Part shown: positions 1 through 64,000 of the stretch, one piece after another
Layout: each line of letters starts with the position of its first letter
How positions within the stretch are numbered: the stretch's first letter is position 1
From: Flavobacteriaceae bacterium UBA7302
GTDB taxonomy: Bacteria > Bacteroidota > Bacteroidia > Flavobacteriales > Flavobacteriaceae
Direction of reading: 5' to 3'
DNA: 64,000 nucleotides
Assembly: GCA_002471825.1 (NCBI GenBank)
Contig: DKQS01000011.1
Location: 42,712-106,711, forward strand
Made by a program: the position numbers and the translations under genes
The notes under the pieces: model-generated
Database searches by the model: none
Told to the model about the DNA's origin: nothing
The model's input: the letters and a program-made list of their open reading frames with translations, nothing else

Positions 1-129
1 CGATATTTTGAAGAGCTGAAGTATGAAGAAATTTCTGAGATCTTAGGCACTTCGGTTGGAGCCTTAAAAGCCTCCTACCATCATGCTAGCAAGAAAATAC
101 AGGAATATATCAAAACACAAACCCATTAA
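1..129 (+). CDS. ECF RNA polymerase sigma factor, C-terminal fragment (runs off window start)
   Basis: Frame 1 reads RYFEELKYEEISEILGTSVGALKASYHHASKKIQEYIKTQTH*, a typical sigma region-4 HTH. Confidence 0.85.
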   Translation, partial: RYFEELKYEEISEILGTSVGALKASYHHASKKIQEYIKTQTH

Positions 130-153
130 ACCAATTCAAAAAAAAGTAGTCTA
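127..153 (+). promoter_or_regulatory. Putative ECF-type promoter TAAACC-N16-GTCTA
   Basis: Resembles the AAC/GTC bipartite ECF promoter pattern and lies just upstream of the ATG at 164. Confidence 0.4.
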
Positions 154-163
154 AAGCATAGAG

Positions 164-679
164 ATGGATTCAAAAATGAAACATAACATACCGACAGAAC
201 CTGGTTTTGAGTTACCAGAAGGGTATTTTGATTCTTTTGACGAACAATTGGAAGAGAAATTGTTTTTTGAAAAACTTCCGAAATCAACTGGATTCGAAAC
301 GCCATCGGATTATTTGTCTAATTTTGAAGTTCAGGTGCCAAAGGAACCAAAACAATCGAAAGTTATTTCTTTGGTCATGCCCATACTAAAATATGGAGTT
401 GCGGCATCTCTAGTGATTGCATTGGTAAGTACTGCTTTTCTTATGGAATGGAACAATTCTTCTTACGAAAACATGTATGACAACTTATCTTCACAAGAAG
501 TGAATACTTGGTTAGAAAGCTATGATGGTGAAATCAAATCTTCCGATTTTATCGCCGTTTATGAAGATGAGATTATAGAAAGTGAAAATCTCCCCAGTAC
601 AAGCTTGAACATTTCAAGTATCGAAAATTATTTAAACGAGTCTTCTGAAACAGAACTCGTTATTGATGAATTTTATTAA
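164..679 (+). CDS. Putative anti-sigma-type single-pass membrane protein
   Basis: Directly follows the ECF gene. Repeated GFxxPxxYF motifs, one TM helix and an acidic C-terminus. Confidence 0.6.
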   Translation: MDSKMKHNIPTEPGFELPEGYFDSFDEQLEEKLFFEKLPKSTGFETPSDYLSNFEVQVPKEPKQSKVISLVMPILKYGVAASLVIALVSTAFLMEWNNSSYENMYDNLSSQEVNTWLESYDGEIKSSDFIAVYEDEIIESENLPSTSLNISSIENYLNESSETELVIDEFY

Positions 680-689
680 AAGAAAGACC

Positions 690-1160
690 ATGAAAAAGTC
701 ATTATACCTTAGTCTCGTTTTTTGCATGATGGTTTCATTAACCATTCAGGGGCAACAGAATAGAAGATCGAATGAGAAGATTCGTTCGTTGAAAATTGCC
801 TACATCACCCAAGAATTGGATTTGAGTGCCAAAGAAGCTCAAGAATTTTGGCCTGTTTACAATGAATTTGATAAGAAAGTGAGAAACTTAGAGCGCAACG
901 AACGGTCTAAGATCAGAATGATTATCAAAGAATCGAATGGTTATAAAAACTTAAGTGAAGAAAAAGCAGCAGAAATTTTGAGTCGCATTCACGATATTGA
1001 AAATCAAATTGTGAAAACCAAATTTGAGATGGACAAGCAATTAGGCAAAATCATCTCAAAAAAGAAAATTCTGAGATTACGACATATCGAGCGAGAATTT
1101 GTGAGGAATCTCATGAATAAGCTTCGAAATAGAAAAAGAAAAGGAATGGAGAGAAATTAA
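690..1160 (+). CDS. Secreted helical protein (Spy/CpxP-like) of an ECF module
   Basis: Signal peptide from MKKSLYL; K(I/V)AYITxxLxLxxxEAQxFWPVYN motif typical of Bacteroidota ECF-linked helical proteins. Confidence 0.55.
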   Translation: MKKSLYLSLVFCMMVSLTIQGQQNRRSNEKIRSLKIAYITQELDLSAKEAQEFWPVYNEFDKKVRNLERNERSKIRMIIKESNGYKNLSEEKAAEILSRIHDIENQIVKTKFEMDKQLGKIISKKKILRLRHIEREFVRNLMNKLRNRKRKGMERN

Positions 1161-1187
1161 AAAAGGGAGTGTTTGCTCCCTTTTTTT
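1161..1187. terminator. Bidirectional intrinsic terminator
   Basis: AAAAGGGAG-tgtttg-CTCCCTTTTTTT between convergent genes. Confidence 0.85.
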
Positions 1188-1190
1188 GTT

Positions 1191-1385
1191 TTATTGGATA
1201 ATACTTAGACAAGGATATAATTCCGGTTTGTCAAACGTAAATTGCTTGAGCCAGATTCGAAGTTCTTTGATTTCATGCGGTAATAACCGCTCAATTGCCT
1301 TCTTTAATTCCTTGCTAAATAATTCAAAATTAAAACTAACTTTTTTCAGCACATCAATTGTGTACTCAAACATTGCTCTTGCCAT
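1191..1385 (-). CDS. Small hypothetical protein
   Basis: 64-aa ORF with an A-rich upstream region; it ends at the shared terminator. Confidence 0.7.
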   Translation of the reverse strand: MARAMFEYTIDVLKKVSFNFELFSKELKKAIERLLPHEIKELRIWLKQFTFDKPELYPCLSIIQ

Positions 1386-1476
1386 AAATAAGTTTAATTA
1401 TAATTAAAGAACGTTGGTCAATCGTAAAAATTGCCTTCTAAAGGTACGAAATTTAGAGCTGATAAAAAAGTTAAAA

Positions 1477-1731
1477 TTAAAGCTTGTTGGTTCTTTCTAA
1501 TAGTGCATTGGCTTGTTCTTCCAACGATTTATTGATGGCAGAATAGTGAGCTTTCTTATTTTCAACGTCCTTTTCATAAATCTTTGCAATGAGTCCGTCA
1601 AAGGTATCAACAGCGTCATCAATGATCTTTTGAGCATCAGCTGCTTTCGACGAATCTTTCGATAAACACTCATCAATAATATCACCTAAAACGTAGTGAA
1701 TATCTTTCTTTAAATTCTTAATACTTGCCAT
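1477..1731 (-). CDS. Hypothetical helical protein
   Basis: 84-aa ORF co-oriented and adjacent to the HAD gene. Confidence 0.75.
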   Translation of the reverse strand: MASIKNLKKDIHYVLGDIIDECLSKDSSKAADAQKIIDDAVDTFDGLIAKIYEKDVENKKAHYSAINKSLEEQANALLERTNKL

Positions 1732-1734
1732 AAT

Positions 1735-2439
1735 TTAAGCTATATAGGTTAATAATTCTTTTAAGTTTGAAAGGGTTTGGTAAGAAGCTGTCTCCTTCTG
1801 ATGATCAGCAACTTCTTCATGGGCCCAAGTAGTATGGAAAGGAACGTGGATGGCCGATCCGCCAATGTCTAAAACAGGCAAAACATCCGATTTTAAGGAG
1901 TTTCCAATCATCAAAAACTCTTTTGGTTCAATATCCAAATGATTTACCAGCTTTTGGAAATCTTGAGGTTTCTTTTCACTCATAACCTCCACATGGTGAA
2001 AATATTGTAGTAGGCCCGACTTATCCAATTTGCGTTCTTGATCTAATAAATCGCCCTTGGTAGCCACGATAAGCTTGTATTTGTCTGATAACTCCTTTAG
2101 CACCTCTTCCACTCCATCCAACAGCTCTATGGGCTTCTGAATCATTTCTTTACCAATATTTAAAATAGCTTGTAGCTTTTTTGGTTCAATTTGGTAATTG
2201 GATAAATCCAAAGCACATTCCATCATGGAAAGCATAAATCCTTTGACACCGTAACCGTACGTTTCAAGATTCTTAATTTCAACTTTAAACAGCTCTTGAT
2301 CAATCTTGTTCTCTGTCTCATAACCCGACAACAATCTTGCAAACTCTTTTTCGGCTTCTCTGAAATAGGTCTCATTGACCCAAAGCGTATCGTCAGCGTC
2401 AAATGCAATAACTTTTATATCCTTAGGAATGCTTCTCAT
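1735..2439 (-). CDS. HAD-superfamily hydrolase
   Basis: Motif I FDADDTLW and motif IV MIGNSLKSD. Start moved to MRSIPK. Confidence 0.9.
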   Translation of the reverse strand: MRSIPKDIKVIAFDADDTLWVNETYFREAEKEFARLLSGYETENKIDQELFKVEIKNLETYGYGVKGFMLSMMECALDLSNYQIEPKKLQAILNIGKEMIQKPIELLDGVEEVLKELSDKYKLIVATKGDLLDQERKLDKSGLLQYFHHVEVMSEKKPQDFQKLVNHLDIEPKEFLMIGNSLKSDVLPVLDIGGSAIHVPFHTTWAHEEVADHQKETASYQTLSNLKELLTYIA

Positions 2440-3169
2440 AATACAAGATGGCTTTTCGTAAATCTTCCTCGGTATCAATTCCAATTACAGGTTTGTCAAT
2501 TTCTACCATCTTAATGGTCTTCCCCATTTCCAAATACCTTATGGCTTCTATTTTTTCTGCCGCCTCCAATGGTGTGATGGAATGATTGTAAAAATCCATC
2601 AAAGCTCCTTTGCGAAAAGCATACACGCCCACATGTTTGTAATAGGCAATCTTTTCTGAGGTATCTCGCGGAAAAGGAATTACACTTCTTGAAAAATAAA
2701 GCGCATTGTTATTCGAATCGGTTATCACTTTCACGTTATTGGGATTGGATACATTCTCCTCTTCGTGAATTCTTACCATGGGTGAGGCAACGTCAACATT
2801 ATTCTCTGTATCTGCCTGATAAATAGCAATCAATTTTTCCAATGAAGGTGCGTCGATAAAGGGCTCATCTCCTTGAACATTTACAATGATATCAGCATCC
2901 AAATCTTCAGCAGCTTCTGCCAAGCGATCGGATCCGCATTGATGTTCCTTTTGACTCATCAAAACCGCTCCACCGGCTTGCGCTATGGCCTTATAAATAA
3001 TTTCTGAATCGGTGACCACATAAACCTCATCGAACAAGGCGGTTGCAACTGCCGCCTCATAAGTTCGTTGAATCACGGGTTTTCCAGAAAGATCTTTCAT
3101 TAATTTCCCCGGGAATCGGGAGGCCTCGTAGCGGGCAGGAATCATCGCAATTACTTTCAAAATTGACAA
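2423..3169 (-). CDS. kdsB: 3-deoxy-manno-octulosonate cytidylyltransferase
   Basis: IPARYEASRFPGKLM, GSDR, IVNVQGDEPF, EKIEAIR and IGIDTEEDL motifs. Confidence 0.95.
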   Translation of the reverse strand: MSILKVIAMIPARYEASRFPGKLMKDLSGKPVIQRTYEAAVATALFDEVYVVTDSEIIYKAIAQAGGAVLMSQKEHQCGSDRLAEAAEDLDADIIVNVQGDEPFIDAPSLEKLIAIYQADTENNVDVASPMVRIHEEENVSNPNNVKVITDSNNNALYFSRSVIPFPRDTSEKIAYYKHVGVYAFRKGALMDFYNHSITPLEAAEKIEAIRYLEMGKTIKMVEIDKPVIGIDTEEDLRKAILYYEKHS

Positions 3170-3245
3170 TTTAAAGTTGATAGTAGTCTAAAACTGAGTA
3201 CAAAGGTACATTTATTCTATGGTATTCAAACCAATTTAAATTGGT

Positions 3246-3253
3246 TACATTTG
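3246..3253 (+). promoter_or_regulatory. Bacteroidota housekeeping sigma -7 element TACATTTG
   Basis: Matches TAnnTTTG upstream of the 3322-4720 gene run. Confidence 0.55.
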
Positions 3254-3321
3254 AGTAAAGGATGATATTTGAAGTCCTCAAAATTGTTCATTTCGAATTA
3301 CATCAATCAAAAAAAGCAAGT

Positions 3322-3516
3322 ATGGGAATATTTTGGGAATTATTGCAGCAAAGTGAAATTCAAAAGCAATCTGACAAATCCAAGAGTTTGGAGGACCGCA
3401 TTACCAGTTTGGAAAACGACCTTGACAATACTAAAAAGCTCTTGCAAAAAACATTGGAAGCTCTTGAGAACCATTTGCAAAAAGATATTGATGGGGACGG
3501 AATTACAGGAAACTAG
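3322..3516 (+). CDS. Small coiled-coil hypothetical protein ending in DIDGDG
   Basis: ORF 3262-3516; the likely start is MGIFWELL at 3322. Confidence 0.6.
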   Translation: MGIFWELLQQSEIQKQSDKSKSLEDRITSLENDLDNTKKLLQKTLEALENHLQKDIDGDGITGN

Positions 3517-3521
3517 CCCGT

Positions 3522-3899
3522 ATGAACATGTTCAAAAACATATCTTTTTATCTATTGATCCTCCTTATTTGTTGGAGTTGTACCTCAAAAGAATCGCTTC
3601 CTGATCCTCTGCAAGCAGGCTGGAAGGGACAAAAGGTTTGTAAAGTTCTTAAGGAAAATGAAAAGGTGAGAGCGCTGAAATGTACGTTTCCTCCTGGTAT
3701 TGGCCATGAAAAACACTTTCATAAAACACACTTTGGATACACCTTATCTGGTAGTAGGTTTCGAATTTCTGATGCAAACGGAGTCCGGGAGGTTGCCATT
3801 AAAACCGGGACCAACTTTTACAATGAAAAGGTGGATTGGCATGAAGTTCAGAACATTGGAGATTCAACGGCAGTTTTTCTTATTCTAGAGCCTAAATAA
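3522..3899 (+). CDS. Cupin-domain lipoprotein
   Basis: Lipobox-like CWSC, then FPPGIGHEKHFH and WHEVQNIG cupin motifs. Confidence 0.8.
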   Translation: MNMFKNISFYLLILLICWSCTSKESLPDPLQAGWKGQKVCKVLKENEKVRALKCTFPPGIGHEKHFHKTHFGYTLSGSRFRISDANGVREVAIKTGTNFYNEKVDWHEVQNIGDSTAVFLILEPK

Positions 3900-4622
3900 A
3901 TGATTAAGATTTTTAGAAATATGCGAAAAGACAAACTTGAAAAAGGCAAAACGAGCAGCTACCTCAAATATGCAATCGGAGAAATTGCTTTGGTGATGAT
4001 CGGTATTTTGTTGGCTGTTCAAATAAACAACTGGAACGAAGACCGCAAGGTGAAAAACGAATTGCAAAATATTTTAAAAACCATTGCTAGCGATTTACAA
4101 AGAGATACTATGGTTGCCAGCTCTGTAATTCAATTGTACGACACCATTGAAGCAAATAGTGTTCGAGTTGTCAATAAAGAAATCAATAAAAAGAACTATA
4201 AAAAGTATCCCATGCTGAGAAGTTTGGTAACCCTATACTCCCCTTATTCGGTCCAGACCAAAGGATATGACATGTTGAAAAGCTATTCCAATAAGAATGA
4301 AATTCAGAACGACACTTTGGTCTCAGCCATCAATCAATTTTATGTTCCATTTATCCAGCTCATAAATGACAATAATGAAATGGTTAAGAAAGAAGTATTG
4401 GAAAATATCGATGCATTCAAAGAGAAATCGTGGTTCGTAGACTGGACTCAAAACCGATTCACTCCAGAAATGGTTAACTACTTTACCCAAAGTGAAGATT
4501 ATCGAAAAAAAGTAGCCGCCAATTTGATTTTTGCCATAAGGAACCACAAGAATGTAATTGTGGCCTACAAAGGCCAGGCAGCAAGAATTATAAAGGTCAT
4601 TAAAGAAAAAACCGAAGACTAA
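3900..4622 (+). CDS. DUF6090-like membrane-anchored protein
   Basis: YLKYAIGEIALVMIGILLAVQINNWNE N-terminal signature common in Flavobacteriaceae. Confidence 0.8.
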   Translation: MIKIFRNMRKDKLEKGKTSSYLKYAIGEIALVMIGILLAVQINNWNEDRKVKNELQNILKTIASDLQRDTMVASSVIQLYDTIEANSVRVVNKEINKKNYKKYPMLRSLVTLYSPYSVQTKGYDMLKSYSNKNEIQNDTLVSAINQFYVPFIQLINDNNEMVKKEVLENIDAFKEKSWFVDWTQNRFTPEMVNYFTQSEDYRKKVAANLIFAIRNHKNVIVAYKGQAARIIKVIKEKTED

Positions 4623-4624
4623 TT

Positions 4625-4720
4625 ATGGGAGACGGATTTAATATCGTAATGATCATCGCCATCATTTTGTTTGCTCGATTGGCCATACGACTTCTTATCA
4701 ATTATAGAAAAAACAAATAA
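4625..4720 (+). CDS. Small 31-aa membrane peptide (not in ORF track)
   Basis: MGDGFNIVMIIAIILFARLAIRLLINYRKNK*; one TM helix with a basic tail; starts 2 nt after the upstream stop. Confidence 0.5.
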   Translation: MGDGFNIVMIIAIILFARLAIRLLINYRKNK

Positions 4721-4780
4721 CTTTAACATATTATTGCGTTTGTGATTGATTACATTTGTGGGTCTTTTTTGATAATTCAA

Positions 4781-5701
4781 ATGGTGGGTAAAAAGATCTT
4801 CGGAATTCTCTTCTTCTTATTGATCACGTTAAATGCACATGGTTATAAGAGAGTCCTTTACGTGGATAATTTTAGCAGTATTGTTGGCAACACCACCAGC
4901 GAAAACAAATTACTTTCCTTTGCAAAACGCTATGGCTTCAACTGCCTTCTTCTTTATGAATTAAACAAGGTGGATAAAAAGTATCCTTTAAAAGACAAAA
5001 GCACTAATGGAATTCTTGCAAAATTTATCTCCAAAGCTAAATCCACCTATAATATTGATGAAATTGGAGCCATTGGAGAAGCTTCTGAGTTTTTTATAGA
5101 TGTCATTCACCCCTATAACGAATCGAGAAACAACGTTTACGAGAAGTTCAACGTATATAACTTAGAATACGAGTATTGGTCTAAAAAGGCCTCTGGAGAG
5201 GATGGCTACTATTGCGAAAACTATTTGAAATACGACAATTATCAGTGCACCAGAGAGGGATCATTTAAGCACTTCATTGACGACTTAAAAGCCATGAAAT
5301 CTTTGGTAAGCCAAAAATCCTATAAAATTAAAATCGAGGCATTTTTAGGATGGTTTAAGGAAAATGAGATCAGAGAGATTAGCAAATACTCAGATCGCGT
5401 CATTTTGCAGAGCTATGACAAAAATCCGCGATTGTGTTATTCAAAAACCAAAAAGAGATTGAGTTTCGTTACCAGTCTCTCCTCAAAAATAGAAACCTCT
5501 GTCCTATTTTCATCAACCATGGAAAATATGGGGAAATGGCTCAAATACGATACGCTTGATAAAACCGAAAACATTTTCATGAGTGAAATGAAGGCAAAAA
5601 ATAGCGAGTTGGCCAAAAAATTAAAAATAGACAGTTTTGGTTACCATACTTATTCGTATTTAGAGAAATCATTAAGCTATTATGCCTATTCCCAGAATTA
5701 A
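4781..5701 (+). CDS. Secreted TIM-barrel / GH18-like hypothetical protein, paralog 1
   Basis: Signal peptide, LYVDNF, FNVYNLEYEYW and GYYCENYL. TACATTTG at 4751-4758 places the start at the ATG at 4781. Confidence 0.7.
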   Translation: MVGKKIFGILFFLLITLNAHGYKRVLYVDNFSSIVGNTTSENKLLSFAKRYGFNCLLLYELNKVDKKYPLKDKSTNGILAKFISKAKSTYNIDEIGAIGEASEFFIDVIHPYNESRNNVYEKFNVYNLEYEYWSKKASGEDGYYCENYLKYDNYQCTREGSFKHFIDDLKAMKSLVSQKSYKIKIEAFLGWFKENEIREISKYSDRVILQSYDKNPRLCYSKTKKRLSFVTSLSSKIETSVLFSSTMENMGKWLKYDTLDKTENIFMSEMKAKNSELAKKLKIDSFGYHTYSYLEKSLSYYAYSQN

Positions 5702-6024
5702 GTTTCAGGGTAAAATTTAATCGTTTTTTCGTCTGAGAATCACCAACTTGACGTTTTCCGGGAGTGCCAATTTTTGGCCATGCAAAAAGTAGGTTGTAAA
5801 ACCATCAAATCCTTCTAAAATTTACTTTCTAATTATCAGTTCATTACCCGTTTTTTATCCCCAAAAATGGGTATAAAAATCCCTAAAAATAGGTAGAAAA
5901 AAAGTTCACCATTTTACGGTATTGTGGGAATAGAACTTGTTTTCTAACTTAGAGTAGAGATTAAAATAAACCCCTAATCTTTTTAATAAAAACACATATT
6001 CAACAACTCCTAAAACCCCTAGTC

Positions 6025-6954
6025 ATGAAAAAGTTTTTAATTTTTATACTTATCTTATTATTAGCCATTCCATTGGTTGCTAACGATAGAAAGTTATACG
6101 TAGATAATTTCAAAAATGTTGTCGGAAACATTGAAGAAGAACACAAGCTCTTGTCATTTGCACAAACCTTAAATATCGAAGAATTGATTCTTTACGATTT
6201 AGATAAGATTCATCGTGTAAAGGACCTTACTAAAAGAAATACCAATGATGTTTTAGCCAGATTCATTAAAAAGGCAAAAACAATATACGACATGAAGCGA
6301 ATTACCGCTTCTGGTGAAAGTGCCAATTTCTTTATTGAAGTCATTCATAAATACAATAAATCTAGAACAGATTTAAGAGAACGATTTGATGTTTACAATC
6401 TAGAATTCGAATATTGGAACTCTTCCTCTACTTATGGAAACTATTATTGTGAAAATTATTTGAGAAAAAACGGTATTCCTTGTACAAAAGCCGGTGCTTT
6501 TAATTATTTCAAAGAATCGTTACTAGTATTACGATTGTTGTCCAAAGAATTGGAAAAGCCAACATTAGTACAAGCTTACATCGCCAAGTTCACCCCAGAA
6601 GAAGTGCGTAAAATTGAACCTTATGTAGATGTATTATTAGTGACTTGTTACGAAAGATCATTGACACGATTGAAATCTACAGCCATCAAAAATGTTGAGA
6701 ATTTAAGAAGATTGAAAAGCAATAATACCGAAATCTCAATTTTGATGTCAAGTGAACCAATATTTATGGGCGGATTCTTTAAGTTCAATTCATTGGCTTC
6801 AACAGAAGATAAAGTAGGAAACCATGTAAACAAACATGCAACCGTAAACGTGAACAACTTGAGTTACACTTATTACAACTACACAACATTAGCCAAGTCA
6901 TACGAGTACTTGTACTACATGAGAACAGGAAAGCGTTACGCTTACACAAAATAG
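6025..6954 (+). CDS. Secreted TIM-barrel / GH18-like hypothetical protein, paralog 2
   Basis: Signal peptide, LYVDNF, FDVYNLEFEYW, YYCENYL and SSEPIFMGG. Confidence 0.7.
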   Translation: MKKFLIFILILLLAIPLVANDRKLYVDNFKNVVGNIEEEHKLLSFAQTLNIEELILYDLDKIHRVKDLTKRNTNDVLARFIKKAKTIYDMKRITASGESANFFIEVIHKYNKSRTDLRERFDVYNLEFEYWNSSSTYGNYYCENYLRKNGIPCTKAGAFNYFKESLLVLRLLSKELEKPTLVQAYIAKFTPEEVRKIEPYVDVLLVTCYERSLTRLKSTAIKNVENLRRLKSNNTEISILMSSEPIFMGGFFKFNSLASTEDKVGNHVNKHATVNVNNLSYTYYNYTTLAKSYEYLYYMRTGKRYAYTK

Positions 6955-6976
6955 GATAATGTGTTTAAAGTGAGAT

Positions 6977-7084
6977 AAGTTGGTTTTGAATTCACTATTT
7001 GAATGAATTTAAGCAAAAGGACAGACGTAGATTAAAACCCTTATGATTGTATAAATATTGATCCCTAAAATTCAAAACCAACTT
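6977..7084 (+). repeat. Long hairpin with perfect 16-bp terminal inverted repeat
   Basis: AAGTTGGTTTTGAATT (6977-6992) and AATTCAAAACCAACTT (7069-7084). Confidence 0.8.
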
Positions 7085-7128
7085 TCTTTTTTGATCACAA
7101 AGTCAAAAAAACAACCAACAAAAAGTTA

Positions 7129-7157
7129 AAAGCTGAGTTAATTCTCAGCTTTTTTTA
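7129..7157 (+). terminator. Intrinsic terminator
   Basis: AAAAGCTGAG-ttaatt-CTCAGCTTTTTTT. Confidence 0.8.
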
Positions 7158-7440
7158 TGTCAAAAATCTGCCGTTTTTAGGAATTTTATGATTGAAAAAA
7201 CGCTGAGAATTGATCCAAAATCACCAAAAATTATATTCGAATTTGATTTTTTTTTTAATTTTTTTTGCCGCGATACCGAATTTATGAAAGCACCCCATTT
7301 TACAGGGGAAATGAAAATATTTTGAAATTGAATATTTCTCTAAAAGGCTCGCTTTTAACCCATTAAAAGGAGGCCTTATTTTTTTTATTCGTTTAATTTT
7401 CTATAATTTTGACTCGTAATTTATAATAATCCCCCTAATC

Positions 7441-8412
7441 ATGAAAAGGACAATCCCCCAGATCCTAGTCATAGCTGTTATTGTTATTTTCCAAATTCAA
7501 CAGCTGTCAGCACAACGAATTTTATACGTAGATCAATTTTATCAGATTCTCGGTGATGAAGATAAAGAAGAGAACCTATTGAATTTTACCAAAGAAAATG
7601 GGTTTGATAAGATTATACTTTACGATCTACACAAGATCAACCGAGACTTTCCTTTAGCAGATGTTCGTAAAAACGGGATTCTTGCCAATTTCATTTCAAA
7701 CGCGAAACTGAAGTACGGAATCAAAGAAGTGAGTGGCTCTGGTGAAAACGGTGAGTTTTTTATCAATGCCATCGATGCTTACAATCGTTCTAGAACCAAA
7801 GCATCAGAAAAATTTGATGCTTACAACCTCGAGTACGAGTACTGGAAGAAGGAAGACTCTTCTTACGGCGGATACTATTGCGAGAACTACCTGGATAAAT
7901 TCGGAAGAAAATGCAACCGGCAGGAATCCTTTGAGTTCTACATCAATTCATTGGCTACCATGAAAAAATTGGCCAGTCAGAACAAGCACAAGGTGAAAAT
8001 TGAAGCCTATGTGGGGAAGTTCACCAAATCTGAAGTAGCCAGAATATCAAAATATGTAGATCGCTTGCTGGTACATGTTTATGTAAATCATCCCAAAAAA
8101 GGATTTTTCTATGCCAATAAGAGATTGAAATACCTATCAGAGTTAAAGAAAAAACCCAAAGTTTCTATCATCTATTCGTCTGAAATCCTATTCATGGGAG
8201 GATGGTTTAAATATAACTCCTTGAAAAAAGCAGAGAGTATTTTTGTAAAAACCATGAAGAACGAAAACCAAAGTTTGATGAAACAGATCAACTTTACCAA
8301 TTTCACCTACTACAATTACAACTACTTGTCAAAGTCGATTGACTTCTATGCAACAGCTAGTGCTAATAGCAACCAATCTGATGACAATACTATTGTTAGT
8401 GGTTTGAAATAA
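7441..8412 (+). CDS. Secreted TIM-barrel / GH18-like hypothetical protein, paralog 3
   Basis: Signal peptide, LYVDQF, FDAYNLEYEYW, GYYCENYL and SSEILFMGG. TAATTTTG promoter element at 7404-7411. Confidence 0.7.
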   Translation: MKRTIPQILVIAVIVIFQIQQLSAQRILYVDQFYQILGDEDKEENLLNFTKENGFDKIILYDLHKINRDFPLADVRKNGILANFISNAKLKYGIKEVSGSGENGEFFINAIDAYNRSRTKASEKFDAYNLEYEYWKKEDSSYGGYYCENYLDKFGRKCNRQESFEFYINSLATMKKLASQNKHKVKIEAYVGKFTKSEVARISKYVDRLLVHVYVNHPKKGFFYANKRLKYLSELKKKPKVSIIYSSEILFMGGWFKYNSLKKAESIFVKTMKNENQSLMKQINFTNFTYYNYNYLSKSIDFYATASANSNQSDDNTIVSGLK

Positions 8413-8458
8413 AACGAATCACAAGAATTAAACTAAAGATAAAAATTAATAACAATAC

Positions 8459-8571
8459 AAAATCTACATGTTGAGGTTAATGCACATCCCCCATTTACCC
8501 TGAATTGGAAATTACAAAAACCGAGCAGTAGGTAAGCCCCTAAATTACCTATCTCCTCAACATTAGATTTT
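8459..8571 (+). ncRNA. Structured element copy 1 (candidate sRNA or 3'-UTR element)
   Basis: Ends pair (AAAATCTAcATGTTGAGG / CCTCAACATTAGATTTT). Inner 8-bp hairpin has loop GCCCCTAAA. Homologous to copy 2. Confidence 0.55.
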
Positions 8572-8688
8572 TATAAACCGTAAAAATTGAAATAAATATA
8601 GATAATACTATTTGTGTAAGAAGTAAAGCTACAAAACCCCCTAAAACAAGCTGAGTCCTTTGAGATTCTCAATATTAAAGTGACTTCC

Positions 8689-8802
8689 AAATCTAATTGT
8701 TGAGGTTAATGCGAACCCCTTTACCCTTTATTATAAATTACACAAATATTCACAGCAGTAGGTATCCCCCTAAAAAGTGCCTATCGCCTCAACATTAGAT
8801 TT
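8689..8802 (+). ncRNA. Structured element copy 2 (candidate sRNA)
   Basis: Same architecture as copy 1; inner hairpin loop CCCCCTAAAAA; stem differences are G-U compatible. Confidence 0.55.
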
Positions 8803-8862
8803 TAGTTAAAATTTTGCAAAACAGCGTGTTAGACTTTAATTTTTGGACATTTTTTCGTAATT

Positions 8863-8891
8863 TGTAACAAAACCTCCTAATCTTCAGTCTT
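8863..8891 (+). promoter_or_regulatory. Putative ECF-type promoter TGTAAC-N17-AGTCTT
   Basis: Same spacing as TGTAAC-N17-CGTCTA at 17083-17111. Confidence 0.4.
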
Positions 8892-8994
8892 TTTAATACA
8901 ACCCACCTCTAAACCAAATTTCTTGGATCGAAAGCATACAGCTTTTGTAATCACCAGAAATTAGATTTTATGTTTAACCAAAATACCATTAAAG

Positions 8995-9150
8995 ATGAAG
9001 AAATTTTTATTGCAAAAATTAGCTCAGTTAATCGATAGGCTTCCCCAAGGAGAAGAGAGAAAAGAAGCACTAAAAGATTGGTTGGAACTAAAGCTTTCCG
9101 AGGCAAACAGCTCTCTTTTAACCCTTATGAAGAATAAATATCAGTTCTAA
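8995..9150 (+). CDS. Small 51-aa hypothetical protein (not in ORF track)
   Basis: MKKFLLQKLAQLIDRLPQGEERKEALKDWLELKLSEANSSLLTLMKNKYQF*; A-rich start context; fills an otherwise empty gap. Confidence 0.65.
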   Translation: MKKFLLQKLAQLIDRLPQGEERKEALKDWLELKLSEANSSLLTLMKNKYQF

Positions 9151-9176
9151 TATAATGGATGGAAGCACCTACGACG

Positions 9177-9587
9177 TTAACCTTCGAACGAGACAAAATT
9201 ACGAGGTGTCTCGTAAAGGGTGATTTTTATATCTAAGTGGTCAGCAATAACCTTTCGGAGTTTGTTGTAGATAACCACACAAATATTCTCTGCTGTAGGA
9301 ATCAAATCCTTAAATTCTTCTACTTCCACATTCAAATTCTTGTGGTCGAAAGGTTCCTCCACCTCTTGTTTTATCAACTCCTTTAATTTTCCTAAATCAT
9401 ATACATACCCCGTTTCCTGGTCTATTTCACCAGTCAACGATACGATTAATTCGTAATTGTGCCCGTGATAATGAGGATTACTGCATTTACTGAAAACATC
9501 AAAGTTTTTGTCGTCACTCCAATCCTTTCTATAAATTCTGTGGGCCGCATTAAAATGGGCTTTTCGATGTACGGTAACTCTAGGCAT
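9177..9587 (-). CDS. 6-pyruvoyl-tetrahydropterin synthase / QueD family protein
   Basis: FNAAHR, CSNPHYHGHNY, DHKNLN, PTAENI and LYETPRN motifs. Confidence 0.9.
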   Translation of the reverse strand: MPRVTVHRKAHFNAAHRIYRKDWSDDKNFDVFSKCSNPHYHGHNYELIVSLTGEIDQETGYVYDLGKLKELIKQEVEEPFDHKNLNVEVEEFKDLIPTAENICVVIYNKLRKVIADHLDIKITLYETPRNFVSFEG

Positions 9588-10098
9588 TTTTCAGTTTTTC
9601 AAAGGATTTCTCAAAAATTATTTTAAACCAAGCTGTATATAAATGCGGATTCGTGCGAATATCGTTTTTAACCGCATCTAAGGTCATCCAACGAAAATCT
9701 TCTACTTCTTCCCTATTGATAATAGGATCTCCATTATAATGACCCACCATTACATGATCCAATTCATGTTCAGTTAAACCATTGTCGAAAGGAGCTTTGT
9801 AAATAAAGGAAAATACTTCCTTAATCTCCGTAGTGAACCCCATTTCCTCTTGGAGTCTTCTTTTTCCAGCTTCAATATTGCTTTCACCAGCTCGTTGGTG
9901 GGAGCAGCAAGTATTTGTCCATAATAAAGGCGAATGATACTTGTGCTTCGCACGTTGTTGCAACATCAACTCTTTTTGGTCATTGAAAATAAAAACAGAA
10001 AAAGCGCGGTGCAATTCGGCCTTTTCATGCGCCTCCATTTTAGGCATCAATCCCCTTGGGTTGTCGTTTTGATCTACTAAAATTACTTGTTCTTCCAC
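9580..10098 (-). CDS. idi: Isopentenyl-diphosphate delta-isomerase type 1
   Basis: LHRAFSVF, LLQQRA-like, WTNTCCSH and EHELDHV motifs. Confidence 0.95.
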   Translation of the reverse strand: MEEQVILVDQNDNPRGLMPKMEAHEKAELHRAFSVFIFNDQKELMLQQRAKHKYHSPLLWTNTCCSHQRAGESNIEAGKRRLQEEMGFTTEIKEVFSFIYKAPFDNGLTEHELDHVMVGHYNGDPIINREEVEDFRWMTLDAVKNDIRTNPHLYTAWFKIIFEKSFEKLKNA

Positions 10099-10212
10099 GA
10101 TAGCAAAGATACATCAAACCATAGTCATACTTCTTAAAATTTTAATAAAAGCAAAGGCATTGAAATTTTGTAAATCAACTGCTATCTTTGTTTGCGCAAA
10201 AATTTATCTCAT

Positions 10213-10920
10213 TTGAAGTATCTCATCAAACCGATTTTAGGCATCCTACTTGTATTGGCTTTTGGCTGTAATCAAAAGGTTGAAAAAGCCGAAAAAAAAG
10301 AAACAAAACTAAAGGCAAAGCCAAAAGTTCAGGTCGAAAAGAAAAAGAAAGAAGTAGCCGTTAAAACTTGGGACAGCTTAAATGCTAAGAATGTAAAACC
10401 ATTCTTTCAAGAATTTGGGAAGCAAAACAAACAAAGCATTGTTGAAATTAGTACCAAGTTTGGCAAGATCAAAATCAGACTCTACAATGATACTCCTATC
10501 CACAGAGCCAACTTCTTGTTTTTAACAAAAATTGAATACTTCAATACGACCGTATTTTATAGGGTTGCCAAGGATTTTGTGATTCAAGGTGGTAATTCGG
10601 ATCACTTTTATACCATCAAACAACGGAATAAGTACGGAAATTATCAATTGGAACCAGAGTTCAGGAAAAACCGGCGACATAAATATGGGGCCCTCGCAGC
10701 AGCCCGCGATTGGGAGAACAATCCGAAGAAGCTATCCAGTCCTTTTCAGTTTTATATTGTACACAAAAGAGATGGCGCCCATCATTTGGATGGAGAGCAC
10801 ACAGTTTTCGGTGAAGTCATTTCCGGATTTAAAACCATGGATCGCATTGCCGACGTAAAAGTGGGTCCAGATGAGTGGCCCATTAGTGATGTACACATGA
10901 CAATCAAGATTTTAGAATGA
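10213..10920 (+). CDS. Cyclophilin-type peptidyl-prolyl isomerase, lipoprotein
   Basis: FYRVAKDFVIQGG, QFYIV and HLDGEHTVFGEV. Lipobox LAFGC. TATCTTTG at 10183-10190 favours the TTG start at 10213. Confidence 0.88.
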   Translation: MKYLIKPILGILLVLAFGCNQKVEKAEKKETKLKAKPKVQVEKKKKEVAVKTWDSLNAKNVKPFFQEFGKQNKQSIVEISTKFGKIKIRLYNDTPIHRANFLFLTKIEYFNTTVFYRVAKDFVIQGGNSDHFYTIKQRNKYGNYQLEPEFRKNRRHKYGALAAARDWENNPKKLSSPFQFYIVHKRDGAHHLDGEHTVFGEVISGFKTMDRIADVKVGPDEWPISDVHMTIKILE

Positions 10921-10938
10921 TTTTCTCGTCCTAAAATG

Positions 10939-10946
10939 TATCTTTG
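10939..10946 (+). promoter_or_regulatory. Housekeeping sigma -7 element TATCTTTG for prfC
   Basis: Matches TAnnTTTG, 17 nt before the ATG. Confidence 0.6.
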
Positions 10947-10963
10947 CATGCTAATTTTTTACA

Positions 10964-12556
10964 ATGAGTTTTTTAACGGAAATTGAACGCAGACGAACCT
11001 TCGGAATTATATCGCATCCAGATGCGGGAAAAACGACTTTAACAGAGAAATTACTGCTATTTGGAGGCGCCATTCAAGAGGCAGGTGCCGTTAAAAACAA
11101 CAAAATTAAAAAAGGTGCGACTTCCGACTTTATGGAAATTGAGCGCCAAAGAGGGATCTCTGTTGCTACTTCGGTTTTAGCATTCATCTACAAGAACAAG
11201 AAAATTAACATTCTCGATACACCTGGTCACAAAGATTTTGCTGAAGATACTTTTCGGACACTTACTGCTGTAGATAGTGTGATTGTAGTGATTGATGTTG
11301 CCAAAGGAGTTGAGCCTCAAACAGAAAAACTTGTTGAGGTATGTAGAATGCGTAATATCCCCATGTTGGTATTTATCAACAAATTGGATCGAGAAGGAAA
11401 AGATGCCTTCGACTTGTTGGATGAAGTAGAGCAAAAACTTGGTCTACGCGTAACACCAATGAGTTTCCCAATTGGTATGGGCTACGACTTTAAGGGTATA
11501 TATAATATCTGGGAGAAAAAACTAAATCTCTTCTCGGGTGAAAACAAACAAAAGGTTTCGGAAGGAATTGAATTCGATGATATTGATAGTTCGGAATTAG
11601 ACAAAACTGTAGGTGAAAGTGCTGCAGAAACACTGCGCGAAGAGTTGGAACTTATCGACGAAGTTTACCCAAAATTCAATAGCAATGAATATTTGGAAGG
11701 GAATTTACAACCGGTATTTTTTGGTTCGGCCTTGAACAATTTCGGAGTGAAGGAATTGCTTGATGCCTTTATCGAGATTGCTCCTTCTCCACAGCCCAAA
11801 AAGGCGGAAGAAAGACAAGTAGATTCCAAAGAAAATAAAATGACCGGATTTGTGTTTAAAATCCATGCCAATATGGATCCCAAACACAGAGATCGTCTTG
11901 CCTTTGTAAAAATCGTTTCGGGGACTTTCAAAAGAAACACTCCCTACTTGCACGTTCGAAATAACAAAAAGGTAAAATTTTCGAGTCCGAATGCCTTCTT
12001 TGCAGAAAAGAAGGAAATCGTGGATGAATCTTTCCCGGGCGACATTGTAGGTTTACACGATACCGGAAACTTCAAAATTGGAGATACGCTTACGGAAGGT
12101 GAAGTTTTAAATTTTAAAGGTATTCCAAGCTTTTCACCAGAACACTTTCGTTATGTAAACAACGCTGACCCTATGAAGGCTAAGCAATTGTATAAAGGAC
12201 TGGATCAGTTGATGGATGAAGGGGTTGCTCAATTATTTACCTTAGACGTGAACGGAAGAAAAGTTATCGGAACTGTAGGTGCACTTCAGTATGAAGTGAT
12301 TCAATACCGATTGGAGCATGAATACGGTGCCAAATGCACCTATGAGAATCTTAACGTTCACAAGGCTTGTTGGGTAGAACCCGAAGACGAAAAAAATGAT
12401 GAGTTCAAAGAATTTAAAAGAGTAAAACAACGTTATTTGGCTAAAGACAAACAAGGTAAGATGGTTTTTCTTGCCGACTCTGCTTTCAGCATTCAAATGA
12501 CCCAACAAAAATATCCAACGGTAAAGTTGCATTTTACCAGTGAATACGATCAATAA
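10964..12556 (+). CDS. prfC: Peptide chain release factor 3
   Basis: RRRTFGIISHPDAGKTTLTEKLLL, DFMEIERQRGISV, DTPGHKDF and NKLD motifs. Confidence 0.98.
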   Translation: MSFLTEIERRRTFGIISHPDAGKTTLTEKLLLFGGAIQEAGAVKNNKIKKGATSDFMEIERQRGISVATSVLAFIYKNKKINILDTPGHKDFAEDTFRTLTAVDSVIVVIDVAKGVEPQTEKLVEVCRMRNIPMLVFINKLDREGKDAFDLLDEVEQKLGLRVTPMSFPIGMGYDFKGIYNIWEKKLNLFSGENKQKVSEGIEFDDIDSSELDKTVGESAAETLREELELIDEVYPKFNSNEYLEGNLQPVFFGSALNNFGVKELLDAFIEIAPSPQPKKAEERQVDSKENKMTGFVFKIHANMDPKHRDRLAFVKIVSGTFKRNTPYLHVRNNKKVKFSSPNAFFAEKKEIVDESFPGDIVGLHDTGNFKIGDTLTEGEVLNFKGIPSFSPEHFRYVNNADPMKAKQLYKGLDQLMDEGVAQLFTLDVNGRKVIGTVGALQYEVIQYRLEHEYGAKCTYENLNVHKACWVEPEDEKNDEFKEFKRVKQRYLAKDKQGKMVFLADSAFSIQMTQQKYPTVKLHFTSEYDQ

Positions 12557-12563
12557 ATCAACT

Positions 12564-14126
12564 ATGAAAAAACTAATTGTTCTTATTTTTTGCCTTGCGA
12601 ATCTTCAGCTGCTTAGCCAGACTAATGAAGTTTCTGAATTGGGCGGAAAGCTATTCAACAATAAAATACGTTTGAACTACATGTTGGTTCATCAGCCATT
12701 TAATGAGGTTAATTATCAGTTGGATCAAACCATGGGATTCATTGGTTTGAATTACAACATTCCCTTAAATGATTGGTTGTACACGGGTGCTGGATTTCAT
12801 ACGGCTATTACTGGTGACCAAGGCGGATTATTCACGCTGGGTGTGAATCTTGGAGTAAACTTCCCGATTTATAAAAACCTGTATTTTGACGCCAATGTGC
12901 ATTTCGGTGGCGGTGGTGGTTATCGATCCCTAGTAAATGGAGGCGGAATTATTTTCCCCAATACTGGTTTGCAGTATAAGAAGGATGACTTTTCCTTCGG
13001 GGTACAATATGGCTATGTGAACTTTTTTACGGGGATTCAAAAAAGTGATAACTTTTCATTTTTTGTAGAAATCCCCACGAAATTCAATTATGCCTCTTAT
13101 GACCAGGCCCAAAAAGAATTTGCAGTTTCAAATATTGACCCTGAAAACTTCTGGAACAAACCGGCGGTGAAATCCGTTCAACAGGTAACCTTTGATTTCT
13201 TTTTCCCTGTTGGAATGTCAAGAACCGATGCCAGTACCAATCCGCAATACCAACCCATCCGAAGAATGCTGTACATCATCGGATTTGAGTATCAGAAATA
13301 TTTAAATCCAAATACCTTTATATATGCACACTTGGATACCATGTACAAAGGACTGACAGCAGGATTCATGGATTTGTTCTTCGGAATTGGTAAAAACTTT
13401 ATCGAAACCAAATACGTCAACTTTTTCGCAAAAGCCGGAATTGGAGCGGCAGGCGGACGAATATTTCCCGAGGGAGGATTGACCATGTATCCGAATGCTG
13501 GATTTGATGTTCGATTCTCAAAGAACTTTGGTTTGAGCTTCCATGGTGGTTACCACAGAGCCATCGGTGGAACTTTTGAAGCGTATACTGCTGGTGTTAG
13601 TTTGAAGTATTATACCCTGAGTGGTGGTATTTCAGATCCTTTCACAAACAAAAAAGTGCAAGCATTAAAAACACAAGGAATCGGAATAGCAGTTCAAAAC
13701 CAAACCTATTTCGACGTAGCCAAATTTGGAATTCCTGATAGTGATTTGCAATTATTAGCCATTAAGATAGAATACGACCTTAACAAACGATTTTATGTCT
13801 CTGGAGAAGCTTCCTTTGCCTATGAAGGGAAATCGGGAGGATATGCACATGGAATCTTCGGACTCGGAATTCGCAGTAACAAGTTCTTGAATGATAAAAT
13901 CTCCTTATACGCCGAAGCAGCTGGTGGTGTGGCCGGTGGAGGTCGTGTAGATTCTGGAGAAGGAATCTTGGTTCGTCCGACGGTCGGAATCAATTATCAT
14001 ATCAACAATGATTTCTCGCTAAATGCTTCTGCCGGACAAATGTGGTCACCTTTTGGAAATGTAAACTCATCAAACATCAACTTCGGGTTGAAATACAACC
14101 TATCAATAGTAAACGCAAAGAAATAA
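12564..14126 (+). CDS. Outer-membrane protein with three tandem beta-barrel-like repeats
   Basis: Signal peptide, alternating beta-strand pattern and three repeats of a Gly-rich unit. Confidence 0.6.
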   Translation: MKKLIVLIFCLANLQLLSQTNEVSELGGKLFNNKIRLNYMLVHQPFNEVNYQLDQTMGFIGLNYNIPLNDWLYTGAGFHTAITGDQGGLFTLGVNLGVNFPIYKNLYFDANVHFGGGGGYRSLVNGGGIIFPNTGLQYKKDDFSFGVQYGYVNFFTGIQKSDNFSFFVEIPTKFNYASYDQAQKEFAVSNIDPENFWNKPAVKSVQQVTFDFFFPVGMSRTDASTNPQYQPIRRMLYIIGFEYQKYLNPNTFIYAHLDTMYKGLTAGFMDLFFGIGKNFIETKYVNFFAKAGIGAAGGRIFPEGGLTMYPNAGFDVRFSKNFGLSFHGGYHRAIGGTFEAYTAGVSLKYYTLSGGISDPFTNKKVQALKTQGIGIAVQNQTYFDVAKFGIPDSDLQLLAIKIEYDLNKRFYVSGEASFAYEGKSGGYAHGIFGLGIRSNKFLNDKISLYAEAAGGVAGGGRVDSGEGILVRPTVGINYHINNDFSLNASAGQMWSPFGNVNSSNINFGLKYNLSIVNAKK

Positions 14127-14165
14127 ACAATCGCTGATCAACAGCAAATAAGAAAAATAGAAAAA

Positions 14166-15095
14166 ATGGATAACGGAATTTATGCAAAAGTAACGACCCC
14201 AAAGGGAGTTATCACAGTGAAATTAGAACATGAAAAGACTCCAGGTACAGTAGGTAATTTTGTTGCCCTAGCTGAAGGAAATTTAGAAAACGGAGCTAAA
14301 CCACAGGGAACACCGTATTACAATGGATTGAAGTTTCACCGAGTAATTCCGGATTTCATGATTCAAGGTGGATGTCCTCTAGGCACTGGAACCGGAAATC
14401 CTGGGTATAAATTTGATGATGAATTTCACCCAGAATTAAAACACGATAGACCAGGAATAATTTCTATGGCGAATTCGGGTCCAGCTACCAATGGAAGTCA
14501 ATTTTTCATTACCCATGTTGCCACGCCATGGTTGGACAATAAGCACACTGTTTTTGGAAATGTTGTTGAAGGTCAAGATGTAGTAGATGCCGTTGCGCAA
14601 GGCGACAGCATGGACATTGAAATTCTAAGAGTTGGTACTGAGGCTGAAAACTGGAATGCTGTTGAGGCTTTTCGAGTGTTTGAAGGTGCTAGAGCTGAAA
14701 GAGAAGCAGCCGAAAAGAAAAAAATGGAAGAGTTAATGGAAGAAGTAGCTGCAGGATTTGATAAAACGGATAGCGGATTACGCTACAAAATCCTTCAAAA
14801 AGGAGAGGGTAAAAAAGCCACGAAAGGAAGCATGGTTTCTGTGCATTACAAAGGCCAATTGTTAGACGGAACCGTATTCGATTCTTCCTACAAAAGACGT
14901 CAGCCAATCGATTTCAATTTAGGAATCGGACAGGTAATTTCTGGTTGGGATGAGGGAATTCAATTATTACAAGTGGGTGATAAAGCTCGTTTCGTAATCC
15001 CATCGAACTTAGCTTATGGTGAGCGCGGTGCAGGTGGCGTAATTCCACCAAATGCTACTTTAATTTTCGATGTAGAATTAATGAATGTAAAATAG
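14166..15095 (+). CDS. Cyclophilin-FKBP fusion peptidyl-prolyl isomerase
   Basis: FHRVIPDFMIQGG and WLDNKHTVFG (cyclophilin); VHYKG, FDSS and GQVISGWDEG (FKBP). Confidence 0.95.
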   Translation: MDNGIYAKVTTPKGVITVKLEHEKTPGTVGNFVALAEGNLENGAKPQGTPYYNGLKFHRVIPDFMIQGGCPLGTGTGNPGYKFDDEFHPELKHDRPGIISMANSGPATNGSQFFITHVATPWLDNKHTVFGNVVEGQDVVDAVAQGDSMDIEILRVGTEAENWNAVEAFRVFEGARAEREAAEKKKMEELMEEVAAGFDKTDSGLRYKILQKGEGKKATKGSMVSVHYKGQLLDGTVFDSSYKRRQPIDFNLGIGQVISGWDEGIQLLQVGDKARFVIPSNLAYGERGAGGVIPPNATLIFDVELMNVK

Positions 15096-15114
15096 ATTGA
15101 ATTCAACAAACTAT

Positions 15115-15144
15115 AAAAAAGAGAGCCCTTAGGCTCTCTTTTTT
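15115..15144. terminator. Bidirectional intrinsic terminator
   Basis: AAAAAAGAGAGCC-ctta-GGCTCTCTTTTTT. Confidence 0.9.
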
Positions 15145-16449
15145 AGTTTCTAATATTCATGGCTTCCGTTTCAAGGAGGTCTTTTGCAGCTTGTTCTTCA
15201 TTGGACAATGTACCATTGAGTAAATTGGTTCCTTCATATGGGTCGTTTTGAAGGTCATAAAAGCTTTCAGTACCATCATCATATTTAATTAGTTTATATC
15301 TAGAATTTCGAATAGCATATCCAACTGCTCCACTATTATTATTTGCTTCTGCATAAATAACTTTTGAATCTGCTTGAGAGGAAGAAGTCGTGAATAAATC
15401 CTTAAAACTATAGCTATTATTTAAACTAGTCGTCGCTACTCCCGCGATTTCAGAAATGGTCGAAAACAAATCAGTTGATTGCACCAAAGAAGCTTCTCTT
15501 TCCCCTATTCGGTTCACACCATAACCGCTTACAAAAAGCGGTACATTAATTCCGCCTTGAAAGAGTGATCCCTTCGCACGTTGACGCTGATAAGGAGATT
15601 GAACAACCTGATTTGGACTACCATTGTCACCAATAAAAATAATAACCGTATTATTTCGCTCTTCCACGGTAAGACTATTTAAAAACCTACCAATTTCTGA
15701 ATCCATCGCCTCAACGGCCGACATGTAATACGGTAACGGATTTGCATTGATAGACGCAATATCATCTGGTAAATTCCCCTGACTATGGAGGTTTGTTGGC
15801 GCCAAATGAAAAGGTGTGTGAGGCGCATTGAAAGCCAGCCATAAAAACCATGGTTTGCTTTGATTACCAACCCAATCGATTGATAAATCAACGAGTTTAG
15901 TAGTGGTGTATTCTGTGGTATTTGAAGTAGTACCATTTTCGGTTAAGTTCCAGCTTGTGTAAGAAGGAACCCCACCATTTAAAATACCAGCGTAGTAATC
16001 AATTCCCATGGTAATGGGATCAGAAGCATTATTTGACAAGTGCCATTTACCGATAATGGCGGTTGCATAATCAGCACCGTTTTCTTTAAATATTTTTGAA
16101 GTGATGTTTCACTTGTTGAGATGTTATCCCCTACTTCAATAACATTGGTTTTAATTCCGTATTTACCTGTTAAAATTGATGCTCTCGTTGGAGTGCAAAC
16201 AGGATAAGACCAGAAGTTATCAAAAGTGAGTCCTGAATTCATTAATGAGGTCAGATTTGGTGTGGAAGGTTTTACAGTACCCTCACTGAAATTCGGCATG
16301 GCATCTTTTCCCAAATCATCTGCAATGATTAAAAGAATATTGGGTTTGACCTCCAGTGTCGGTTCATTATTCATTGTTTCTTCCTCTGTAGCCGAGCTAC
16401 AACCAACTCCGATAATAAGAATTAGTAGTAAATAGATTTTTTTAAACAT
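15143..16449 (-). pseudogene. Sulfatase lipoprotein split by a -1 frameshift near 16084-16090
   Basis: The N-part has PNILLIIADDLG and CTPTRASILTG. A -1 shift continues into IIGKWHL, HTPFH, DSEIG and GDNG, giving a ~435-aa sulfatase. Confidence 0.8.
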
Positions 16450-16472
16450 AATTTAAATTTGGTTTCTCCTAA

Positions 16473-16499
16473 TAGACCCTTGAAAATGAAAATAGTCTA
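16473..16499. promoter_or_regulatory. Palindromic candidate ECF promoter TAGAC(C/T)-N16-GTCTA on both strands
   Basis: TAGACC-N16-GTCTA on + and TAGACT-N16-GTCTA on -, between divergent genes. Confidence 0.4.
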
Positions 16500-16609
16500 T
16501 TCGTGCCTATTAAAAATCAAAAATAAGTCTTCTACATTTCTGTTAACACGAGGCTATTAGCTTCTTGTTTTTTTGTATTCTTACAGGATAAATACAACGT
16601 TTCAAAAAA

Positions 16610-17056
16610 ATGGAACCCATTAAAAAATACACTTTCGCCTTTGTCTTATCTCTAATGACAGTTTTCACCTCTTATTGTCAAGAAGAAGGAGGTAGAGGTA
16701 GTGATCGAACCGAGGATGAAACAAACAACTATGGTTATCGAGAAGTCTTGAGAGATATCAACCAATACCTAGAAACCTTTGATAATGGTTACTATGGACC
16801 ATTAATCGTAGAGGATGGCTATATTTTCTGCACCATCAAAGATGGACGAAAATCTCGAATTCCAGTTGAAGAAATAGGTGAAGTTCGCATGATGAAAAAC
16901 GATGTTGGGGTAGCGATGTTCTGCGCTTCAGGAGATTGTGTGAAAGGGGTTACAGGGAGTTACTTTCCGAAAATGAGTTTTCGAACCTCTGGGAAATTTG
17001 ATTACGATCCTCTGAAAAGCATGCTCGAAGAATTTGTTCTCCGGCTGAGAAACTGA
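16610..17056 (+). CDS. Secreted hypothetical protein
   Basis: 148-aa ORF with a signal-peptide-like N-terminus. Confidence 0.7.
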   Translation: MEPIKKYTFAFVLSLMTVFTSYCQEEGGRGSDRTEDETNNYGYREVLRDINQYLETFDNGYYGPLIVEDGYIFCTIKDGRKSRIPVEEIGEVRMMKNDVGVAMFCASGDCVKGVTGSYFPKMSFRTSGKFDYDPLKSMLEEFVLRLRN

Positions 17057-17082
17057 CGAATCTTCAGAAATTTCGGGTGGAA

Positions 17083-17111
17083 TGTAACAACATGCCCTAT
17101 TCTATCGTCTA
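17083..17111 (+). promoter_or_regulatory. Putative ECF-type promoter TGTAAC-N17-CGTCTA
   Basis: Canonical AAC/CGT ECF pattern, 27 nt before the ATG at 17139. Confidence 0.5.
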
Positions 17112-17138
17112 ATTTAAAAGCTTTTAAATTAATCAACC

Positions 17139-17816
17139 ATGAAATCCAAACTTCTACTATTCTTGGGGACAATTCTATTGTTCTCTTGTGGATCAAGCAC
17201 AAACTCCGACGCATTTATATCAGAGGCATCAGGAAGGTATTTATTCAATGCGGATGAAATCCTGGAAGTATATTTTAAAGAAAAGGTATTGTACATCAAG
17301 TGGCGTGCGAATGACGAATTAAAACCATTGAAGGTGAATGATTCCACGTTTTACTTGGCTGAACTCAATGAAAAAATGATTTTCAACACCAAAAAGGAAG
17401 TCATCAATCTAGCGCCAAAAAAAGAACATGAAGGGGTCATTTATAAATTTGAAAAACTAGGAGAAGGTGAAAAAATACCAAGTGAATATATTGCTGAAGG
17501 AGATTTTACCAATGCCTTACTAGCCTATCAAAAAATTCAGAAAAAAGACTCGTTAAATCCCATTATTCGTCAGTGGACCATTAATAGAATGGGATATGAT
17601 TATATGAGGAAGCGAGAATATGAAAACGCTCTAGAGATATTTAAAATCAACAACAAACTGTATCCAAAAAGCTCCAATACTTTTGATAGCATGGCCGATG
17701 CTTACCTTCGTATGAAAGACACTACCAAGGCCATTGAGTATTACAAAAAAGCCCTGGCGATCAATCCGGAAAACAGAAGTTCCAAAAGACAATTGAAGAA
17801 AATCACCAAAAAATAA
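17139..17816 (+). CDS. TPR-containing lipoprotein
   Basis: Lipobox LFSC; C-terminal TPR YPKSSNTFDSMADAY...YYKKALAINP. Confidence 0.85.
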   Translation: MKSKLLLFLGTILLFSCGSSTNSDAFISEASGRYLFNADEILEVYFKEKVLYIKWRANDELKPLKVNDSTFYLAELNEKMIFNTKKEVINLAPKKEHEGVIYKFEKLGEGEKIPSEYIAEGDFTNALLAYQKIQKKDSLNPIIRQWTINRMGYDYMRKREYENALEIFKINNKLYPKSSNTFDSMADAYLRMKDTTKAIEYYKKALAINPENRSSKRQLKKITKK

Positions 17817-18346
17817 TGGATCATTTAAGATATCCAATTGGGAAATTTGACGTTCCTCAACAAATCACTGAAAATCATGTAAAAGATTGGATTGAAGTCC
17901 TTGAGTTCTTTCCAACTCGACTAGAAAATTTGGTTAAAAACTTGAATGAGGAGCAACTAGACACTCCCTACAGAAATGGCGGATGGACAGTTCGTCAAGT
18001 GGTGCATCATTGTTCGGACAGCCATCACAATAGCTACCTTCGATTCAAATGGGCGCTTACTGAAGACACTCCAACAATCAAAGCGTATTTTGAAAAGAAC
18101 TGGGCCGAATTAATTGATGCCAAGCATGCACCTATCGATATGTCGTTAGATCATTTAAAAGCCATACACTCCAAATTGGTCTACTTACTTAAGCGATTGT
18201 CAGAAGAGCAATTGAATCGAAAATTTATTCATCCTGAGAAAAACAGTGAGGTCTCATTAAAACAAAACATTGGTCAATATGCCTGGCATTCAAACCATCA
18301 TTATGCGCATATTGAAGAATTGTTGAAAAGAAAAAATTGGCTTTAA
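17816..18346 (+). CDS. YfiT/DinB-family putative bacillithiol transferase
   Basis: LRYPIGKF, LDTPYRNGGWTVRQVVHH and YAWHSNHHYAHI motifs. Confidence 0.88.
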   Translation: MDHLRYPIGKFDVPQQITENHVKDWIEVLEFFPTRLENLVKNLNEEQLDTPYRNGGWTVRQVVHHCSDSHHNSYLRFKWALTEDTPTIKAYFEKNWAELIDAKHAPIDMSLDHLKAIHSKLVYLLKRLSEEQLNRKFIHPEKNSEVSLKQNIGQYAWHSNHHYAHIEELLKRKNWL

Positions 18347-18377
18347 ATGATTACTTTTACCCTGTAAAAGATAATCC

Positions 18378-18842
18378 ATGAAAACAGCCCAAGAGTATTT
18401 TGATGAATACGCGGTTAGTCATCAAAATGAAACCAACCAACTTATTCACTATATCTGTGTACCATTGATCTTTTTCAGTGTTATTGGTCTATTGATGTCC
18501 ATTCCCACTGGATTTTTAGAGGATACTTTTAAACTCTGCAATCCGCTTGTAGAAAACTGGGCCTTTATTGTTGGGATATTAATCGGCATTTTTTACTTAC
18601 GATTAGGCTTCTGGTATTTGGTAAAAATGATGTTTGTCATCATGGTTTCCATCATTTTAAACTTTTGGTTGGGCAATAATACCAATCTTTTATGGGCTTC
18701 CTTAATCATTTTTGTTTTGGCATGGATTGGTCAATTTTACGGCCATAAGGTGGAAGGGGCGAAACCTTCATTCCTAAAAGATTTAGAATTCTTATTAATC
18801 GGTCCGCTTTGGGTCATTGAAAAATTAACAAAGAAATCATGA
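18378..18842 (+). CDS. DUF962 / Mpo1-like membrane protein
   Basis: Y..SHQNETNQLIHYICVP and WIGQFYGHKVEGAKPSF motifs. Confidence 0.88.
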   Translation: MKTAQEYFDEYAVSHQNETNQLIHYICVPLIFFSVIGLLMSIPTGFLEDTFKLCNPLVENWAFIVGILIGIFYLRLGFWYLVKMMFVIMVSIILNFWLGNNTNLLWASLIIFVLAWIGQFYGHKVEGAKPSFLKDLEFLLIGPLWVIEKLTKKS

Positions 18843-19177
18843 GTTCTACCATTGCATTTGAAGATTTTTTAAAGGTTGATATCCGTGTGGGTACGATTAT
18901 CGAAATCAATGATTTTCCAAAAGCCAGAAAACCGGCCTACCAACTTCACATTGATTTTGGAGATTTAGGTGTAAAAAAATCAAGCGCCCAGATTACAGAT
19001 CTTTACTCAAAAGAAGAATTAATAAACCGTCAAGTAACGGCGATAGTAAATTTTAAACCAAGACAAATTGCAAACTTCTTGAGCGAAGTATTAGTATTGG
19101 GTGTTTATAACAAAGAAGGCGAAGTGGTCTTATTGAAATCCGATAAGAAGATCACCAATGGCGAACAAGTTCGATAG
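18839..19177 (+). CDS. tRNA-binding / CsaA-family OB-fold protein
   Basis: FLKVDIRVGTI, KKSSAQIT, VNFKPRQIA and SEVLVLG motifs. Confidence 0.9.
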   Translation: MSSTIAFEDFLKVDIRVGTIIEINDFPKARKPAYQLHIDFGDLGVKKSSAQITDLYSKEELINRQVTAIVNFKPRQIANFLSEVLVLGVYNKEGEVVLLKSDKKITNGEQVR

Positions 19178-19178
19178 C

Positions 19179-19337
19179 CTATCGATCTGGATTATTCAAG
19201 ATAACCAAAGCTCCAATAACTCCCGGTATCCATCCGCAGAGTGTCAAGAGAAAAATTATAAAAAAAGAACCGCATCCTTTATCGATCACCGATAAGGGTG
19301 GAAAGATGATGGCTAATAAAACGCGAAAGAATCCCAT
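19179..19337 (-). CDS. YqaE/Pmp3-family small membrane protein (not in ORF track)
   Basis: MGFFRVLLAIIFPPLSVIDKGCGSFFIIFLLTLCGWIPGVIGALVILNNPDR* matches the Pmp3 pattern AIxxPPL...GWIPG. Confidence 0.85.
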   Translation of the reverse strand: MGFFRVLLAIIFPPLSVIDKGCGSFFIIFLLTLCGWIPGVIGALVILNNPDR

Positions 19338-19404
19338 AGACTATTTTTGGTTGATTGCATCTATATGACGCTAACCACTCGCGTTTGTTACAAAGATTTT
19401 ATCC

Positions 19405-19608
19405 TTACTTCCGAGAACGTGTTGATAACCCAAAGGGCAAATACAAAGGGCAAACTCTTACCAAACTTGTCAATAATAAAATTCCGGCAACTCCTAAAAA
19501 TACAATTCCTAGTACTCCTTCAATCACATTAAAGTAGTAAAGAACCATAATTAAGATTGCTAATAACGAACGTACCAATCTGTCTCCTGGACCCATATTT
19601 TTTTTCAT
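19405..19608 (-). CDS. DUF2892 (YgaP-like) membrane protein
   Basis: MKKNMGxxDRxxR...TSLVRVCPLYLPFG signature. Confidence 0.9.
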   Translation of the reverse strand: MKKNMGPGDRLVRSLLAILIMVLYYFNVIEGVLGIVFLGVAGILLLTSLVRVCPLYLPFGLSTRSRK

Positions 19609-19657
19609 GATTCTAAATTTTGATACTCAAAGGAAATCATTTCATTAGAAGTAGGAT

Positions 19658-19671
19658 ATGATATTTGTCAT
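19658..19671. promoter_or_regulatory. Crp/Fnr-like palindrome ATGATATTTGTCAT
   Basis: TGA-N6-TCA imperfect palindrome upstream of the DUF2892 gene. Confidence 0.35.
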
Positions 19672-19683
19672 GCCAGTCTTCAC

Positions 19684-19714
19684 AAAAAAAAAAATCCCGC
19701 ACAAGCGGGATTTT
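19684..19714 (-). terminator. Intrinsic terminator for the M14 peptidase gene
   Basis: AAAATCCCGC-acaa-GCGGGATTTT with a long U-tract on the minus strand. Confidence 0.85.
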
Positions 19715-19737
19715 AAGATTGTTATTTATTGATTCCC

Positions 19738-22236
19738 TTACATTTTATCTCCGAAGAAAATGGCATTCATCAACAACTTATTGGTACCAAACCAAAAGGC
19801 TCTAAAATTGGTGTTATCGGTAAAAACAATGGTTCTACCTCTTCCAAATCGTTGTACTTTAAAGGGAACGGTATTTCCAATTACCTTGGCATTCTCTTTC
19901 GATATATAACCGCTTAACAATGGATTCGCAGTATATTGAATCGGATTGTTATAACTTCTACTGTCTGGTTTTACAAAAATTGTGGTCTTTCTGAATAGGG
20001 CAAGCTTGTCATCCTTATATCCGAAATTGATCGGATGCGAACGATCTAGTTTGGCTTCAAAAATGGCACCCCCAATTACCTGAGCTCCTGATTGCAAGCT
20101 TCGCTCTTCGAAGGAAACATTGGAAATGGTATCAAACTTAGGACGTGTAAAATCCAAATTGATTAGTTTGTTACTTGCCATCCAACGTAGCGCATTTTTA
20201 TAACCAATGATGATTCCACCATTTCGAACCCATGTTTTGAGTTTACCCACAAAATCAGACGACATTCTGCTACTACTAGGAACAACCAAGTGCGTATACT
20301 TTGATAAATCTACACGAGCTGCATAGCTCATATCCAATCTTGTAATGTGCATGTCGTATCGTTGATCAAACAGATGCCACACTTGACCCGAATCATAACT
20401 AGTGATTCCAGAACCTACCAACATGGCTACTTTGGGAGTAGAAACAGCGGCAAAATTGCGGCTACCCAAATCCATATCTGGATTGTCACCTGTTGGGGTT
20501 CCATAAATTGTTAGATGGGCATCACTTGCTACTCCCTGCAAAAATTGATACAATTCACTGGAGTTTAAACGTTGATTCTGAACCGGAATTAAAATGGTTC
20601 CATAATCATAACTTCTACCATTGTTGGTAAAGTTTTTCATGGAAACTTTGGCGCGCAATCCTTTTTGCAGAATGGCATTTAGCGCTTTGGGAGTATAAAA
20701 CTCATTCCAAGGCATTAGATAGCCATAATCGCTTTTTACCGTCACGACACCTTCTTTCATCATTAAATCCGTCACTTCGGCTCCAGCTTTTGACAAAGAC
20801 ACATTTTCTGCATAATCCAAGTCGAATGCATGGTTGAATGTCCATGCCGAAACATCATAAAAAAGACTGTCTTTGAACTTTGTTCGAACATCAAACATGG
20901 CCTTTACCAAGCGATGTTTTTTTTGATTCATAGGAACCATGTAACTATATCCTTTTTTGAATCTTTTACCATTGACGCTAAAATCAGATTTCACCTCATG
21001 AATTTTGATTTTGTGCTTTTTCATCACCTCGGCCAAATGAAAGGTTTTGGCAGCATCTTTTTCATCGCCAAATACAATGGCATTGTTCTTAAAGGTACTT
21101 CTTGATTCCTTGTAAAAAGCCTGCTGGTATTTTAAAATCTTTACACGCATTTTACGTGCCGCTTCCAAGGTCGATAATGCAGCCGTAAATTGATTACGAA
21201 TGGTAAATGGAAAAGTTAGGATTCCGTTCTCCGTTTCTTGGGCATGTCCTCTAGAACTTCCTTGCTCGAATAAAATTCCGATTCCGCCATTAATATCTGG
21301 GAAAGTAGATCCTTTTCCGTAATAGTAATCGTCAAAGCTTTCTTTAGAATAATAGTAGGATCCTATTTTGTCAAGGGCTTTGGCGTGGTATGTTCCGATT
21401 TCTTCAGTCAATTGCTGATTCAATTCTGGTGTCATTGGATGGGTTCTACTCGGAATTCCAGGCTGGAAAAAGAAGGTAGAATTGCTTCCCATCTCGTGAT
21501 GATCTGTCAAAATATTAGGCAACCATTTGTGGAACTGGGCAATTCTTGCAGAACTCTCTGGCAGTTGCACTGGCAACCAGTCTCTGTTCATATCAAATTG
21601 ATAATGATTGGTTCTACCTCCCGGCCACACTTCACGATACTCTCGGTCATTCGGATCCGGATTGATATTCTTGCTTCTATTCGTATTGGCCCAATAGGCA
21701 AAACGTTGCAATCCGTCTGGATTAAAACTTGGATCAAATAAAATCACCACATTGTTTAACAAATCGTCAATGCCCTCAGCTGCTGCCAAATGATAGGCTA
21801 CTGCCAAAGCTGCATTCGAGCCACTTGGCTCATTTCCATGAATAGAAAATCCTTGATATACAACAATGGGATCATTGCTTACATCGTAAGAGGCATCATT
21901 GGTACCTTTGATATGATTAGCGCGAATTTCATCAATTCTTGCATGGTTTTTTGGAGCTGTAATCGTTAACAACAATAACGGTCGGTCTTCATAAGTCTCT
22001 CCAGTTTTCTCCAAGCTTATGCGATCTGAAGCCTTGGCCAGTGCTTTCATGTACTCGACCAGTTTATCGTGAGTTACATGCCACTCTCCTACTTCATGAC
22101 CAATCACAGACTCTGGTGTTGGTATCGCAGGATTGTAGCTGACATTTTTTGGTAAGTAATAACTCAAATCTACTTTTTGAGCTGATAGTGAGAAGCTTAC
22201 AAGAAGTAGTAAGATAAAAGTTGGAAAGTTTTTCAT
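19738..22236 (-). CDS. M14-family zinc carboxypeptidase-like protein, secreted
   Basis: SIHGNEPSG, NPDG, GGRTNHYQFDMNRDW and DHHEMG motifs. Start moved to MKNFPTF. Confidence 0.88.
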   Translation of the reverse strand: MKNFPTFILLLLVSFSLSAQKVDLSYYLPKNVSYNPAIPTPESVIGHEVGEWHVTHDKLVEYMKALAKASDRISLEKTGETYEDRPLLLLTITAPKNHARIDEIRANHIKGTNDASYDVSNDPIVVYQGFSIHGNEPSGSNAALAVAYHLAAAEGIDDLLNNVVILFDPSFNPDGLQRFAYWANTNRSKNINPDPNDREYREVWPGGRTNHYQFDMNRDWLPVQLPESSARIAQFHKWLPNILTDHHEMGSNSTFFFQPGIPSRTHPMTPELNQQLTEEIGTYHAKALDKIGSYYYSKESFDDYYYGKGSTFPDINGGIGILFEQGSSRGHAQETENGILTFPFTIRNQFTAALSTLEAARKMRVKILKYQQAFYKESRSTFKNNAIVFGDEKDAAKTFHLAEVMKKHKIKIHEVKSDFSVNGKRFKKGYSYMVPMNQKKHRLVKAMFDVRTKFKDSLFYDVSAWTFNHAFDLDYAENVSLSKAGAEVTDLMMKEGVVTVKSDYGYLMPWNEFYTPKALNAILQKGLRAKVSMKNFTNNGRSYDYGTILIPVQNQRLNSSELYQFLQGVASDAHLTIYGTPTGDNPDMDLGSRNFAAVSTPKVAMLVGSGITSYDSGQVWHLFDQRYDMHITRLDMSYAARVDLSKYTHLVVPSSSRMSSDFVGKLKTWVRNGGIIIGYKNALRWMASNKLINLDFTRPKFDTISNVSFEERSLQSGAQVIGGAIFEAKLDRSHPINFGYKDDKLALFRKTTIFVKPDSRSYNNPIQYTANPLLSGYISKENAKVIGNTVPFKVQRFGRGRTIVFTDNTNFRAFWFGTNKLLMNAIFFGDKM

Positions 22237-22386
22237 GAAGTAAAAATTTTTAATGCAAACAAAGATAAGCAATCCCGAAGTTTTCATTTTTTGAAAAAAT
22301 AAATCTTCAAAAGGTGACATTTGTTACCTTTTTTCAATAAAAGCCACTTTAATTTTGTGTTGTTCATCAACCATAAATTACGACTC

Positions 22387-23166
22387 ATGAAAGTCTTGGT
22401 AACGCGATTTATTGTTTTCATTTTGATTATCATCGCTTCGATTCATTTATATCAAGAAGAACATTCCCTTAAAAACAAACATTGGACTTATGAAGGGGAA
22501 ACAGCTCCAGAACATTGGGCTGAGATTGAAAAGGATTCTGATTGTAATGGGCGCAATCAATCTCCCATCAATATTGTTGAAATCAACACCCAATTAGTTG
22601 AAAAAGCAAAAGATGATTTAAACATCCATTATTCGCCATTTACCTTTATCAATTCTGTAGTAAACAACGGACATTCCATTCAATTCAATTTTGAACGAGG
22701 AGATTCTCTTCAATACAAAAATAAAGTCTATCATTTGGCTCAAATTCATTTCCATGAACCTGCCGAGCATACCATCAATGGAATTCGGTATCCTTTAGAA
22801 ATACATCTTGTGCATGCCAATGAGGATAATTCGTATACGGTAATGGCAATTGTGGCTAAGGAAGGCATTGAGAGTGATATATTTGAGTTTTTGGAGAGCT
22901 TTTTACCCATTGAGGTAAACGATGAAAAAACGATTCACGAACCTCTAGACCTAACTACCCTATTTCCCAAGGATAAGAGTTATTTCTCTTACAAAGGTTC
23001 CTTGACGACTCCACCATGTAGCGAAAGTGTCGATTGGATCATTTTCAAAGAACCGATTATCGTTTCTGTAGAAGAAGTATTAAAGCTGAAAAAGAACATG
23101 CCCAAAGACAATTATCGCAACGAACAACCTTTGAATGATCGCATAGTAGAGCTTCACCTCCGCTAG
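22387..23166 (+). CDS. Alpha-class carbonic anhydrase, secreted
   Basis: WTYEG, QSPINI, QIHFHEPAEH, EIHLVH, YKGSLTTPPC and NYRNEQPLN motifs. Confidence 0.95.
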   Translation: MKVLVTRFIVFILIIIASIHLYQEEHSLKNKHWTYEGETAPEHWAEIEKDSDCNGRNQSPINIVEINTQLVEKAKDDLNIHYSPFTFINSVVNNGHSIQFNFERGDSLQYKNKVYHLAQIHFHEPAEHTINGIRYPLEIHLVHANEDNSYTVMAIVAKEGIESDIFEFLESFLPIEVNDEKTIHEPLDLTTLFPKDKSYFSYKGSLTTPPCSESVDWIIFKEPIIVSVEEVLKLKKNMPKDNYRNEQPLNDRIVELHLR

Positions 23167-23169
23167 GAC

Positions 23170-24900
23170 CTACTGTTCCGCCTTGAACATCACTTTACCA
23201 GCAATCATTGTTTGAAGCACTTTTCCCTTCAATATTTCTTCTGGAGAAGCATTCAATACATCGGTATCAATAATGGTTAAATCGGCCCATTTTCCGACCT
23301 CAATGGTGCCAGATACTTGCTCTTGTTTCGCCGCATAAGCGGGCCAAGTAGTATAGGCCCTTATTGTTTCTTCTTTTGTAAAAGCCTGTTCAGGGTAATA
23401 CGCTTTATCGTTGGGGGATTTCTTTTTGGTAATGGCGCAATAAATACCATAAAAGAAACTAGGATCTGAACCCGTAAAATCTGAATTGAATATAACCTTG
23501 GCTTGATTTTGTCGTAGTGTTCGCCAGGCATAAGCTCCTTTGGCCCTTTCTTCTCCGATGCGATCTATGGCCCAAGGCATGTCTTCTACTGCGTGTGCTG
23601 GCTCCATGGACGCTGTTATATTTAAAGGAGCAAATCTCTTGAAATCATCGGGATGCACGACTTGCACATGTTCAATGCGATGTCTTAACTGTTGGGAATC
23701 GGGATGATCTTTAAAATACCCTTCATACAGGTCCAATACATCTCGATTGGCTTGATCTCCGATGGCATGAATAGCCAATCTAAATCCTTTATCGAGTGCC
23801 TTAATCATCAAGTCTTTGTCAAATCCATATGCCAATCCGCTTACTCCAGTGTAATCTTTTTTATCTGAATATGGCTCTAAAAATTTGGCTCCTCTTGAGC
23901 CCAAAGATCCATCATAATAACCCTTAAAACCTGTTACTTGAAGAAAGTCTTCAATGTTCTGAGTTGGACCTCTGGCCAGCCAAGTATTGACCAATTCCAT
24001 GTTGTACTTTCTGGCGGCTACAAATGCGTGCACCCGCATCGGCAATTTCCCGTTGGCCTCTAAATCTTCATAGACCTCCATATGCGCTTTTTCAACACCC
24101 AAATGATGGGTTGCCGTAAATCCGAGACTTAATAGCTGATCAAATCCGTACTTCATTATTCGGGTTTGTTGGGCTAAGGATTTGGCTGGGATTTTATCAA
24201 ATAGCAAGCGTTTTGCTCCGTTGATCAATACATATTTCAGGTTCCCTAGTTTGTCTAAAAGTATCTTCCCTCCTTTTTCGGGAACCGAGGATTTGGTGAT
24301 TCCCGCCTTTTCAAAAGCCAAGGCATTTCCCATAACCCCGAAGCCCCGTAAGCCGATCAATACAATGGGATGTTCTGGAGTTTGGCTACTCAATCGCTTC
24401 ATGTCTGGATATGAATTGGCGAATTCGGCCTCATCCCATCCTGAAGCAATAATCCATTCGCCTTTGGGGACAGATTTCGATTTTTCAATCATCAATTCGA
24501 TAATTTCATCAGCCGATAAGCCCTGTAGTTTTATAGCTTCAGCCTTTTCTCCGATTTCATTTAAATGTCCGTGGGATTCAATCAATCCTGGTAAAATAAC
24601 GTAACCCTCAAGATCAATCATTTTGGTTTGTGACCCTTGAAGTTTTTTCAATTCCTTAGTAGAACCTACAGCCATGATTCGATTGCCCTTTATGGCTATC
24701 GCCTCAGCATCAGGAATGTACTTTCCTTGTTTTATAGGAGCCGTTTCAGAAGGGTTTCCATCGAGATCAGGATCTTCCCAACTCATGGTATAAACACGCG
24801 CATTTAGGTAGATGATATCAGCCTCTTCATTCGTTTTTTCTGCACAGGAGAAAAACATAATTACAATCAAAAAGACAACAAAAGGAATCAGTCGCTTCAT
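23170..24900 (-). CDS. Amidohydrolase-3 (YtcJ-like) lipoprotein
   Basis: PGLIESHGH, DGSLGSRGA, AIHAIGDQAN, RHRIEHVQ and GTIEVGKWAD motifs. Confidence 0.9.
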   Translation of the reverse strand: MKRLIPFVVFLIVIMFFSCAEKTNEEADIIYLNARVYTMSWEDPDLDGNPSETAPIKQGKYIPDAEAIAIKGNRIMAVGSTKELKKLQGSQTKMIDLEGYVILPGLIESHGHLNEIGEKAEAIKLQGLSADEIIELMIEKSKSVPKGEWIIASGWDEAEFANSYPDMKRLSSQTPEHPIVLIGLRGFGVMGNALAFEKAGITKSSVPEKGGKILLDKLGNLKYVLINGAKRLLFDKIPAKSLAQQTRIMKYGFDQLLSLGFTATHHLGVEKAHMEVYEDLEANGKLPMRVHAFVAARKYNMELVNTWLARGPTQNIEDFLQVTGFKGYYDGSLGSRGAKFLEPYSDKKDYTGVSGLAYGFDKDLMIKALDKGFRLAIHAIGDQANRDVLDLYEGYFKDHPDSQQLRHRIEHVQVVHPDDFKRFAPLNITASMEPAHAVEDMPWAIDRIGEERAKGAYAWRTLRQNQAKVIFNSDFTGSDPSFFYGIYCAITKKKSPNDKAYYPEQAFTKEETIRAYTTWPAYAAKQEQVSGTIEVGKWADLTIIDTDVLNASPEEILKGKVLQTMIAGKVMFKAEQ

Positions 24901-24992
24901 TCGGTATATAGATTTGTTTAAAATTAGGGAATCTTTTAGTTTTCGGGATTGTTGAATTCGAAATATTTCGATATTTGTTTTTTTTCAGCGCG

Positions 24993-27890
24993 ATGGCAAA
25001 TGAACCCGATTTATTGGCATTAAAAAATAAGCTCCAAGGCGAATTACACTTTGATGGGCTCTACAAATCACTATATGCCACGGATGCCTCTGTTTATCGC
25101 AAAATTCCTTTGGCAGTAGCTTATCCAAAGAATGAAGGTGATATCAAGGAACTCATTCTTTTTGCTAATTCCAATAAAATCACCTTGATCCCAAGAACGG
25201 CGGGGACATCCTTAGCCGGACAGTGTGTTGGTGAGGGAATTGTGGTTGATGTTTCCAAATACTTCACATCAATCCTAGAATTTAATGAAAAAGCGAAAAC
25301 CATCACTGTACAACCTGGAGTTGTTCGTGATGAATTGAATCAATTTTTAGCTCCTTTCGGTTTGTTTTTTGGACCAAACACCTCCACTTCCAATCGCTGT
25401 ATGATTGGCGGAATGGTAGGAAACAATTCATCGGGAAGTACTTCCATTAAATATGGGGTAACTCGAGATAAAGTGATTCAAATTGACGGATTCCTAAGTG
25501 ACGGGAGTTTTACATCCTTCGGAAATCTCAATCCAAAAAATTTCGAGAAGAAACTTCGGGAGCCAGGTTTGGAAGGCGTCATCTACAAAACATTGAATGA
25601 TAAGCTTTCTCAAAAGGAAATTCAAAAGGAAATAAAGAAGGAATTTCCAAAAGAAAGCATTCATAGAAGAAACACGGGTTATGCCGTCGATGAACTTTTG
25701 AAGTTCGAAGCTTTTGGGGGATCAGAAGAACATATCAATCTCACCCAATTGTTATCAGGAAGCGAAGGAACCTTATTCTTCTCCACCGCCATCACGCTGC
25801 AATTGGATGAAATTCAGCCTGAATACAGCGTTTTGGTTACCAGTCATTTTACCAGCGTTCAGGAGAGCTTGGAAGCCACGGTTGTGGCTATGAAACACGA
25901 CCTCTATGCCTGTGAGTTGATGGACAAGGTAATTTTGGATTGTACCAAGAGCAATCGTGAACAAGCAAAGAATCGCTTCTTTTTACAAGGAGATCCTGAG
26001 GCTGTTTTGGTGATGGAAGTTCGCGCCGAAAGTCAATCGATGGCAGAATCTTTCGCCAAAAATCTCATTTCAGATTTGAAGAAAAACAACATGGGATATC
26101 ACCATCCCATGGTAAAAGGAGATAAAACCAAGCAAGTTTTTGCCCTTAGAAAAGCCGGATTGGGTCTGCTGGGGAATATGATTGGGGATCCCAAAGCGGT
26201 AGCTTGTATTGAAGATACTGCCGTTGATCTTAACGATTTACCGAATTATATCAACGAGTTCACCTCTATCATGGACAAATACCAGCAAAAAGCGGTGTAT
26301 TATGCGCACGCTGGTGCTGGGGAATTGCATTTGCGCCCAATTTTGAATCTTAAGAAATCGGAGGACGTAGATTTATTCCGAAAAATAACCACAGAAACCG
26401 CCGAGTTGGTGAAAAAATACCAAGGATCTTTTAGTGGTGAACATGGTGACGGGATTGTGCGGGCCGAATTTATTCCTTTGATGATCGGTGAGAAAAATTA
26501 TCAATTATTAAAGGACATTAAAAAGGCCTTTGATCCAAATGATGTATTCAATAAAGGAAAGATTGTGGATGCCTATCCCATGGATGAGAATCTGCGTTAT
26601 GAAGTAGACAGAGACGAACCTAACATCAAAACCATTCAGGATTTTTCGGATAATGAAGGGATTTTAAGATTGGCTGAAAAGTGCAACGGTTCAGGCGATT
26701 GTAGAAAACCAGCATCTATGGGCGGAACCATGTGTCCGAGTTACCGCGCCACCAAAAACGAAAAAGATACTACGCGAGCAAGAGCAAATACCTTGCGTGA
26801 ATTCTTAACCAATTCAGAGCTAGAAAACAAGTTCAATCACAAAGAACTAAAGGAAGTTTTTGATTTATGTCTTAGTTGCAAAGGATGCGCAAGTGAATGT
26901 CCCAGTAATGTGGATGTGGCGGCCTTGAAGAGCGAATTCTTGTATCAATATCAAGAAGAGAATGGCTACAGCTTCCGAAGTAAATTGTTCGCGAACAATG
27001 TGAAATACAATAAGCTGGGAAGCATTGCTCCGGCTTTAACCAATGTAGTGTTGAATACCACCCTAACCAAAAAGATCATGGGTGTGGCTACAAAACGTTC
27101 GGTTCCGAAATTGGCAAATACAACCTTTTTCAAGTGGGTAAAAAAGCAGAAGGAATCCGAAAACAAAAAGGAAGTATATCTTTTTGTTGATGAGTTTAGC
27201 AACTACTACGACGTTGATATCGCCAAAGACACGTATATCTTACTAGAAAGAATTGGGTATCGTGTAAATATTGTAGAACATCAAGAAAGTGGTCGTAGTT
27301 TTATTTCTAAAGGATTTCTGAAACAAGCCAAGGAAATAGCAAATGAAAACATCGCCTTGTTTTCTGATTTAGTTTCATCGGACAAACCACTTATCGGAAT
27401 TGAGCCTTCCGCAATTTTGACTTTTAAAGACGAGTACTTGCGATTAGCGGATGACCAAGAAAAAGCGAAGTACACGGCAAAGCATGCTTATACCATCGAA
27501 GAATTTCTATTGCGTGAAATTGAAAAAGGAAATATCAAGTCCACGCAGTTTACGGCAAGATCCAAAGAAATTAAAATCCACGGACATTGTCATCAAAAAG
27601 CCCTTTCCGGCACCCATGCTACTTTCCGAATTTTAAATCTCCCTGAAAACTACAAACCAACCATCATGAATACCGGTTGTTGCGGAATGGCAGGTTCCTT
27701 TGGTTATGAAAAAGAACACTATGAGATTAGCATGCAAGTGGGTGAAGACACCTTATTCCCGAAGGTCAGAAAATTGAATTCCAAGACTGAAATTGCAGCG
27801 GCCGGAACCAGTTGTAGACACCAAATCTATGATGGCACCAAACGACAGGCCAAACATCCCGTTACCATTTTACGAGAAGCCTTGAGGTAA
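24993..27890 (+). CDS. FAD-linked oxidase with C-terminal Fe-S / CCG domains (lactate/glycolate dehydrogenase-like)
   Basis: YATDAS, GTSLAGQ, GGMVGNN, SGEHGDG, CLSCKGCASECP and CCGMAGSFG motifs. Confidence 0.9.
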   Translation: MANEPDLLALKNKLQGELHFDGLYKSLYATDASVYRKIPLAVAYPKNEGDIKELILFANSNKITLIPRTAGTSLAGQCVGEGIVVDVSKYFTSILEFNEKAKTITVQPGVVRDELNQFLAPFGLFFGPNTSTSNRCMIGGMVGNNSSGSTSIKYGVTRDKVIQIDGFLSDGSFTSFGNLNPKNFEKKLREPGLEGVIYKTLNDKLSQKEIQKEIKKEFPKESIHRRNTGYAVDELLKFEAFGGSEEHINLTQLLSGSEGTLFFSTAITLQLDEIQPEYSVLVTSHFTSVQESLEATVVAMKHDLYACELMDKVILDCTKSNREQAKNRFFLQGDPEAVLVMEVRAESQSMAESFAKNLISDLKKNNMGYHHPMVKGDKTKQVFALRKAGLGLLGNMIGDPKAVACIEDTAVDLNDLPNYINEFTSIMDKYQQKAVYYAHAGAGELHLRPILNLKKSEDVDLFRKITTETAELVKKYQGSFSGEHGDGIVRAEFIPLMIGEKNYQLLKDIKKAFDPNDVFNKGKIVDAYPMDENLRYEVDRDEPNIKTIQDFSDNEGILRLAEKCNGSGDCRKPASMGGTMCPSYRATKNEKDTTRARANTLREFLTNSELENKFNHKELKEVFDLCLSCKGCASECPSNVDVAALKSEFLYQYQEENGYSFRSKLFANNVKYNKLGSIAPALTNVVLNTTLTKKIMGVATKRSVPKLANTTFFKWVKKQKESENKKEVYLFVDEFSNYYDVDIAKDTYILLERIGYRVNIVEHQESGRSFISKGFLKQAKEIANENIALFSDLVSSDKPLIGIEPSAILTFKDEYLRLADDQEKAKYTAKHAYTIEEFLLREIEKGNIKSTQFTARSKEIKIHGHCHQKALSGTHATFRILNLPENYKPTIMNTGCCGMAGSFGYEKEHYEISMQVGEDTLFPKVRKLNSKTEIAAAGTSCRHQIYDGTKRQAKHPVTILREALR

Positions 27891-27939
27891 AGGCCAAAAT
27901 TGTATTTCGTACATTTAAAAACTCGTAAAGAAATTCTCT

Positions 27940-29187
27940 TTGAAACAAAACAAGGCTTTATCCATATTTACGCTCATCATTGCTGGTGAAGCCATATTTT
28001 TACTACCCTTCATTTTAATTCGAGTTTTTCGACCTATTATTCGAGAGGCCTTCGTTATTTCTGATTTGGAAATCGGTAAAGCACAAGCATTGTACGGAGT
28101 CATGGCGATGATTTCCTATGTTTTCGGAGGATTTTTTGCCGATAAGCTGGAGGCAAGGAAGCTACTTTCCATTTCTCTTATCCTTACGGCATTAGGCGGA
28201 CTATGGATGTTGAGCATTCCTTCTTTTGAGAGCTTACGATTGTTATACGGATTTTGGGGTGTTTCGACCATCCTACTCTTTTGGGCGGCCCTAATTAAAG
28301 CAACAAGACTCTGGGGAAATGCCAGCAATCAGGGATTGTCATTCGGACTCTTAGATGGTGGTCGTGGTGCTTTTGCAGCACTGATCGCCACCTTCGGAGC
28401 CTTCATCCCTGGATTGTTTTTTCCTGATGATGGCACCCAAATAACCTATGACGAAAAGGTAACCACCATTCAGTACATCATCGGTTTTGTGACCATCATT
28501 GTGAGTACCGTGGCTATTTTCGTTTGGTTTATTGTTCCAAAGGCAGAATCAGATTCCCAAGAAACCGCTCCACTATTCGATATTAAGAAAGTAGGAGAAC
28601 TCATCAAACAACCCAAGGTTATTTTTCATATGATCATTATTGTATGCGCTTATTCCGCTTACAAAATCACGGATGTTTATTCGACCTATGCAAAAGACGT
28701 ATGGGACTACTCACTTGAAGAAGCTTCATTTTTTGGAGTTTTGATTCAATGGATTCGGCCGATCGCAGCCATCTCCATCGGTTGGATTGCTGACAAATAC
28801 CTTCCGTCCAAATTGATTCTTTGGAGTTTTATCGTCATGGGTGTTTTCTCATCACTTTTGGGATTTGGCTTATTGGACGGACTCCCTATTGCAATGTCAA
28901 TCATGGCTTTTATCCTGATGGTAATTGGCACCTACTCCCTACGGGGATTGTATTTTGCCATTATTGAAGAGGCAAAAATCCCCATCGCCATAACTGGAAC
29001 CTTAGTAGGCATTATATCATTTATCGGATATACACCAGATATTTTTATGTCACTGCTTTCAGGTTATATGTTGGGAGAAGACCCAACCGTTGTTGATTAC
29101 CAACATCTCTTTCAGATCTTTACCCTATTCCCATTGATTGGATTGATAACCACAATTGGATTCCGAAAGACTATTCGTAGAAACTAA
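27940..29187 (+). CDS. MFS transporter
   Basis: About 12 TM segments; GGFFADKLEARK and GWIADK MFS loop motifs. Confidence 0.88.
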   Translation: MKQNKALSIFTLIIAGEAIFLLPFILIRVFRPIIREAFVISDLEIGKAQALYGVMAMISYVFGGFFADKLEARKLLSISLILTALGGLWMLSIPSFESLRLLYGFWGVSTILLFWAALIKATRLWGNASNQGLSFGLLDGGRGAFAALIATFGAFIPGLFFPDDGTQITYDEKVTTIQYIIGFVTIIVSTVAIFVWFIVPKAESDSQETAPLFDIKKVGELIKQPKVIFHMIIIVCAYSAYKITDVYSTYAKDVWDYSLEEASFFGVLIQWIRPIAAISIGWIADKYLPSKLILWSFIVMGVFSSLLGFGLLDGLPIAMSIMAFILMVIGTYSLRGLYFAIIEEAKIPIAITGTLVGIISFIGYTPDIFMSLLSGYMLGEDPTVVDYQHLFQIFTLFPLIGLITTIGFRKTIRRN

Positions 29188-29189
29188 AA

Positions 29190-29213
29190 AAAGAGAAGTG
29201 TTACCTTCTCTTT
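29190..29213. terminator. Bidirectional terminator between the MFS gene and valS
   Basis: AAAGAGAAG-tgttac-CTTCTCTTT. Confidence 0.75.
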
Positions 29214-29217
29214 CTCT

Positions 29218-31851
29218 TTATTGTAAGCTTGCTAAACTTTGTTTGATGGTTTCAATTTTAGCAAGGGTATCTGCTTCTTTCTTTTTTTCAAGGGCCACTA
29301 CTTGTTCGGGCGCATTGCTCACAAAACGTTCGTTCGATAATTTCTTTTGAATACCTTTTAGGAAGCCTTCTGCTCGTTGCAACTCTTTGTTCAGTTTTTC
29401 AATTTCTTCCTCAACATTGATGTTATCAAGCGAAATAGGAACAAAATATTCGTTCGACTTCACTCGGAAAGTCGCCCCGTCAATCTTTTCTGAAACGTAA
29501 GAAATACTCGATGCATTGGTCAACTTGGAGATTACGGAATCGAATTCTTTAGAAACACCCTCATTGTTCATTACAGAAACCGAAATCGCTTTTTTAAAGG
29601 CGATATTCTTTTCTTTTCTGATGGTTCTTAATCCGGATACCACATCCGTCGCGAATCCAAATGAATTGATAAAAGATTCATCAAAAGATTTCATTTTAGG
29701 ATAGGAAGCGATGATTAAAGCATCTTCTGGTTTTCTTTCTTCGATGTATTGCCAAATCTCCTCCGTTAAAAATGGCATGAAAGGATGCAATATCTTAAGA
29801 TTGTTTTCAAACAATCGAATAATTTCGTTGTAGGTTTTCTCATCAATTGGTTGACCGTAAGCTGGCTTTACAATCTCTAACAACCATGAACAGAATTCAT
29901 CCCAAACTAGTTTGTAAATGGCCATTAAGGCGTCCGACAAACGGTATTTGCTGTAGTGATCTTCAATCTGGGACAATACCTGTTGGAAACGGTTTTCATA
30001 CCATTGCAAACCGATTTTAGATACCTCAGGTTGCTCAATGGATTTGTCAATTTCCCATCCTTTTACCAGACGGAAGGCATTCCAAATTTTGTTGGCAAAC
30101 TGCTTTCCTTGCTGACAAAGACTTTCATCAAACAAAAGATCATTCCCAGCGGCACTAGAAAGTAAGAGTCCCACACGAACTCCGTCGGCACCAAAATCTT
30201 TGATCAATTTCAAAGCATCTGGTGAATTCCCTAAGGATTTCGACATTTTTCTTCGTTGTTTATCACGCACCAAACCGGTTAAATAAACATTCTCAAAAGG
30301 TCTTTGATTCTTGAACTCATAACCGGCAATAATCATACGTGCCACCCAGAAAAAGAGGATATCTGGTCCAGTTACCAAATCGTTGGTAGGATAGTAATAT
30401 TGAATTTCTTCGTTATCTGGATTGCGAATACCGTCAAACACAGAAATAGGCCACAACCAAGAAGAGAACCAAGTATCTAAGGCATCTGGATCCTGATTCA
30501 AGTCTTCAATACCAAGTTTTGAATTTTGAGTTTTTTCTTTAGCAAGCTCTAAGGCTTCTTCTTTCGATGCGGCAACTACAAAATCATTCTTACCATCACC
30601 ATAGTAATAAGCAGGTATTTGCTGTCCCCACCATAATTGACGAGAAATATTCCAATCGCGAATATTCTCCATCCAATGGCGGTACGTATTTTCAAATTTC
30701 TTTGGGAATAGCTTTACATCCCCTGATTCTAAAACGGATTCAAGGGCTGGTTTCACCAAATCCTCCATTTTCAAAAACCATTGATCGGAAAGTCTAGGCT
30801 CAATTACCGCCTTGGTCCGTTCTGAAGTGCCAACTTTATTGGTATGCTGTTCGATTTTTACCAAAAATCCTTTGGCCTCCAATTCTTTAGAAATCTCTTT
30901 TCGAACTACAAATCGGTCTTTCCCTTCGTAATGCAATCCATAAGAATTCAGCGTTGCATCCGGATTGAAAATATCGATCACTTCTAGATTGTGCTTTTCA
31001 CCCAATACTTTATCATTCTCATCATGAGCTGGAGTTACTTTCAAGCATCCCGTACCGAATTCGACATCTACATATTCATCTTCAATAATTGGAATCACTC
31101 GATTGCACAATGGAACAATGGCCTTTTTCCCTCTTAAATGGGTAAAGCGTTCGTCATTCGGATTGATACAAATAGCCGTATCACCCAAAATAGTTTCAGG
31201 CCGTGTGGTGGCGATGGTTACTTTTTCATCAGAACCTTCGATTTGATATTGCAGGTAATACAAATTCCCTTGCTTCTCTTCATAAATTACCTCTTCGTCA
31301 GACAAGGTAGTTTGTGCTTCAGGATCCCAATTGACCATACGATAGCCACGGTAAATCAATCCCTTGTTGTACAAATCAACAAAGACATTGATTACGGCCT
31401 CGGACATATCTGCATCCATGGTGAACTTGGTACGTTCCCAATCACAAGAGGCACCTAACTTCTTCAATTGCTCTAAAATGATGCCCCCATACTTGTTCTT
31501 CCAATCCCAAGCGTGCTCTAAGAATTCTTCTCTAGTAAGATCGTTTTTATCAATTCCCTGTTCCTTAAGCTTGGCCACAACCTTTGCTTCAGTCGCGATA
31601 GATGCGTGGTCCATTCCTGGAACCCAACATGCATTTTTCCCCAACAATCGAGCGCGTCGAATCAGTACATCTTGAATGGTATTGTTCAACATATGTCCCA
31701 TGTGCAACACTCCGGTCACGTTTGGTGGCGGAATTACAATGGTGTAAGGTTCTCTATCGTCAACTTCTGAATGAAAATAATCGTGTTTCATCCAGTAATC
31801 ATACCATTTGTCTTCTACTAAACTAGCATCGTACTTTGAAGGAATATTCAT
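29218..31851 (-). CDS. valS: Valine--tRNA ligase
   Basis: PPPNVTGVLHMGH, DWNISRQLWWG, KMSKSLGN and a C-terminal coiled coil. Confidence 0.98.
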   Translation of the reverse strand: MNIPSKYDASLVEDKWYDYWMKHDYFHSEVDDREPYTIVIPPPNVTGVLHMGHMLNNTIQDVLIRRARLLGKNACWVPGMDHASIATEAKVVAKLKEQGIDKNDLTREEFLEHAWDWKNKYGGIILEQLKKLGASCDWERTKFTMDADMSEAVINVFVDLYNKGLIYRGYRMVNWDPEAQTTLSDEEVIYEEKQGNLYYLQYQIEGSDEKVTIATTRPETILGDTAICINPNDERFTHLRGKKAIVPLCNRVIPIIEDEYVDVEFGTGCLKVTPAHDENDKVLGEKHNLEVIDIFNPDATLNSYGLHYEGKDRFVVRKEISKELEAKGFLVKIEQHTNKVGTSERTKAVIEPRLSDQWFLKMEDLVKPALESVLESGDVKLFPKKFENTYRHWMENIRDWNISRQLWWGQQIPAYYYGDGKNDFVVAASKEEALELAKEKTQNSKLGIEDLNQDPDALDTWFSSWLWPISVFDGIRNPDNEEIQYYYPTNDLVTGPDILFFWVARMIIAGYEFKNQRPFENVYLTGLVRDKQRRKMSKSLGNSPDALKLIKDFGADGVRVGLLLSSAAGNDLLFDESLCQQGKQFANKIWNAFRLVKGWEIDKSIEQPEVSKIGLQWYENRFQQVLSQIEDHYSKYRLSDALMAIYKLVWDEFCSWLLEIVKPAYGQPIDEKTYNEIIRLFENNLKILHPFMPFLTEEIWQYIEERKPEDALIIASYPKMKSFDESFINSFGFATDVVSGLRTIRKEKNIAFKKAISVSVMNNEGVSKEFDSVISKLTNASSISYVSEKIDGATFRVKSNEYFVPISLDNINVEEEIEKLNKELQRAEGFLKGIQKKLSNERFVSNAPEQVVALEKKKEADTLAKIETIKQSLASLQ

Positions 31852-31973
31852 GCTTTGGAACAAGTTTTGCTATATAGTTGGCAAAAATACAATTATCTAA
31901 TTTTTAGGAGATAATTGGATACAAATTTTTTAAAAATATTTGGATGTAGTAACTTTACACAAAATAACTGATC

Positions 31974-32381
31974 ATGAGAAAATTATACGTTTTTTTAGCA
32001 CTTGTTTTTATCGGCACAGGAATTACTGCTCAGGATTTTAAATTCGAAAAAGATGTTATCAACTACGGACAGGTAGAGCAGAACTCAAACGGTGAACGAA
32101 CTTTTGTTTTCACCAACGTAGGAAAAGCGCCGTTAATTATTAAAAATGTTCAGTCTACTTGTGGTTGCACAGTGCCTAAAAAACCAGAAAAGCCAATCAT
32201 GCCAGGTGAAAAAGGAGAAATTAAAGTTTCTTATGACACCAAGCGCTTGGGCGGATTCTCAAAATCAATTATAATCTACTCCAATGCCTTAGCAGGAAGA
32301 AAAGTGATAAAAATTCGCGGTTCTGTAATGAAGCCTGAGGCCGTGAAGCTTGAGAAGAAAAAGAGCTTGTTACACAACTAA
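31974..32381 (+). CDS. DUF1573-domain protein
   Basis: F.FTNVGKAPLII..V.STCGCT and PGEKGEIKVSYD motifs. Confidence 0.9.
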   Translation: MRKLYVFLALVFIGTGITAQDFKFEKDVINYGQVEQNSNGERTFVFTNVGKAPLIIKNVQSTCGCTVPKKPEKPIMPGEKGEIKVSYDTKRLGGFSKSIIIYSNALAGRKVIKIRGSVMKPEAVKLEKKKSLLHN

Positions 32382-33727
32382 ACTCTTCTTTCTAAATAAA
32401 ATTCGAATCGCATTCGCTGTCCATCACGTTCAATGAGCAATCGAATTTTTTTATTAGCCCTTTCTTGAAATTTATACAGTATTTGGCCGAGCTTTAACTC
32501 GTAGGAAGGTCGATTATTGATTCGTATGATCACGTCACCTGATTTTAATCCGGCTCGGTCTGCTGGTGATCCTTCCACCACGTTCTTAATCCGGAAGGAA
32601 GATTTGAATTTATAGGAAAAGCTCGAAACAAATCGTACAGAGTTATTATTCGGAATACTCTGGTTGTATGGGTCTTTAATTTCGGCCATATTCTCTTCAC
32701 GTACCAATATTTTTCCGCTGTACACCACATCCAATCCGCTCATGTTATAGTTGAAGTCTCTCGAGAAATTCGCATTCTTTTTCAAGATCATTCGCTTGTT
32801 GGGATAATCCATCCAGACGGTAAATCGTTTTAAAATCTCGCCTCCAATACTCCCGTTTCTTTCCGTAAATCGACGGGCATTTTTGGTTGTGACGGTATCC
32901 AGATAAGACACCGTTGGATACTTTAGTTTGAAGTTTGCCAGTGAAAAGGCTTTGATACGGCTTCGTTTCCCATAAATGGTTCCACTAAGGCCTTCACCTA
33001 AAATATCTCTAAAGTACTTCTCAGGAGTTTTGATTTCTGGTTTGGTGTCTTCAAAGAGCCATATGGCATCGGATCCTCCGGTGTCGATAAGAAGTTTGAC
33101 ATCAGTTGTTGTCTGAAGGCTATCATTCAACTCGACTTCCCCTTTGATAAAGGGTTTGTTTCTAAAAAACTGTAGTGGCAGTGTTTCGCATTTCCTACAG
33201 GGATCTTTGTCGTAAAACTTAGGATTGTAGAAGTCGATGCGACGGTTTTTATAATTGATCTTCACGATAAAATTTCGAAATAGACTATACCCAATGATGC
33301 CGTGAATGGTTTTCCCCATTTTACCCGATAAATCGAAATAATCTTTCAATATCACATATACGTTCTCATTTCTGTTGACCAAATCACCTACTCTAAAATT
33401 GTTGTTTTTGGAAATCAGTGCATCTACAATACGATCACCTCCCAACCCGCGCAATTCAACCGTTTTGACATTATTAAGACCTACGCTATCGTTTTTTGAC
33501 AAATTAAAGAGGATGGTTTTATTGACACCGCTATCGAGAATAAAGGATAGTTTTTTCCCATTCAATTCCACCGGAAGGATAATGAGATTGTTAATCAACT
33601 GGAATTTAACTCGTTGTCTTTTTTGATTCGGATTGTCAAACTTGAACGAATACTGACCGAATAAAAACGAGGTAAAAAACAAGCCAAAAAAGACTGATAA
33701 TAACAGCTTATTCTTAGTGTCAATCAT
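32378..33727 (-). CDS. Aspartyl protease (two retropepsin-like domains) with PDZ domain
   Basis: FILDSG and LLIDTGG catalytic motifs; GSPADRAGLKSGDVI PDZ segment. Confidence 0.88.
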   Translation of the reverse strand: MIDTKNKLLLSVFFGLFFTSFLFGQYSFKFDNPNQKRQRVKFQLINNLIILPVELNGKKLSFILDSGVNKTILFNLSKNDSVGLNNVKTVELRGLGGDRIVDALISKNNNFRVGDLVNRNENVYVILKDYFDLSGKMGKTIHGIIGYSLFRNFIVKINYKNRRIDFYNPKFYDKDPCRKCETLPLQFFRNKPFIKGEVELNDSLQTTTDVKLLIDTGGSDAIWLFEDTKPEIKTPEKYFRDILGEGLSGTIYGKRSRIKAFSLANFKLKYPTVSYLDTVTTKNARRFTERNGSIGGEILKRFTVWMDYPNKRMILKKNANFSRDFNYNMSGLDVVYSGKILVREENMAEIKDPYNQSIPNNNSVRFVSSFSYKFKSSFRIKNVVEGSPADRAGLKSGDVIIRINNRPSYELKLGQILYKFQERANKKIRLLIERDGQRMRFEFYLERRV

Positions 33728-33860
33728 ATAAAATGAAGGTACGAATTCTTCTTTAAGGTAGTAATTTTTTAGTAAATCTTTAACCTTTGAAAAACAGTAA
33801 ATTTTACCAAGTTAAAATCAAATTTATTTCAGAAATTTGTTGCACAAACTTTACTCAAAA

Positions 33861-35051
33861 ATGCCAGATATTTCACTTAAAGGGAAATTAATGCCCGAAT
33901 CTCCAATTCGTAAATTGGTACCTTATTCGGAAGCCGCTTATAAGAAAGGAAAAAAAGTCTATCATTTAAATATTGGTCAGCCCGACATCAAAACTCCGGA
34001 AGCTGCTTTAAAGGCCATATCCGATCATCAGATTGATGTCTTGGCCTATGCGCGTTCTGAAGGTTCTGAGGAATACAGAAAAAAGCTTGCCGCATATTAT
34101 GCAAAACATGATATTGATGTTAGCCACGATCAAATCATTGCAACCACAGGTGGTTCTGAGGCTTTATTATTTGTTTTTGGATCAATCATGGATGCTGACG
34201 ATGAAGTAATTATTCCAGAACCTTTCTATGCCAATTACAATGGTTTTTCTGTAGCATCTGGCGTTAAAGTTGTACCAGTAATTTCTAAAATTGAAGACAA
34301 CTTTGCCTTGCCTCCAATTGAAGAGTTTGAAAAATTAATTACGCCAAAAACAAAGGCGATATTAATTTGTAATCCAGGAAATCCGACAGGATATTTATAT
34401 AGTAAAGAGGAAATTCAAAAGCTTTCAAAGATTGTTCAGAAACACAACTTGTTTTTGATTGCCGATGAAGTGTATCGCGAATTTGCCTATGATGGCATTG
34501 AGCATTATTCCATACTTCAAGAGGAAGCTTTGAAAGATCATGCGATTATCATCGATTCGGTTTCGAAACGCTACAGCATGTGTGGAGCTCGAATTGGATG
34601 TTTGGTTTCCAGAAATCAAGAAGTTATTTCTACGGCATTGAAATTTGCCCAAGCACGATTGAGTCCACCAACACTGGCCTTAATGGCCGCTGAGGCAGCA
34701 CTAGAAACGCCGCAATCTTATTTTGATGATGTAAAAACAGAATACATCAAACGCCGCAATCTATTGATTGAAGGACTAGAGAAAATAGAAGGTGTTAGAG
34801 TGGCCAAACCAAATGGAGCTTTCTACTGTATCGCCGAATTACCAGTTAAAAATTCCGATCATTTTGCTCAATGGTTGTTAGAGTCCTTCGATGTGGATGG
34901 AGAAACCATCATGGTAGCTCCTGCAGCGGGGTTCTATTCGACAAAAGGCGAAGGCTTAAATCAGATTCGAATTGCTTATGTCTTAAATGAGGAAAGCCTT
35001 AAAAAGGCCATCAACATTTTAGAACAAGCACTTAAAGTATACCAAGACTAA
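33861..35051 (+). CDS. Class I/II PLP-dependent aminotransferase
   Basis: LNIGQPD, NPGNPTG, ADEVY and SVSKRYSMCGARIG motifs. Confidence 0.92.
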   Translation: MPDISLKGKLMPESPIRKLVPYSEAAYKKGKKVYHLNIGQPDIKTPEAALKAISDHQIDVLAYARSEGSEEYRKKLAAYYAKHDIDVSHDQIIATTGGSEALLFVFGSIMDADDEVIIPEPFYANYNGFSVASGVKVVPVISKIEDNFALPPIEEFEKLITPKTKAILICNPGNPTGYLYSKEEIQKLSKIVQKHNLFLIADEVYREFAYDGIEHYSILQEEALKDHAIIIDSVSKRYSMCGARIGCLVSRNQEVISTALKFAQARLSPPTLALMAAEAALETPQSYFDDVKTEYIKRRNLLIEGLEKIEGVRVAKPNGAFYCIAELPVKNSDHFAQWLLESFDVDGETIMVAPAAGFYSTKGEGLNQIRIAYVLNEESLKKAINILEQALKVYQD

Positions 35052-36059
35052 TTGAAATTTCAATCAAACTTCTCACTCAAAAACTACAATACCTTTGGTA
35101 TTGATGTGAAGGCAAAACGTTTTATATCGGTTGCTAGTGAAGCGGAATTGATTGAATTGTTGGAAACCGAGAAGGATATTTTCCTGATCTCGGGCGGCAG
35201 CAACATGCTCCTAACCAAAGATGTTGAAAAAACCACCGTTCATATTGATATAAAGGGAGTTACAAGCAACAATATTGATGAAAACTCGGTAGAAGTAGCA
35301 GTCAAAGCCGGTGAAAATTGGCACGACTTTGTGCTCTGGTGTGTTGCTCAAAATTATGGGGGACTCGAAAACCTATCTTTAATTCCAGGTAATGTAGGCA
35401 CCTGCCCTATTCAAAATATTGGAGCCTATGGTGTTGAAGTCAAAGATGTCATTTCCTATGTAAAAGCCGTCCATATTGAAACCTTGAAATTCAGGACTTT
35501 TTCGAATGAGGAATGCGAATTCGGTTATCGAAATTCCATCTTTAAAAACGAATTGAAAGGACAGTTCATTATTACTGAAGTAGGCTTCGTATTGTCCCGG
35601 CAGAATCATCAATTGAACACCTCCTATGGCGCTATCAATCAGCAATTGGTTGAAAACGGAATTAACCAACCCAATATCAAAGATATTTCGGAAGCCGTAA
35701 TTGCAATTAGGAGTTCCAAATTACCAGATCCAAAGGAAATTGGGAACAGCGGAAGCTTTTTTAAAAACCCAGTGATTTCCATGGCGCACTTTCAAAGGCT
35801 CCAATCTGAATATCCCGAAATACCAAATTATCCGATGAATGCCGAACAAATTAAAGTTCCTGCAGGGTGGTTGATTGAGAAAGCCGGATTTAAGGGCCAA
35901 CGATTTGGTGATGCAGGCGTTCACGAAAGACAAGCCTTGGTATTGGTAAACCACGGCAATGCCACTGGAGCTGAAGTGTATGACTTGGCTTGTAAGATTC
36001 AGAATACCATTGAAAAAGACTTCCAAATTAGACTTGAAATGGAAGTAAATATTTTTTAG
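35052..36059 (+). CDS. murB: UDP-N-acetylenolpyruvoylglucosamine reductase
   Basis: YNTFGI, GGSN, GLENLSLIPG, YRNSIFK, GNSGSFFKNP and HERQALVLVN motifs. Confidence 0.96.
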   Translation: MKFQSNFSLKNYNTFGIDVKAKRFISVASEAELIELLETEKDIFLISGGSNMLLTKDVEKTTVHIDIKGVTSNNIDENSVEVAVKAGENWHDFVLWCVAQNYGGLENLSLIPGNVGTCPIQNIGAYGVEVKDVISYVKAVHIETLKFRTFSNEECEFGYRNSIFKNELKGQFIITEVGFVLSRQNHQLNTSYGAINQQLVENGINQPNIKDISEAVIAIRSSKLPDPKEIGNSGSFFKNPVISMAHFQRLQSEYPEIPNYPMNAEQIKVPAGWLIEKAGFKGQRFGDAGVHERQALVLVNHGNATGAEVYDLACKIQNTIEKDFQIRLEMEVNIF

Positions 36060-36089
36060 ATTGATTATCTTTGTGGCAGATTTGAAATT

Positions 36090-36293
36090 ATGAAATTATT
36101 CTTACTTACATTAGGTCTTTTGGGAATTGGAATCGCTGGAATTGCCATCAAAATTTGGGCAAAAAAAGACGGTGAATTTGCAGGAACATGCGCGAGTCAG
36201 AATCCTATGTTAAATCAAAATGGAGAAGCTTGCGGGTTTTGTGGAAAAACACCTGACCAGTTCGATACTTGTGCAGAACCTAGTCATAAATAA
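36090..36293 (+). CDS. Small single-TM protein with four Cys (NqrM/DUF539-like pattern)
   Basis: TM helix followed by GTC...CGFC...C. Confidence 0.6.
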   Translation: MKLFLLTLGLLGIGIAGIAIKIWAKKDGEFAGTCASQNPMLNQNGEACGFCGKTPDQFDTCAEPSHK

Positions 36294-36307
36294 TCTCTAC
36301 CTCACCC

Positions 36308-37408
36308 ATGATTGAATCTGTTTATTTCTACGTATTTGTAGCGCTTACAGTTATTCAATCCGCCTATCTTATTTTTTTTAGTTCACTGCTGTTTAAGAGA
36401 AAATCCAAAGAGGAAGCAAACAACCATATGCGGCCCTTGTCCGTAATTGTGTACGCCAAGAACAATTGGCAAGCATTATCCAAAACTTTAGCGGATCTCT
36501 TTCAGCAGAAGCGTCCCAAATTTGAAGTCATTGTTGTTGATAATGATAGTATTGACGACACCTTGGAAGAACTTGAGAAATTACAATCCCGAGAGCCCCG
36601 ATTAAAGGTGGTTGACGTGAAAAATAATGAAGCCTTTTGGGCCAATAAAAAATATGCCCTGACCCTTGGGATTAAATCGGCGTCCTATGAATACATCGTA
36701 TTCACCCAACCGAACATCCATATCCAGTCTGAAAACTGGCTTCAATCTTTATCCAGTCACTTTTCCGAAGAGAAAACCTTGATTATTGGACTTTCAAATC
36801 CGAAACCTAGTAATTCTCTTGGTTCATTCTTTACTCAGTTCGAGAACTTTGTATTGAGCCTTTTCAGCCTGAACTTTGGAAAACTTGGAAAGTCCTTCTT
36901 TGCTTGGGATTCGAATTTTGCCTTTAAAAAATCGGAGTTCTTTCGAGTAAAGGGTTTTATTTTTCATCTCAGAAATAAATTGAGTGTTAGCTCCCTTTTT
37001 CTAAAAGATGCTCAACGTAAAAACAACATTGCCATCGCATGGGAAGAAGATAGTTTCATGACCGAATTACCTTCCGATAACCCTGCCAACTGGAGCACAA
37101 GAAACGGAGAGAAATTGGGGGTACTTCATAGATCCTCATTCGACGTAAAATTTTGGTTCTATCTATTTTACCTCACTCGATTAAGCTTTTATGGTTTAGG
37201 AATCTATTTGTTGTTTACCAAAGACCTACTGCCAACGAGTATCATCTTTGCAGTCTTCATTGTATTATCCATGGTAGTATCATTTTTTATTTTAAAACCT
37301 TCAAAACAACTACGACTTTTATTCCTTTACCCCTTCCTTGACCTCTTTCATCTGCTATCACAAATTGTCTTTTTTATTGTATATTTCGTTATCAAAAAGA
37401 AAGATTGA
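36308..37408 (+). CDS. GT2-like membrane glycosyltransferase, catalytic motifs degenerate
   Basis: GT2 fold motifs (VIVVDNDS, NKKYALTLGI), but TQPN in place of DxD. Confidence 0.7.
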   Translation: MIESVYFYVFVALTVIQSAYLIFFSSLLFKRKSKEEANNHMRPLSVIVYAKNNWQALSKTLADLFQQKRPKFEVIVVDNDSIDDTLEELEKLQSREPRLKVVDVKNNEAFWANKKYALTLGIKSASYEYIVFTQPNIHIQSENWLQSLSSHFSEEKTLIIGLSNPKPSNSLGSFFTQFENFVLSLFSLNFGKLGKSFFAWDSNFAFKKSEFFRVKGFIFHLRNKLSVSSLFLKDAQRKNNIAIAWEEDSFMTELPSDNPANWSTRNGEKLGVLHRSSFDVKFWFYLFYLTRLSFYGLGIYLLFTKDLLPTSIIFAVFIVLSMVVSFFILKPSKQLRLLFLYPFLDLFHLLSQIVFFIVYFVIKKKD

Positions 37409-37968
37409 GCACATCTAACAGTCAATTAACCGAACAAATTAACAAGGCCAAAAAAGGGAGCCAATCGGCCTTTAATTTTCTTTTAAACTTTTACTGGTCG
37501 GACATTTACAATTTCTTACTAAAAAGGACATCGAATGAAAATGAAGCTGAGGACATCACCATTCAAACCTTTTCCAAAGGGTTTGATAAGATTGATTTAT
37601 TTGATGATCAATACGCTTTTAAAACTTGGTTAACGACCATTGCAAAGAACCTCCATTTAGATATGGTTCGAAAGCGAAAAAATTCGAAATCAATTGATAC
37701 TACTTACGAGAATGACAACCGAATGCATCAGGTCATCGATGAAAATCCTTCTCCAGAAGACAAGCTCATTCAAGAGCAAAATCTTGCGAAATTACTACGA
37801 GATATCAAACAACTAAAACCGAAATATCAAGAAGTTATACAGCTGCGCTTTTTCCAAGAAATGAGTTATAAGGAAATTGCGAGTCAATTGGACGAACCCA
37901 TCAGTAATGTGAAGGTGAAACTACTTCGAGCCAAAAAGCTCTTGGCCGAAATCATAATCGAATCTTAA
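37405..37968 (+). CDS. ECF RNA polymerase sigma factor
   Basis: EAEDITIQTF, FKTWLTTIAKN and MSYKEIA...VKVKLLRAK motifs. Confidence 0.93.
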   Translation: MSTSNSQLTEQINKAKKGSQSAFNFLLNFYWSDIYNFLLKRTSNENEAEDITIQTFSKGFDKIDLFDDQYAFKTWLTTIAKNLHLDMVRKRKNSKSIDTTYENDNRMHQVIDENPSPEDKLIQEQNLAKLLRDIKQLKPKYQEVIQLRFFQEMSYKEIASQLDEPISNVKVKLLRAKKLLAEIIIES

Positions 37969-39192
37969 ATGAAAAAATCAATACTTCAATCCTTAGGACC
38001 TGGATTGCTATTTGCGGGTGCAGCAATTGGAGTATCGCATTTGGTACAGTCGACAAAGGCGGGTGCTGAATTCGGATTCGGACTTATTTGGGCTTTGGTA
38101 TTGGCGCATTTGTGCAAGTATCCCTTTTTTCAATTCGGCCCTCGCTACTCAGCAGCAACGGGAGAAACACTTTTAGAAGGGTATCGAAAATTGGGAAAAG
38201 GAGTTCTAGTCGCGTATTTCTTGATCAATTTTGCGACCATGTTTACCATTCAGGCCGCAGTCACCATTGTAACCGCCAGTCTTGCGGTTGAAGTATTTGG
38301 TCTTACCAACGATTTGAGTACCTGGTCCCTTGTTTTGTTAAGCATTAGTATCATTATTCTCATAATTGGTCGCTACAAGCTTTTGGACAATTTGATGAAA
38401 TACATCATCATCACCCTAACCATTAGTACCGTAATTGCCGTGTTTGTGGCTTTCAATAAATCGACCGAAGGCTTTGATGTACAGCAAATCATTCCATCTG
38501 GGACCATAGAAATCACATTTTTGATTGCCTTTTTAGGGTGGATGCCAGCACCTTTGGATGTCTCCATTTGGCATTCCATTTGGTCTATTGAAAAAGACAA
38601 AACCACACTATTCAAAACCAATGTGGATGACGCCTTGTTCGACTTCAACATTGGTTATTTAGGAACCTTATTTGTAGGAATTTGTTTTGTGTTGTTGGGC
38701 GCTTTGGTAATGTATGGATCGGGAGAAATATTCTCTGACAAGGGTGTTGTATTTGCCAATCAGTTGATTCGATTGTACACAGAGAATCTCGGTAGCTTCT
38801 CGACCATTTTTATTGCTGTTGCAGCCTTTACCACCATGTTTAGCACCACAATTACTTCCTTAGATGCTTCACCGAGGGCCATGGCCATTTCTTCGCGTTT
38901 ATTATTCAATAAAACCTGGAAACGCGGCTATTGGTTTTGGATCCTATTCCTAGGTATTGGAACTTATATTATTTTAAATTATCTCTCTGAAAGCATGGGA
39001 GTTATGGTCAAAGTTGCGACAGTAATTTCATTCCTAACCACACCGTTTTTTGCCATTTTAAATTACAAATTAATTACGAGTAAGCATGTACCCGAAGAAT
39101 TCAGGCCCGATACGACACTTCGTATTGCCAGTCTCGTAAGTATTGTGATTCTCATTGGTTTTAGCGGTTGGTTTTTATTCTCTATGTTGTAA
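37969..39192 (+). CDS. NRAMP-like divalent metal transporter
   Basis: LGPGLLFAGAAIGVSHL and GWMPAP motifs; multiple TM helices. Confidence 0.8.
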   Translation: MKKSILQSLGPGLLFAGAAIGVSHLVQSTKAGAEFGFGLIWALVLAHLCKYPFFQFGPRYSAATGETLLEGYRKLGKGVLVAYFLINFATMFTIQAAVTIVTASLAVEVFGLTNDLSTWSLVLLSISIIILIIGRYKLLDNLMKYIIITLTISTVIAVFVAFNKSTEGFDVQQIIPSGTIEITFLIAFLGWMPAPLDVSIWHSIWSIEKDKTTLFKTNVDDALFDFNIGYLGTLFVGICFVLLGALVMYGSGEIFSDKGVVFANQLIRLYTENLGSFSTIFIAVAAFTTMFSTTITSLDASPRAMAISSRLLFNKTWKRGYWFWILFLGIGTYIILNYLSESMGVMVKVATVISFLTTPFFAILNYKLITSKHVPEEFRPDTTLRIASLVSIVILIGFSGWFLFSML

Positions 39193-39276
39193 ATTATAAA
39201 CACCTAACTGATGTCTTTTTTAACTGGTAAAAGATTACCGATTTCTTTGTAAATTTGCATTTGAAAAATTGAATAG

Positions 39277-40146
39277 ATGACGACGGAAACGGCAATTGCA
39301 CCAGAAAGAATTAAAAAACCAAAATGGCTACGCGTAAAATTACCAGTTGGTAAGAAATACACGGAGTTACGCGGATTGGTAGACAAGTACAAACTGAACA
39401 CAATTTGTACAAGTGGTAGTTGTCCGAACATGGGAGAATGTTGGGGCGAAGGAACTGCTACCTTCATGATTTTGGGGAACATTTGTACCCGATCTTGCGG
39501 ATTTTGTGGTGTAAAGACAGGACGTCCAGAAACTGTCGAATGGGATGAACCAGAGAAAGTAGCTCGTTCTATCAAAATTATGGGCATCAAGCATGCGGTG
39601 ATTACTTCGGTAGACCGTGACGACTTGAAAGACGGAGGATCCATCATTTGGGCTGAAACTGTTGAAGCCATCCGAAGAGCAAATCCGAATACCACACTTG
39701 AAACCTTAATCCCTGATTTCCAAGGAAAAACAGCACTGATTGATCGAATTATTGAAGTGCATCCTGAAGTGGTTTCTCACAACATGGAAACGGTAAGAAG
39801 GTTGACCAGAGAAGTTCGAATTCAAGCAAAATACGATAGAAGTTTGGGTGTTTTAAAATACCTAAAGGAAAACGGAATGCGTACCAAGTCTGGTCTTATG
39901 TTAGGTTTGGGAGAAACCGAGGAAGAAGTTATTGAAACCATGAAGGACCTTAGAGGTGTTGGACTGGATGTCATCACGATCGGACAGTACTTACAACCTA
40001 CTAAAAACCATTTACCGGTAAAGGAATTCATCACGCCGGCTCAGTTTAAGAAATACGAAGAAATCGGATTGGAAATGGGCTTTATGTATGTAGAGAGCGG
40101 TTCCTTGGTTCGTTCTTCCTACAAAGCGCACAAACACGCGAGCTAG
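39277..40146 (+). CDS. lipA: Lipoyl synthase
   Basis: [20 protein letters not shown] and RSSY motifs. Confidence 0.97.
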
Positions 40147-40181
40147 TTAAAGTTTTGTGAATAAAAATACCAATTCAAATT

Positions 40182-40196
40182 TGGCACAAGTATTGA
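40182..40196 (+). promoter_or_regulatory. Sigma54-type -24/-12 promoter TGGCACAAGTATTGA
   Basis: GG and TTG at exact consensus spacing; the -12 position is A rather than C. Confidence 0.55.
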
Positions 40197-40207
40197 AGTT
40201 AGGTGGG

Positions 40208-40294
40208 TAATTACCATTTAATTGTTTTCATTGTGTAATTAATTTGAATTATTTGATTAAAAGTAAGCCACCTATCAAGGTGGTTTTCTTTTTT
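40208..40294 (+). ncRNA. Candidate ~85-nt small RNA
   Basis: Bounded by the sigma54-like promoter and a terminator; contains no + strand ORF. Confidence 0.4.
40265..40294 (+). terminator. Intrinsic terminator
   Basis: AAGCCACC-tatcaa-GGTGGTTT followed by a U-tract. Confidence 0.75.
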
Positions 40295-40305
40295 ATATTT
40301 GACAC

Positions 40306-40794
40306 ATGAAGAAAACGTTCACCTTCCTCCTATTTTTAATATCATGCAACCTAGTCGGACAAGGACTCTTTGTACCTGCGGAAGTTGCTTCAGACGACTT
40401 AAAAGCTGCTTTTATTAAAAGTAATTACAAAATGAATATCATTCATTCCTACCTTATTGCGAACTACAGGGTAGCCTCCGGGAATCCAATGACAAAAAAG
40501 TTGGGTAAAGAGAAATGCAAGTATCGAAGGCAGTTCAAGCCAAACATCGTGTATAAGATGAATGATTGCGAGGAAGGAAAAGGCAGCTTTGAAACAGTTA
40601 TTTTCCCGAAAGCGGCAATGAACAATTTAAAAAAATGGGTAGAACAAATTTATCGGACGCAACCCATGGAAATTAAAAATATTTGGTATCCAGGTACCAC
40701 GGAATACGGACCGGAACCCAGACAAGAAGGTTGCTACTATAAAATCCTTCAAGAAGAAGACCGAAGTGTTATTGAAATTTGGTGTGGTTCCTAA
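40306..40794 (+). CDS. Secreted hypothetical protein
   Basis: Signal peptide; 162 aa with several Cys. Confidence 0.7.
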   Translation: MKKTFTFLLFLISCNLVGQGLFVPAEVASDDLKAAFIKSNYKMNIIHSYLIANYRVASGNPMTKKLGKEKCKYRRQFKPNIVYKMNDCEEGKGSFETVIFPKAAMNNLKKWVEQIYRTQPMEIKNIWYPGTTEYGPEPRQEGCYYKILQEEDRSVIEIWCGS

Positions 40795-40797
40795 AAT

Positions 40798-42174
40798 CTA
40801 GATGGCACTAATAATATCATACTTGGTGATGATATGGTGCTTACCTTCCCCAAGATCTACCAAGACTGCCTGGTTTTCCTTGGTAATCAAACGCGAAACC
40901 TTGTCAATGGAAGCCTCTTTCGTTACAACAGGATAGGCCGCTCCCATGATATCTTTGATTGGTTTTTCAGCTATTGCCTTGTCTTCAATAAAGTAAGATA
41001 GTAACACAGACTCATCAATTGATCCCACAAAACCATTGATATCTTCAACGGGAATCTGAGAGATTTTGTATTTGCGCATGCGTTCAATGGCATGTGAAAC
41101 TAGCTCCTCTGTCTTTACCGTTACTAAATGTTTGTTGGAATGGTTCGATACCAAATCTTCTGCTGTGGTTACCTCATCATCTAGAAATCCTCGATCGCGC
41201 ATCCAATCGTCATTGTACATTTTTCCAACATAACGACTTCCGTGATCGTGCAAAAGAACTACAACAACATCGTCTTTGGTGAAGTGATCTTTTAACTGTA
41301 GCAATCCTTTCACGGCTGCTCCACAAGAGTTTCCAGCAAAAATACCTTCTTGCTTGGCTAATTTTCTAGTGTAAATTGCGGCATCTTTATCGGTGACTTT
41401 GGTAAATCCGTCAATCACTGAAAAATCAACATTTTCGGGTAAAATATCTTCACCAATACCTTCGGTGATGTACGGATAGATTTCATTTTCATCAAAAATA
41501 CCCGTCTCGTGATATTTTTTAAAAACCGATCCATAGGTATCAATACCCCAGATTTTAATATCTGGATTCTGTTCTTTTAAAAATTTGGCTGTTCCTGAGA
41601 TTGTACCTCCAGTTCCAACTCCTACAACAAAGTGCGTGATTTTACCATCGGTTTGTTTCCAGATTTCTGGACCCGTTTGCTCATAATGAGCCGTGGCATT
41701 GCTCGGATTATCATATTGATTTACGTACCAGGAATTCGGAGTTTCTTCTCCCAATCGCTTCGATACTGAATAATAAGATCTCGGATCATCTGGTTCTACC
41801 GCCGTCGGACAAACAATGACTTCTGCCCCTACCGCTTTTAGAATGTCTACCTTTTCTTTGGATTGCTTGTCATTGGTTACAAAAATACATTTGTATCCCT
41901 TTACAATGGCAGCAAGGGCTAAGCCCATACCGGTATTCCCTGAAGTTCCTTCAATAATGGTACCTCCTGGTTTTAATCGGCCATCTGCCTCAGCATCTTC
42001 AACCATTTTTACAGCCATTCGGTCTTTTACCGAATTTCCAGGGTTGAAGGATTCGACTTTTGCCAATACCAAGGCATCTATTTCCTTAGTAATTGAGTTC
42101 AATTTTACCAAAGGTGTGTTCCCTATGGTTTCAAGAATATTGTTACAATAATCCATAAGCTCTTTTGATGGCAC
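40798..42174 (-). CDS. Cystathionine beta-synthase family protein (PLP domain plus CBS pair)
   Basis: IGNTPLV, NPGNSVKDR, TSGNTG, GVGTGGT and EGIG motifs; C-terminal CBS domains. The start may be MDYCN. Confidence 0.92.
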   Translation of the reverse strand: MPSKELMDYCNNILETIGNTPLVKLNSITKEIDALVLAKVESFNPGNSVKDRMAVKMVEDAEADGRLKPGGTIIEGTSGNTGMGLALAAIVKGYKCIFVTNDKQSKEKVDILKAVGAEVIVCPTAVEPDDPRSYYSVSKRLGEETPNSWYVNQYDNPSNATAHYEQTGPEIWKQTDGKITHFVVGVGTGGTISGTAKFLKEQNPDIKIWGIDTYGSVFKKYHETGIFDENEIYPYITEGIGEDILPENVDFSVIDGFTKVTDKDAAIYTRKLAKQEGIFAGNSCGAAVKGLLQLKDHFTKDDVVVVLLHDHGSRYVGKMYNDDWMRDRGFLDDEVTTAEDLVSNHSNKHLVTVKTEELVSHAIERMRKYKISQIPVEDINGFVGSIDESVLLSYFIEDKAIAEKPIKDIMGAAYPVVTKEASIDKVSRLITKENQAVLVDLGEGKHHIITKYDIISAI

Positions 42175-42228
42175 AAAGATACTTTAATAATTCATTTTGG
42201 AATTATGGAATGGAAAAGTATTTCTGCT

Positions 42229-43197
42229 CTAGGTCAGCCCAATCACCCACAAATAAAGTGGTAGTCCAAGTGTAATATTGAACGGGAATGTAATCGCCAA
42301 AGCCATGGGAACATACAATCCTGGATTCGCTCTCGGTGCCGCCAATTTCATAGCTGCTGGTACCGCAATATAAGAGGCACTCGCGGCCAAAATAGACATC
42401 AACAAGCGATTACCTGGCTCTTCAATGAACAATCCGCTTATTACAGCAACCGTACATCCATTTATGATTGGGATGATTAAAGAAAAAGAAAGTGTGAACC
42501 ACCCCTTCTTCACCAAAGCCTTTACTTCTCTACCACTAGTGATTCCCATATCTAGTAGGAATACCGCTAAGAATCCTTTAAAAATGTCGGTAGTAAAAGG
42601 TTTAATCCCTTCAGCTTGTGCGTCGTTGGCAAGGTAGCCAATTAGCAAACTTCCTAGAATCAGTAGTACACTTCCGTTGGTTAACGAATGGTGAATGATG
42701 TGTTTGAAATTGGTCTTTTTCTTTTTACCATTTTTCTTGTTGTAAATGGAAATCAGAAGTACACCAATAATAATAGATGGTGCTTCCATCAATGCCATCA
42801 CCGCTACCATGTGTCCGCCAAAAGGAATGTTAGATAATTCCAAGAAAGAAATAGTAGTTACAAAAGTTACCGCACTTACTGATCCGTAAGCCGCTGCAAT
42901 TGCTCCAGAATTTTCAACACTGAGTCGCATTCGAAGAATGTAATAACAATATACCGGGACCATTAATGCCAAGAATACTCCGAAGAATAAGGACCAAATG
43001 ATTTCATCCGTAATGGCACTATGGGAAAGCTCTTGCCCCCCTTTAAATCCGATGGATAATAGTAGGTATAAGGAAATAAACTTGGACGAATTCGGCGGTA
43101 TCTCAAGGTCACTTTTTACATTGACAGCAATTAGGCCTAGAAAGAAAAATAATAGAGCGGGATTTGTTAAATTGTCGATTAAGTAATGTAAATCCAT
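42229..43197 (-). CDS. Sodium-dependent bicarbonate transporter family permease (SbtA-like)
   Basis: YLLLSIGFKGG, AAAYGSVSAVTF, LLDMG, ASASYIAVPA and LAITFPFNI motifs. Confidence 0.9.
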   Translation of the reverse strand: MDLHYLIDNLTNPALLFFFLGLIAVNVKSDLEIPPNSSKFISLYLLLSIGFKGGQELSHSAITDEIIWSLFFGVFLALMVPVYCYYILRMRLSVENSGAIAAAYGSVSAVTFVTTISFLELSNIPFGGHMVAVMALMEAPSIIIGVLLISIYNKKNGKKKKTNFKHIIHHSLTNGSVLLILGSLLIGYLANDAQAEGIKPFTTDIFKGFLAVFLLDMGITSGREVKALVKKGWFTLSFSLIIPIINGCTVAVISGLFIEEPGNRLLMSILAASASYIAVPAAMKLAAPRANPGLYVPMALAITFPFNITLGLPLYLWVIGLT

Positions 43198-43276
43198 GAT
43201 AAAAATTTGACACAAAAAAAGCAGGCGATTTACAAATCTAAATTCGTACTTCCCTACTTATATGTGAGATATTTTC

Positions 43277-43600
43277 CTATTCTACAGTGATGTGAATCGT
43301 GCTTGAAATATTGATGTTATATCCTTCTGATTCAATGGCTTTCAAAAACTCTTTGGTTTTGTTCTTGTCAGAAATCAATTCGAGAATTCGCGAATTATCA
43401 AACATACATTCATCATTGATGTTTCCTTCTGTTTTTGCCAATCGTTGAAGCTTGTGGAAATTAATCTTAACGTCCATGACGTCATTGAGAATGTTCAAAG
43501 CTTCCCTTTTGTTAAATCTTCCTTCAATCAATTTAACTTCTGCTGTTAAATTCTTTGATTCGTTAGCCGTGTTTTCTTTTTTAGATACTGTGTTATTCAT
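43277..43600 (-). CDS. Hypothetical protein
   Basis: 107-aa ORF in an operon with the sbtA-like gene; LIEGxF..EA..IL..KINFH motif. Confidence 0.75.
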   Translation of the reverse strand: MNNTVSKKENTANESKNLTAEVKLIEGRFNKREALNILNDVMDVKINFHKLQRLAKTEGNINDECMFDNSRILELISDKNKTKEFLKAIESEGYNINISSTIHITVE

Positions 43601-43892
43601 TGGATGGTGTGTTTTGTGATCTGATGCTACCTAAAGCTTTAATAAATGTTACTAATACAAGAACTGAAGTTCCGCCTATCAAGTGTGTAAAATATTCACT
43701 TCCAGTCATGTATGTATAAATAGTTAGACCTATTGAAAGAAGTAACAAAGCAATCAAAGCCACATCTCTAAACCCTAACTCACTAATTTTGATGTAGTTA
43801 TCACTACTTTTCAAATTTTTTTCCTTTACATTTTCTAAAATAACTTGACGCATGTAATTAGTTTTTTTTGCAAAGATCATAGGTTTTATCAA
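43593..43892 (-). CDS. Hypothetical two-TM protein
   Basis: Overlaps the next gene by 8 nt; the true start may be MRQVILE. Confidence 0.6.
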   Translation of the reverse strand: MIKPMIFAKKTNYMRQVILENVKEKNLKSSDNYIKISELGFRDVALIALLLLSIGLTIYTYMTGSEYFTHLIGGTSVLVLVTFIKALGSIRSQNTPSNE

Positions 43893-43936
43893 TATATTTT
43901 TATTTATATTTATTATGTATTTTATTAATTATTTTT

Positions 43937-44863
43937 ATGAATTACACTTTACACCAATTAGAGATCTTCAGAAAGATTGCCGAAGTAAAAAGCGTTACCA
44001 AAGCTTCGGAAGAATTGTTCCTCACACAGCCAGCGGTTTCCATTCAATTGAAAAATTTTCAGGAGCAATTCAAACTGCCCTTGTTTGAAATTGTTGGAAG
44101 GAAATTATACATCACAGAATTCGGAGCAGAAATTGCTGAAGCAGCCAACAAAATTTTAAACGAAGTTGAATCCATAAACTATAAATCGGCTTTATTTGAA
44201 GGCAAGCTCGCTGGGAAACTAAAGATTGCTATTGTATCTACAGCCAAATATGCCATGCCCTATTTTCTAAGTGGGTTTGTAAAGGAAAATGAAATGGTAG
44301 ATGTCATAATGGATGTGACCAACAAGTCATCGGTCATCAAAAGTTTGGAGAACAACGACTGTGATTTTGCAATGGTGTCCACCATCCCCAAAAAGTTAAA
44401 AATCGAGCGCATCGAATTGATGGAAAACAAATTGTTCCTGGTTGCTCAAAAAGGTTATTTTAAATCCAACTCACCTGTCCGGAAAAAAGACTTGGAAAAC
44501 TTTCTTTTTATTTTTCGCGAAAAAGGGTCTGCAACTCGATTGGCCATGGAAAATTACTTGCTCAAAAACAATATTAAGGTGAATCGTAAAATGGAATTGA
44601 CTTCCAATGAAGCCATTAAACAAGCAATTTTAGCGGGACTAGGGGTTTCCATCATGTCTTCAATCGGATTGAGAAATTCCTTGGAAAAAGAGGAGCTCGA
44701 AATCATTCCCTTATCAAAACTTCCAATTATCACCAACTGGAACTTAATTTGGTTAAAATCAAAAAATCTTTCAAGAGTTGCCAAAGCCTTCAAAGACCAC
44801 ATCGACACCAACAAAGAGGAAATTATGGATACCCACTTTGAATGGTACAAGAGTATTCACTAG
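43937..44863 (+). CDS. LysR-family transcriptional regulator (CbbR/CysL-like)
   Basis: MNYTLHQLEIF...SVTKASEELFLTQPAVSIQLK HTH; REKGSATR and SNEAIKQA motifs. Confidence 0.93.
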   Translation: MNYTLHQLEIFRKIAEVKSVTKASEELFLTQPAVSIQLKNFQEQFKLPLFEIVGRKLYITEFGAEIAEAANKILNEVESINYKSALFEGKLAGKLKIAIVSTAKYAMPYFLSGFVKENEMVDVIMDVTNKSSVIKSLENNDCDFAMVSTIPKKLKIERIELMENKLFLVAQKGYFKSNSPVRKKDLENFLFIFREKGSATRLAMENYLLKNNIKVNRKMELTSNEAIKQAILAGLGVSIMSSIGLRNSLEKEELEIIPLSKLPIITNWNLIWLKSKNLSRVAKAFKDHIDTNKEEIMDTHFEWYKSIH

Positions 44864-46095
44864 GCAAACTTAATGGCCTTGGTAGGCTCTACTTTCGAAA
44901 TGATGTAGGACGGTATGATCAACATCAATACACATAGAATTAAGGTACCGAGATTCAAATACAACCATTGTGTAAATGTGATATGAACAGGCATCACGGA
45001 AACATAATAAGTTTCCGGATCGAGTTTGATGACTTCAAAAAAGTACTGCAACCCAAGAAGGCCGAGTCCAATGATATTTCCCCAAATCAATCCACGGATA
45101 ATCAAATGAGAGGCATTGTACAGGAATATTTTTCGAATGCTAGTATTGCTACTTCCCATGGCCTTTAGTATCCCAATTAATTGGACTTTCTCAAGAATTA
45201 ATACCAGCATTGCTGAAATCATGTTAACCCCCGCAACGATGATCATTAAAGCGATGATGAACCAAACATTGTTATCGAATAATTGAATCCACTCAAAGAT
45301 TCCAGGATAACTTTCGGCAATGGTTTTACTGTTTAAAGTCACACCAATTTGCTGGTAAATTTCACTGCCCTTTTCAGACAACTCGTCAAAATCGTCAATC
45401 AAGACTTCGAATCCGCCCACCTGATTGTCATTCCAACGATTCAACCGTTGTACCTCACGCAAATCGCCAATCATCATGGTATTGTCAAATTGGGTGAAAC
45501 CTGTATTATAAATTCCCACAACGATATACCTCCTGTTCGAAGGAAGTTTACTAGTGGTAGATTTCACAAAGGTTGCTAAAATGGTATCTCCGACTTGTAG
45601 AGAAAGCCTTTTGGCAATTTGATTGGATAACAAAACTTCCCGATTTCGTTCTTGTATAAAATTTGGAATACCTCCTTCAACCAAATATTCTTTGAAAAAT
45701 GTCCAATCATAATCGGTCGAAACACCTTTAAAGATGATACCTTCAAAATCAGTTTCGGTACGGAGAATTCCGCCTTTGCTCGCAACGGCCTGAACATTCT
45801 TAATTCCGTCGATATTCTGAAAATTGGGATAAAACTTTTGATTTTTATCAATCGGAACGGTGGATACTTCGGAGTTATTGGTATCGTAATTGGTAATTTG
45901 AACATGACCTTTGAAACCCGCCATCTTATCGCGAATCTTATATTGAAGTCCAGTGCTGGTAGCAACAGCAACAAGCATGATAAGAATTCCCAAAGCAATC
46001 GCAGTAATCGCTATTTTTATTATTGGCGTTGAAATACTACTTTTATGATTCCGACCTGTAATCAGGCGTTTTGCAATAAATAATTCGTAGTTCAA
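44860..46095 (-). CDS. LolC/E-type (FtsX family) ABC transporter permease
   Basis: ELFIAKRL, LVLILEK...IGILKAMG and LDPETYY motifs. Confidence 0.9.
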   Translation of the reverse strand: MNYELFIAKRLITGRNHKSSISTPIIKIAITAIALGILIMLVAVATSTGLQYKIRDKMAGFKGHVQITNYDTNNSEVSTVPIDKNQKFYPNFQNIDGIKNVQAVASKGGILRTETDFEGIIFKGVSTDYDWTFFKEYLVEGGIPNFIQERNREVLLSNQIAKRLSLQVGDTILATFVKSTTSKLPSNRRYIVVGIYNTGFTQFDNTMMIGDLREVQRLNRWNDNQVGGFEVLIDDFDELSEKGSEIYQQIGVTLNSKTIAESYPGIFEWIQLFDNNVWFIIALMIIVAGVNMISAMLVLILEKVQLIGILKAMGSSNTSIRKIFLYNASHLIIRGLIWGNIIGLGLLGLQYFFEVIKLDPETYYVSVMPVHITFTQWLYLNLGTLILCVLMLIIPSYIISKVEPTKAIKFA

Positions 46096-46098
46096 TTC

Positions 46099-47310
46099 AT
46101 GATCAATTTAAGGCCTATCAAAAGTACATATTTATTCCTAGTCGTTTTGCTGTTTTTTCAATTTACCGCTTGCGCTCAGAAAAAAACAGAAACCAAGGAT
46201 CATTCGAATTCGAGCACGATTGTTACTGCTTCCAACAGGGTGAATGACTACCTCCAACTTCTTTCCAATAAAAAAGTAGCGGTTGTGGCCAATCAAACCT
46301 CAGTCATCTTCCAGAAAGAAGGACATACTCATCTGGTTGACAGCTTATTGGAGCTTAACGTAAAGGTGTCAAAGGTATTTGCTCCTGAACATGGGTTTAG
46401 AGGAAAAGCAGATGCTGGTGAGATGGTAAAAGATGGTACCGATTCTAAGACTGGTCTGCCCATTATCTCATTATATGGGAAAAACAAAAAACCATCTAAA
46501 GCGCAATTACAAGATGTTGAAATCATCCTATTTGATATTCAAGATGTTGGAGCTCGATTCTACACATACCTATCCACCTTGCATTATGTGATGGAGGCGG
46601 CCGCCGAAGTGAAAATTCCCGTTGTTGTTTTGGATCGACCGAATCCGAATGGCCATTACATTGATGGTCCAGTTTTAGAGGAAAAACACAAGAGTTTTGT
46701 GGGACTTCATCCAGTTCCTGTGGTATACGGAATGACCATTGGTGAGTACGCACAAATGATCAATGGTGAAGGATGGCTAAAAAATCAAATACAATGCGAT
46801 TTGACAGTGATTCCACTAAATAATTACAATCATGATTCGGTTTACGAATTGCCAATCAAACCTTCTCCCAACTTACCGAATGCTAAAAGCATCAACTTAT
46901 ACCCGAGTTTGTGTTTTTTTGAGGGAACCAATGTCAGTGCAGGACGTGGAACTGAAATGCAATTTCAAATCTATGGGAGTCCGTATTTGAATGAAACAAA
47001 ATTTTCATTTACACCTCGACCCAATGAAGGTAGTAAATATCCGAAACACCAAGGAAAGGAATGCTTTGGAGAGGATTTAAGAAACTACAACCAATTAAAC
47101 AAATTGAATTTACAATGGTTGCAAAAGGCTTACAGTCAGAATAATACGAAAGGATCATTCTTCAATTCCTTCTTTGTAAAACTTGCTGGCACTGAAAATT
47201 TAGAAGCACAAATTGCCAAGGGATTGACGGAAAAGGAAATTCGAAAGTCTTGGGCTCCAGGATTGAAAAAGTTCCGAAATATTAGAGCAAAGTATTTACT
47301 TTATGAATAG
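46099..47310 (+). CDS. Exo-beta-N-acetylmuramidase NamZ / DUF1343 family
   Basis: FAPEHGFRG, SLYG, FDIQDVGARFYTY, DRPNP, GMTIGE and PSPNL motifs. Confidence 0.9.
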   Translation: MINLRPIKSTYLFLVVLLFFQFTACAQKKTETKDHSNSSTIVTASNRVNDYLQLLSNKKVAVVANQTSVIFQKEGHTHLVDSLLELNVKVSKVFAPEHGFRGKADAGEMVKDGTDSKTGLPIISLYGKNKKPSKAQLQDVEIILFDIQDVGARFYTYLSTLHYVMEAAAEVKIPVVVLDRPNPNGHYIDGPVLEEKHKSFVGLHPVPVVYGMTIGEYAQMINGEGWLKNQIQCDLTVIPLNNYNHDSVYELPIKPSPNLPNAKSINLYPSLCFFEGTNVSAGRGTEMQFQIYGSPYLNETKFSFTPRPNEGSKYPKHQGKECFGEDLRNYNQLNKLNLQWLQKAYSQNNTKGSFFNSFFVKLAGTENLEAQIAKGLTEKEIRKSWAPGLKKFRNIRAKYLLYE

Positions 47311-47811
47311 TTAACTAACAGGTAGTTTTTTCTTCAAGGCCTCAATGATATTATAAGTAGCAGGGCAAATTTCAGTGTTTTTGATGGTCAGATTGGCCAA
47401 TTGAATGAATTTTCTTCGATTGGTATGGGGGTACTCGGCACAGGCCTTGGGTCGAACGTCATAAATGAAACAAGTATTATCCGCTTCATTCAAAAAAGTA
47501 CAGGGAGCACTTTTTAACACCATAAAATCGTCGGAATCGCGCTGCAAATAGGTGTCTGTGAAATCAGAAACCTTCATCTTTAAAAACTTAGAGATTCGTT
47601 CGATATCTTTATCCGTGAAAATCGGACTTGTGGTTTTACAGCAATTCGCACAGGTCAAACAATCGGTCCTCGAAAACTCTTCTTCGTGAAGATCTTGCAT
47701 CACATAATCCAAGTTCTTTGGAGTTCTTTTCTTGAGCTTGGCAAAGTACTTTTTATTTTCTCGCTGCTTTTCTTTTGCTAATCTTGGTAAGTTTTCGAGA
47801 CTCGGATTCAT
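47311..47811 (-). CDS. YkgJ-family cysteine-cluster (CxxCxxCC) protein
   Basis: CLTCANCC and CFIYDVRPKACAEYP motifs. Confidence 0.88.
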   Translation of the reverse strand: MNPSLENLPRLAKEKQRENKKYFAKLKKRTPKNLDYVMQDLHEEEFSRTDCLTCANCCKTTSPIFTDKDIERISKFLKMKVSDFTDTYLQRDSDDFMVLKSAPCTFLNEADNTCFIYDVRPKACAEYPHTNRRKFIQLANLTIKNTEICPATYNIIEALKKKLPVS

Positions 47812-47896
47812 ATTGCAAAAATAGAAATATGCTTACTGAATTTGGGCCTTTAAGCGAAATAAAATTTGTAATTTCGCCGACCAGAATAATCACGTC

Positions 47897-49681
47897 ATGA
47901 GTGTAATGATTACCATAGAAAAGGCAATAAAGAAAGGTTTTTTAGAAACATATTCCGTGGAATTACCAACGGTGGAATTCCAAGCAACTCGCAAGGAATT
48001 TGAAGGGGATGTCACTGTTGTTGTTTTCCCAATGCTGCGTTACAAAAAAGGAAATCCGGCTCAGATTGCTGAAGAATTAGGAAATTATGTGGTTCAAGAA
48101 GTTCCAGAGGTTTCGAAATTCAATGTTGTCAAAGGTTTCTTGAATTTGGTCATTACCGACGATTATTATGTGAATTTTTTCAATAGCATTTACAATCAGG
48201 AACAATTCGGTTTTGTAGAGGCCGCGGAAGGAAACGACTCTTTTATGGTGGAATATTCTTCCCCGAACACGAACAAGCCATTGCACCTAGGGCACATACG
48301 AAACAATCTCTTGGGATATTCGGTTTCTGAAATTTTGAAGGCTTCAGGAAAAAAGGTGTATAAAACCCAAATCATTAACGATCGTGGAATCCACATTTGT
48401 AAATCCATGTTGGCTTGGAAGCGTCATGGAAATAACGAAACACCAGTTTCCACAGGGTTGAAAGGCGATAAATTGGTCGGAAATTACTATGTGAAATTTG
48501 ATGCCGAATACAAAAAAGAAATTGCACAACTAATTGCTGAAGGAAAGTCGGAAGACGAAGCCAAAGCGCAAGCTCCCATCCTATTGGAAGCACAAGAAAT
48601 GCTTCGAAAATGGGAAAGCGGAGATGAAGAAACAGTGGCCCTTTGGAAAACCATGAACGGTTGGGTGTATGATGGATTCGACATCACTTATAAAAATCTA
48701 GGTGTTGATTTTGATAAGTTGTACTATGAAAGTGACACTTACCTCTTAGGAAAGAAATTTGTTCAAGACGGATTGGAAAAGGGAGTGTTTTACAGAAAGG
48801 ATGATGGTTCTGTTTGGTGCGATTTGACCGATGAAGGTCTGGATGAAAAAATTGTATTGAGGGCAGATGGTACAGCGGTTTACATGACCCAAGATATCGG
48901 AACTGCCATCGAAAGGGTTACCGATTTTCCAGACATAAGCGGAATGGTCTATACCGTTGGTAATGAGCAAGATTACCACTTTCAAGTACTCTTTTTAATT
49001 CTGAAGAAATTAGGATTTGCATGGGCGAAAAACCTATTTCATTTGAGTTATGGAATGGTTGATTTACCATCGGGAAAAATGAAATCTCGCGAGGGAACCG
49101 TAGTGGATGCTGATGACTTAATGATTGAAATGGCGAACACAGCTCGTTCCATTTCAGAAGAGTTGGGCAAGCTCGACGGATATTCTGAAGACGAGAAGAC
49201 GGCGCTTTATGAAACCATTGGATTGGGTGCCCTGAAATATTTTATTTTAAAAGTAGACCCGAGAAAACGTATTTTATTTGACCCAGAGAATTCCGTTGAC
49301 TTTCAAGGAAATACCGGTCCGTTTATCCAATATACTTACGCCAGAATTCAGTCGATTTTACGAAAGGCGGACTTCAATTATCAGCATAAATTGTCTACCA
49401 ATTCCGTTGAACTACACGAGCGTGAAAAGGAATTGATCAAACAATTGCAATTGTTCCCAGAGACCATTCAACAAGCCGCTTCCAATTACTCACCAGCTGT
49501 CATTGCCAATTACACGTATGACTTGGTAAAAGAATTCAACTCATTCTATCAGAATGTTTCCATTTTAGGAGAGGAAAACGAGGAATTGAAAAAGTTTCGA
49601 GTGCAACTGTCCAACAAAGTGGGAGAAGTAATAAAATCGGCGTTTTCCCTTTTGGGAATCAATGTTCCGGATCGCATGTAA
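47897..49681 (+). CDS. argS: Arginine--tRNA ligase
   Basis: VEYSSPNTNKPLHLGHIRN, MKSREG and GNTGPFIQYTYARIQS motifs. Confidence 0.97.
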   Translation: MSVMITIEKAIKKGFLETYSVELPTVEFQATRKEFEGDVTVVVFPMLRYKKGNPAQIAEELGNYVVQEVPEVSKFNVVKGFLNLVITDDYYVNFFNSIYNQEQFGFVEAAEGNDSFMVEYSSPNTNKPLHLGHIRNNLLGYSVSEILKASGKKVYKTQIINDRGIHICKSMLAWKRHGNNETPVSTGLKGDKLVGNYYVKFDAEYKKEIAQLIAEGKSEDEAKAQAPILLEAQEMLRKWESGDEETVALWKTMNGWVYDGFDITYKNLGVDFDKLYYESDTYLLGKKFVQDGLEKGVFYRKDDGSVWCDLTDEGLDEKIVLRADGTAVYMTQDIGTAIERVTDFPDISGMVYTVGNEQDYHFQVLFLILKKLGFAWAKNLFHLSYGMVDLPSGKMKSREGTVVDADDLMIEMANTARSISEELGKLDGYSEDEKTALYETIGLGALKYFILKVDPRKRILFDPENSVDFQGNTGPFIQYTYARIQSILRKADFNYQHKLSTNSVELHEREKELIKQLQLFPETIQQAASNYSPAVIANYTYDLVKEFNSFYQNVSILGEENEELKKFRVQLSNKVGEVIKSAFSLLGINVPDRM

Positions 49682-49764
49682 AATTTGCTCGATAGTAGCG
49701 AATTTTGATACTTGTTTTTTACATTTGTACTTCAATTTTTTGAAAATACAGAAATCTATATTTT

Positions 49765-51153
49765 ATGAAATACGATATTATTGTTTTAGGTAGTGGACCA
49801 GGCGGTTATGTAACGGCAATTAGAGCCTCACAATTGGGCTTTAAAACTGCTATTATTGAAAAAGAAAGTCTTGGAGGTGTATGTTTGAATTGGGGATGTA
49901 TCCCAACAAAAGCCTTATTAAAATCTGCACAAGTTTTTGAATACCTGAAACACGTAGATGAATATGGATTGAAAGCGGAAGCGGTAGACAAAGATTTCAA
50001 TGCCGTTGTAAAAAGAAGTAGAAATGTTGCAGAAGGAATGAGCAAGGGTGTTCAGTTTTTGATGAAAAAGAATAAAATTGATGTTATCGATGGTTTCGGA
50101 AAGCTGAAAACAGGTAAAAAAGTTGATGTAACTGCCGCTGATGGAAAGGTTACTGAATACAGTGCCGATCACATCATCATTGCTACTGGAGCAAGATCGC
50201 GCGAATTACCAAGCCTTCCTCAAGACGGTAAGAAAGTAATTGGTTATCGTAAAGCCATGACATTGGAATCCCAGCCTGAAAGCATGATTGTAGTGGGTTC
50301 TGGAGCCATTGGAGTTGAATTTGCCTACTTCTACAATTCTATGGGAACCGATGTAACCATCGTAGAGTACATGCCAAACATTGTTCCTGTAGAGGATAAA
50401 GATATCTCGAAGCAAATGGAACGTTCTTTCAAGAAATCAGGCATCAAAGTGATGACCAATTCATCCGTTGAATCGGTAGATACCAGTGGCGATAAAATCA
50501 AAGCAACGGTAAAAACCAGCAAAGGTGAAAAAGTATTGGAAGCGGACATCGTTTTATCGGCAGTCGGAATCAAAACCAACATTGAAAACATTGGTTTAGA
50601 GGATGTTGGTATCATTACAGATCGTGATAAAATTTTGGTGAACGACTGGTACCAAACCAATATTCCAGGATATTATGCCATTGGAGACGTAACTCCAGGA
50701 CCTGCTTTAGCGCACGTTGCTTCTGCTGAAGGTATCACTTGCGTTGAGAGAATTGCGGGCTTGCATACAGAGCCTATTGACTACGGAAACATCCCTGGAT
50801 GTACTTACGCAACTCCAGAAATTGCTTCGGTTGGATTGACAGAAGACAAGGCCAAGGAACAAGGTTACAAAATCAAAGTTGGGAAGTTTCCTTTCTCGGC
50901 TTCTGGAAAAGCAAAAGCGGCTGGAACGCCAGATGGTTTTGTAAAAGTAATCTTTGACGAAAAGTACGGAGAATGGTTAGGTTGCCACATGATTGGCGCA
51001 GGTGTAACAGACATGATTGCCGAGGCAGTTGTTGCTAGAAAATTAGAAACAACCGGTCACGAAATTCTAAAAGCAGTACACCCACACCCAACCATGAGTG
51101 AGGCAGTGATGGAAGCTGTTGCAGATGCTTATGATGAGGTAATTCATTTGTAG
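49765..51153 (+). CDS. lpdA: Dihydrolipoamide dehydrogenase
   Basis: GSGPGGY, GGVCLNWGCIPTK, YAIGD and HPHPTMSE motifs. Confidence 0.97.
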   Translation: MKYDIIVLGSGPGGYVTAIRASQLGFKTAIIEKESLGGVCLNWGCIPTKALLKSAQVFEYLKHVDEYGLKAEAVDKDFNAVVKRSRNVAEGMSKGVQFLMKKNKIDVIDGFGKLKTGKKVDVTAADGKVTEYSADHIIIATGARSRELPSLPQDGKKVIGYRKAMTLESQPESMIVVGSGAIGVEFAYFYNSMGTDVTIVEYMPNIVPVEDKDISKQMERSFKKSGIKVMTNSSVESVDTSGDKIKATVKTSKGEKVLEADIVLSAVGIKTNIENIGLEDVGIITDRDKILVNDWYQTNIPGYYAIGDVTPGPALAHVASAEGITCVERIAGLHTEPIDYGNIPGCTYATPEIASVGLTEDKAKEQGYKIKVGKFPFSASGKAKAAGTPDGFVKVIFDEKYGEWLGCHMIGAGVTDMIAEAVVARKLETTGHEILKAVHPHPTMSEAVMEAVADAYDEVIHL

Positions 51154-51208
51154 TTATTAACAAGTTATCACAATTTCTTTAACAATAGGCCCTCAACCTG
51201 TTGATAAC

Positions 51209-51239
51209 CTTGCATATTTCACAAATTTCAATATATTTG
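51209..51239 (+). promoter_or_regulatory. Housekeeping-sigma promoter (CTTG-N19-TATATTTG) of the putative EPS operon
   Basis: Matches the Bacteroidota -33/-7 consensus and spacing. Confidence 0.6.
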
Positions 51240-51301
51240 TTATAATTGTAAAAAGAGATACTTATCCCCCACAATAAGGACATAGTAAAAAAGCAGACTG
51301 A

Positions 51302-52432
51302 ATGAGCTTTGTGGAGTGGTTTTTGACGTTCGTTTATAAGATAAAAACGTTCCCCCTAATTATACAAATAACCATTGTATTGACCCTCTTGTTTCTTATT
51401 GTAACCATCTGTACTTTAATCACCATTTACATCATCCGAAGAAAATACAATCGAGAGCAGCGCAAATTGCAAGAAAATGCTCCGAAAATTAGGGAGCTTT
51501 TTGAGGATGTTTTATTTACAGACAAAAATTACTCAGCTGAGGAAATTTTTAATAGATTTGAGGAAATAGTAGGCGAAGTTAACGAGGAAACGCTGGATTT
51601 CGGACTCGACGTTTTGGTAGAAATCAAAAACGATGGCGAGGAAGAATCCGATAAGTATGATCAAATCATCGATGCACTTGGATTGATTGAACACTTGGAA
51701 GAAAAATTCGGTTCGAGATCCAATAGCAAAATTATTGATGCGTTCCAGCAAGCATTCGTATTGGAGTTAAGCAAGTTTGATGCACAGATTCTCCAATATG
51801 CCTACAGCAGAAATAAAAAACTAAGAAACGAAGCGCGGAACTCTTATCTTGCTCTGAGTGCCAATGACCCCTATCGATTTTTTAACGAAATTGAAGGGAC
51901 CTTGACAAAGTGGGATGAAATAGAGCTCATGCAATATTTAGAGCTTCAGAATGAAAGAGGAAATTTAGAAGGACTAGGTAAATGGATTAATTATTCGAAG
52001 AATAACTCTTTGGTAATTTTTCTGGTAAAAATGGTTGGTCACTTCAAACAACGAGGTATTGATGATATTTTGATTGAAAAATTAGAAGATGAAGATGCGC
52101 AGGTCAGAGCGGTATCCATTGATACTATTGGCCAGCTAAATTTAAATCAGGTAGAACAGACTTTGATAGAACGATACTATACAGAACCAGAAATTTGCCA
52201 GGTTGCCATTATTAGAACCATTGAAAAGTTTAATACTGGTAAGGCACTTGATTTCTTGAAGCAAGCTTTTGAAGAGTCTAACAATACGGATACCAAGAAA
52301 ATTATTGCAGAGGCAATTTTGAACTATAGTTATGAGGGCCGAATGGCATTTCAAAATCTAAAAAACACCCTAAACGGATTTGATTTAACCATTCTCCAAC
52401 ATGTTGAAACACCCCTAATTAAATACAAATAG
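51302..52432 (+). CDS. Membrane-anchored HEAT-repeat protein
   Basis: One N-terminal TM helix; HEAT-like repeats such as LEDEDAQVRAVSIDTIGQL. Confidence 0.8.
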   Translation: MSFVEWFLTFVYKIKTFPLIIQITIVLTLLFLIVTICTLITIYIIRRKYNREQRKLQENAPKIRELFEDVLFTDKNYSAEEIFNRFEEIVGEVNEETLDFGLDVLVEIKNDGEEESDKYDQIIDALGLIEHLEEKFGSRSNSKIIDAFQQAFVLELSKFDAQILQYAYSRNKKLRNEARNSYLALSANDPYRFFNEIEGTLTKWDEIELMQYLELQNERGNLEGLGKWINYSKNNSLVIFLVKMVGHFKQRGIDDILIEKLEDEDAQVRAVSIDTIGQLNLNQVEQTLIERYYTEPEICQVAIIRTIEKFNTGKALDFLKQAFEESNNTDTKKIIAEAILNYSYEGRMAFQNLKNTLNGFDLTILQHVETPLIKYK

Positions 52433-53971
52433 ATGTTAGAAATATTTACGGTAATTTATGAGTATTTCATATTCTTCTATGCAACTTCGTTGATTATAAG
52501 TTATATAGTTCTAGCCATCTTTTCCTTTCTTGCAATCAACCGATATAAAAATTACAACACTGATATTGATGACGAAGAATTACTGAAATCCGACCTTGCT
52601 CCAGGTATTTCGGTAATCGCTCCTGCCTATAACGAAGAAAAAACCATCATTGTAAATGTAAAATCTCTTTTAACACTCGAATACCCAATTTTTGAGGTAA
52701 TCATTGTAAACGATGGTAGTAAAGACAAAACTTTAGATCTATTGATCGAAGAATTTGAGTTGGTAGAGGTACCCTTCGCTTATGTGGAAAAGGTAAAAAC
52801 CAAACCTTACAAACGAACATTCAAATCTACCAATCCGAAGTACGACATCCTTACGGTTGTGGATAAAGAAAATGGTGGAACCAAGGCCGATGCCTTCAAC
52901 GCTGGTTTGAATGCATCCGTTTTCCCGTACTACCTAAACACAGATGTAGACTGTATTCTGGCTCGTAACACTTTGACCAAAATGATCAAGCCAATTTTGA
53001 GTTCGAAAGAAAGGGTGATTGCGGTTGGTGCTACCTTACGTATGTCGAACAACTGTGATATTGAGGAAGGACTGATTAAACGAGTTCGTCCACCAAAGGC
53101 ATTGATTCCGAGATTCCAAGAATTGGAATACATTCGATCGTACCTACTTGGTAAAATGGGTTGGGAATTGATCAATTCGGTTCCCAATGTATCGGGAGGC
53201 CTCGGAATGTTTGATAAGGAAATTGCGATTAAGGCCGGTGGATACGGTGCGGATTCTCACGCAGAAGACATGGATATGATGACGCGAATGTGTGTACACA
53301 TGATGAACAACCGTCTGAAATATCGGGTGGGTTACATACCACTTTCCTGTTGTTGGACCGAAGGACCGCCGAACTTACAGATATTAAACCGACAAAGAAC
53401 CCGATGGGCCAGTGGACTTTTCCAGATGTTCTATGACCATAGGGCGGTGTTGTTTAATCCGAAATACAAAAACTTGGGAATGGTAACATTCCCTTACGTG
53501 TTTATATATGAATTCCTTGCGCCGATCATTGAAGCATTCGGAATTTTGTTTACTATTTTCCTCTTTTTATTCGGATTGATCAACTGGACCTTTGCACCAT
53601 TGATCCTATTTTATTCTTACGCTTTCGCGGTAATGGTATCGTCTATCGTAATAATTTGGGATCAAATGACGTTTAAATATTACAAAACAACACAAGAAGT
53701 ATTAACACTTTTTGTCACAGCCTTGTTGGAGCCATTCATGTACCACCCCCTGATCATGTTCTTCTCGCTGAAAGGGTATTATTCCTACATTACTTCTCGA
53801 GAATTGGCATGGGGTACAATGACACGTCAAGGATTCGATAAGAAAGAAGGTGACAAGAAGAACGATAACAACAAACCAAACGATTCAGGTAAAAAAGAAA
53901 ATAGACCAAACATCTTTCAAAAAAACAAGAAAGATGAAAGTGGTGGGAAGTTTGAACCTATAAAAACCTAA
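52433..53971 (+). CDS. Processive GT2 polysaccharide synthase (PgaC/IcaA/YaiP-like)
   Basis: APAYNE, KADAFNAG, DVD (DxD), AEDMD and QRTRW motifs; flanking TM helices. Confidence 0.88.
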   Translation: MLEIFTVIYEYFIFFYATSLIISYIVLAIFSFLAINRYKNYNTDIDDEELLKSDLAPGISVIAPAYNEEKTIIVNVKSLLTLEYPIFEVIIVNDGSKDKTLDLLIEEFELVEVPFAYVEKVKTKPYKRTFKSTNPKYDILTVVDKENGGTKADAFNAGLNASVFPYYLNTDVDCILARNTLTKMIKPILSSKERVIAVGATLRMSNNCDIEEGLIKRVRPPKALIPRFQELEYIRSYLLGKMGWELINSVPNVSGGLGMFDKEIAIKAGGYGADSHAEDMDMMTRMCVHMMNNRLKYRVGYIPLSCCWTEGPPNLQILNRQRTRWASGLFQMFYDHRAVLFNPKYKNLGMVTFPYVFIYEFLAPIIEAFGILFTIFLFLFGLINWTFAPLILFYSYAFAVMVSSIVIIWDQMTFKYYKTTQEVLTLFVTALLEPFMYHPLIMFFSLKGYYSYITSRELAWGTMTRQGFDKKEGDKKNDNNKPNDSGKKENRPNIFQKNKKDESGGKFEPIKT

Positions 53972-53981
53972 ACTCCTAAAG

Positions 53982-56858
53982 ATGAAATTAAGTAACTACA
54001 TCCCAATTGTAATTGCAACAGTTTTCTTCGCCATAAACACCTATGGTCAGGAATACGAGTCTTCCGATGAATATTTTGATGACGCAAAGAGAAATGTTGA
54101 GCAACAAAATTTTTCCAATGCTGCCCGTTTGAGTTTAAAGGGTTTAAAACTTGCACCGAACGATTTGGATTTAAAAATTCTTTTAGGAAAATCATATTTG
54201 GAATTGGGCCGATATGATTCTAGTAGGTTTGTATTAAAACAAGTATATGAAAAGCGTAGAAAGGATATTACCGTACTCCGTTATCTCGTAAACGTGGAAC
54301 AAACCACCAAAAGGTATTCGGATGCCATTTGTTATGTAAACGAACTTCTAGAGATTACTCCTTATAGTCGTGGATGGTGGAGACGTAAAATCGCCATTTA
54401 CAAAGAAATGGGGAATTACGAAGAAGCCGAAAGAGCCCTAAAAAGAATTCAGCAGATCTATCCAGACGATAAAGAATTACAAGAGGAATACAATTACATC
54501 ATGATTGGTGATGGTACTGATGCCACCAAAAACAAAAAATACGACGAAGCCAATCAGATTTACAAAACAGTTATTGATTACAATCCCTCTAATAAGGAAG
54601 CCTACATGGGTATCATTAAAAATGAGATGCTCAAAGGGAATAAAGAGGAAGCCTTAATATTCACAAATAGGGCCTTACTCGAACTGCCTGAAGACAGAGG
54701 ATTGGTTGAAAAGAAGATCGGTTTGTTGGAAGACATGGGAAGGTACGACGAGGCCATCAATTATATTCAGACACTTCCTGCTGTTTTCGACGACATCAAG
54801 AAAAACACCATGCCGTATTTGATGCAGGAATCGGCTCGATACAATGAATACAACGACCCATATACGCTGAATAAGAAGTTGTATGACATGAACGGGAATT
54901 CGAACTCCTTGAATTATGTCATCAACAATGCGTTGGGAAAAGGTTATTACATTGATGCCGAGTTCCATATCAAGAAAGCTTTGAAAAGGAATCCGAATTC
55001 TAAGACCTTATTGGTTAAGGAAATGGAGTTGTATCGAGCAACCAAGGATACCGACAAGTTTGAGAAATCGGTTTTGAATCTTCATGAAAAATTCCCGAAT
55101 GATACCGATATCAAATATGCTTATGACGAATTGATGTACAACCGTGGGAAACGATACATCCAAGAAAAAAGATATTCAGAGGCCTTGACCATCTTCCAAG
55201 ATTTGACTTCTTCTCCTGATTTTACCAAAGGATCTGAACAACAAATCTTCAGTATTTTTCTTTTACAAAATCGCTTTGACGAAGCAACAGAACAAATTGA
55301 CAAGTTGATTCAATTAGATCCAAACAATGCGGATTACCTATTGAAAAAGTCAACGTTGTATCAAAAAATGGAGTTGTATGACGACGCCCTGGAAATTACA
55401 AGAAATCTAGAAACACAATATCCCTTAAACAGAAGATATCCAGTCATTTACGTTTCTCAAACTGAAGAATACGCGACCTACTTAATGCGCGAAGGTCTCT
55501 ATAGTAGGGTCTTACCGGTTGTAGAAGACGGACTTACCCGTGATGAAGACAACAAGTTATTGCTCAATCTTGCCATTAACGCTTCTTCTGCTATCCCGAA
55601 CTATCCAAAAGGAATCCAGTATGGACAGCAAGCCTTGCAATACTATCCGAACAATAAGAATTTCAAATTGAAATTATCAAACATGTATTCTTTGAACAAA
55701 GAATTTGATAATTCAGTTGCCATTTTAGATTCCCTAAAGCTGATTTATAAATACGATCGAAAGATCAAAAATGCATTGGGTGAAGTACTTTTCTACAAAG
55801 CAAAAGATCAAGAAGAACAAGGATTGATTGATGAAGCTTTGATCAACTATGATTCGGCCTATGCACTAAATGTAGAGGATAAAGGTGCCATGATGCGATT
55901 GATCAACCTTCACATCACCGAAAGACCTTATGAGGAATCATTAGATTTCATTAACGAGAAATTGAAAAGGACACCAAATGATAACTTCCTTCGTTATAAG
56001 AAAGGTGTTGTCTTTGAATTGTTGAAGCAATACGATTCGGCTTACTACTATCAAAAGTACCGGGAATTGGACAATCCGTATGAACAGCAACAATGGAATG
56101 TGTACCTAGAATCACTCGGTGCTACCCAATTAAAGAATGAACTTGCAGCCACCTACTTACGTGCTTCTTCAGATTCTGTGGCCTTTAGTACAGCCTTGGC
56201 GAGTATCAACTACCGACATTTTTATGACAAGGTAAATACTTTCGGACTAGACTTGAATTATGCGGCTCGTCGTAGTGGTGTTGCTTTTCAAATTGGACCT
56301 TATTATTCGCGCGTCTTCTCCCCTACGCTCTATGCCGATGTAGGTCTCTTATTCGGTGGACAATTCTTCCCATCTATTAAATTGTATGGAAATGCCTATA
56401 AGGCTTTCAAAAACGATTATGTGGGTAGCTTAGGAGTGAGTTGGGCCCGTGTGAATAACAATGCAAACAGTACCAATGAAATAAATTATTTTACCATTAC
56501 CGGTGGCGTCACGAAAACTTGGGATGATGTCTCAGCCAATGTGAAACTATCCATTATGCGGGATGATTTGTTCTTCTATAGCAACCTGATGGCCTCTGGA
56601 CGATTTACCCTGAACCCTCGGGGAGATTACCTCTCGCTGATATTATCGGGAGGATCGGCACCATTTGATCAACAGGTCCAATTCCAGCAAAATACCTTCT
56701 CCGAATTTATCAATACCATGATTGGAGCGGGATACAAGCATTTTATTTCACCGAAAACAGCAATTCTAATTGATGGTACCTGGTATAACTTTGCTACGAG
56801 ACAAAATATTTACACCAATCAGTACAACTTAGGACTAACCATTATAACTAAGTTTTAA
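53982..56858 (+). CDS. Multi-TPR protein with C-terminal outer-membrane beta-barrel (PgaA/YaiO-like export porin)
   Basis: Signal peptide, about 700 aa of TPRs, amphipathic beta-strands and a terminal Phe. Confidence 0.8.
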   Translation: MKLSNYIPIVIATVFFAINTYGQEYESSDEYFDDAKRNVEQQNFSNAARLSLKGLKLAPNDLDLKILLGKSYLELGRYDSSRFVLKQVYEKRRKDITVLRYLVNVEQTTKRYSDAICYVNELLEITPYSRGWWRRKIAIYKEMGNYEEAERALKRIQQIYPDDKELQEEYNYIMIGDGTDATKNKKYDEANQIYKTVIDYNPSNKEAYMGIIKNEMLKGNKEEALIFTNRALLELPEDRGLVEKKIGLLEDMGRYDEAINYIQTLPAVFDDIKKNTMPYLMQESARYNEYNDPYTLNKKLYDMNGNSNSLNYVINNALGKGYYIDAEFHIKKALKRNPNSKTLLVKEMELYRATKDTDKFEKSVLNLHEKFPNDTDIKYAYDELMYNRGKRYIQEKRYSEALTIFQDLTSSPDFTKGSEQQIFSIFLLQNRFDEATEQIDKLIQLDPNNADYLLKKSTLYQKMELYDDALEITRNLETQYPLNRRYPVIYVSQTEEYATYLMREGLYSRVLPVVEDGLTRDEDNKLLLNLAINASSAIPNYPKGIQYGQQALQYYPNNKNFKLKLSNMYSLNKEFDNSVAILDSLKLIYKYDRKIKNALGEVLFYKAKDQEEQGLIDEALINYDSAYALNVEDKGAMMRLINLHITERPYEESLDFINEKLKRTPNDNFLRYKKGVVFELLKQYDSAYYYQKYRELDNPYEQQQWNVYLESLGATQLKNELAATYLRASSDSVAFSTALASINYRHFYDKVNTFGLDLNYAARRSGVAFQIGPYYSRVFSPTLYADVGLLFGGQFFPSIKLYGNAYKAFKNDYVGSLGVSWARVNNNANSTNEINYFTITGGVTKTWDDVSANVKLSIMRDDLFFYSNLMASGRFTLNPRGDYLSLILSGGSAPFDQQVQFQQNTFSEFINTMIGAGYKHFISPKTAILIDGTWYNFATRQNIYTNQYNLGLTIITKF

Positions 56859-56875
56859 AGTAAGTTAATTCCGAT

Positions 56876-59053
56876 TTGATGGGGAAAAAGTTCCTGGTTT
56901 TATGTCTTTTAGTGGGTTGTTCATTTTCATGTGCACAGCAAAAAGTGAGTTTTTATTCCTTGAAATACAAGATTTTCCCAAAAATCAATATTCCTTCGAA
57001 CTCCGATGTTTATATGCAAAAGGCAGCATTGGAATTTCAGAAAAACTTTGAAATACTCACCAAAACCAAATTAACTATTGAAGAAAGAACAAGGTTTGAC
57101 AAAACCGAAAATGTTCTGGTCTTACGAGTAAATCCAACACAATCGAGCGACTTTTGCATCAAAAAAAACAAGTTGAATACCACCATAGTAGCGAGTTCTG
57201 TTGAAAACCTACACTTCGGAATTAACGAGTTCTTTATCAAGTATACATCCCTTAATTTCAAGCAAAAAAGCAAGCAAGTTGGCAATCCTCAGTTGACTTA
57301 TGATATTGACTTGAATTCAGAAATCAATGAATGTTATAAGGCCGATTTTTCCTATCGTGAACCTTATTATTCGCGGAATTTCAACTCAGACTACTCAAGA
57401 TGGCATAAAACCAATTATTTAGACCTTAACTGGGGGATTTGGGGACACAATATCCCGAAGATTCTAAAAAAATACCAATTACCAGAATCCGCCTATGCCG
57501 AAGTGAATGGCCGACGCAACAAACAACAATTTTGTTTCTCCAGCAATGATTTGTTTAAATACTTGAGTACGGAAATTATCAAGATTTACGAAAGCGACAA
57601 TGCATTGGATCGCTTTATGATATTACCAAACGACAATTTCTTATCATGTACCTGCGATAAATGTAAAAAATTGGGCAACACCCCAACAAACGCATCTCCT
57701 GCTGTTTTTACCTTCTTAAACAAATTAGCCCGAAAATATAAAAAGCTGCACTTCTTTACTTCAGCTTACAATACGGTAACCGAAGTCCCTGATTTTAAGG
57801 CCGAAAAAAATATTGGTTTGTTTTACAGTACAATCAAAATTCAGAAAGGAATTCCCATTGAAAAATCAAGGTACTATAACCGATTTAAGAAAGATATTAC
57901 AAATTGGAAAGACCACGTAGATGATGTCTACATTTGGGATTACACCGTAAATTTTGACAACTACTTTGATTTATATCCGTCTCTGAAAGTTACCCAAGAC
58001 AATCTGAAACTTTACAAAAAACTGGGGGTTCATGGTGTTTTCTTACACGGTAGTGAATACAACTACTCTACCCTAGAAGATTTAAAGACATATGTCTTCG
58101 CCAGAATGTTATGGGATACGGATATTGATTTAAAAGAAGAAATCACCTCATTTTTAAATGACAACTATTCTAAGAAGGTAGCAAAGCTACTGAGTGAGTT
58201 CTACATTTATCTAACTGATTCTTTTTACAACAGTAAAAAAGAACTTAGTATTTATAGTGGCATCCATCAAACCGCGGCAAAATACCTAGATCCTGAGCTA
58301 TTATTCACCTTCTATGAGGATTTCGACAAGTATGTTCAGAGCAATCAATACAATCAAAATTATTTACAGATTGCCACGGCATTGACCTTTTTGAAACTTG
58401 AAATCATGAGGGATTATGGTTTTGGAAAATATGGTTATGCACGATTGTTTAACAATGAGATTCGAGTAAAAAGTGAAATCGGAACGTTATTGGACAAATT
58501 GGACTCCTACAGCAGATTGGCCAAAATAAGTACCTATAATGAGATCCAATCGAGTTTGCGAAAGTATATCATTGGTTGGCGTGAGACCATTTTCAGATAC
58601 CATAGACGAAACAGTTACTTCTTTAAGAAAAAGTTCGAAGTGCTTTCGAGTTTGGATGAAGACTACACCAATACATCTTATTTGAATGATGGGGCTTTTG
58701 GATTGCTGGATTACAATACCAACTGGTTACTTTGCTCGGTAGATGATTTGGTATTAAAAGTAAAAAAAGAAGACGTTAAGAATTCGAAAGAGATTACCTT
58801 TTCGTTTTTACAGGACACCAAACATCGTATTTATTTCCCAGAAGTTATTCGCATTAAGGACACTGAGAACAATACGATTAAAAGATTCCGATTGCCAGTT
58901 GAAAAGGATAAATGGTTGAAAAAGGAATTTGTATTGAGGCTTCCTACGGAATATGAAGACGAACAATTAAGTGATGAATTCATCATTAGCATTGAGAAAA
59001 AGCGCGGTATCGGTAAAAACACCCTTGCCGTTGATGAAATCATTTTTAATTAA
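56876..59053 (+). CDS. DUF4838-like putative glycoside hydrolase, probable lipoprotein
   Basis: GH20/67-type N-domain, then FSYR, PND...CTCDKC, AY, IWDYTVNF and ARMLWD motifs. Confidence 0.7.
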   Translation: MMGKKFLVLCLLVGCSFSCAQQKVSFYSLKYKIFPKINIPSNSDVYMQKAALEFQKNFEILTKTKLTIEERTRFDKTENVLVLRVNPTQSSDFCIKKNKLNTTIVASSVENLHFGINEFFIKYTSLNFKQKSKQVGNPQLTYDIDLNSEINECYKADFSYREPYYSRNFNSDYSRWHKTNYLDLNWGIWGHNIPKILKKYQLPESAYAEVNGRRNKQQFCFSSNDLFKYLSTEIIKIYESDNALDRFMILPNDNFLSCTCDKCKKLGNTPTNASPAVFTFLNKLARKYKKLHFFTSAYNTVTEVPDFKAEKNIGLFYSTIKIQKGIPIEKSRYYNRFKKDITNWKDHVDDVYIWDYTVNFDNYFDLYPSLKVTQDNLKLYKKLGVHGVFLHGSEYNYSTLEDLKTYVFARMLWDTDIDLKEEITSFLNDNYSKKVAKLLSEFYIYLTDSFYNSKKELSIYSGIHQTAAKYLDPELLFTFYEDFDKYVQSNQYNQNYLQIATALTFLKLEIMRDYGFGKYGYARLFNNEIRVKSEIGTLLDKLDSYSRLAKISTYNEIQSSLRKYIIGWRETIFRYHRRNSYFFKKKFEVLSSLDEDYTNTSYLNDGAFGLLDYNTNWLLCSVDDLVLKVKKEDVKNSKEITFSFLQDTKHRIYFPEVIRIKDTENNTIKRFRLPVEKDKWLKKEFVLRLPTEYEDEQLSDEFIISIEKKRGIGKNTLAVDEIIFN

Positions 59054-59071
59054 AAAATTAATACCTTTATA

Positions 59072-59599
59072 ATGATGAAAAAAGGATTTCTACTTGTTGT
59101 TTTTTTGGTCTTATTAAGTTCCTGCGAACTTAGAAAGCCAAATATTGAAAATGTGGAAAGGACAAAAATTGAATTTTTGGATCCTGATCGTCATTACTAT
59201 CCAATTTTAAGAGGATCCGAATTAACGGCTTCTTATAAGTTTTGGAATCGTGGAAATGCACCCTTAATTATTTATGAGGTACAAGCTTCCTGTGGATGTT
59301 TGGACATTGATTATCCGAGAGGTTCTATCGGTAAGGATGATTTCGGATTTATCACGGTTGATTATGATAGTGCCAAGAATATTGGTTTTGTCGAGTTTTA
59401 CATTACCATAGTTGCGAATACCGAAAATGATATTTTCAATACCATTAAATTCGATGTGAATGTGGTTACTTCACCACACTATACTCAGGATTACGAAGAA
59501 ATTTACTTAAGACGAAGAAAAGAAAAACTTGGAGGCGAAGTTGATGGGGATTTAACACAACAGGGATACTACATCGACTTTGATAAGACCATTCGATAA
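59072..59599 (+). CDS. DUF1573 lipoprotein
   Basis: Lipobox LSSC; NRGNAPLII.EV.ASCGC motif. Confidence 0.85.
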   Translation: MMKKGFLLVVFLVLLSSCELRKPNIENVERTKIEFLDPDRHYYPILRGSELTASYKFWNRGNAPLIIYEVQASCGCLDIDYPRGSIGKDDFGFITVDYDSAKNIGFVEFYITIVANTENDIFNTIKFDVNVVTSPHYTQDYEEIYLRRRKEKLGGEVDGDLTQQGYYIDFDKTIR

Positions 59600-59621
59600 T
59601 TTTAAAATATTTGAAACCACC

Positions 59622-59653
59622 AACCAAAGCAAATTTTTAGCTTTGGTTTTTTT
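59622..59653 (+). terminator. Intrinsic terminator closing the 51302-59599 operon
   Basis: AACCAAAGC-aaattttta-GCTTTGGTT followed by T's. Confidence 0.8.
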
Positions 59654-59677
59654 ATTGCCAAGCACTAACATCCAGAC

Positions 59678-60277
59678 GTGATACACTTCAATTCCAAATT
59701 CTTTTTAGAACTCGCAAAAGCCATTGGTAAGCTCATTATTGCTGGTGTCTTTATTGGACTCCTGAAAGAGTATGACTTCATCATTGCCATCTTATTGCTC
59801 CTAAAAATTGCTTACAATCTTTATCGGAATTTTGTCACTCGTAAAGAGAAAAACTGGCTTTTGATCGTAGGAATGATTCTAACCGGAATTGGCGGAATCA
59901 TAGGCGAAATTTGGGGCGTAACCAATGGATTCTGGGAATATCATGAAATTTCAGGCAAATTACCCTATTGGCTTCCCTTCGCTTGGATGTTGGCTTTTGA
60001 TTACCTCTATAAGGTTGAAAAAGCCTTGATTCCTTTTTTGGTGAATCCCACCCATCGAAACAAAATCGTTCTAGCCATTATATTGGCCTTAATTTTACCA
60101 GCCTTAGGCGAAATGGTTACGATATATTTGGGAGTGTGGACCTATTACTGGCCTTATCAATTATTGGGTGTACCCTTGTATGCATTTATCTGTCTGGTAT
60201 TTGTACACATGCTCGTTTACAGCATCATGAATGCCATCTGTAGAAAATACAAGATTAAGGATCCTGTTTTTACCTAA
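59678..60277 (+). CDS. Hypothetical multi-TM protein with internal duplication
   Basis: Repeats GEIWGVTNGFWEY and GEMVTIYLGVWTY. Confidence 0.65.
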   Translation: MIHFNSKFFLELAKAIGKLIIAGVFIGLLKEYDFIIAILLLLKIAYNLYRNFVTRKEKNWLLIVGMILTGIGGIIGEIWGVTNGFWEYHEISGKLPYWLPFAWMLAFDYLYKVEKALIPFLVNPTHRNKIVLAIILALILPALGEMVTIYLGVWTYYWPYQLLGVPLYAFICLVFVHMLVYSIMNAICRKYKIKDPVFT

Positions 60278-61866
60278 AATTCAATGATGGTAAATGAGGA
60301 GGCTAACGGATCTAAAGACTCTTTAAGGGTAGGCACCAATGATTTGCCGTACTCCAGATAATATTCCGAAAAATTACGTTGACGTTCTTCAAGCTTTTGA
60401 TTGGGTAAGATTGCATTTTGCAACTTTGTAATTCGATGCACCAAATCATTTTGTCTTCTTTTTTCAGCCTTTAACAATCGTTTTTGAAGATGTATTAGTC
60501 CGTTGATTTGCTTCTTCTCTTGTGCTGATACTGCGTTGAGGAAAGATTTATCTGTTTTTCCTGCCGTTTCTCGTAATTCAGCAAATTGTTGCTTTAAAAA
60601 GTCAATCTTATCCTGAAAATCAATTTCCAACGAAGAATTCTCAATGACTTTTTGGTCAATTAGATCGCGTTGAGAAAGGAATAACTCTTCAAATGAAATA
60701 TCTAATTTCTTTAGTTTTTTTCGTTGTTTTTTAGTGACAATCTGTGCGGAATTTCGGAGTAACAACATCGGAAAGACAACCTTGCTATCTTGGAAGTAGG
60801 ACTTTAATTGAAGCCAATAAGCCAACTCTCCTCCTCCACCGATATAACATAAATTCGGTAGAATTACCTCTTGATACAAAGGCCTTACCAAAACATTGGG
60901 TGAAAATCTTTCGGGATGCTTCTCCAGTTCATCTAAAATTTCACTTTCAGTAAAACTCAATTCCGTATTCAGAACTTGATATACTCCTTTTTCTAAAACG
61001 ATTCGTTCGCGCAATTGATCGTGAAGGTAAAACAGGTTGATTTCCCTCGGGTTCACCTGAATTTTGTACTTAGAAGCAAAAGATTCGTTGGTCGTCGTAA
61101 CATTTTTATCCGCCGTATGGTACAAGAGTTCATTCTTGCAATACGGAACTAAAAATTTCTTTAATCGGGCATCATCAGCATCAATAATTACCAAACCATA
61201 TTCTCCAAACAATTCATTAGCGATGAATCGAGTTGCCTCTGTCAATGTTGGAAATGTTGTGTAGGCTTTCTCAAAAAGATTCGATAAGTAATTGGCCTTC
61301 TTAGACGTTCCGAAAGCAGTTTTTAGTAAATCAGACACCTCATTCAATCCCTCGGTTGAGAATCGCCCTACCCCTCCTTTTTGATCAGAATTCCATATTA
61401 CTTTTCTTCCTTGAAAGTTGAAATAATTTATTTCATCAAAATCGTGGTCTTCAGTGGCCATCCAATAAATCGGAACAAAGCGCTGTTCGGGATAGGCGAC
61501 ATTCAGATGCTCTGTCAGATTGATGGTGGAGATGATTTTATACAAAAAGTACAATGGCCCCGTAAACAGATTTAACTGATGTCCCGTAACAATGGTGAAC
61601 GATTGATTGTTCGAAAGCGCCTCGATGTTTTCTTTTGTAAATTCGGATATTTCCAGGGTTTCATATTGTTCTTTCAACACTTCCACTAGTGGTTGACGAA
61701 TGGAATGATCGTAAGAATTATGCTTTTCTTCTAGTTGAAGTTTAAAATTCTCAAGTTTGGGAAATCGATGGTAGTATTGAGAAATACCCTCCGATTCTTT
61801 TAAATAATCAACAATTAAATTGGAATAGAAACCAGTTTTGTGATAAGGAATTTTAGTTGTTGACAT
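60274..61866 (-). CDS. bshC: Bacillithiol biosynthesis cysteine-adding enzyme
   Basis: IVTGHQLNLFTGPLY, PIYWMATEDHDFDEI, FSPNVLVRP, YIGGGGELAYW and LEER motifs. Confidence 0.93.
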   Translation of the reverse strand: MSTTKIPYHKTGFYSNLIVDYLKESEGISQYYHRFPKLENFKLQLEEKHNSYDHSIRQPLVEVLKEQYETLEISEFTKENIEALSNNQSFTIVTGHQLNLFTGPLYFLYKIISTINLTEHLNVAYPEQRFVPIYWMATEDHDFDEINYFNFQGRKVIWNSDQKGGVGRFSTEGLNEVSDLLKTAFGTSKKANYLSNLFEKAYTTFPTLTEATRFIANELFGEYGLVIIDADDARLKKFLVPYCKNELLYHTADKNVTTTNESFASKYKIQVNPREINLFYLHDQLRERIVLEKGVYQVLNTELSFTESEILDELEKHPERFSPNVLVRPLYQEVILPNLCYIGGGGELAYWLQLKSYFQDSKVVFPMLLLRNSAQIVTKKQRKKLKKLDISFEELFLSQRDLIDQKVIENSSLEIDFQDKIDFLKQQFAELRETAGKTDKSFLNAVSAQEKKQINGLIHLQKRLLKAEKRRQNDLVHRITKLQNAILPNQKLEERQRNFSEYYLEYGKSLVPTLKESLDPLASSFTIIEF

Positions 61867-62055
61867 AAATGAATTAACCTCGAAATCAGTTGTTTTAGAG
61901 CAAAACTTGAACCTTGCTTCAGACTGTAAAAATACGAATATTTATCCTTTTGAATTTTGAACTAAGAATTGTAACATTATTTTAACTCCACCTCTTTTTC
62001 ACGTATTTTAAGATTAAAATAATCTGTACATTTGGTTTCCACAAAGAATTCCACC

Positions 62056-64000
62056 ATGAAACACTTGAAACTAATCTTACCCGCGTTTTTACTAACGTTT
62101 TCAATGCTTTTTTCGCAAGACATCAAATCTCCATCCGAATTTTTGGGATATGAACTGGGATCTCGATTTACCCGTCATCATAAGGTGGTTGAATACTTTC
62201 AGTATGTCTCCAAAAATTTACCGAATGTAGTTGTTGAAAAATATGGAGAAACCAACGAATTCCGACCATTACTAGTTGCCTACCTATCTTCTCAAGAAAA
62301 TATGGATAACCTTGAAGCCATTCGAAAGGCAAACTTGGGTCAAACCGGACTATTGCCTTCTAACTCCAAAGGTGAGAAAGCCATTGTGTGGTTGAGTTAT
62401 AATGTCCATGGAAATGAAGCCTCTAGTACAGAAGCTTCAATGAAAACACTGTATAAATTGGTGACCGAAAAAGCAGAATGGTTGAAAAACACTGTAGTAA
62501 TCATGGATCCATGTATCAATCCGGATGGAAGAGATCGTTATGTCAATTGGTACAATCAAGTAAAAAGTACGCCTTTTAATACGAGTCAAATGGCCAAAGA
62601 ACACTCCGAACCTTGGCCAGGAGGAAGACCAAACCATTACTTGTTTGATTTGAATAGAGATTGGGCTTGGGCGACACAAAAAGAGACGCGTGCACGATTA
62701 AAAGTCTATAACAAATGGATGCCTCATGTACACGTAGATTTCCACGAACAGGGCATCAACAACCCGTATTACTTTGCTCCTGCTGCAGAACCTTTCCATG
62801 AGGTAATTACACCTTGGCAAAGAAGCTTCCAAACTCAAATTGGAAAGAATCACGCCAAATATTTTGACAAAAACAGCTGGTTGTATTTCACCAAAGAAAG
62901 TTTTGATTTGTTATATCCGAGTTATGGTGACACCTATCCTACGTACATGGGATCAATCGGAATGACTTATGAACAAGCAGGTCACGGACGAGCAGGTTTG
63001 GGTATTCAGACAGATGAAGGCTTTGTATTAACCTTGAAAGATCGATTGAACCATCATACCACTACTGGATTGTCTACCGTTGAAATCTCTTCTCAAAATG
63101 CGCAAAGATTGAATGAAGAGTTTGCTAAGTTCTTTGATAACTCCGGATTAAAATTCAAAAGTTTCGTAGTCAAAAACGATAATGAAGACAAGATTAACCG
63201 TTTGAAGGCCTTACTCGATCGTCATGAAATCTCCTACGAATATGCTAGTGGTTCTGAAGCCAAAGGTTTTGTATACCAACAAAATAAGGAAGGAAAATTA
63301 AAGCTAACCAATGAAGACTTAGTACTGCATACCGACCAGCCCAAAGGGAAGATGCTACATGTCCTTTTTGAACCAAGCGCCAAGCTTGTAGATTCGCTAA
63401 CCTATGACATAACAGCATGGTCAATTCCTTATGCACACGGACTAACGGCATTGGCATCCACCAAAAAAATAGGATCGAATAAAGGAATGCAAACCATTAT
63501 GGAACAAAACTCCATTGACAAATCGGCTTACGCATACATCTCTAAATGGAACAGTCTAGACGATGCCAAGTTCTTGGGCCAGTTGTTACAAAACGGAATC
63601 ACACCAAGATTTGCTGAAAAGCCATTTTCAATTGCAGGAAAAGCATTTGATAGAGGTGCCTTAATTGTCTTGAGGAGTGATAATGGTCAAGAGAATTTCG
63701 ATGCAAAACTTATCGAATTGGCCAATGAACACAAACGTTCTGTAATTCCTGTAAAAACCGGATTTGTGGACAGCGGAGTTGATTTTGGATCTTATTCGGT
63801 AAAACCCATTAACAAACAACGCATTGCCGTACTATCAGGTAATGGAGTTTCTTCCCTGAGTTTTGGTGAAATCTGGCACTTTTTCGAAAAGAATTTGTCC
63901 TATCCGATTACCAATGTGAACACGGACTACTTTTCAAGAATAGATTTAAATGCCTTTGATGTGATCATTTTCCCAAGCGGAGGATATTCAAGAGTCTTAA
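62056..64000 (+). CDS. M14-family zinc carboxypeptidase-like protein (partial, runs off window end; not in ORF track)
   Basis: Translation MKHLKLIL...SYNVHGNEASS...NPDG...GGRPNHYLFDLNRDW...VDFHEQG; no stop before 64000. Confidence 0.88.
   Translation, partial: MKHLKLILPAFLLTFSMLFSQDIKSPSEFLGYELGSRFTRHHKVVEYFQYVSKNLPNVVVEKYGETNEFRPLLVAYLSSQENMDNLEAIRKANLGQTGLLPSNSKGEKAIVWLSYNVHGNEASSTEASMKTLYKLVTEKAEWLKNTVVIMDPCINPDGRDRYVNWYNQVKSTPFNTSQMAKEHSEPWPGGRPNHYLFDLNRDWAWATQKETRARLKVYNKWMPHVHVDFHEQGINNPYYFAPAAEPFHEVITPWQRSFQTQIGKNHAKYFDKNSWLYFTKESFDLLYPSYGDTYPTYMGSIGMTYEQAGHGRAGLGIQTDEGFVLTLKDRLNHHTTTGLSTVEISSQNAQRLNEEFAKFFDNSGLKFKSFVVKNDNEDKINRLKALLDRHEISYEYASGSEAKGFVYQQNKEGKLKLTNEDLVLHTDQPKGKMLHVLFEPSAKLVDSLTYDITAWSIPYAHGLTALASTKKIGSNKGMQTIMEQNSIDKSAYAYISKWNSLDDAKFLGQLLQNGITPRFAEKPFSIAGKAFDRGALIVLRSDNGQENFDAKLIELANEHKRSVIPVKTGFVDSGVDFGSYSVKPINKQRIAVLSGNGVSSLSFGEIWHFFEKNLSYPITNVNTDYFSRIDLNAFDVIIFPSGGYSRVL

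Follow-up and report, generated by a model that had tools for sequence, protein, structure and literature searches.

Three tandem, diverged paralogs represent a secreted protein family with a predicted TIM-barrel fold and a possible role in carbohydrate turnover

Introduction

Much of the algal polysaccharide that phytoplankton blooms release is processed by marine Flavobacteriia, Polaribacter among them, whose abundant secreted proteins include many without an assigned function. In TIM barrels, the active site is located at the C-terminal ends of the strands. The motif of GH18 is DxxDxDxE, on strand 4, in which an Asp occupies position -2 relative to the catalytic Glu. In the enolase superfamily, the metal ligands are on strands 3–5. 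GH168 is a family that was only recently recognised. Solved structures of GH168 show D172/E243 as the catalytic residues and a subdomain of three strands at the C-terminus (PMC12534559). Cwp19 of Clostridioides difficile, in which the Tyr at the C-terminal end of strand 6 is conserved, is weakly active as a peptidoglycan hydrolase (PMC5765458).

Herein, we analyse three neighbouring genes that an initial annotation had described as tandem secreted paralogs with a GH18-like acidic motif, and the wider family to which they belong. The source of the three genes is a marine Polaribacter.

Results

Three tandem genes and a fourth copy

The plus strand of the window (the whole stretch of 64,000 nucleotides that was analysed) has three open reading frames, at 4781-5701, 6025-6954 and 7441-8412, which encode proteins of 306, 309 and 323 aa (paralogs 1, 2 and 3; P0001, P0002 and P0003). 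Each N-terminus has a positive charge, a hydrophobic core and a small-x-small site (NAHG/YK, LVA/ND and LSA/QR, respectively), giving predicted signal peptides of approximately residues 1-21 (4781-4843), 1-19 (6025-6081) and 1-24 (7441-7512). The mature proteins are of ~34 kDa, with a pI of 9.0-9.3 and 14-16% aromatic residues. For gene 1, the start ATG 4781 was preferred over GTG 4742, because a Bacteroidota-type -7 box, TACATTTG (4751..4758, plus strand; a pattern match only), 23 nt upstream of the ATG, falls within the longer reading.

In pairwise BLASTP the three proteins align over their whole length with 43%, 39% and 37% identity (E-values of 6e-89, 3e-70 and 6e-60) and few or no gaps, and the MAFFT alignment (A1) concurs. 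Invariant across the three are LYVD, YxL, LAxFI..AK, GE, YN.SR, YNLExEYW, YYCENYL-x6-C, MG and KS. Thus, the tandem arrangement, the end-to-end alignment, the shared motifs and the Cys pair are all as first described. The copy number needs amending: there are three copies in the window, while the genome total is four, the fourth (308 aa) being located on another contig (G000:C4:513758-514660).

Inspection of the N-termini of paralogs 1–3 revealed no lipobox Cys, and a Pfam scan of these proteins gave no match to Por_Secre_tail (PF18962), the T9SS C-terminal sorting domain (CTD), so that the annotation was correct on both absences. Since the window copies have neither CTD nor lipobox, paralogs 1–3 may fairly be inferred to be located in the periplasm.

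A family with no database description

Searches with these proteins recovered a family of ~810 clusters at 50% identity; the E-value was below 1e-3 for 810 representatives and below 1e-30 for 214. At a cut-off of E<=10, the three proteins gave nothing but noise in Pfam and NCBIfam, and a Pfam scan of 80 diverse members at E<=1 returned no TIM-barrel or GH family. PF02638 (GHL10) matched neither the three proteins nor the 80 members in Pfam, and GH114 (PF03537) likewise had no Pfam match. Profiles A1, A2 and A3, run against PDB sequences, found nothing for the barrel; A3 matched T9SS tails only. No publication was retrieved in a literature search on the locus tags of named homologues. In conclusion, the family is covered by no database description.

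Predicted fold

Two AlphaFold2 models were obtained, with a pLDDT of 93.6 and a pTM of 0.89 for model 1, and a pLDDT of 96.3 and a pTM of 0.93 for model 2. Both models are (beta/alpha)8 barrels of eight alternating strand-helix units, and the predicted fold of the family is therefore a TIM barrel, as had been proposed. In paralog 3, the modelled strands 3, 4 and 5 comprise residues 96-101, 127-130 and 186-191, which places the acidic motif directly after strand 4, at the C-terminal end where the annotation had put it.

The closest structural neighbours were not GH18 enzymes. For both models, the best TM-score in Foldseek belonged to Cwp19 (GHL10), at 0.51 and 0.56-0.57 with an rmsd of 6-9 A. 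The best E-values were those of flavin- or F420-dependent oxidoreductases, aldolases and lyases, all at a generic TIM-barrel level (TM 0.4-0.5). GH18 chitinases were absent from the top 50 matches of both models; the sole GH18 structure among these was EndoS (4nuy), at rank 37 for model 2 (TMq 0.40), and there was none for model 1.

Conserved residues

The strand-4 motif of paralog 3, FDAYNLEYEYW, spans residues 125-135 (7813..7845; this and all following codon positions are on the plus strand), with E131 at 7831-7833 and E133 at 7837-7839; its counterparts lie at 5147-5179 in paralog 1 and 6385-6417 in paralog 2. Among the 80 diverse members, W135 is kept in all 80, E131 in 79, E133 in 78 and Y214 in 77. 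E102 of the GE motif (7744..7746), the first residue past strand 3, is kept in 78/80, and E188 of the ExYxG motif (8002..8004), within strand 5, is kept in 76/80 and is Gln in paralog 2. H212 (61/80) and the strand-8 Trp (60/80) are less constant. In the models, the conserved residues are predicted to lie at or near the C-terminal strand ends: Y29 on strand 1, Y61 on strand 2, E102 on strand 3, E131, E133 and W135 on strand 4, E188 and Y190 on strand 5, Y214 on strand 6, and W/Y290 and Y293 on strand 8. On strand 7, only 51/80 members keep E248; the others have Arg, Thr, Gly or Gln at this position, and one subfamily has Arg throughout. In the most distant subfamilies the strand-4 ExE(F/Y)(W/Y)N alone remains and E102 and E188 are missing, leaving E131 and E133 as the only acidic residues retained across all subfamilies.

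The Cys pair C147...C158 (7879..7914) is located in a helix-loop insert after strand 4. The two residues are strictly coupled: 74 of the 80 members have both, six have neither and none has one alone. A disulfide between C147 and C158 is probable.

Four near-invariant Glu on three adjacent strands could also hold a metal. We regard it as improbable that the family is a metal-dependent non-glycosidic enzyme (a lyase, esterase, phosphodiesterase or epimerase) acting on a glycan or another extracellular substrate, with Ca2+ or Mg2+ held by E102, E131 or E133, and E188 on strands 3, 4 and 5. The lack of a conserved strand-7 nucleophile would suit such an enzyme, and Foldseek lists metal-binding barrels of the PEP-mutase/isocitrate-lyase, class II aldolase and homocitrate synthase types. 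However, these matches are at the generic TIM-barrel level mentioned above, and the loss of E102 and E188 in distant subfamilies, together with the Gln at position 188 in the paralog-2 clade, would be odd for metal ligands.

Relationship to GH18 and its clan

The family motif reads D-x-x-N-x-E-x-E, in which the terminal Glu of the GH18 motif is kept, while position -2 is Glu and position -4 is Asn. Membership of, or descent from, GH18, as first suggested, was not supported. The GH18 HMM (PF00704) had no match at E<=10 in the three proteins or at E<=1 in the 80 diverse members, and the structural matches were nearly empty of GH18. Profiles for hhalign were made from genome hits of GH18 (n=28), GHL10 (n=29), GH114 (n=5), GH5 (n=11) and GH20 (n=9). 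The probability was 0.8-1.1% against GH18 (P 0.05-0.07), with a score no better than against GHL10 (0.7-0.9%, 16-17 columns); it was 0.3-0.5% against the thin 5-sequence profile of GH114, 0.1-0.3% against GH5, and 3.8-5.7% against GH20 (PF00728) over 24 columns only. A control comparison of GH18 with GHL10 gave 63.8%. Since GH18 and GH20, which are true clan mates, gave only 0.7% in a second control, hhalign cannot exclude kinship at the level of a clan.

A very remote kinship or a functional analogy with clan GH-K (GH18, GH20, GH85), with substrate-assisted catalysis on an N-acetylated sugar polymer, is unlikely in our judgement. Under such a scheme, the acid would be E133 and the acetamido group would be polarised by E131, with assistance from Y214 on strand 6; in chitinase B, D142 reportedly polarises this group. 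The motif D126-x-x-N129-x-E131-x-E133 matches D-x-x-D-x-D-x-E at each position, and the strand-4 ExE is the sole acidic pair in all subfamilies, as expected without an enzyme nucleophile. In addition, GH18 alone gave a long local alignment in hhalign (112-124 columns), in which strand 3 falls on SxGG, the two strand-4 motifs coincide, and Y214 is paired with the Tyr of MxYD on strand 6. The best structural match points the same way, as Cwp19 cleaves peptidoglycan (PMC5765458) and its family, GHL10, is related to GH18 by profile in the control above. Against these points stand the HMM, hhalign and Foldseek results, and E102 and E188 of the core family, which have no GH18 counterpart.

Secretion, fusions and gene neighbourhoods

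Por_Secre_tail was found in 45 of the 80 diverse members, and most of the wider family is thus predicted from sequence to be T9SS cargo. Some members also carry fusions: P0211 combines the barrel with GH9, CelD_N and a beta-helix; P0248 with two CBM6, two CBM35, Big_7, PKD and a CTD; and P0201, P0186 and P0255 with a beta-helix. Further fused domains are fn3, PKD, FG-GAP and dockerin. The carbohydrate-active role proposed by the annotation is backed by the GH9, CBM6, CBM35 and beta-helix fusions, at the level of domain architecture. Right-handed beta-helix domains resembling those of pectate lyases recur as fusion partners or neighbours of the family, which would also agree with a metal-dependent enzyme; against such an enzyme, we know of no polysaccharide lyase with a TIM-barrel fold.

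Gene neighbourhoods in P. porphyrae, P. litorisediminis, four other isolate genomes and four metagenome contigs revealed no consistent PUL or EPS operon. The examined neighbourhoods consist mostly of housekeeping genes and name no substrate. One distant homologue is within a sialic-acid locus, and three homologues adjoin a chitin-synthase-like GT2 and a UDP-glucose dehydrogenase, as might be expected of a clan GH-K analogue; however, these are distant homologues that do not share an operon with the genes in question. The Polaribacter genome itself carries two genes of GH20 but none of GH18, which also speaks against that kinship. A GlcNAc-containing polymer as the substrate is a guess, and its only hints come from gene neighbourhoods counted as those of two distant homologues.

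Divergence and transcription of the paralogs

The four paralogs form four separate clades with SH-aLRT support of 96-100 (97 for the paralog 1 clade). Each has its own orthologues in other genomes, and substitutions specific to a paralog are fixed inside its clade. In the paralog 1 clade these are Y190F and E248T/R. Paralog 2 is the most diverged copy, with E188Q, G192A and R208V fixed in its clade, while paralog 3 has kept every consensus residue. At positions 102, 131 and 133, Glu is found without exception in the four paralogs and in 62/62 close relatives. In conclusion, the three window genes are old, diverged copies that have been kept over a long time.

The annotation had further proposed that each gene is transcribed from its own promoter-like element rather than as part of an operon. 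Separate transcription was supported: in marine metatranscriptomes each gene is found on separate RNA contigs of very unlike depth, an intrinsic-terminator-like hairpin with a T-run lies 3' of gene 2, between genes 2 and 3 (7128..7153, plus strand), and -7 boxes precede genes 1 and 3. The gene 3 RNA contigs of four metatranscriptome runs have their 5' ends at 7247, 7247, 7251 and 7268, downstream of a promoter-like TTGATC-16-TATATT at 7210-7237 (plus strand; element 7210..7268), and a second -7 box, TAATTTTG, lies before gene 3 at 7404 (plus strand). A scan for the sigma-70 consensus gave 14 sites vs 18.9 expected, which is not above chance, and an Rfam search of the region 4500-9300 returned nothing real.

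RNA depth drops to 0.3-2.9 across 6755-7148 in run X4. In this run the contig depth, a poor measure of expression, was 440-630 for gene 3 and ~6 for genes 1 and 2; in run X5 it was 28.6 for gene 3 vs 13.1 and 4.7 for genes 1 and 2, with DNA possibly present in the RNA runs. Paralog 3 was dominant and paralog 2 had the lowest depth. Paralog 3 thus appears to be by far the most transcribed copy in seawater.

The high transcription of paralog 3, the lack of partner genes, and the substitutions of paralogs 1 and 2 at otherwise conserved positions would also fit proteins without catalytic activity that descend from an enzyme barrel and serve in the periplasm as carbohydrate binders or structural components. 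Concanavalin B, narbonin and the chitinase-like lectins are such derivatives of GH18. We consider this origin very improbable here: catalytic residues are usually lost in inactive derivatives, while E102, E131 and E133 are invariant in the four paralogs and their close relatives. The GH9 and CBM fusions also argue for a catalytic module, since the CBMs already provide binding.

Discussion

We favour, with moderate confidence, the explanation that these proteins are a secreted (beta/alpha)8-barrel family, most likely of carbohydrate-active hydrolases, that founds a new glycoside-hydrolase-like family, and that the window genes are three of its four old paralogs. The catalytic centre would be the strand-4 pair E131-x-E133; no other acidic pair is retained throughout the subfamilies. 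In the core family, the carboxylates of E102 and E188 would have a partner or positioning role. Sugar rings would stack on the ring of Tyr and Trp, and the C147-C158 disulfide would staple a lid over the site. The Polaribacter copies would have lost the T9SS tail and so be retained in the periplasm, where their substrate may be imported oligosaccharides or a glycan of the cell envelope. Specificity may have diverged among the paralogs, through E188Q in paralog 2 and E248T in paralog 1, with paralogs 3 and 4 canonical and paralog 3 apparently the main working copy. More tentatively, the family may be a new GH family, and possibly a new branch of the substrate-assisted, clan GH-K-like barrels, with a Glu-x-Glu core on strand 4 and no strand-7 nucleophile.

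If this more tentative reading is true, the gene of paralog 3, its CTD-less periplasmic form, would rank among the more strongly transcribed ones of a bloom-associated Polaribacter, which would point to an unrecognised step in marine glycan turnover or in the remodelling of the cell's own envelope glycans. With its confident TIM-barrel model, unusual set of conserved Glu, and CBM and GH9 fusions, the family is a concrete candidate for a new family of carbohydrate-active enzymes that should be easy to express (34 kDa, one putative disulfide), and the four paralogs, with their clade-specific changes at predicted active-site positions, are a natural set for mapping specificity.

Among known systems, GH18, which includes chitinases and endo-beta-N-acetylglucosaminidases, shares with the family a TIM barrel, a strand-4 acidic ladder in register (DxxDxDxE vs DxxNxExE), a small-Gly motif on strand 3, a strand-6 Tyr and a strand-8 aromatic residue, and their local hhalign alignment is in topological register. 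It differs in that the family lacks a D following the strand-6 Tyr and has its own conserved E102 and E188; at the inner Asp positions of GH18 the family is described as having Glu at both. C. difficile Cwp19 (PDB 5oq2/5oq3, PF02638) is likewise a secreted (beta/alpha)8 barrel and has the top TM-score, but it is without the ExE motif, the strand-3 and strand-5 Glu and the Cys pair, and it has cell-wall-binding repeats and no T9SS tail. Clan GH-A (the 4/7 superfamily, e.g., GH5, PF00150) resembles the family in its strand-4 Asn and Glu, strand-6 H-x-Y and strand-8 Trp, whereas the family motif is N-x-E rather than N-E; this clan was rejected on the poor conservation of E248, the would-be strand-7 nucleophile. 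The recent marine families GH174 and GH187 were rejected because they have beta-sheet folds (PMC12534559). GH168 was rejected as well, with no PDB profile match at E<=10 outside the T9SS tail and no GH168 structure among the Foldseek matches listed. What the GH168 endo-fucanases have in common with the family described here is that they too are a secreted TIM-barrel family of marine Bacteroidota (Flavobacteriia).

A previously undescribed barrel family in tandem copies

The best-supported description places the three tandem genes in a T9SS-associated, hitherto undescribed family of glycoside-hydrolase-like barrels whose core is a Glu-x-Glu on strand 4, and makes the Polaribacter copies periplasmic paralogs without the T9SS C-terminal sorting domain (CTD), one of them strongly transcribed in the sea. 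All three ORFs lie on the forward strand, at 4781-5701 (paralog 1, 306 aa), 6025-6954 (paralog 2, 309 aa) and 7441-8412 (paralog 3, 323 aa). By BLASTP they align over their full length, with identities of 43%, 39% and 37% (E of 6e-89, 3e-70 and 6e-60). The initial annotation had described three secreted paralogs that align end to end; this is confirmed, and each motif that it listed is invariant across them. Every copy begins with a signal peptide, basic and then hydrophobic, with a small-x-small cleavage site immediately past which the barrel starts; as had been claimed, a lipobox Cys and a CTD are absent from all three. The mature proteins are ~34 kDa, basic (pI 9.0-9.3) and 14-16% aromatic. 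For gene 1, ATG 4781 was favoured over GTG 4742 further upstream, since the longer reading would contain a Bacteroidota -7 box (TACATTTG, 4751). The set is extended slightly by a fourth, canonical paralog of 308 aa on another contig (G000:C4:513758-514660; L002 1483-2409), flanked by a polyprenyl synthetase gene and a gene for a large beta-propeller-type (TolB/tricorn-like) protein. Between a DUF6090-like gene (3900-4622) and paralog 1 lies a forward-strand ORF of 31 codons (MGDGFNIVMIIAIILFARLAIRLLINYRKNK, 4626-4721) for a small hydrophobic peptide; a called 34-aa gene of P. porphyrae (L085 8783-8887) matches it in position.

A maximum-likelihood tree placed the four paralogs in four separate supported clades (SH-aLRT 97, 100, 96 and 99), each of which also held orthologues from other genomes or metagenomes. 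This indicates that the duplications are old and the copies maintained. The paralog-2 clade has a long branch and fixed E188Q, G192A and R208V (paralog 3 numbering throughout), the paralog-1 clade carries Y190F and E248T/R, and paralogs 3 and 4 have the canonical residues. The family is patchy, occurring in 8/36 other genomes of the genus, mostly as tandem pairs, and in 3/400 other genomes of a phylum-wide sample, in a search that scored few candidates per genome. Several copies in the relatives G008, G010, G012 and G025 contain one to five in-frame stop codons, a sign of ongoing loss of the family in some lineages.

Fold and conserved residues

AlphaFold2 models were built for paralog 3 from a 62-sequence alignment (pLDDT 93.6, pTM 0.89) and for mature paralog 2 from a 103-sequence alignment (pLDDT 96.3, pTM 0.93). 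Both consist of eight alternating strand-helix units, forming a (beta/alpha)8 barrel. In the paralog 3 model, strands 1 to 8 span residues 25-30, 55-60, 96-101, 127-130, 186-191, 208-212, 240-246 and 284-291. FDAYNLEYEYW (residues 125-135) comprises strand 4 and the residues right behind it; therefore, the acidic motif had been rightly placed at the strand-4 end of a TIM barrel.

A full HMM search against 1.84 billion representative proteins found 810 clusters at E<1e-3, 214 of them at E<1e-30, and the named close homologues were Polaribacter 'hypothetical protein' entries throughout. Conservation was counted in 80 diverse members with 23-42% identity to paralog 3. W135 and a W or Y at 290 were present in all 80, followed by Y61 and E131 (79 each), E102, E133, Y190 and G192 (78), Y214 (77), E188 and R228 (76), D207 (75), Y293 (74), Y29, N115 and W255 (73) and Y114 (72). 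C147 and C158 (74 each) were strictly coupled: both were present in 74/80, neither in 6/80 and a single Cys in 0/80, which argues for a disulfide within the helix-loop insert after strand 4. Distant subfamilies in other genomes, namely lipoprotein-type copies that include one tandem triple, and one CTD-bearing copy, keep the strand-4 ExE(F/Y)(W/Y)N but neither E102 nor the Cys pair; E188 is missing as well from the lipoprotein-type copies. The retention of the ExE pair in these subfamilies marks it as the common core.

Predicted carbohydrate-active role

Pfam identified a C-terminal Por_Secre_tail in 45/80 members and CHU_C in 3/80, and the wider family is, by its domain content, T9SS cargo. 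In multidomain members the barrel is fused to fn3, PKD, FG-GAP, dockerin, LRR and F5/8-type-C domains. More telling for a carbohydrate role are P0211, which joins the barrel to GH9, CelD_N and a Pel9A-like beta-helix, and P0248, which joins it to two CBM6, two CBM35, Big_7, PKD and a CTD. Right-handed beta-helix domains occur in three further members (P0201, P0186 and P0255), and conserved Tyr and Trp occupy the ends of strands, as they do in sugar-binding clefts. The CTDs, the CBM, GH9 and beta-helix partners, the composition and the strand-end aromatics are read as those of a putative new glycoside-hydrolase-like family. A purely binding, non-catalytic role is very unlikely.

Gene neighbourhoods in P. 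porphyrae, P. litorisediminis, other isolates and metagenome contigs gave no consistent answer as to substrate. P. porphyrae has two tandem copies at the same site as in the window, in the order HAD, KdsB, DUF5670, DUF6090, small ORF, copies, PTPS and NUDIX. The single copy of P. litorisediminis adjoins a restriction-modification system, and on metagenome contigs and in two isolate genomes the neighbours are housekeeping genes. One CTD-bearing distant homologue (511 aa; L112, G437:C11, 8710-10245) lies within a sialic-acid utilisation locus with a NanM-transporter fusion, a GntR regulator, a NanA-like lyase, a BNR sialidase and SusC/SusD; it also adjoins an IS1595-type transposase gene. The tandem lipoprotein triple (334-336 aa; L114, G006:C1, 8353-11650), in a genome of the same genus, keeps only the strand-4 ExEFWN core. 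It has a 2460-aa adhesin gene on one side and, on the other, a convergent cluster of DUF4114, a chitin-synthase-like GT2, TackOD1 and UDP-glucose dehydrogenase. Both settings involve N-acetylated sugars, which fits the GlcNAc-containing substrates first proposed; they concern just two distant homologues, both encoded outside the operons of the suggestive genes.

Transcription of the window genes

The region was present in four marine metatranscriptome runs, whose RNA contigs cover genes 1-3 individually with gaps at the spacers. Contig depth is a crude measure of expression, and DNA may contaminate RNA runs. Depth in run X4 was 440-630 for gene 3 versus about 6 in genes 1 and 2; the corresponding values were 28.6 versus 13.1 and 4.7 in X5, and 12.4 versus 5.3 and about 2 in X6. 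Gene-3 contigs start at 7247-7268 in all four runs, directly downstream of a promoter-like TTGATC-16-TATATT (7210-7237), and end at about 8600-8682. Together with a terminator-like hairpin after gene 2 (7128-7153) and Bacteroidota -7 boxes upstream of genes 1 and 3, these contigs support separate transcription units, as the initial annotation had proposed in place of an operon.

A C-rich leader abutting the start codon is common to genes 2 and 3 (repeat D7; 6011-6031, TAAAACCCCTAGTCATGAAAA; 7427-7447, TAATCCCCCTAATCATGAAAA). One low-depth X4 contig skips 195 nt (7266 to 7462), comprising most of the gene-3 leader and the start codon. With only 20 nt on the short side of the joint, the skip could reflect an assembly artefact or strain variation. 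Just past paralog 3, a ~130-nt element with terminal inverted ends (TGTTGAGG...CCTCAACA) occurs in two direct copies (8442-8571 and 8671-8803), the first of which is traversed by gene-3 RNA contigs.

Relation to known families

Paralogs 1-3 had no match in Pfam or NCBIfam at E<=10, Pfam assigned no barrel or GH family to the 80 members at E<=1, and sequence-profile searches of the PDB matched T9SS tails only. Foldseek against the PDB returned only generic TIM barrels (E about 1e-5, TM 0.4-0.5), among them SfnG/SsuD/MsuD monooxygenases, F420 oxidoreductases, aldolases, DHDPS and PEP-mutase-type lyases. For both models the top TM-score (0.51 and 0.56-0.57) belonged to Cwp19, a GH-like peptidoglycan hydrolase of GHL10. 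Metal-dependent non-glycosidic chemistry is an improbable alternative to the glycoside-hydrolase-like reading. The marine TIM-barrel fucanases of GH168 were excluded: their recently solved structures are in the PDB yet were matched neither in the profile searches nor among the listed Foldseek hits, and GH168 also departs from this family in its catalytic residues (D172/E243) and its C-terminal subdomain (PMC12534559). The strand-7 Glu E248 is Glu in just 51/80 members and Arg throughout one coherent subfamily, which argues against the 4/7 catalytic pair of clan GH-A.

The barrel, its strand-4-end acidic motif, the conserved Glu residues and the probable periplasmic location all stand from the original interpretation; assignment to GH18 does not. 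The sole GH18 entry among the top 50 Foldseek hits was EndoS (rank 37, TM 0.40, second search only). With comparison profiles built from genome hits, hhalign gave probabilities of 0.8-1.1% for GH18, 0.7-0.9% for GHL10, 0.3-0.5% for GH114, 0.1-0.3% for GH5 and 3.8-5.7% for GH20. As controls, GH18 scored 63.8% against GHL10 and only 0.7% against GH20. GH18 and GH20 are true clan mates; therefore, the test rejects family membership, not clan-level kinship. The only long alignment was that to GH18 (112-124 columns), which was not significant (P 0.05-0.07). It runs in topological register, placing strand 3 on SxGG, FDAYNLEYE on FDGIDIDWE and Y214 on the Tyr of MxYD, and a GH18-like substrate-assisted mechanism is a live minority hypothesis for these glycoside-hydrolase-like barrels.

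What the first reader, a model, noticed from the sequence alone, without database searches (positions are those of the whole stretch)
5857..8880. Strand-specific CCC(C)UA motif clustered at start codons and hairpin loops of the paralog cluster: candidate RNA-binding-protein regulon
Seen in sequence: CCCTA occurs 8 times on the + strand in ~1.4 kb of AT-rich intergenic DNA (5881, 5972, 6017, 7063, 7433, 8538, 8639, 8768), and I saw no TAGGG there. Two copies abut start codons: AACCCCTAGTC-ATG (paralog 2) and CCCCCTAATC-ATG (paralog 3). Both lie downstream of the predicted -7 promoter elements, so they fall in 5' UTRs. Others are hairpin loops in the structured elements, and CTCCTAA variants occur at 6007 and 8874. 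Inference: a protein binds C-rich single-stranded RNA at the translation starts, and the downstream structured RNAs titrate it. That would be a target-plus-sponge circuit encoded in one locus. This is my best candidate for an undescribed system in the window.
Basis: partly seen in the sequence, partly recalled or inferred. Interest (0 to 1): 0.75.

Follow-up and report, generated by a model that had tools for sequence, protein, structure and literature searches.

The report
Conserved C-tract translation-start RNA element
The CCCTA copies are real and are the core of a conserved, strand-specific run-of-C RNA motif placed just before and just after the start codons of a secreted-protein gene family in a marine Polaribacter; the same motif heads many unrelated genes across Bacteroidota and their phages, so it looks like an undescribed signal acting at translation start in a phylum that does not use Shine-Dalgarno sites.

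Summary
Observation confirmed. All eight CCCTA lie on the + strand and no TAGGG occurs in the three intergenic stretches. The real unit is a C-tract (WCCCC(C)YWA, with CCUCC/CUCC variants). The locus noncoding DNA holds 10 C≥4 tracts in 1,391 nt, against 1.1±1.0 in shuffles.

The window is a Polaribacter. The paralogs encode secreted TIM-barrel proteins with no Pfam family.

A C4 tract ends 4-9 nt before the ATG in 18/72 family genes and in 0/210 neighbouring genes. p3 orthologues at 57-79% identity also keep a hairpin just after the AUG with CCCUA-type loops (13/17 vs 4/210). Its stems covary.

The double-tract leader also heads unrelated genes in Bacteroidota (41/56 pattern hits sit at real gene starts), Verrucomicrobiota and phage contigs. 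So it is not locus-specific.

The 3' elements A/B are transcribed with the highly expressed p3 and are confined to a narrow subclade. They are not multicopy and match no Rfam family. Their sponge role is unproven.

Best reading: an RNA-level recognition motif at the translation-initiation region, bound by an unidentified C-tract-binding factor. Direct ribosome docking is a close rival.

The parts
4781..5701 (+). paralog p1 (306 aa, signal peptide). It has no C-tract leader.
   Evidence: ORF and homology. No Pfam hit. Upstream 50 nt lack any CCC.
5969..5979 (+). AACCCCTAATC tract 50 nt upstream of p2. It is part of a module repeated at 8865-8901.
   Evidence: (repeat families D8, D15). 100% identical in L001.
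6007..6024 (+). p2 leader with a double tract, CTCCTAAAACCCCTAGTC, abutting ATG 6025.
   Evidence: Predicted unpaired (probability >=0.9). Identical in L001.
6025..6954 (+). paralog p2 (309 aa, signal peptide). Low representation in RNA contigs.
6977..7084 (+). element C: a 16-bp perfect closing stem around about 76 nt that holds ACCCTTA and TCCCTAA, followed by a T-run. It lies in the p2 3' UTR.
   Evidence: I5. (-27.3 kcal/mol, z -4.0). Nearly identical in L001.
7128..7156 (+). canonical intrinsic terminator after p2 and element C.
   Evidence: An X4 RNA contig ends at 7134.
7344..7377 (+). terminator-like hairpin with a CCCA loop followed by U8, upstream of the proximal p3 promoter.
   Evidence: -13.3 kcal/mol. 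The stem is kept with changes in L001. Weak PyrG-leader look-alike only (24 bits against a gathering score of 65).
7404..7411 (+). TAATTTTG, an exact match to the Bacteroidota -7 promoter box TAnnTTTG.
   Evidence: Boxes sit in the same position in orthologues (for example TATGTTTG in L003). The box consensus is from my own knowledge of Bacteroidetes promoters.
7431..7440 (+). p3 leader tract CCCCCTAATC, ending 5 nt before the ATG.
   Evidence: Unpaired. Conserved as C-tract(s) in orthologues.
7441..7472 (+). p3 start-codon hairpin: AUGA/UCAU outer stem, AGGAC/GUCCU inner stem, with loop tract CCCCC at 7455-7459.
   Evidence: -4.9 kcal/mol. A C-tract sits in the loop in 13/17 orthologues vs 4/210 controls. 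Stems covary.
7441..8412 (+). paralog p3 (323 aa), a secreted TIM-barrel protein. It is the most represented gene in several metatranscriptomes.
   Evidence: (pLDDT 93). (best hit Cwp19, TM 0.5). (depth 440-670 vs about 5 for p1 and p2 in X4).
8460..8570 (+). element A: a 17-bp closing stem, three C-tracts (8488, 8498, 8537), an inner hairpin at 8528-8552 with loop GCCCCUAAA, then U5.
   Evidence: z -5.2.. RNA contigs run from p3 through A and one ends at 8600.
8635..8647 (+). spacer tract AACCCCCTAAAAC of the 230-nt tandem unit.
   Evidence: Present in each of the L001 units.
8689..8802 (+). element B: the second copy of the unit, with an inner hairpin at 8758-8784 and loop UCCCCCUAAAAAG.
   Evidence: (z -3.9). 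L001 has three units.
8871..8882 (+). AACCTCCTAATC variant, about 115 nt upstream of a conserved 51-aa ORF (8995-9150).
   Evidence: (D8, D13). The ORF is conserved in L001, L002 and L007.

Best explanation
The CCCTA pentamers are the core of a single-stranded C-tract RNA motif. The consensus is A/U-CCCC(C)-Y-W-A, and CCUCC/CUCC are tolerated. The motif builds a specialised translation-initiation region on the p2 and p3 mRNAs.

One or two tracts lie in a short leader of about 25 nt, with the last tract ending 4-9 nt before the AUG. In p3 a further tract is displayed in the loop of a hairpin that starts at the AUG.

I propose that an unidentified trans-acting protein that binds C-rich single-stranded RNA reads these tracts. 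KH-type proteins are the obvious class. The protein would be either a free regulator or a factor working with the 30S subunit. It would set how well the mRNA is initiated, and probably how stable it is.

The additional tracts would be extra binding sites for the same factor on the same transcript. They lie in the loops of the 3'-UTR elements (C after p2; A and B after p3) and in the spacers. This would raise local occupancy or buffer the factor.

Shown: the motif, its position, its conservation, its unpaired or loop display, its presence in RNA, and its wide use in unrelated genes.

Inferred: that the reader of the motif is a protein, the direction of the effect, and any titration by A/B.
For: Clustering and strand bias
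- The locus has 10 C>=4 tracts against 1.1 expected, and only 1 G>=4 tract.

Family specificity
- A C4 tract ends 4-9 nt before the ATG in 18/72 family genes and 0/210 neighbouring genes.
- It is conserved in p3 orthologues down to 57% identity and in older paralog subfamilies, although the leaders are otherwise unalignable.

Nucleotide-level constraint inside the CDS
- The Pro6 codon is always preceded by a codon ending in C.
- GG at +8/+9 is kept as either AGG (Arg) or TGG (Trp).

Hairpin with a C-loop after the AUG
- Found in 13/17 orthologues vs 4/210 controls.
- Stems differ but stay complementary: AGGAC/GUCCU, AGGAU/AUCCU, GGAA/UUCC, GGAAAUU/AAUUUCU.

Same architecture in an unrelated family
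- A CAP-domain lipoprotein of Tenacibaculum and Lutibacter carries it, with a compensatory U-A to C-G change.

Loop display in A/B
- L001 copy a shows a compensatory G-C to A-U change.

Multiplicity
- Unrelated leaders hold 2 to 8 tracts.
- Two independent tandem arrays carry the motif next to p3: 230 nt x2-3 downstream here and in L001, and 285 nt x4.8 upstream in L006.

Gene class and rarity
- Motif genes are enriched for hydrophobic N-termini: 30/41 vs 51/99.
- Single tracts near starts are at chance level in other genes (5/284). That fits a small regulon better than a general signal.

Intrinsic strength
- In F. johnsoniae, C at -6 lowers reporter translation by about 70% (PMC6847099). A C-tract leader is therefore unlikely to be intrinsically strong.
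Against: - No candidate protein was identified, and no RNA-binding protein gene lies in the neighbourhood.
- The one characterised Bacteroides RRM protein, RbpB, bound GUAGGAUA and not a C/U-rich probe in vitro.
- The tight Shine-Dalgarno-like spacing points more naturally to the ribosome itself. So does use by diverse phage genes and by two phyla.
- Most orthologues lack any 3' element, so titration cannot be essential.
- p2 carries the leader motif but is poorly represented in RNA.
- All RNA evidence comes from unstranded assembled contigs.
Confidence: 0.38

Rival explanations
1. Intrinsic non-Shine-Dalgarno ribosome-docking element. The C-tracts are read directly by the 30S subunit, either by pairing with G-rich 16S rRNA or by bS1 or platform proteins. 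They place the start codon, much as an SD does in other phyla. The 3' elements are then unrelated stabiliser or terminator structures.
For: - The last tract ends 4-9 nt from the AUG in all family members that have one, including paralog subfamilies at 40-50% identity.
- The same leader heads unrelated genes in five orders of Bacteroidota, in Verrucomicrobiota (11/12 hits at real ORFs) and in phage contigs (53/80 at ORFs of at least 60 aa). Several phage families conserve it. An ancient shared partner fits that spread best.
- Bacteroidota ribosomes do not use SD pairing (PMC7797042 and PMC13000453, abstracts).
- C-rich RBSs were selected in vitro with E. coli ribosomes (PMC3310771).
Against: - The motif is rare: 0/210 and 5/284 other genes.
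- It is absent from the housekeeping genes of the window.
- A-6C is deleterious in F. johnsoniae reporters.
- The in vitro C-rich RBSs showed no position dependence and were not efficient in vivo.
- This reading does not explain tracts in 3'-UTR loops and spacers, or the conserved hairpin that pairs the AUG.
- No 16S sequence was on hand to test complementarity.
Confidence: 0.3
2. Target sites of a G-rich small RNA. An sRNA with a UUAGGGG-like seed pairs with the tracts around the start codon and represses or activates the mRNAs. A/B and the arrays act as RNA sponges for that sRNA.
For: - The tracts are unpaired or in loops and flank the AUG. That is the usual geometry of sRNA target sites.
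- Bacteroides sRNAs (GibS, FopS) act on translation-initiation regions, and predicted FopS targets are enriched for outer-membrane proteins (PMC7366714 and PMC11697453).
- The mirror-image arrangement exists elsewhere: C-rich sRNA loops pairing with G-rich mRNA in sX13 and 6C.
Against: - No G-rich complement occurs in the locus (0 TAGGG). Only one TAGGGG occurs on the + strand of the whole window, and it lies inside a gene.
- sRNAs are rarely conserved across orders and phyla, yet the motif is.
- No Rfam sRNA matches.
Confidence: 0.08
3. Rho utilisation (rut-like) sites. The C-rich, G-poor RNA loads Rho. This ends p3 transcription in the terminator-less 3' region and couples leader read-through to translation.
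For: - C exceeds G in all three spacers: 19.4% vs 11.7% in 8413-8994.
- No canonical intrinsic terminator follows p3.
- Rho's preference for C-rich, G-poor RNA is established knowledge.
Against: - Tracts sit in stable hairpin loops, and the leaders are only about 25 nt long. That is far below the roughly 70-80 nt of free RNA that Rho needs.
- The fixed distance to the AUG and the in-CDS hairpin are not features of rut sites.
- An RNA contig ends just after element A plus its U-run, which looks like intrinsic termination.
Confidence: 0.07
4. DNA-level signal. The tracts are operator half-sites or part of an alternative promoter or initial-transcribed region. They are read on double-stranded DNA by a transcription factor or sigma factor.
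For: - The tracts lie within about 10-30 bp of the predicted -7 boxes.
- They occur as direct repeats.
- Phages could copy a promoter element as readily as an RNA element.
Against: - Spacing between the two upstream tracts varies from 7 to 10 nt, which is poor for a rigid DNA-binding dimer.
- Orientation is strictly strand-specific.
- Copies lie inside the CDS in covarying RNA hairpins and in 3'-UTR hairpin loops with compensatory changes.
- Only 7/44 pattern hits have an exact -7 box nearby.
Confidence: 0.07
5. No function. The copies are shared by descent through tandem duplication of genes and spacers, on top of a genome-wide strand skew of CCCTA.
For: - p2 and p3 leaders and the 5962-5995 / 8865-8901 modules are paralogous (D6, D8, D13, D15).
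- A and B are tandem copies of one unit.
- CCCTA is skewed 36:10 outside the locus.
Against: - The motif is conserved across species with unalignable leaders.
- It is absent from 210 neighbouring genes.
- Stems covary.
- The same architecture recurs in unrelated families and in phages.
- Intergenic blocks that carry the motif are 99-100% identical between the window and L001, while coding DNA differs by about 13%.
Confidence: 0.03

Closest known systems
Csr/Rsm systems (CsrA binding GGA motifs in leaders; CsrB/RsmZ sponge RNAs)
   Same: A short motif is repeated in single-stranded stretches and hairpin loops around the ribosome-binding region. Further copies sit in hairpin loops of a nearby repetitive structured RNA. 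Copy number of the repeat unit varies: 1, 2 or 3 units in related strains.
   Different: - The motif is C-rich (CCCCYWA), not GGA.
- No CsrA-like gene was seen.
- The repeat RNA sits in the 3' UTR of the target gene itself and has no evident promoter of its own.
- Most species have the leader motif without any repeat RNA.
C-rich ribosome-binding sites selected in vitro (Barendt et al. 2012, PMC3310771)
   Same: C-rich sequence directly upstream of the start codon in place of an SD. The authors noted natural C-rich examples in phages.
   Different: - Those sequences showed no position dependence and worked poorly in E. coli cells.
- Here the tracts have a fixed distance to the AUG and a defined unit (CCCCUAA), and they are natural.
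- They occur in a phylum whose anti-SD is sequestered.
sRNAs with C-rich loops (Xanthomonas sX13, PMC3771888; mycobacterial 6C, PMC6486639; staphylococcal RsaE)
   Same: Elements A and B are structured RNAs of about 110 nt with several C-tracts exposed in loops or unpaired stretches.
   Different: - Those sRNAs pair with G-rich mRNA sites, often the SD.
- Here the mRNA start regions carry the same C-tracts, so the two cannot pair with each other.
- A/B appear joined to the p3 mRNA.
Kozak-like A-rich initiation regions of Bacteroidia (Baez et al. 2019, PMC6847099)
   Same: SD-less, G-poor leaders. A is common at -3 here too (for example CCCCCUAAUC-AUG).
   Different: The general rule favours A at -6 and at -11 to -15, and C at -6 lowered reporter output. 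The C-tract leaders break that rule and form a distinct minority class.

Membership tests
Csr/Rsm-type protein-sponge circuit | GGA-containing binding motif overlapping the ribosome-binding site | tested here: not met
   The motif is CCCC(C)YWA. G is nearly absent from -8 to +20 around the tracts.
Csr/Rsm-type protein-sponge circuit | A cognate RNA-binding protein gene (CsrA/RsmA family) | not tested
   Only the nearest neighbours were scanned against Pfam, and none is an RNA-binding protein. The rest of the window and genome were not examined.
Csr/Rsm-type protein-sponge circuit | Independently transcribed sRNA carrying many motif copies in hairpin loops | tested here: inconclusive
   A and B each carry three tracts, one of them in a hairpin loop. 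No -7 box lies upstream, and RNA contigs join element A to p3. No stranded reads were available.
C-rich-loop base-pairing sRNAs (sX13, 6C, RsaE type) | C-rich loops that pair with G-rich sites in target mRNAs | tested here: not met
   Loops are C-rich. The local mRNA start regions are also C-rich and contain no G-tract partner.
Shine-Dalgarno ribosome-binding site | Purine-rich sequence complementary to the CCUCC anti-SD | tested here: not met
   The tracts are CCCC or CCUCC, the same sense as the anti-SD and not its complement.
Shine-Dalgarno ribosome-binding site | Fixed spacing of about 5-9 nt to the start codon | tested here: met
   The last tract ends 4-9 nt before the ATG in 18/72 family genes and in 0/210 controls.
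C-rich RBS acting through 16S rRNA complementarity (Barendt 2012) | Complementarity of the C-rich leader to accessible G-rich 16S rRNA segments | not testable with these tools
   No rRNA gene is in the window and no Bacteroidota 16S sequence could be fetched. From memory, the UAGGGG of E. coli helix 45 is not kept in Bacteroidia. This is a lead only.
Rho utilisation site | At least about 70 nt of unstructured, C-rich, G-poor RNA | tested here: inconclusive
   C exceeds G in the spacers. The leaders are only about 25 nt long and the 3' tracts lie inside stable structures (z -3.9 to -5.2).
MITE/REP-like dispersed repeat (for elements A/B) | Many dispersed copies per genome | tested here: not met
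   A gapped pattern for the element found it only at this locus, in the one related assembly in 185,579 species genomes. All other hits were chance matches in unrelated phyla.
Any Rfam family | Score at or above the family gathering threshold | tested here: not met
   There were 0 matches in the whole window at gathering score. In 5600-9200 there were only sub-threshold chance hits.
Intrinsic terminator (for elements A, B, C) | GC-rich stem with a short loop followed by a U-run | tested here: inconclusive
   Long closing stems are followed by U5-U6 and one RNA contig ends at 8600. The loop is 76-80 nt, however, and the terminator scan reports only 7128-7153.

The most novel reading that the evidence does not exclude
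Bacteroidota, and perhaps Verrucomicrobiota and their phages, possess a second, undescribed start-site recognition or control system. It is built on repeats of CCCCUAA at Shine-Dalgarno-like distance. The repeats would be read either by a conserved C-tract-binding protein, as a Csr-like global regulon with cis-linked decoy arrays, or by the 30S platform itself. In the second case the tract might act as a mimic of the anti-SD tail (ACCUCCU) for the bS21/bS18/bS6 pocket.
Probability: 0.3. Interest if true: 0.9.

Novelty: new variant of a known kind. Interest (0 to 1): 0.68.

Why it matters
How Bacteroidota choose and tune start codons without Shine-Dalgarno pairing is an open question. Their post-transcriptional regulators are largely unknown: they have no Hfq, ProQ or CsrA.

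A short, easily mutated RNA motif makes that question directly testable in Flavobacterium johnsoniae or Bacteroides with existing reporters, purified ribosomes and pull-downs. The motif has fixed geometry around the AUG, is conserved across orders, is copied by phages, and is enriched on genes for envelope and secreted proteins.

It would also give a handle for expression engineering in these bacteria. It would improve start-site annotation of marine Flavobacteriia, where one gene carrying it (p3) is among the most represented transcripts in some samples.

Tried and rejected
- **Rfam**: no family. The weak PyrG-leader, Phe-leader and STnc430 hits only reflect terminator-like hairpins.
- **A/B as a mobile MITE or dispersed repeat**: rejected. 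The element occurs only at this locus.
- **Element C as a homologue of A/B:** the architecture is similar but I saw no sequence similarity. I did not pursue it with a covariance model.
- **Transcription start from RNA contigs**: contig starts at 7247-7268 coincide with a T-run and carry chimeric T-rich loose ends. They are assembly breaks, not reliable 5' ends. Only the inference that 7268-7440 is transcribed was kept, because contig depth there is 627 against 440 in the CDS.
- **Pairing between the p3 or p2 start regions and the 3' elements:** the first script timed out and I did not repeat it, because both partners are C-rich and G-poor.
its in vitro motif is GUAGGAUA, and a C/U-rich probe was not bound. 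The resemblance of GUAGGUAA in A/B to that motif is noted only as a lead.
- **16S helix-45 complementarity (UAGGGG in E. coli):** recalled from memory and not conserved in Bacteroidia as far as I recall. It could not be tested.
- **G-tract control pattern in viral contigs**: not a neutral control, because GGGG-N4-8-ATG is itself an SD.
- **PHROGs annotation of phage genes with the motif**: unknown functions or amidoligase, so uninformative about expression class.
- **Literature searches** for a described C-rich leader in Bacteroidetes: none found in the held library.
- **Gapless alignment of the start hairpin**: the stems fall in two registers. I therefore counted per-sequence folds instead of using one consensus structure.

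Full report
**Observation**

The eight CCCTA copies are at the stated + strand coordinates. No TAGGG occurs in the three intergenic stretches (5702-6024, 6955-7440, 8413-8994). The two copies next to start codons, the CTCCTAA/CCTCCTAA variants and the two hairpin-loop copies are as described.

Across the window the pentamer is not enriched: 54 found against 67.7 expected. It is clustered, however, and the pentamer is only the core of a broader signal. The locus noncoding DNA (1,391 nt) has 18 runs of C>=3 and 10 of C>=4. Shuffles give 6.2+-2.3 and 1.1+-1.0, and none of 5,000 reaches the observed counts. There are only 5 G>=3 runs. The other 4,314 nt of intergenic DNA in the window hold 19 C>=3, 19 G>=3 and 2 C>=4 runs. 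Every tract is flanked by A/T and usually followed by T/A-A-A.

One caveat concerns strand specificity. CCCTA is the second most strand-skewed 5-mer of the whole window at 44:10. The skew persists outside the locus at 36:10. It follows the absolute strand rather than gene orientation.

**Setting**

The window comes from a marine Polaribacter. The closest assembly has 95% protein identity.

The three tandem paralogs are p1 (4781-5701), p2 (6025-6954) and p3 (7441-8412). They encode roughly 310-aa proteins with signal peptides and no Pfam family. The family is largely confined to Flavobacteriaceae and other Bacteroidota. p3 models as a confident (beta/alpha)8 barrel with pLDDT 93. It has only generic TIM-barrel matches, the best being the glycoside-hydrolase-like Cwp19 at TM 0.5. 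Neighbouring genes are housekeeping: KdsB, a HAD hydrolase, QueD, a NUDIX protein and cyclophilin.

In public metatranscriptomes p3 is by far the most represented gene of the first 20 kb in two runs. Contig depth is 440-670 against about 5 for p1 and p2 in X4. It is not the top gene in a third run.

**The start-codon element**

In orthologues of p3 from other Polaribacter species and metagenomes (57-79% identity) the leaders cannot be aligned. Nearly all of them still carry one or two C-tracts in the last 25 nt or so before the ATG, downstream of a TAnnTTTG-type -7 box. Examples are aaCCCCtaaaatCCCCaagtATG and atCCCttaaatCCCCttaggtATG. Older paralog subfamilies (40-50% identity) often have a single tract at the same place.

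A C4 tract ending 4-9 nt before the ATG occurs in 18 of 72 family genes. It occurs in none of 210 other genes in the same loci and window.

The constraint continues into the coding region. The codon before Pro6 always ends in C, which creates a third tract at +13 to +20 (TTCCCTAAA, ACCCCTATG, ATCCCCCAG). GG at +8/+9 is kept as either AGG (Arg) or TGG (Trp).

Folding shows a hairpin that begins at or just after the AUG and displays this tract in its loop. It appears in 13 of 17 orthologues against 4 of 210 control genes. The stems differ between lineages but stay complementary: AGGAC/GUCCU, AGGAU/AUCCU, GGAA/UUCC and GGAAAUU/AAUUUCU. The encoded residues change with them (TIPQIL vs KFPKFL). Several lineages add an outer AUGA/UCAU pairing. 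The upstream tracts are predicted unpaired with probability >=0.9.

Between the window and its 87%-identical relative, the intergenic blocks that carry the motifs are 99-100% identical, while coding DNA differs by about 13%. The copy at 5881 is the exception and is not conserved.

**The downstream structured RNAs**

Elements A (8460-8570) and B (8689-8802) are two copies of a 230-nt tandem unit. The relative L001 has three units, and L002/L094 have one.

Each element has a 17-bp closing stem, two unpaired tracts and an inner hairpin with a CCCCUAAA-type loop. It folds far better than shuffles on the + strand (z -5.2 and -3.9) and less well on the - strand (z -2.35). One L001 copy has a compensatory G-C to A-U change in the inner stem. 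In L002/L094 the loop is GGCCCACUACA, so a C-tract is kept but CCCCUAAA is not.

The element is not dispersed. A gapped pattern found it only at this locus. It matches no Rfam family. RNA contigs run from p3 through element A, and one ends at 8600 just after its U-run. So A is at least partly a p3 3' UTR and terminator-like structure.

Element C (6977-7084) follows p2 and has a 16-bp perfect stem with two CCCYTA tracts inside. It is followed by a canonical terminator at 7128-7156.

Most p3 orthologues have no such element. There the convergent queD gene follows directly.

One species (L006) instead has a 285-nt x4.8 tandem array upstream of p3. Each unit is a mini-gene with promoter, double tract, ATG, C-loop hairpin, a 5' gene fragment of about 76 codons and a terminator-like hairpin.

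**Beyond the locus**

I scanned one genome per species for AACCCCTWA-N1-5-CCCC-N4-8-ATGAA.
- About 56 hits are Bacteroidota: Prevotella, Bacteroides, Lutibacter, Tenacibaculum, Flavobacterium, Chitinophagaceae, Cytophagales and Sphingobacteriales.
- Twelve are Verrucomicrobiota.
- Four are Bacillota.

The ATG opens an ORF of at least 100 aa in 41/56 Bacteroidota hits, 11/12 Verrucomicrobiota hits and 17/52 of the rest. None of these genes belongs to the p family. Some leaders carry three to eight tracts.

By my own rough estimate from base composition, only a handful of such matches at gene starts would arise by chance in all Bacteroidota genomes of the collection.

Motif genes are enriched for hydrophobic N-termini: 30/41 against 51/99 MK/MN-starting controls (p=0.02). 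They are also enriched for a C-tract in a post-AUG hairpin loop: 7/41 against 11/284 (p=0.003).

A CAP-domain lipoprotein of Tenacibaculum and Lutibacter shows the full architecture, including a compensatory U-A to C-G change in the post-AUG stem.

Single tracts near starts in other genes are at chance level (5/284). So this is a small class of genes, not the general rule.

In viral contigs 53 of 80 hits open ORFs of at least 60 aa. Several phage protein families keep the tracts while the flanks diverge.

**Interpretation**

The evidence establishes a cis-acting element that works as RNA at the translation-initiation region. What reads it is not established.

I favour a C-tract-binding protein (0.38). 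Four points support this.
- The motif is repeated.
- It is shown in loops.
- It recurs in 3' UTRs and arrays.
- It marks a small gene class.
- It breaks the A-rich rule for efficient initiation in Flavobacterium, where A-6C costs about 70% of reporter output (PMC6847099).

Direct docking of the 30S subunit is a close rival (0.30). It rests on the SD-like spacing, the spread over two phyla and phages, and the in vitro precedent of C-rich RBSs (PMC3310771).

I rate the other readings lower, for the reasons given under rivals: a G-rich sRNA, Rho loading, a DNA-level site and mere paralogy.

Copy number of motif-bearing units varies, and two independent arrays lie next to p3. But it cannot be essential, because most species lack any such RNA.

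**Comparison with known systems**

In logic the arrangement resembles Csr/Rsm, but it fails that system's defining motif and no CsrA was seen. It shares C-rich loops with sX13, 6C and RsaE, but here the mRNAs carry the same sense of motif. It shares position, but not sequence, with SD sites.

I found no description of a natural C-tract leader class in Bacteroidota in the held literature. That is not proof of absence.

**Limits**

- All RNA evidence comes from unstranded assembled contigs.
- The collection scan was truncated, and its spacing was imposed by the pattern.
- Gene calls in control sets are crude longest-ORF calls.
- No complete genome, 16S sequence or stranded reads were available.

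Noticed in passing
whole window; also L002-L008: CCCTA is strand-skewed across the window at 44:10, or 36:10 outside the locus. The skew is independent of gene orientation. Genes on the - strand carry 9 copies on the + strand and 1 on their own sense strand (Fisher p=2e-4). CCCTATT is 9:2. Syntenic loci of other Polaribacter show 51:16. This may be a replication-strand polar oligomer (KOPS- or Chi-like), or a mutational skew.
   Followed up: partly
L006:5364-6704 (same as L028): A tandem array of 285 nt x4.8 copies (87% matches) lies between p1 and p3. Each unit is a mini-gene: promoter, AACCCCCTAATCCCCTAGTT-ATG, a C-loop hairpin, a 5' fragment of p3 of about 76 codons, and a terminator-like hairpin. 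The intact p3 copy has lost the loop tract (CCAUA).
   Followed up: partly
L164, L185, L264 (Tenacibaculum); L154, L188, L208 (Lutibacter): A CAP/SCP-like lipoprotein of 163-167 aa carries the same double-tract leader in two genera. In Tenacibaculum it also has a post-AUG hairpin with a CCCCUCA/CCCCUAA loop. In L164 and L185 the gene is followed by two tandem repeats of about 125 nt. L188 has eight C-tracts in the 120 nt upstream.
   Followed up: partly
window 7247-7440: The region upstream of the proximal p3 promoter seems transcribed at least as strongly as the CDS: contig depth is 627 against 440. It ends in a terminator-like hairpin (7344-7377, -13.3 kcal/mol, CCCA loop, then U8). It is either a separate small RNA or an attenuated long leader. 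One X4 contig joins 7266 to 7462, skipping 195 nt.
   Followed up: partly
window 7441-8412: p3 is the most represented gene of the first 20 kb in metatranscriptome runs X4 and X6, 10-100 times its paralogs. It is not the top gene in X5. This suggests strong, condition-dependent expression of a protein family of unknown function.
   Followed up: partly
window 8660-8672 and each L001 unit: A 13-nt palindrome, TTGAGATTCTCAA (6-1-6), lies in every spacer of the 230-nt unit. It could be a DNA-binding site.
   Followed up: no
window 8995-9150: A conserved 51-aa helical ORF lies between p3 and queD. It is also present in L001, L002 and L007 (MKK.LLQKLAQ.ID.LP.G..RKEA.KDW..LKLS). About 115 nt upstream is a module (8855-8901) paralogous to the p2 and p3 upstream regions.
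   Followed up: no
window 8527-8535 and 8757-8765: The invariant GCAGUAGGUA on the 5' arm of the inner hairpins of A/B resembles GUAGGAUA. That is the only motif shown to bind the Bacteroides RRM protein RbpB in vitro (bioRxiv 10.1101/2021.04.27.441718).
   Followed up: no
L198 (Arcicella), about 70 nt upstream of the motif gene: A perfect 18-nt G-rich inverted repeat (TTAGGGGTTGGGGGTTAG) lies 15 nt upstream of the complementary C-tract leader (CTAACCCCCAACCCCTAA). It could sequester the tracts in a hairpin.
   Followed up: no
L202, L246 (Ca. Bacteroides intestinavium); L224 (Bacteroidaceae): Small conserved ORFs of 32-33 aa with a lipoprotein-like ending (for example MKKKETWKFILQTLLSVLSAIATAFGVASC..) carry the double-tract leader.
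   Followed up: no
L245, L193, L231, L247: Some Bacteroidota leaders consist of three to five tandem CCCCTAA units. The template strand then reads like a telomere-type G-quadruplex repeat.
   Followed up: no

What the first reader, a model, noticed from the sequence alone, without database searches (positions are those of the whole stretch)
8459..8802. Two copies of an unannotated ~113-nt structured RNA-like element with CCCCUAAA hairpin loops
Seen in sequence: copies at 8459-8571 and 8689-8802 share identical blocks TGTTGAGGTTAATGC, TTTACCC, AAATTACA, AGCAGTAGGTA and CCTCAACATTAGATTTT, with divergent linkers. In each copy the two ends pair over ~16 bp with one bulge. An inner 8-bp hairpin displays a C-rich loop (GCCCCUAAA or CCCCCUAAAAA), and a second C-rich tract lies in the open 5' arm. 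The inner-stem differences between copies (A-U to U-G, U-A to U-G) keep pairing only if G-U wobble is allowed, which points to selection on RNA rather than on a DNA palindrome. An alternative helix UUAAUGC/GCAGUAG competes with the inner hairpin, so the element could switch. Inference: these are tandem sRNAs or 3'-UTR elements acting as protein sponges, by analogy with CsrB/RsmZ GGA loops but using a C-rich motif. Model Bacteroides lack Hfq, ProQ and CsrA, so the binding partner would be something else.
Basis: partly seen in the sequence, partly recalled or inferred. Interest (0 to 1): 0.82.

Follow-up and report, generated by a model that had tools for sequence, protein, structure and literature searches.

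The report
Polaribacter tandem structured RNA element
Two tandem copies of a ~115-nt three-helix RNA-like element, confined to one lineage of marine Polaribacter and apparently descended from a duplicated piece of the neighbouring queD-like gene, lie just after a secreted TIM-barrel gene; the fold is real and conserved, but its job (most likely an elaborate transcript-end structure) is unproven and the proposed "protein sponge" role has no evidence.

Summary
Copies lie at 8459-8571 and 8688-8803 (+) and share the stated blocks. Each folds into a long basal stem (P1), a 3-bp P2 and a 7-bp hairpin (P3) with a CCCCUA loop.

There is no Rfam match. No other copy was found in the window, in about 112 kb of related loci, or in the plasmid and viral collections. 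It is not a MITE.

Homologues occur only at the same locus in related Polaribacter, in 1-3 tandem copies. They always lie after a TIM-barrel gene and before a 51-aa gene. Two relatives lack both the element and the small gene.

Eight copies show 94.9% pairing, and 9 pairs changed on both sides. G-U pairs (11 cells, against 2 A-C) and a consistent 3' U-tract favour the + strand.

The centre of copy 2 resembles the adjacent PTPS/QueD-like coding sequence. This points to origin by partial duplication, not maintained antisense pairing.

The only RNA data are oligo(dT)-primed metatranscriptome contigs. They show minus-strand read-through and say nothing about the + strand.

Best reading (0.4): an elaborate terminator-type 3'-end domain of the upstream mRNA. 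The sRNA or sponge role is untested.

The parts
8459..8571 (+). Element copy 1. P1 = 8459-8466 and 8468-8476 paired with 8555-8563 and 8564-8571, bulged C at 8467. P2 = 8481-8483 with 8525-8527. P3 = 8529-8535 with 8545-8551, loop GCCCCUAAA 8536-8544. The U-run continues to 8572.
8572..8687 (+). Spacer, which acts as the leader of the copy-2-type unit. It is conserved in L001 and partly in L019. It holds TATTTGTGTAA (8609-8619, perfectly complementary to 8738-8748 inside copy 2), AAAACCCCCTAAAAC (8633-8647) and the small hairpin TGAG...CTCA (8652-8671). Its start (8601-8612) resembles the end of the upstream gene (8383-8394), so the duplicated unit included the gene tail.
   Evidence: (I13, D11)
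8688..8803 (+). Element copy 2. P1 = 8688-8695 and 8697-8705 paired with 8787-8795 and 8796-8803. P2 = 8710-8712 with 8755-8757. P3 = 8759-8765 with 8777-8783 (two G-U pairs), loop CCCCCUAAAAA 8766-8776.
8727..8765 (+). PTPS-like core of copy 2: TTTATTATAAATTACACAAATATTCACAGCAGTAGGTAT.
   Evidence: Local alignment score is 18-22 against the PTPS segment of five of the six lineages tested (15 for L020, which 4 null windows reach). The null over 2786 windows of the 64 kb has mean 8.4, sd 1.4, maximum 16. It is the best match of copy 2 anywhere else in the window.
9261..9303 (+). Source-like segment inside the PTPS/QueD-family gene, which is coding on the minus strand. It is collinear with the element core. 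The wider 9222-9342 aligns weakly to the whole element.
   Evidence: D4; CM E = 0.09
7441..8412 (+). Upstream gene: 323-aa secreted (beta/alpha)8 TIM-barrel protein of a Polaribacter-only family with no Pfam or NCBIfam match. The element always follows its stop codon by about 46-105 nt.
8995..9150 (+). Conserved 51-aa gene downstream. Its presence goes with the element: both in 5 of 5 lineages where both positions can be read, neither in 2 of 2.
9177..10098 (-). Convergent operon: PTPS/QueD-family gene (9177-9587) and isopentenyl-diphosphate delta-isomerase (9580-10098). Minus-strand read-through from here crosses both copies.
7247..7266 (+). T10-AA-T8 run. It is the only run of at least 16 of 18 A or T in the first 21 kb. 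As an A-run on minus-strand RNA it is the oligo(dT) priming site that produces the RNA-depth peak over 7247-8682.

Best explanation
A lineage-specific structured RNA domain that works in cis on the + strand, as the 3'-end structure of the upstream TIM-barrel gene's transcript.

Proposed mechanism: a 17-bp closing helix with an A-tract on its 5' side and a U-tract on its 3' side uses the same A-tract/stem/U-tract layout as this genome's ordinary intrinsic terminators. It would stop or pause RNA polymerase and block 3'-to-5' exonucleases. That would insulate the downstream 51-aa gene and the convergent idi-PTPS operon. It would also leave a stable ~115-nt 3' fragment whose conserved single-stranded blocks and CCCCUA loop are free for some further interaction.

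The element arose from a partial direct duplication of a ~120-nt piece of the adjacent PTPS/QueD-like gene. It then acquired complementary arms and has since been duplicated in tandem (1-3 copies).

Shown: the fold, its conservation and covariation, its fixed position and orientation, its restriction to one locus, the U-tract asymmetry, and the similarity to PTPS.

Inferred: + strand transcription, and any termination or stabilising activity.
For: Structure:
- Across 8 distinct copies from 4 lineages, 94.9% of cells are paired.
- 9 of 27 pairs changed on both sides: 5 of 7 in P3, 3 in P1, 1 in P2.
- With the 3' partners slid by 1-3 columns, pairing falls to 33-47% and at most 2 pairs show double changes.
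- In the shuffle control, 0 of 500 shuffles reach the observed percentage paired or covariation score.
- The P3 register is fixed by invariant flanks (CAG|7 nt|loop|7 nt|TCT), so the four double changes between W1 and L012 are not an alignment artefact.

Strand:
- 11 G-U cells against 2 A-C cells.
- 94.9% of cells pair on the + strand against 90.7% on the minus strand.
- Fold z-scores are better on the + strand in 5 of 8 copies.
- Every copy has UAGA followed by a U-rich tail on the + strand (UUUUUAU, UUUUAGUU, UUUGUUUU, UUUUUUUG). The minus-strand tails of copy-2 types are poor (UAGAUUUGGAAG, UAGAUUUAGAAG).

Position:
- The element always lies 46-105 nt after the stop codon of the co-oriented TIM-barrel gene and 145-197 nt before the co-oriented small gene. 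This holds even in L012, where another paralogue separates it from PTPS.
- There is no other terminator-like site between 8412 and 8995 on the + strand.
- Ordinary terminators in the window have the same A-tract/stem/U-tract form, for example 7130-7158 and 1160-1188.
- Minus-strand RNA reads through the copies, which fits a one-directional device.

Not mobile and not a known family.
Against: - No + strand transcript or 3' end has been seen. The RNA data are unstranded contigs from oligo(dT)-primed libraries, and their signature points to minus-strand RNA.
- The stem base next to the U-tract is A/U-rich, and the hairpin encloses about 85 nt. Both are unfavourable for a canonical intrinsic terminator.
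- A plain terminator or stabiliser does not explain about 40 nt of conserved unpaired sequence (UUAAUG, UUACCC, AAAUUACA, CAGUAG, CCCCUA) or an invariant basal helix.
- Relatives lacking the element (L014, L021) manage without it.
- The covariation rests on few independent lineages and partly on a model-fitted alignment.
Confidence: 0.4

Rival explanations
1. Trans-acting RNA. Discrete ~115-nt RNAs, made on their own or processed from the 3' UTR, use the C-rich loops and tracts to titrate an RNA-binding protein or a G-rich RNA, or to pair with G-rich targets.
For: - The loop CCCCUA is kept in 7 of 8 copies while the stem beneath it covaries.
- Single-stranded blocks are conserved.
- The same word, CCCCUAA(U/G)C, sits directly before the start codon of the upstream gene and its orthologues. 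This holds even in relatives without the element. It is also found in the leader of the small gene.
- C-runs before start codons are rare here: 4 of 49 genes.
- Paired 5' and 3' ends are typical of stable processed ncRNAs.
Against: - No discrete RNA has been observed.
- No consensus -7 box (TAnnTTTG) lies upstream of either copy on the + strand.
- The 5'-arm C tract is lost in L019 and the loop has decayed in L013.
- There are only 1-3 sites per genome, few for a sponge.
- No partner is known, and the RbpB paper consulted reports no C-rich motif.
- CCCCTAA is not enriched in the window overall: 7 found against 5.5 expected.
Confidence: 0.2
2. The functional strand is the minus strand. The element is part of the long 3' read-through of the idi-PTPS operon. 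It would be a PTPS-fragment-derived 3'-UTR structure, or the structured part of an antisense RNA against the TIM-barrel gene, with G-rich UUAGGGG loops.
For: - This is the only strand with expression evidence. cDNA contigs begin with 20-31 T joined to 7268, where the genome has T10AAT8. First-strand cDNA therefore had + sense and the template was minus-strand RNA.
- Contigs run 7247-8600 (X6) and 7268-9831 (X2), the latter ending inside idi.
- The element is in the same sense as the PTPS mRNA on the minus strand.
- The minus strand also folds (z -1.6 to -3.3), and better than the + strand in L012 and L013.
- A perfect TAGATTTG -7-type box faces left on the minus strand at 8695-8688.
Against: - G-U against A-C (11 to 2) and the U-tract asymmetry favour the + strand.
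- The position relative to PTPS is not conserved: L012 has a 0.9-kb paralogue in between. The position relative to the + strand genes is conserved.
- The depth peak is explained by one exceptional priming site, so the minus-strand RNA may be a minor read-through product.
- A full-length antisense RNA needs no loop seeds.
Confidence: 0.15
3. A decaying tandem duplication of a gene fragment, or a relic palindromic repeat. It would have no RNA function, or only a DNA-level one such as outward-facing promoter-like TAGATTT(G/T) boxes in the arms.
For: - Sequence ancestry in the PTPS coding sequence.
- Copy number differs between co-occurring strains: 2 against 3 in the same Tara sample.
- Very narrow distribution.
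- The basal 8 bp of P1 never vary, and the arm ends resemble the Bacteroidota -7 box.
- L023 carries only a 3' fragment.
Against: - Compensatory changes in three helices, including four in one 7-bp stem, mean that pairing is under selection.
- The element is retained at about 65-70% identity where the flanking intergenic DNA is no longer alignable, between lineages whose neighbouring protein is 79% identical.
- There are no target-site duplications and no dispersed copies.
Confidence: 0.13
4. A 5' cis-regulatory leader (riboswitch- or attenuator-like, in tandem) that controls read-through into the 51-aa gene.
For: - The element and the small gene are gained or lost together: both in 5 of 5 lineages, neither in 2 of 2.
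- Same orientation, 145-197 nt apart.
- A three-way junction with conserved unpaired bases, followed by stem plus U-tract, looks like an aptamer with a terminator.
- Tandem copies are known for riboswitches.
Against: - A conserved promoter-like box (ATCGTAT.TT) and a conserved leader lie between the element and the small gene.
- X6 contigs cover 8933-9279 but not 8601-8932.
- A 17-bp P1 is far longer than usual riboswitch P1 stems.
- No alternative antiterminator pairing is evident.
- No Rfam similarity.
Confidence: 0.07

Closest known systems
Rho-independent terminators and 3' mRNA stabilisers (E. coli REP/BIME hairpins, the B. thuringiensis cry 'positive retroregulator'). Comparison from general knowledge.
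   Same: Lies directly 3' of a gene. Has a long stem flanked by an A-tract and a U-tract. Can occur in tandem. Is expected to end or protect the upstream transcript.
   Different: The stem encloses an ~85-nt three-way junction with conserved unpaired sequence. The stem base is A/U-rich. It occurs at one locus, not genome-wide like REP. Activity is untested.
sRNAs derived from mRNA 3' ends (the class reviewed in PMC9438474, listed but not read here; the comparison is from general knowledge).
   Same: Position in a 3' UTR. A terminal stem plus U-tail. Conserved single-stranded segments that could serve as seeds.
   Different: No evidence of a processed species or of targets. The closing stem pairs the 5' and 3' ends, whereas these sRNAs usually have a free 5' seed followed by a terminator hairpin.
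CsrB/RsmZ-type protein sponges, and C-rich-loop sRNAs such as RsaE/RoxS (general knowledge).
   Same: A short motif repeated in hairpin loops and single-stranded tracts. Several units in tandem.
   Different: The motif is CCCCUA, not GGA. Only 2-5 motif copies per locus. No sequence or structure match in Rfam.
MITEs and other palindromic repeat elements.
   Same: 17-bp terminal inverted repeats with invariant termini. About 115 nt long. Non-coding.
   Different: No target-site duplication. No dispersed copies. The interior is conserved and covaries. It is always at the same syntenic site.
Y RNAs / bacterial YrlA (general knowledge).
   Same: About 100 nt. The 5' and 3' ends form a long stem with a bulged base. 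A pyrimidine-rich internal region.
   Different: No Rfam Y_RNA or YrlA match. The bulge is not conserved (C, A or absent). No tRNA-like domain was seen. Linkage to an rsr gene was not examined.

Membership tests
Any Rfam 15 family (including Flavo-1, Bacteroidota motifs, Y_RNA, riboswitches, ribozymes) | Covariance-model score at or above the gathering threshold | tested here: not met
   No match in the whole window at gathering thresholds. At E up to 10 on 8350-9000, the only matches are three chance-level ones (DISC2, BMV3 pseudoknot, HrrF) far below their thresholds.
MITE | Terminal inverted repeats | tested here: met
   AAAATCTA.ATGTTGAGG / CCTCAACAT.TAGATTTT, 17 bp.
MITE | Target-site duplications flanking each copy | tested here: not met
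   Flanks are ...ACAATAC|el|TATAAAC and ...GACTTC|el|AGTTAAA. No direct repeat is present.
MITE / REP | Many dispersed copies per genome in unrelated contexts | tested here: not met
   - Only the tandem copies are found in 64 kb with the full CM and filters off, and none elsewhere in about 112 kb of related loci.
- The exact-pattern scan of 185,579 species genomes gave one true locus, which is syntenic.
- The JGI metagenome scan gave only chance hits.
- Plasmids gave no match, and the viral hits were chance.
- Caveat: the collection scans needed exact blocks, so diverged copies would be missed.
Intrinsic (Rho-independent) terminator | Stable stem immediately followed by a U-tract on the transcribed strand | tested here: inconclusive
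   A 17-bp stem followed by U4-U7 is present in all 9 copies on the + strand. However, the stem base is A/U-rich and the 'loop' is an 85-nt junction. The simple scanner (loops 3-8) cannot call it.
Intrinsic (Rho-independent) terminator | Transcript 3' ends map to the U-tract | not testable with these tools
   Only unstranded contigs from oligo(dT)-primed libraries are available. No poly(A)-ended contig lies at 8572 or 8803.
CsrB/RsmZ-like protein sponge | Many repeats of the partner's binding motif in loops, and a cognate RNA-binding protein | not testable with these tools
   One CCCCUA loop per copy, plus one in the spacer. No partner is known. The 5'-arm C tract is not conserved.
3'-UTR-derived sRNA | A discrete stable RNA sharing the mRNA's terminator | not testable with these tools
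   No small-RNA or stranded data could be found: only 4 RNA runs (X2, X5, X6 and X20) were listed, all contigs only.
Structured RNA under selection (generic) | Compensatory base changes that preserve helices | tested here: met
   9 pairs with changes on both sides and 94.9% pairing. 0 of 500 shuffles reach the covariation score. Slid controls give at most 2 such pairs. Limits: few lineages, and a model-fitted alignment.
Integron attC site | R'' (RYYYAAC) at the 5' end and R' (GTTRRRY) at the 3' end, next to cassette ORFs and an integrase | tested here: not met
   The order is reversed (GTTGAGG ... CCTCAAC) on either strand. Copies follow one another with no ORF between them.
cis/trans antisense RNA to the PTPS/QueD-like gene | Complementarity to the target maintained within each lineage | tested here: not met
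   Copy 2 matches the PTPS segments of five of six lineages (scores 18-22; L020 scores 15). But the L019 element scores only 10 against its own PTPS, and W1, L012 and L013 are at background. This is shared ancestry, not co-evolving pairing.

The most novel reading that the evidence does not exclude
The element is the decoy arm of a small post-transcriptional circuit in a bacterium that lacks Hfq and CsrA. An unknown factor, a protein or a G-rich RNA, recognises CCCCUAAUC placed directly before the AUG of the secreted TIM-barrel paralogues and in the leader of the 51-aa gene. The 3' element presents the same word in hairpin loops and tunes that factor's availability. The co-inherited 51-aa basic helical protein is a candidate partner. 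If so, this would also be a documented case of a regulatory RNA born from a duplicated coding fragment of a neighbouring gene.
Probability: 0.1. Interest if true: 0.75.

Novelty: new variant of a known kind. Interest (0 to 1): 0.4.

Why it matters
If the fold works as proposed, it is a clear example of how a structured 3'-end RNA domain can arise. A ~120-nt fragment of a neighbouring coding gene is duplicated, gains complementary arms, and is then amplified in tandem, all within one genus.

Post-transcriptional control in Bacteroidota is poorly charted. A conserved C-rich loop that matches the word in front of the upstream gene's start codon gives a concrete, testable handle.

The element is nevertheless confined to one locus in a narrow, uncultured Polaribacter lineage, so its general importance is limited unless the decoy reading holds.

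A practical lesson: depth peaks in these marine metatranscriptomes can be oligo(dT) priming artefacts and can report the opposite strand.

Tried and rejected
- **Known RNA family:** rejected.
- **MITE, REP or phage/plasmid element:** rejected. There are no dispersed copies and no target-site duplication.
- **'3' UTR of a very highly expressed mRNA whose transcript ends at about 8600':**
  - I first concluded this from contig depths and then withdrew it.
  - The contig break at 8682 is also present in a DNA run, so it is a graph branch caused by strain and copy-number variants.
  - The left edge at 7247 is an oligo(dT) priming site on minus-strand RNA.
  - Depth in these libraries therefore does not measure expression.
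- **Small peptide inside the element:** rejected. Reading frames are not conserved because of indels in the C-run (read).
- **attC site:** rejected. The core sites are in the wrong order.
- **Maintained antisense pairing with PTPS mRNA:** rejected.
- **B2 (UUUACCC) pairing with the P3 5' strand, or with GGUUAA:** not conserved across lineages.
- **nhmmer profile of all eight copies against PTPS:** not significant. Only the copy-2 type keeps the similarity.
- **RbpB motif:** the paper consulted reports none.
- **Literature searches for Polaribacter or Flavobacteriia sRNAs:** nothing relevant.

Full report
**1. Observation**

The window shows two copies, at 8459-8571 and 8688-8803 on the + strand.

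No third copy exists in the 64 kb, either by block searches or by a covariance model run with filters off.

Each copy folds with its ends paired over 17 bp and one bulged base. Inside is a 7-bp hairpin presenting GCCCCUAAA or CCCCCUAAAAA. The + strand fold has z = -4.4 and -4.5 against dinucleotide shuffles.

**2. Context**

- The window has about 37% G+C.
- Upstream lies a 323-aa + strand ORF (7441-8412). It has a signal peptide and no Pfam or NCBIfam family.
- Its homologues are all Polaribacter or unnamed marine sequences, and it is the last of three tandem paralogues.
- AlphaFold2 gives a confident (beta/alpha)8 barrel (pLDDT 92.6). PDB neighbours are only generic TIM barrels (SfnG/SsuD, Cwp19), at TM about 0.5.
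- Downstream lies a 51-aa ORF (8995-9150, +). Substitutions between lineages fall mostly at third codon positions, for example 27-30 at the third against 2-4 at the second. It is therefore a real gene.
- Next is a convergent operon: a PTPS/QueD-family gene and isopentenyl-diphosphate isomerase.

**3. Relatives**

An exact-pattern scan of one genome per species found a single true locus, in a Polaribacter MAG (L001). It is syntenic and carries three copies with a period of about 232 nt. The JGI metagenome scan returned only chance matches in coding DNA.

I then followed the flanking proteins to their contigs:

| Locus | Relation | Element |
|---|---|---|
| L012, L013 | upstream protein 79% identical | one diverged copy each |
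| L019 | reached through the small gene | one copy of the copy-2 type, with its conserved leader |
| L014, L021 | upstream protein 62-66% identical | neither element nor small gene; the TIM-barrel gene abuts PTPS |
| L023 | small-gene contig | only a 3' fragment |

Contigs of the window's own strain have two copies. A three-copy strain co-occurs in the same Tara sample.

A model built from six copies recovers L012 and L013 at E = 1e-8 and 2e-7. It finds nothing else in about 112 kb of held sequence. Plasmid and viral collections give nothing real.

The element is therefore locus-specific, confined to one lineage and variable in copy number. It is not a MITE or a REP.

**4. Structure**

On the eight distinct copies the three-helix model is 94.9% paired. 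Nine of 27 pairs changed on both sides: 5 of 7 in P3, 3 in P1, and the closing pair of P2 (C-G to U-A). Sliding the 3' partners by 1-3 columns drops pairing to 33-47% and leaves at most 2 such pairs. No shuffle out of 500 reaches the covariation score.

The alignment was fitted to the model. However, the P3 register is pinned by invariant flanks. W1 reads CAG|UAGGUAA|...|UUACCUA|UCU and L012 reads CAG|UAGUGGU|...|ACUACUA|UCU, with four double changes that all preserve pairing.

The unpaired blocks UUAAUG, UU(U)ACCC, AAAUUACA and CAGUAG are conserved, as is the loop CCCCUA. The loop is CCCACUA in L013. The 5'-arm C tract is absent in L019. The basal 8 bp of P1 never vary.

**5. Strand**

- G-U cells outnumber A-C cells 11 to 2.
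- Canonical pairing is 94.9% on the + strand and 90.7% on the minus strand.
- Fold z-scores are better on the + strand in 5 of 8 copies.
- Read directly from the sequences, every copy has a U-rich tail after UAGA on the + strand. The minus-strand tails of copy-2 types are poor.
- Position and orientation relative to the + strand genes are constant. This holds even in L012, where another paralogue separates the element from PTPS.

Together these points favour a + strand RNA, though not decisively.

**6. Transcription: a correction**

Metatranscriptome contigs cover 7247-8600 (X6), 7553-8682 at depth 440 followed by 59 (X5), and 7268-9831 (X2). I first read this as a very abundant mRNA ending just after copy 1. 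That reading does not hold, for three reasons.

1. A DNA run breaks at the same 8682. This is an assembly-graph branch caused by strain variants.
2. Three independent transcript contigs begin with 20-31 T joined to GCCGCG at 7268. The genome there has T10-AA-T8. This is the mark of anchored oligo(dT) priming. It means the template was minus-strand RNA. A control contig over + strand genes (183-1142) carries its poly(A) on the right, as expected.
3. That T-run is the only run of at least 16 of 18 A or T in the first 21 kb. This explains the depth peak.

The data therefore show minus-strand read-through from the idi-PTPS operon across both copies and into the antisense of the TIM-barrel gene. 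They say nothing about the + strand. No poly(A)-ended contigs mark the element ends. No other RNA runs hold the region.

**7. Origin**

The full CM gives a weak hit inside PTPS (9222-9339, E = 0.09).

The core of copy 2 (8727-8765) matches 9261-9303 at 23 of 27 positions. This is the best match of copy 2 anywhere in the window on either strand, and it exceeds all 2000 shuffles.

Against the homologous PTPS segment in the six lineages tested it scores 18-22 in five (15 in L020, which 4 null windows reach). The null has mean 8.4, sd 1.4 and maximum 16. Against L012's PTPS it matches 33 of 39 positions with a single 3-nt gap.

The 3' arm also resembles the PTPS sequence CCTCCACATTCAAATTTT. The PTPS sequence already contains a proto-hairpin at the P3 position, as read.

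The L019 element does not track its own PTPS (score 10), and the other element types are at background. The relation is therefore ancestry by partial direct duplication, not maintained antisense complementarity. A profile of all eight copies does not reach significance against PTPS.

**8. Mechanism**

*Best reading (0.4).* A cis-acting + strand 3'-end domain of the upstream mRNA. It is a terminator-type or exonuclease-blocking closing helix, built on the same A-tract/stem/U-tract layout as the window's ordinary terminators (7130-7158 and 1160-1188). It encloses a conserved junction whose extra role is unknown. Tandem copies would act as back-up.

*Points against.* + strand transcription is unproven. 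The stem base is A/U-rich. The enclosed junction is large. Conserved unpaired sequence is not needed for termination.

*Rivals.*
- Trans-acting sRNA or sponge (0.2).
- Minus-strand function (0.15).
- Decaying duplicate or DNA-level element with promoter-like TAGATTT(G/T) arm ends (0.13).
- Leader of the small gene (0.07).

**9. A lead, not a finding**

CCCCTAA occurs 7 times in the window, always on the + strand, and 5 of these fall within 5971-8773. CCCCUAA(U/G)C sits directly before the AUG of the TIM-barrel gene in the window and its nearest relatives (L012, L013, L016). Shorter C-rich variants hold that place in more distant orthologues, including those without the element. It also lies in the conserved leader of the small gene.

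C-runs before start codons are otherwise rare: 4 of 49 genes. Overall motif frequency is not above chance, and no partner is known.

**10. Verdict**

This is a real, previously undescribed structured element with good but small-sample covariation, a narrow distribution and an interesting origin. Its function is unproven. Novelty: new variant of a known kind. Interest: 0.4.

Noticed in passing
window 7247-7266; contigs L034, L035, L036: Metatranscriptome contigs start with 20-31 T where the genome has T10AAT8. The libraries are oligo(dT)-primed. The depth peak over 7247-8682 therefore reflects internal priming on minus-strand RNA, not high expression of the + strand gene.
   Followed up: yes
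window 7247-9831 (minus strand): The idi-PTPS operon appears to read through for at least 1.9 kb. It crosses the small gene and both element copies and runs antisense through the whole TIM-barrel gene. This may be convergent-transcription or antisense regulation.
   Followed up: partly
window 4742-5701, 6025-6954, 7441-8412: Three tandem paralogues (38-45% identical) of a Polaribacter-restricted secreted (beta/alpha)8 TIM-barrel family with no Pfam or NCBIfam model. A few distant members carry a T9SS Por_Secre_tail domain. The fold resembles Cwp19/GH-like and SsuD-like barrels only generically.
   Followed up: partly
window 8995-9150: A 51-aa basic helical protein gene (MKKFLLQKLAQLIDRLPQGEERKEALKDWLEL...) under purifying selection. 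Only six sequence clusters were found, all in the same Polaribacter sub-lineage. It is always found together with the element. It has its own conserved promoter-like box and leader.
   Followed up: partly
window 7431-7440; 5971-5977 and 6015-6024; L012, L013, L014, L022 upstream regions: CCCCUAA(U/G)C lies immediately before the start codon of the TIM-barrel orthologues and of paralogue 2. This is unusual for this A/T-rich, Shine-Dalgarno-poor genome. It is the same word as in the element's loops.
   Followed up: partly
window 8609-8619 and 8738-8748; L019 ~155-166 and ~273-287: The spacer sequence UAUUUGUGUAA is perfectly complementary to the single-stranded region inside copy 2, which would form a pseudoknot across P1. 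L019 keeps the pairing with different flanking bases: GGAAUUGUGUAA against UUACACAA(CCA)UUCC.
   Followed up: partly
window 8688-8695 (minus strand); L012 ~4715-4722, L013 ~6172-6179, L023 ~138-145 (+ strand): The outer ends of the P1 arms read TAGATTTG or TAGATTTT, a perfect or 7-of-8 match to the Bacteroidota -7 promoter box TAnnTTTG, and they face outward on both sides. This may explain why the basal helix never varies.
   Followed up: no
L017 vs L029 (same Tara sample ERZ2783005); window ~8682: Strains with two and three copies co-occur. The repeat causes contig breaks at about 8682 in both DNA and RNA assemblies.
   Followed up: yes
L023 1-150: A 513-nt contig joins a glycosyltransferase-like gene fragment directly to the last ~30 nt of an L012-type element, followed by the small gene. 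This is either a rearrangement that truncated the element or an assembly chimera.
   Followed up: no
window 5971-5995 and 8872-8900: The leader of paralogue 2 (CCCCTAATCTTTTTAATAAAAAC) and the leader of the small gene (CTCCTAATCTTCAGTCTTTTTAATACAAC) are alike. The small gene's promoter and leader may derive from a paralogue's 5' region.
   Followed up: no
window 7404-7411: A conserved TAnnTTTG box lies about 30 nt upstream of the TIM-barrel gene's ATG in W, L012, L013 and L014. This implies a short leader of about 20-25 nt, not the ~195-nt leader suggested by the contig edge.
   Followed up: partly
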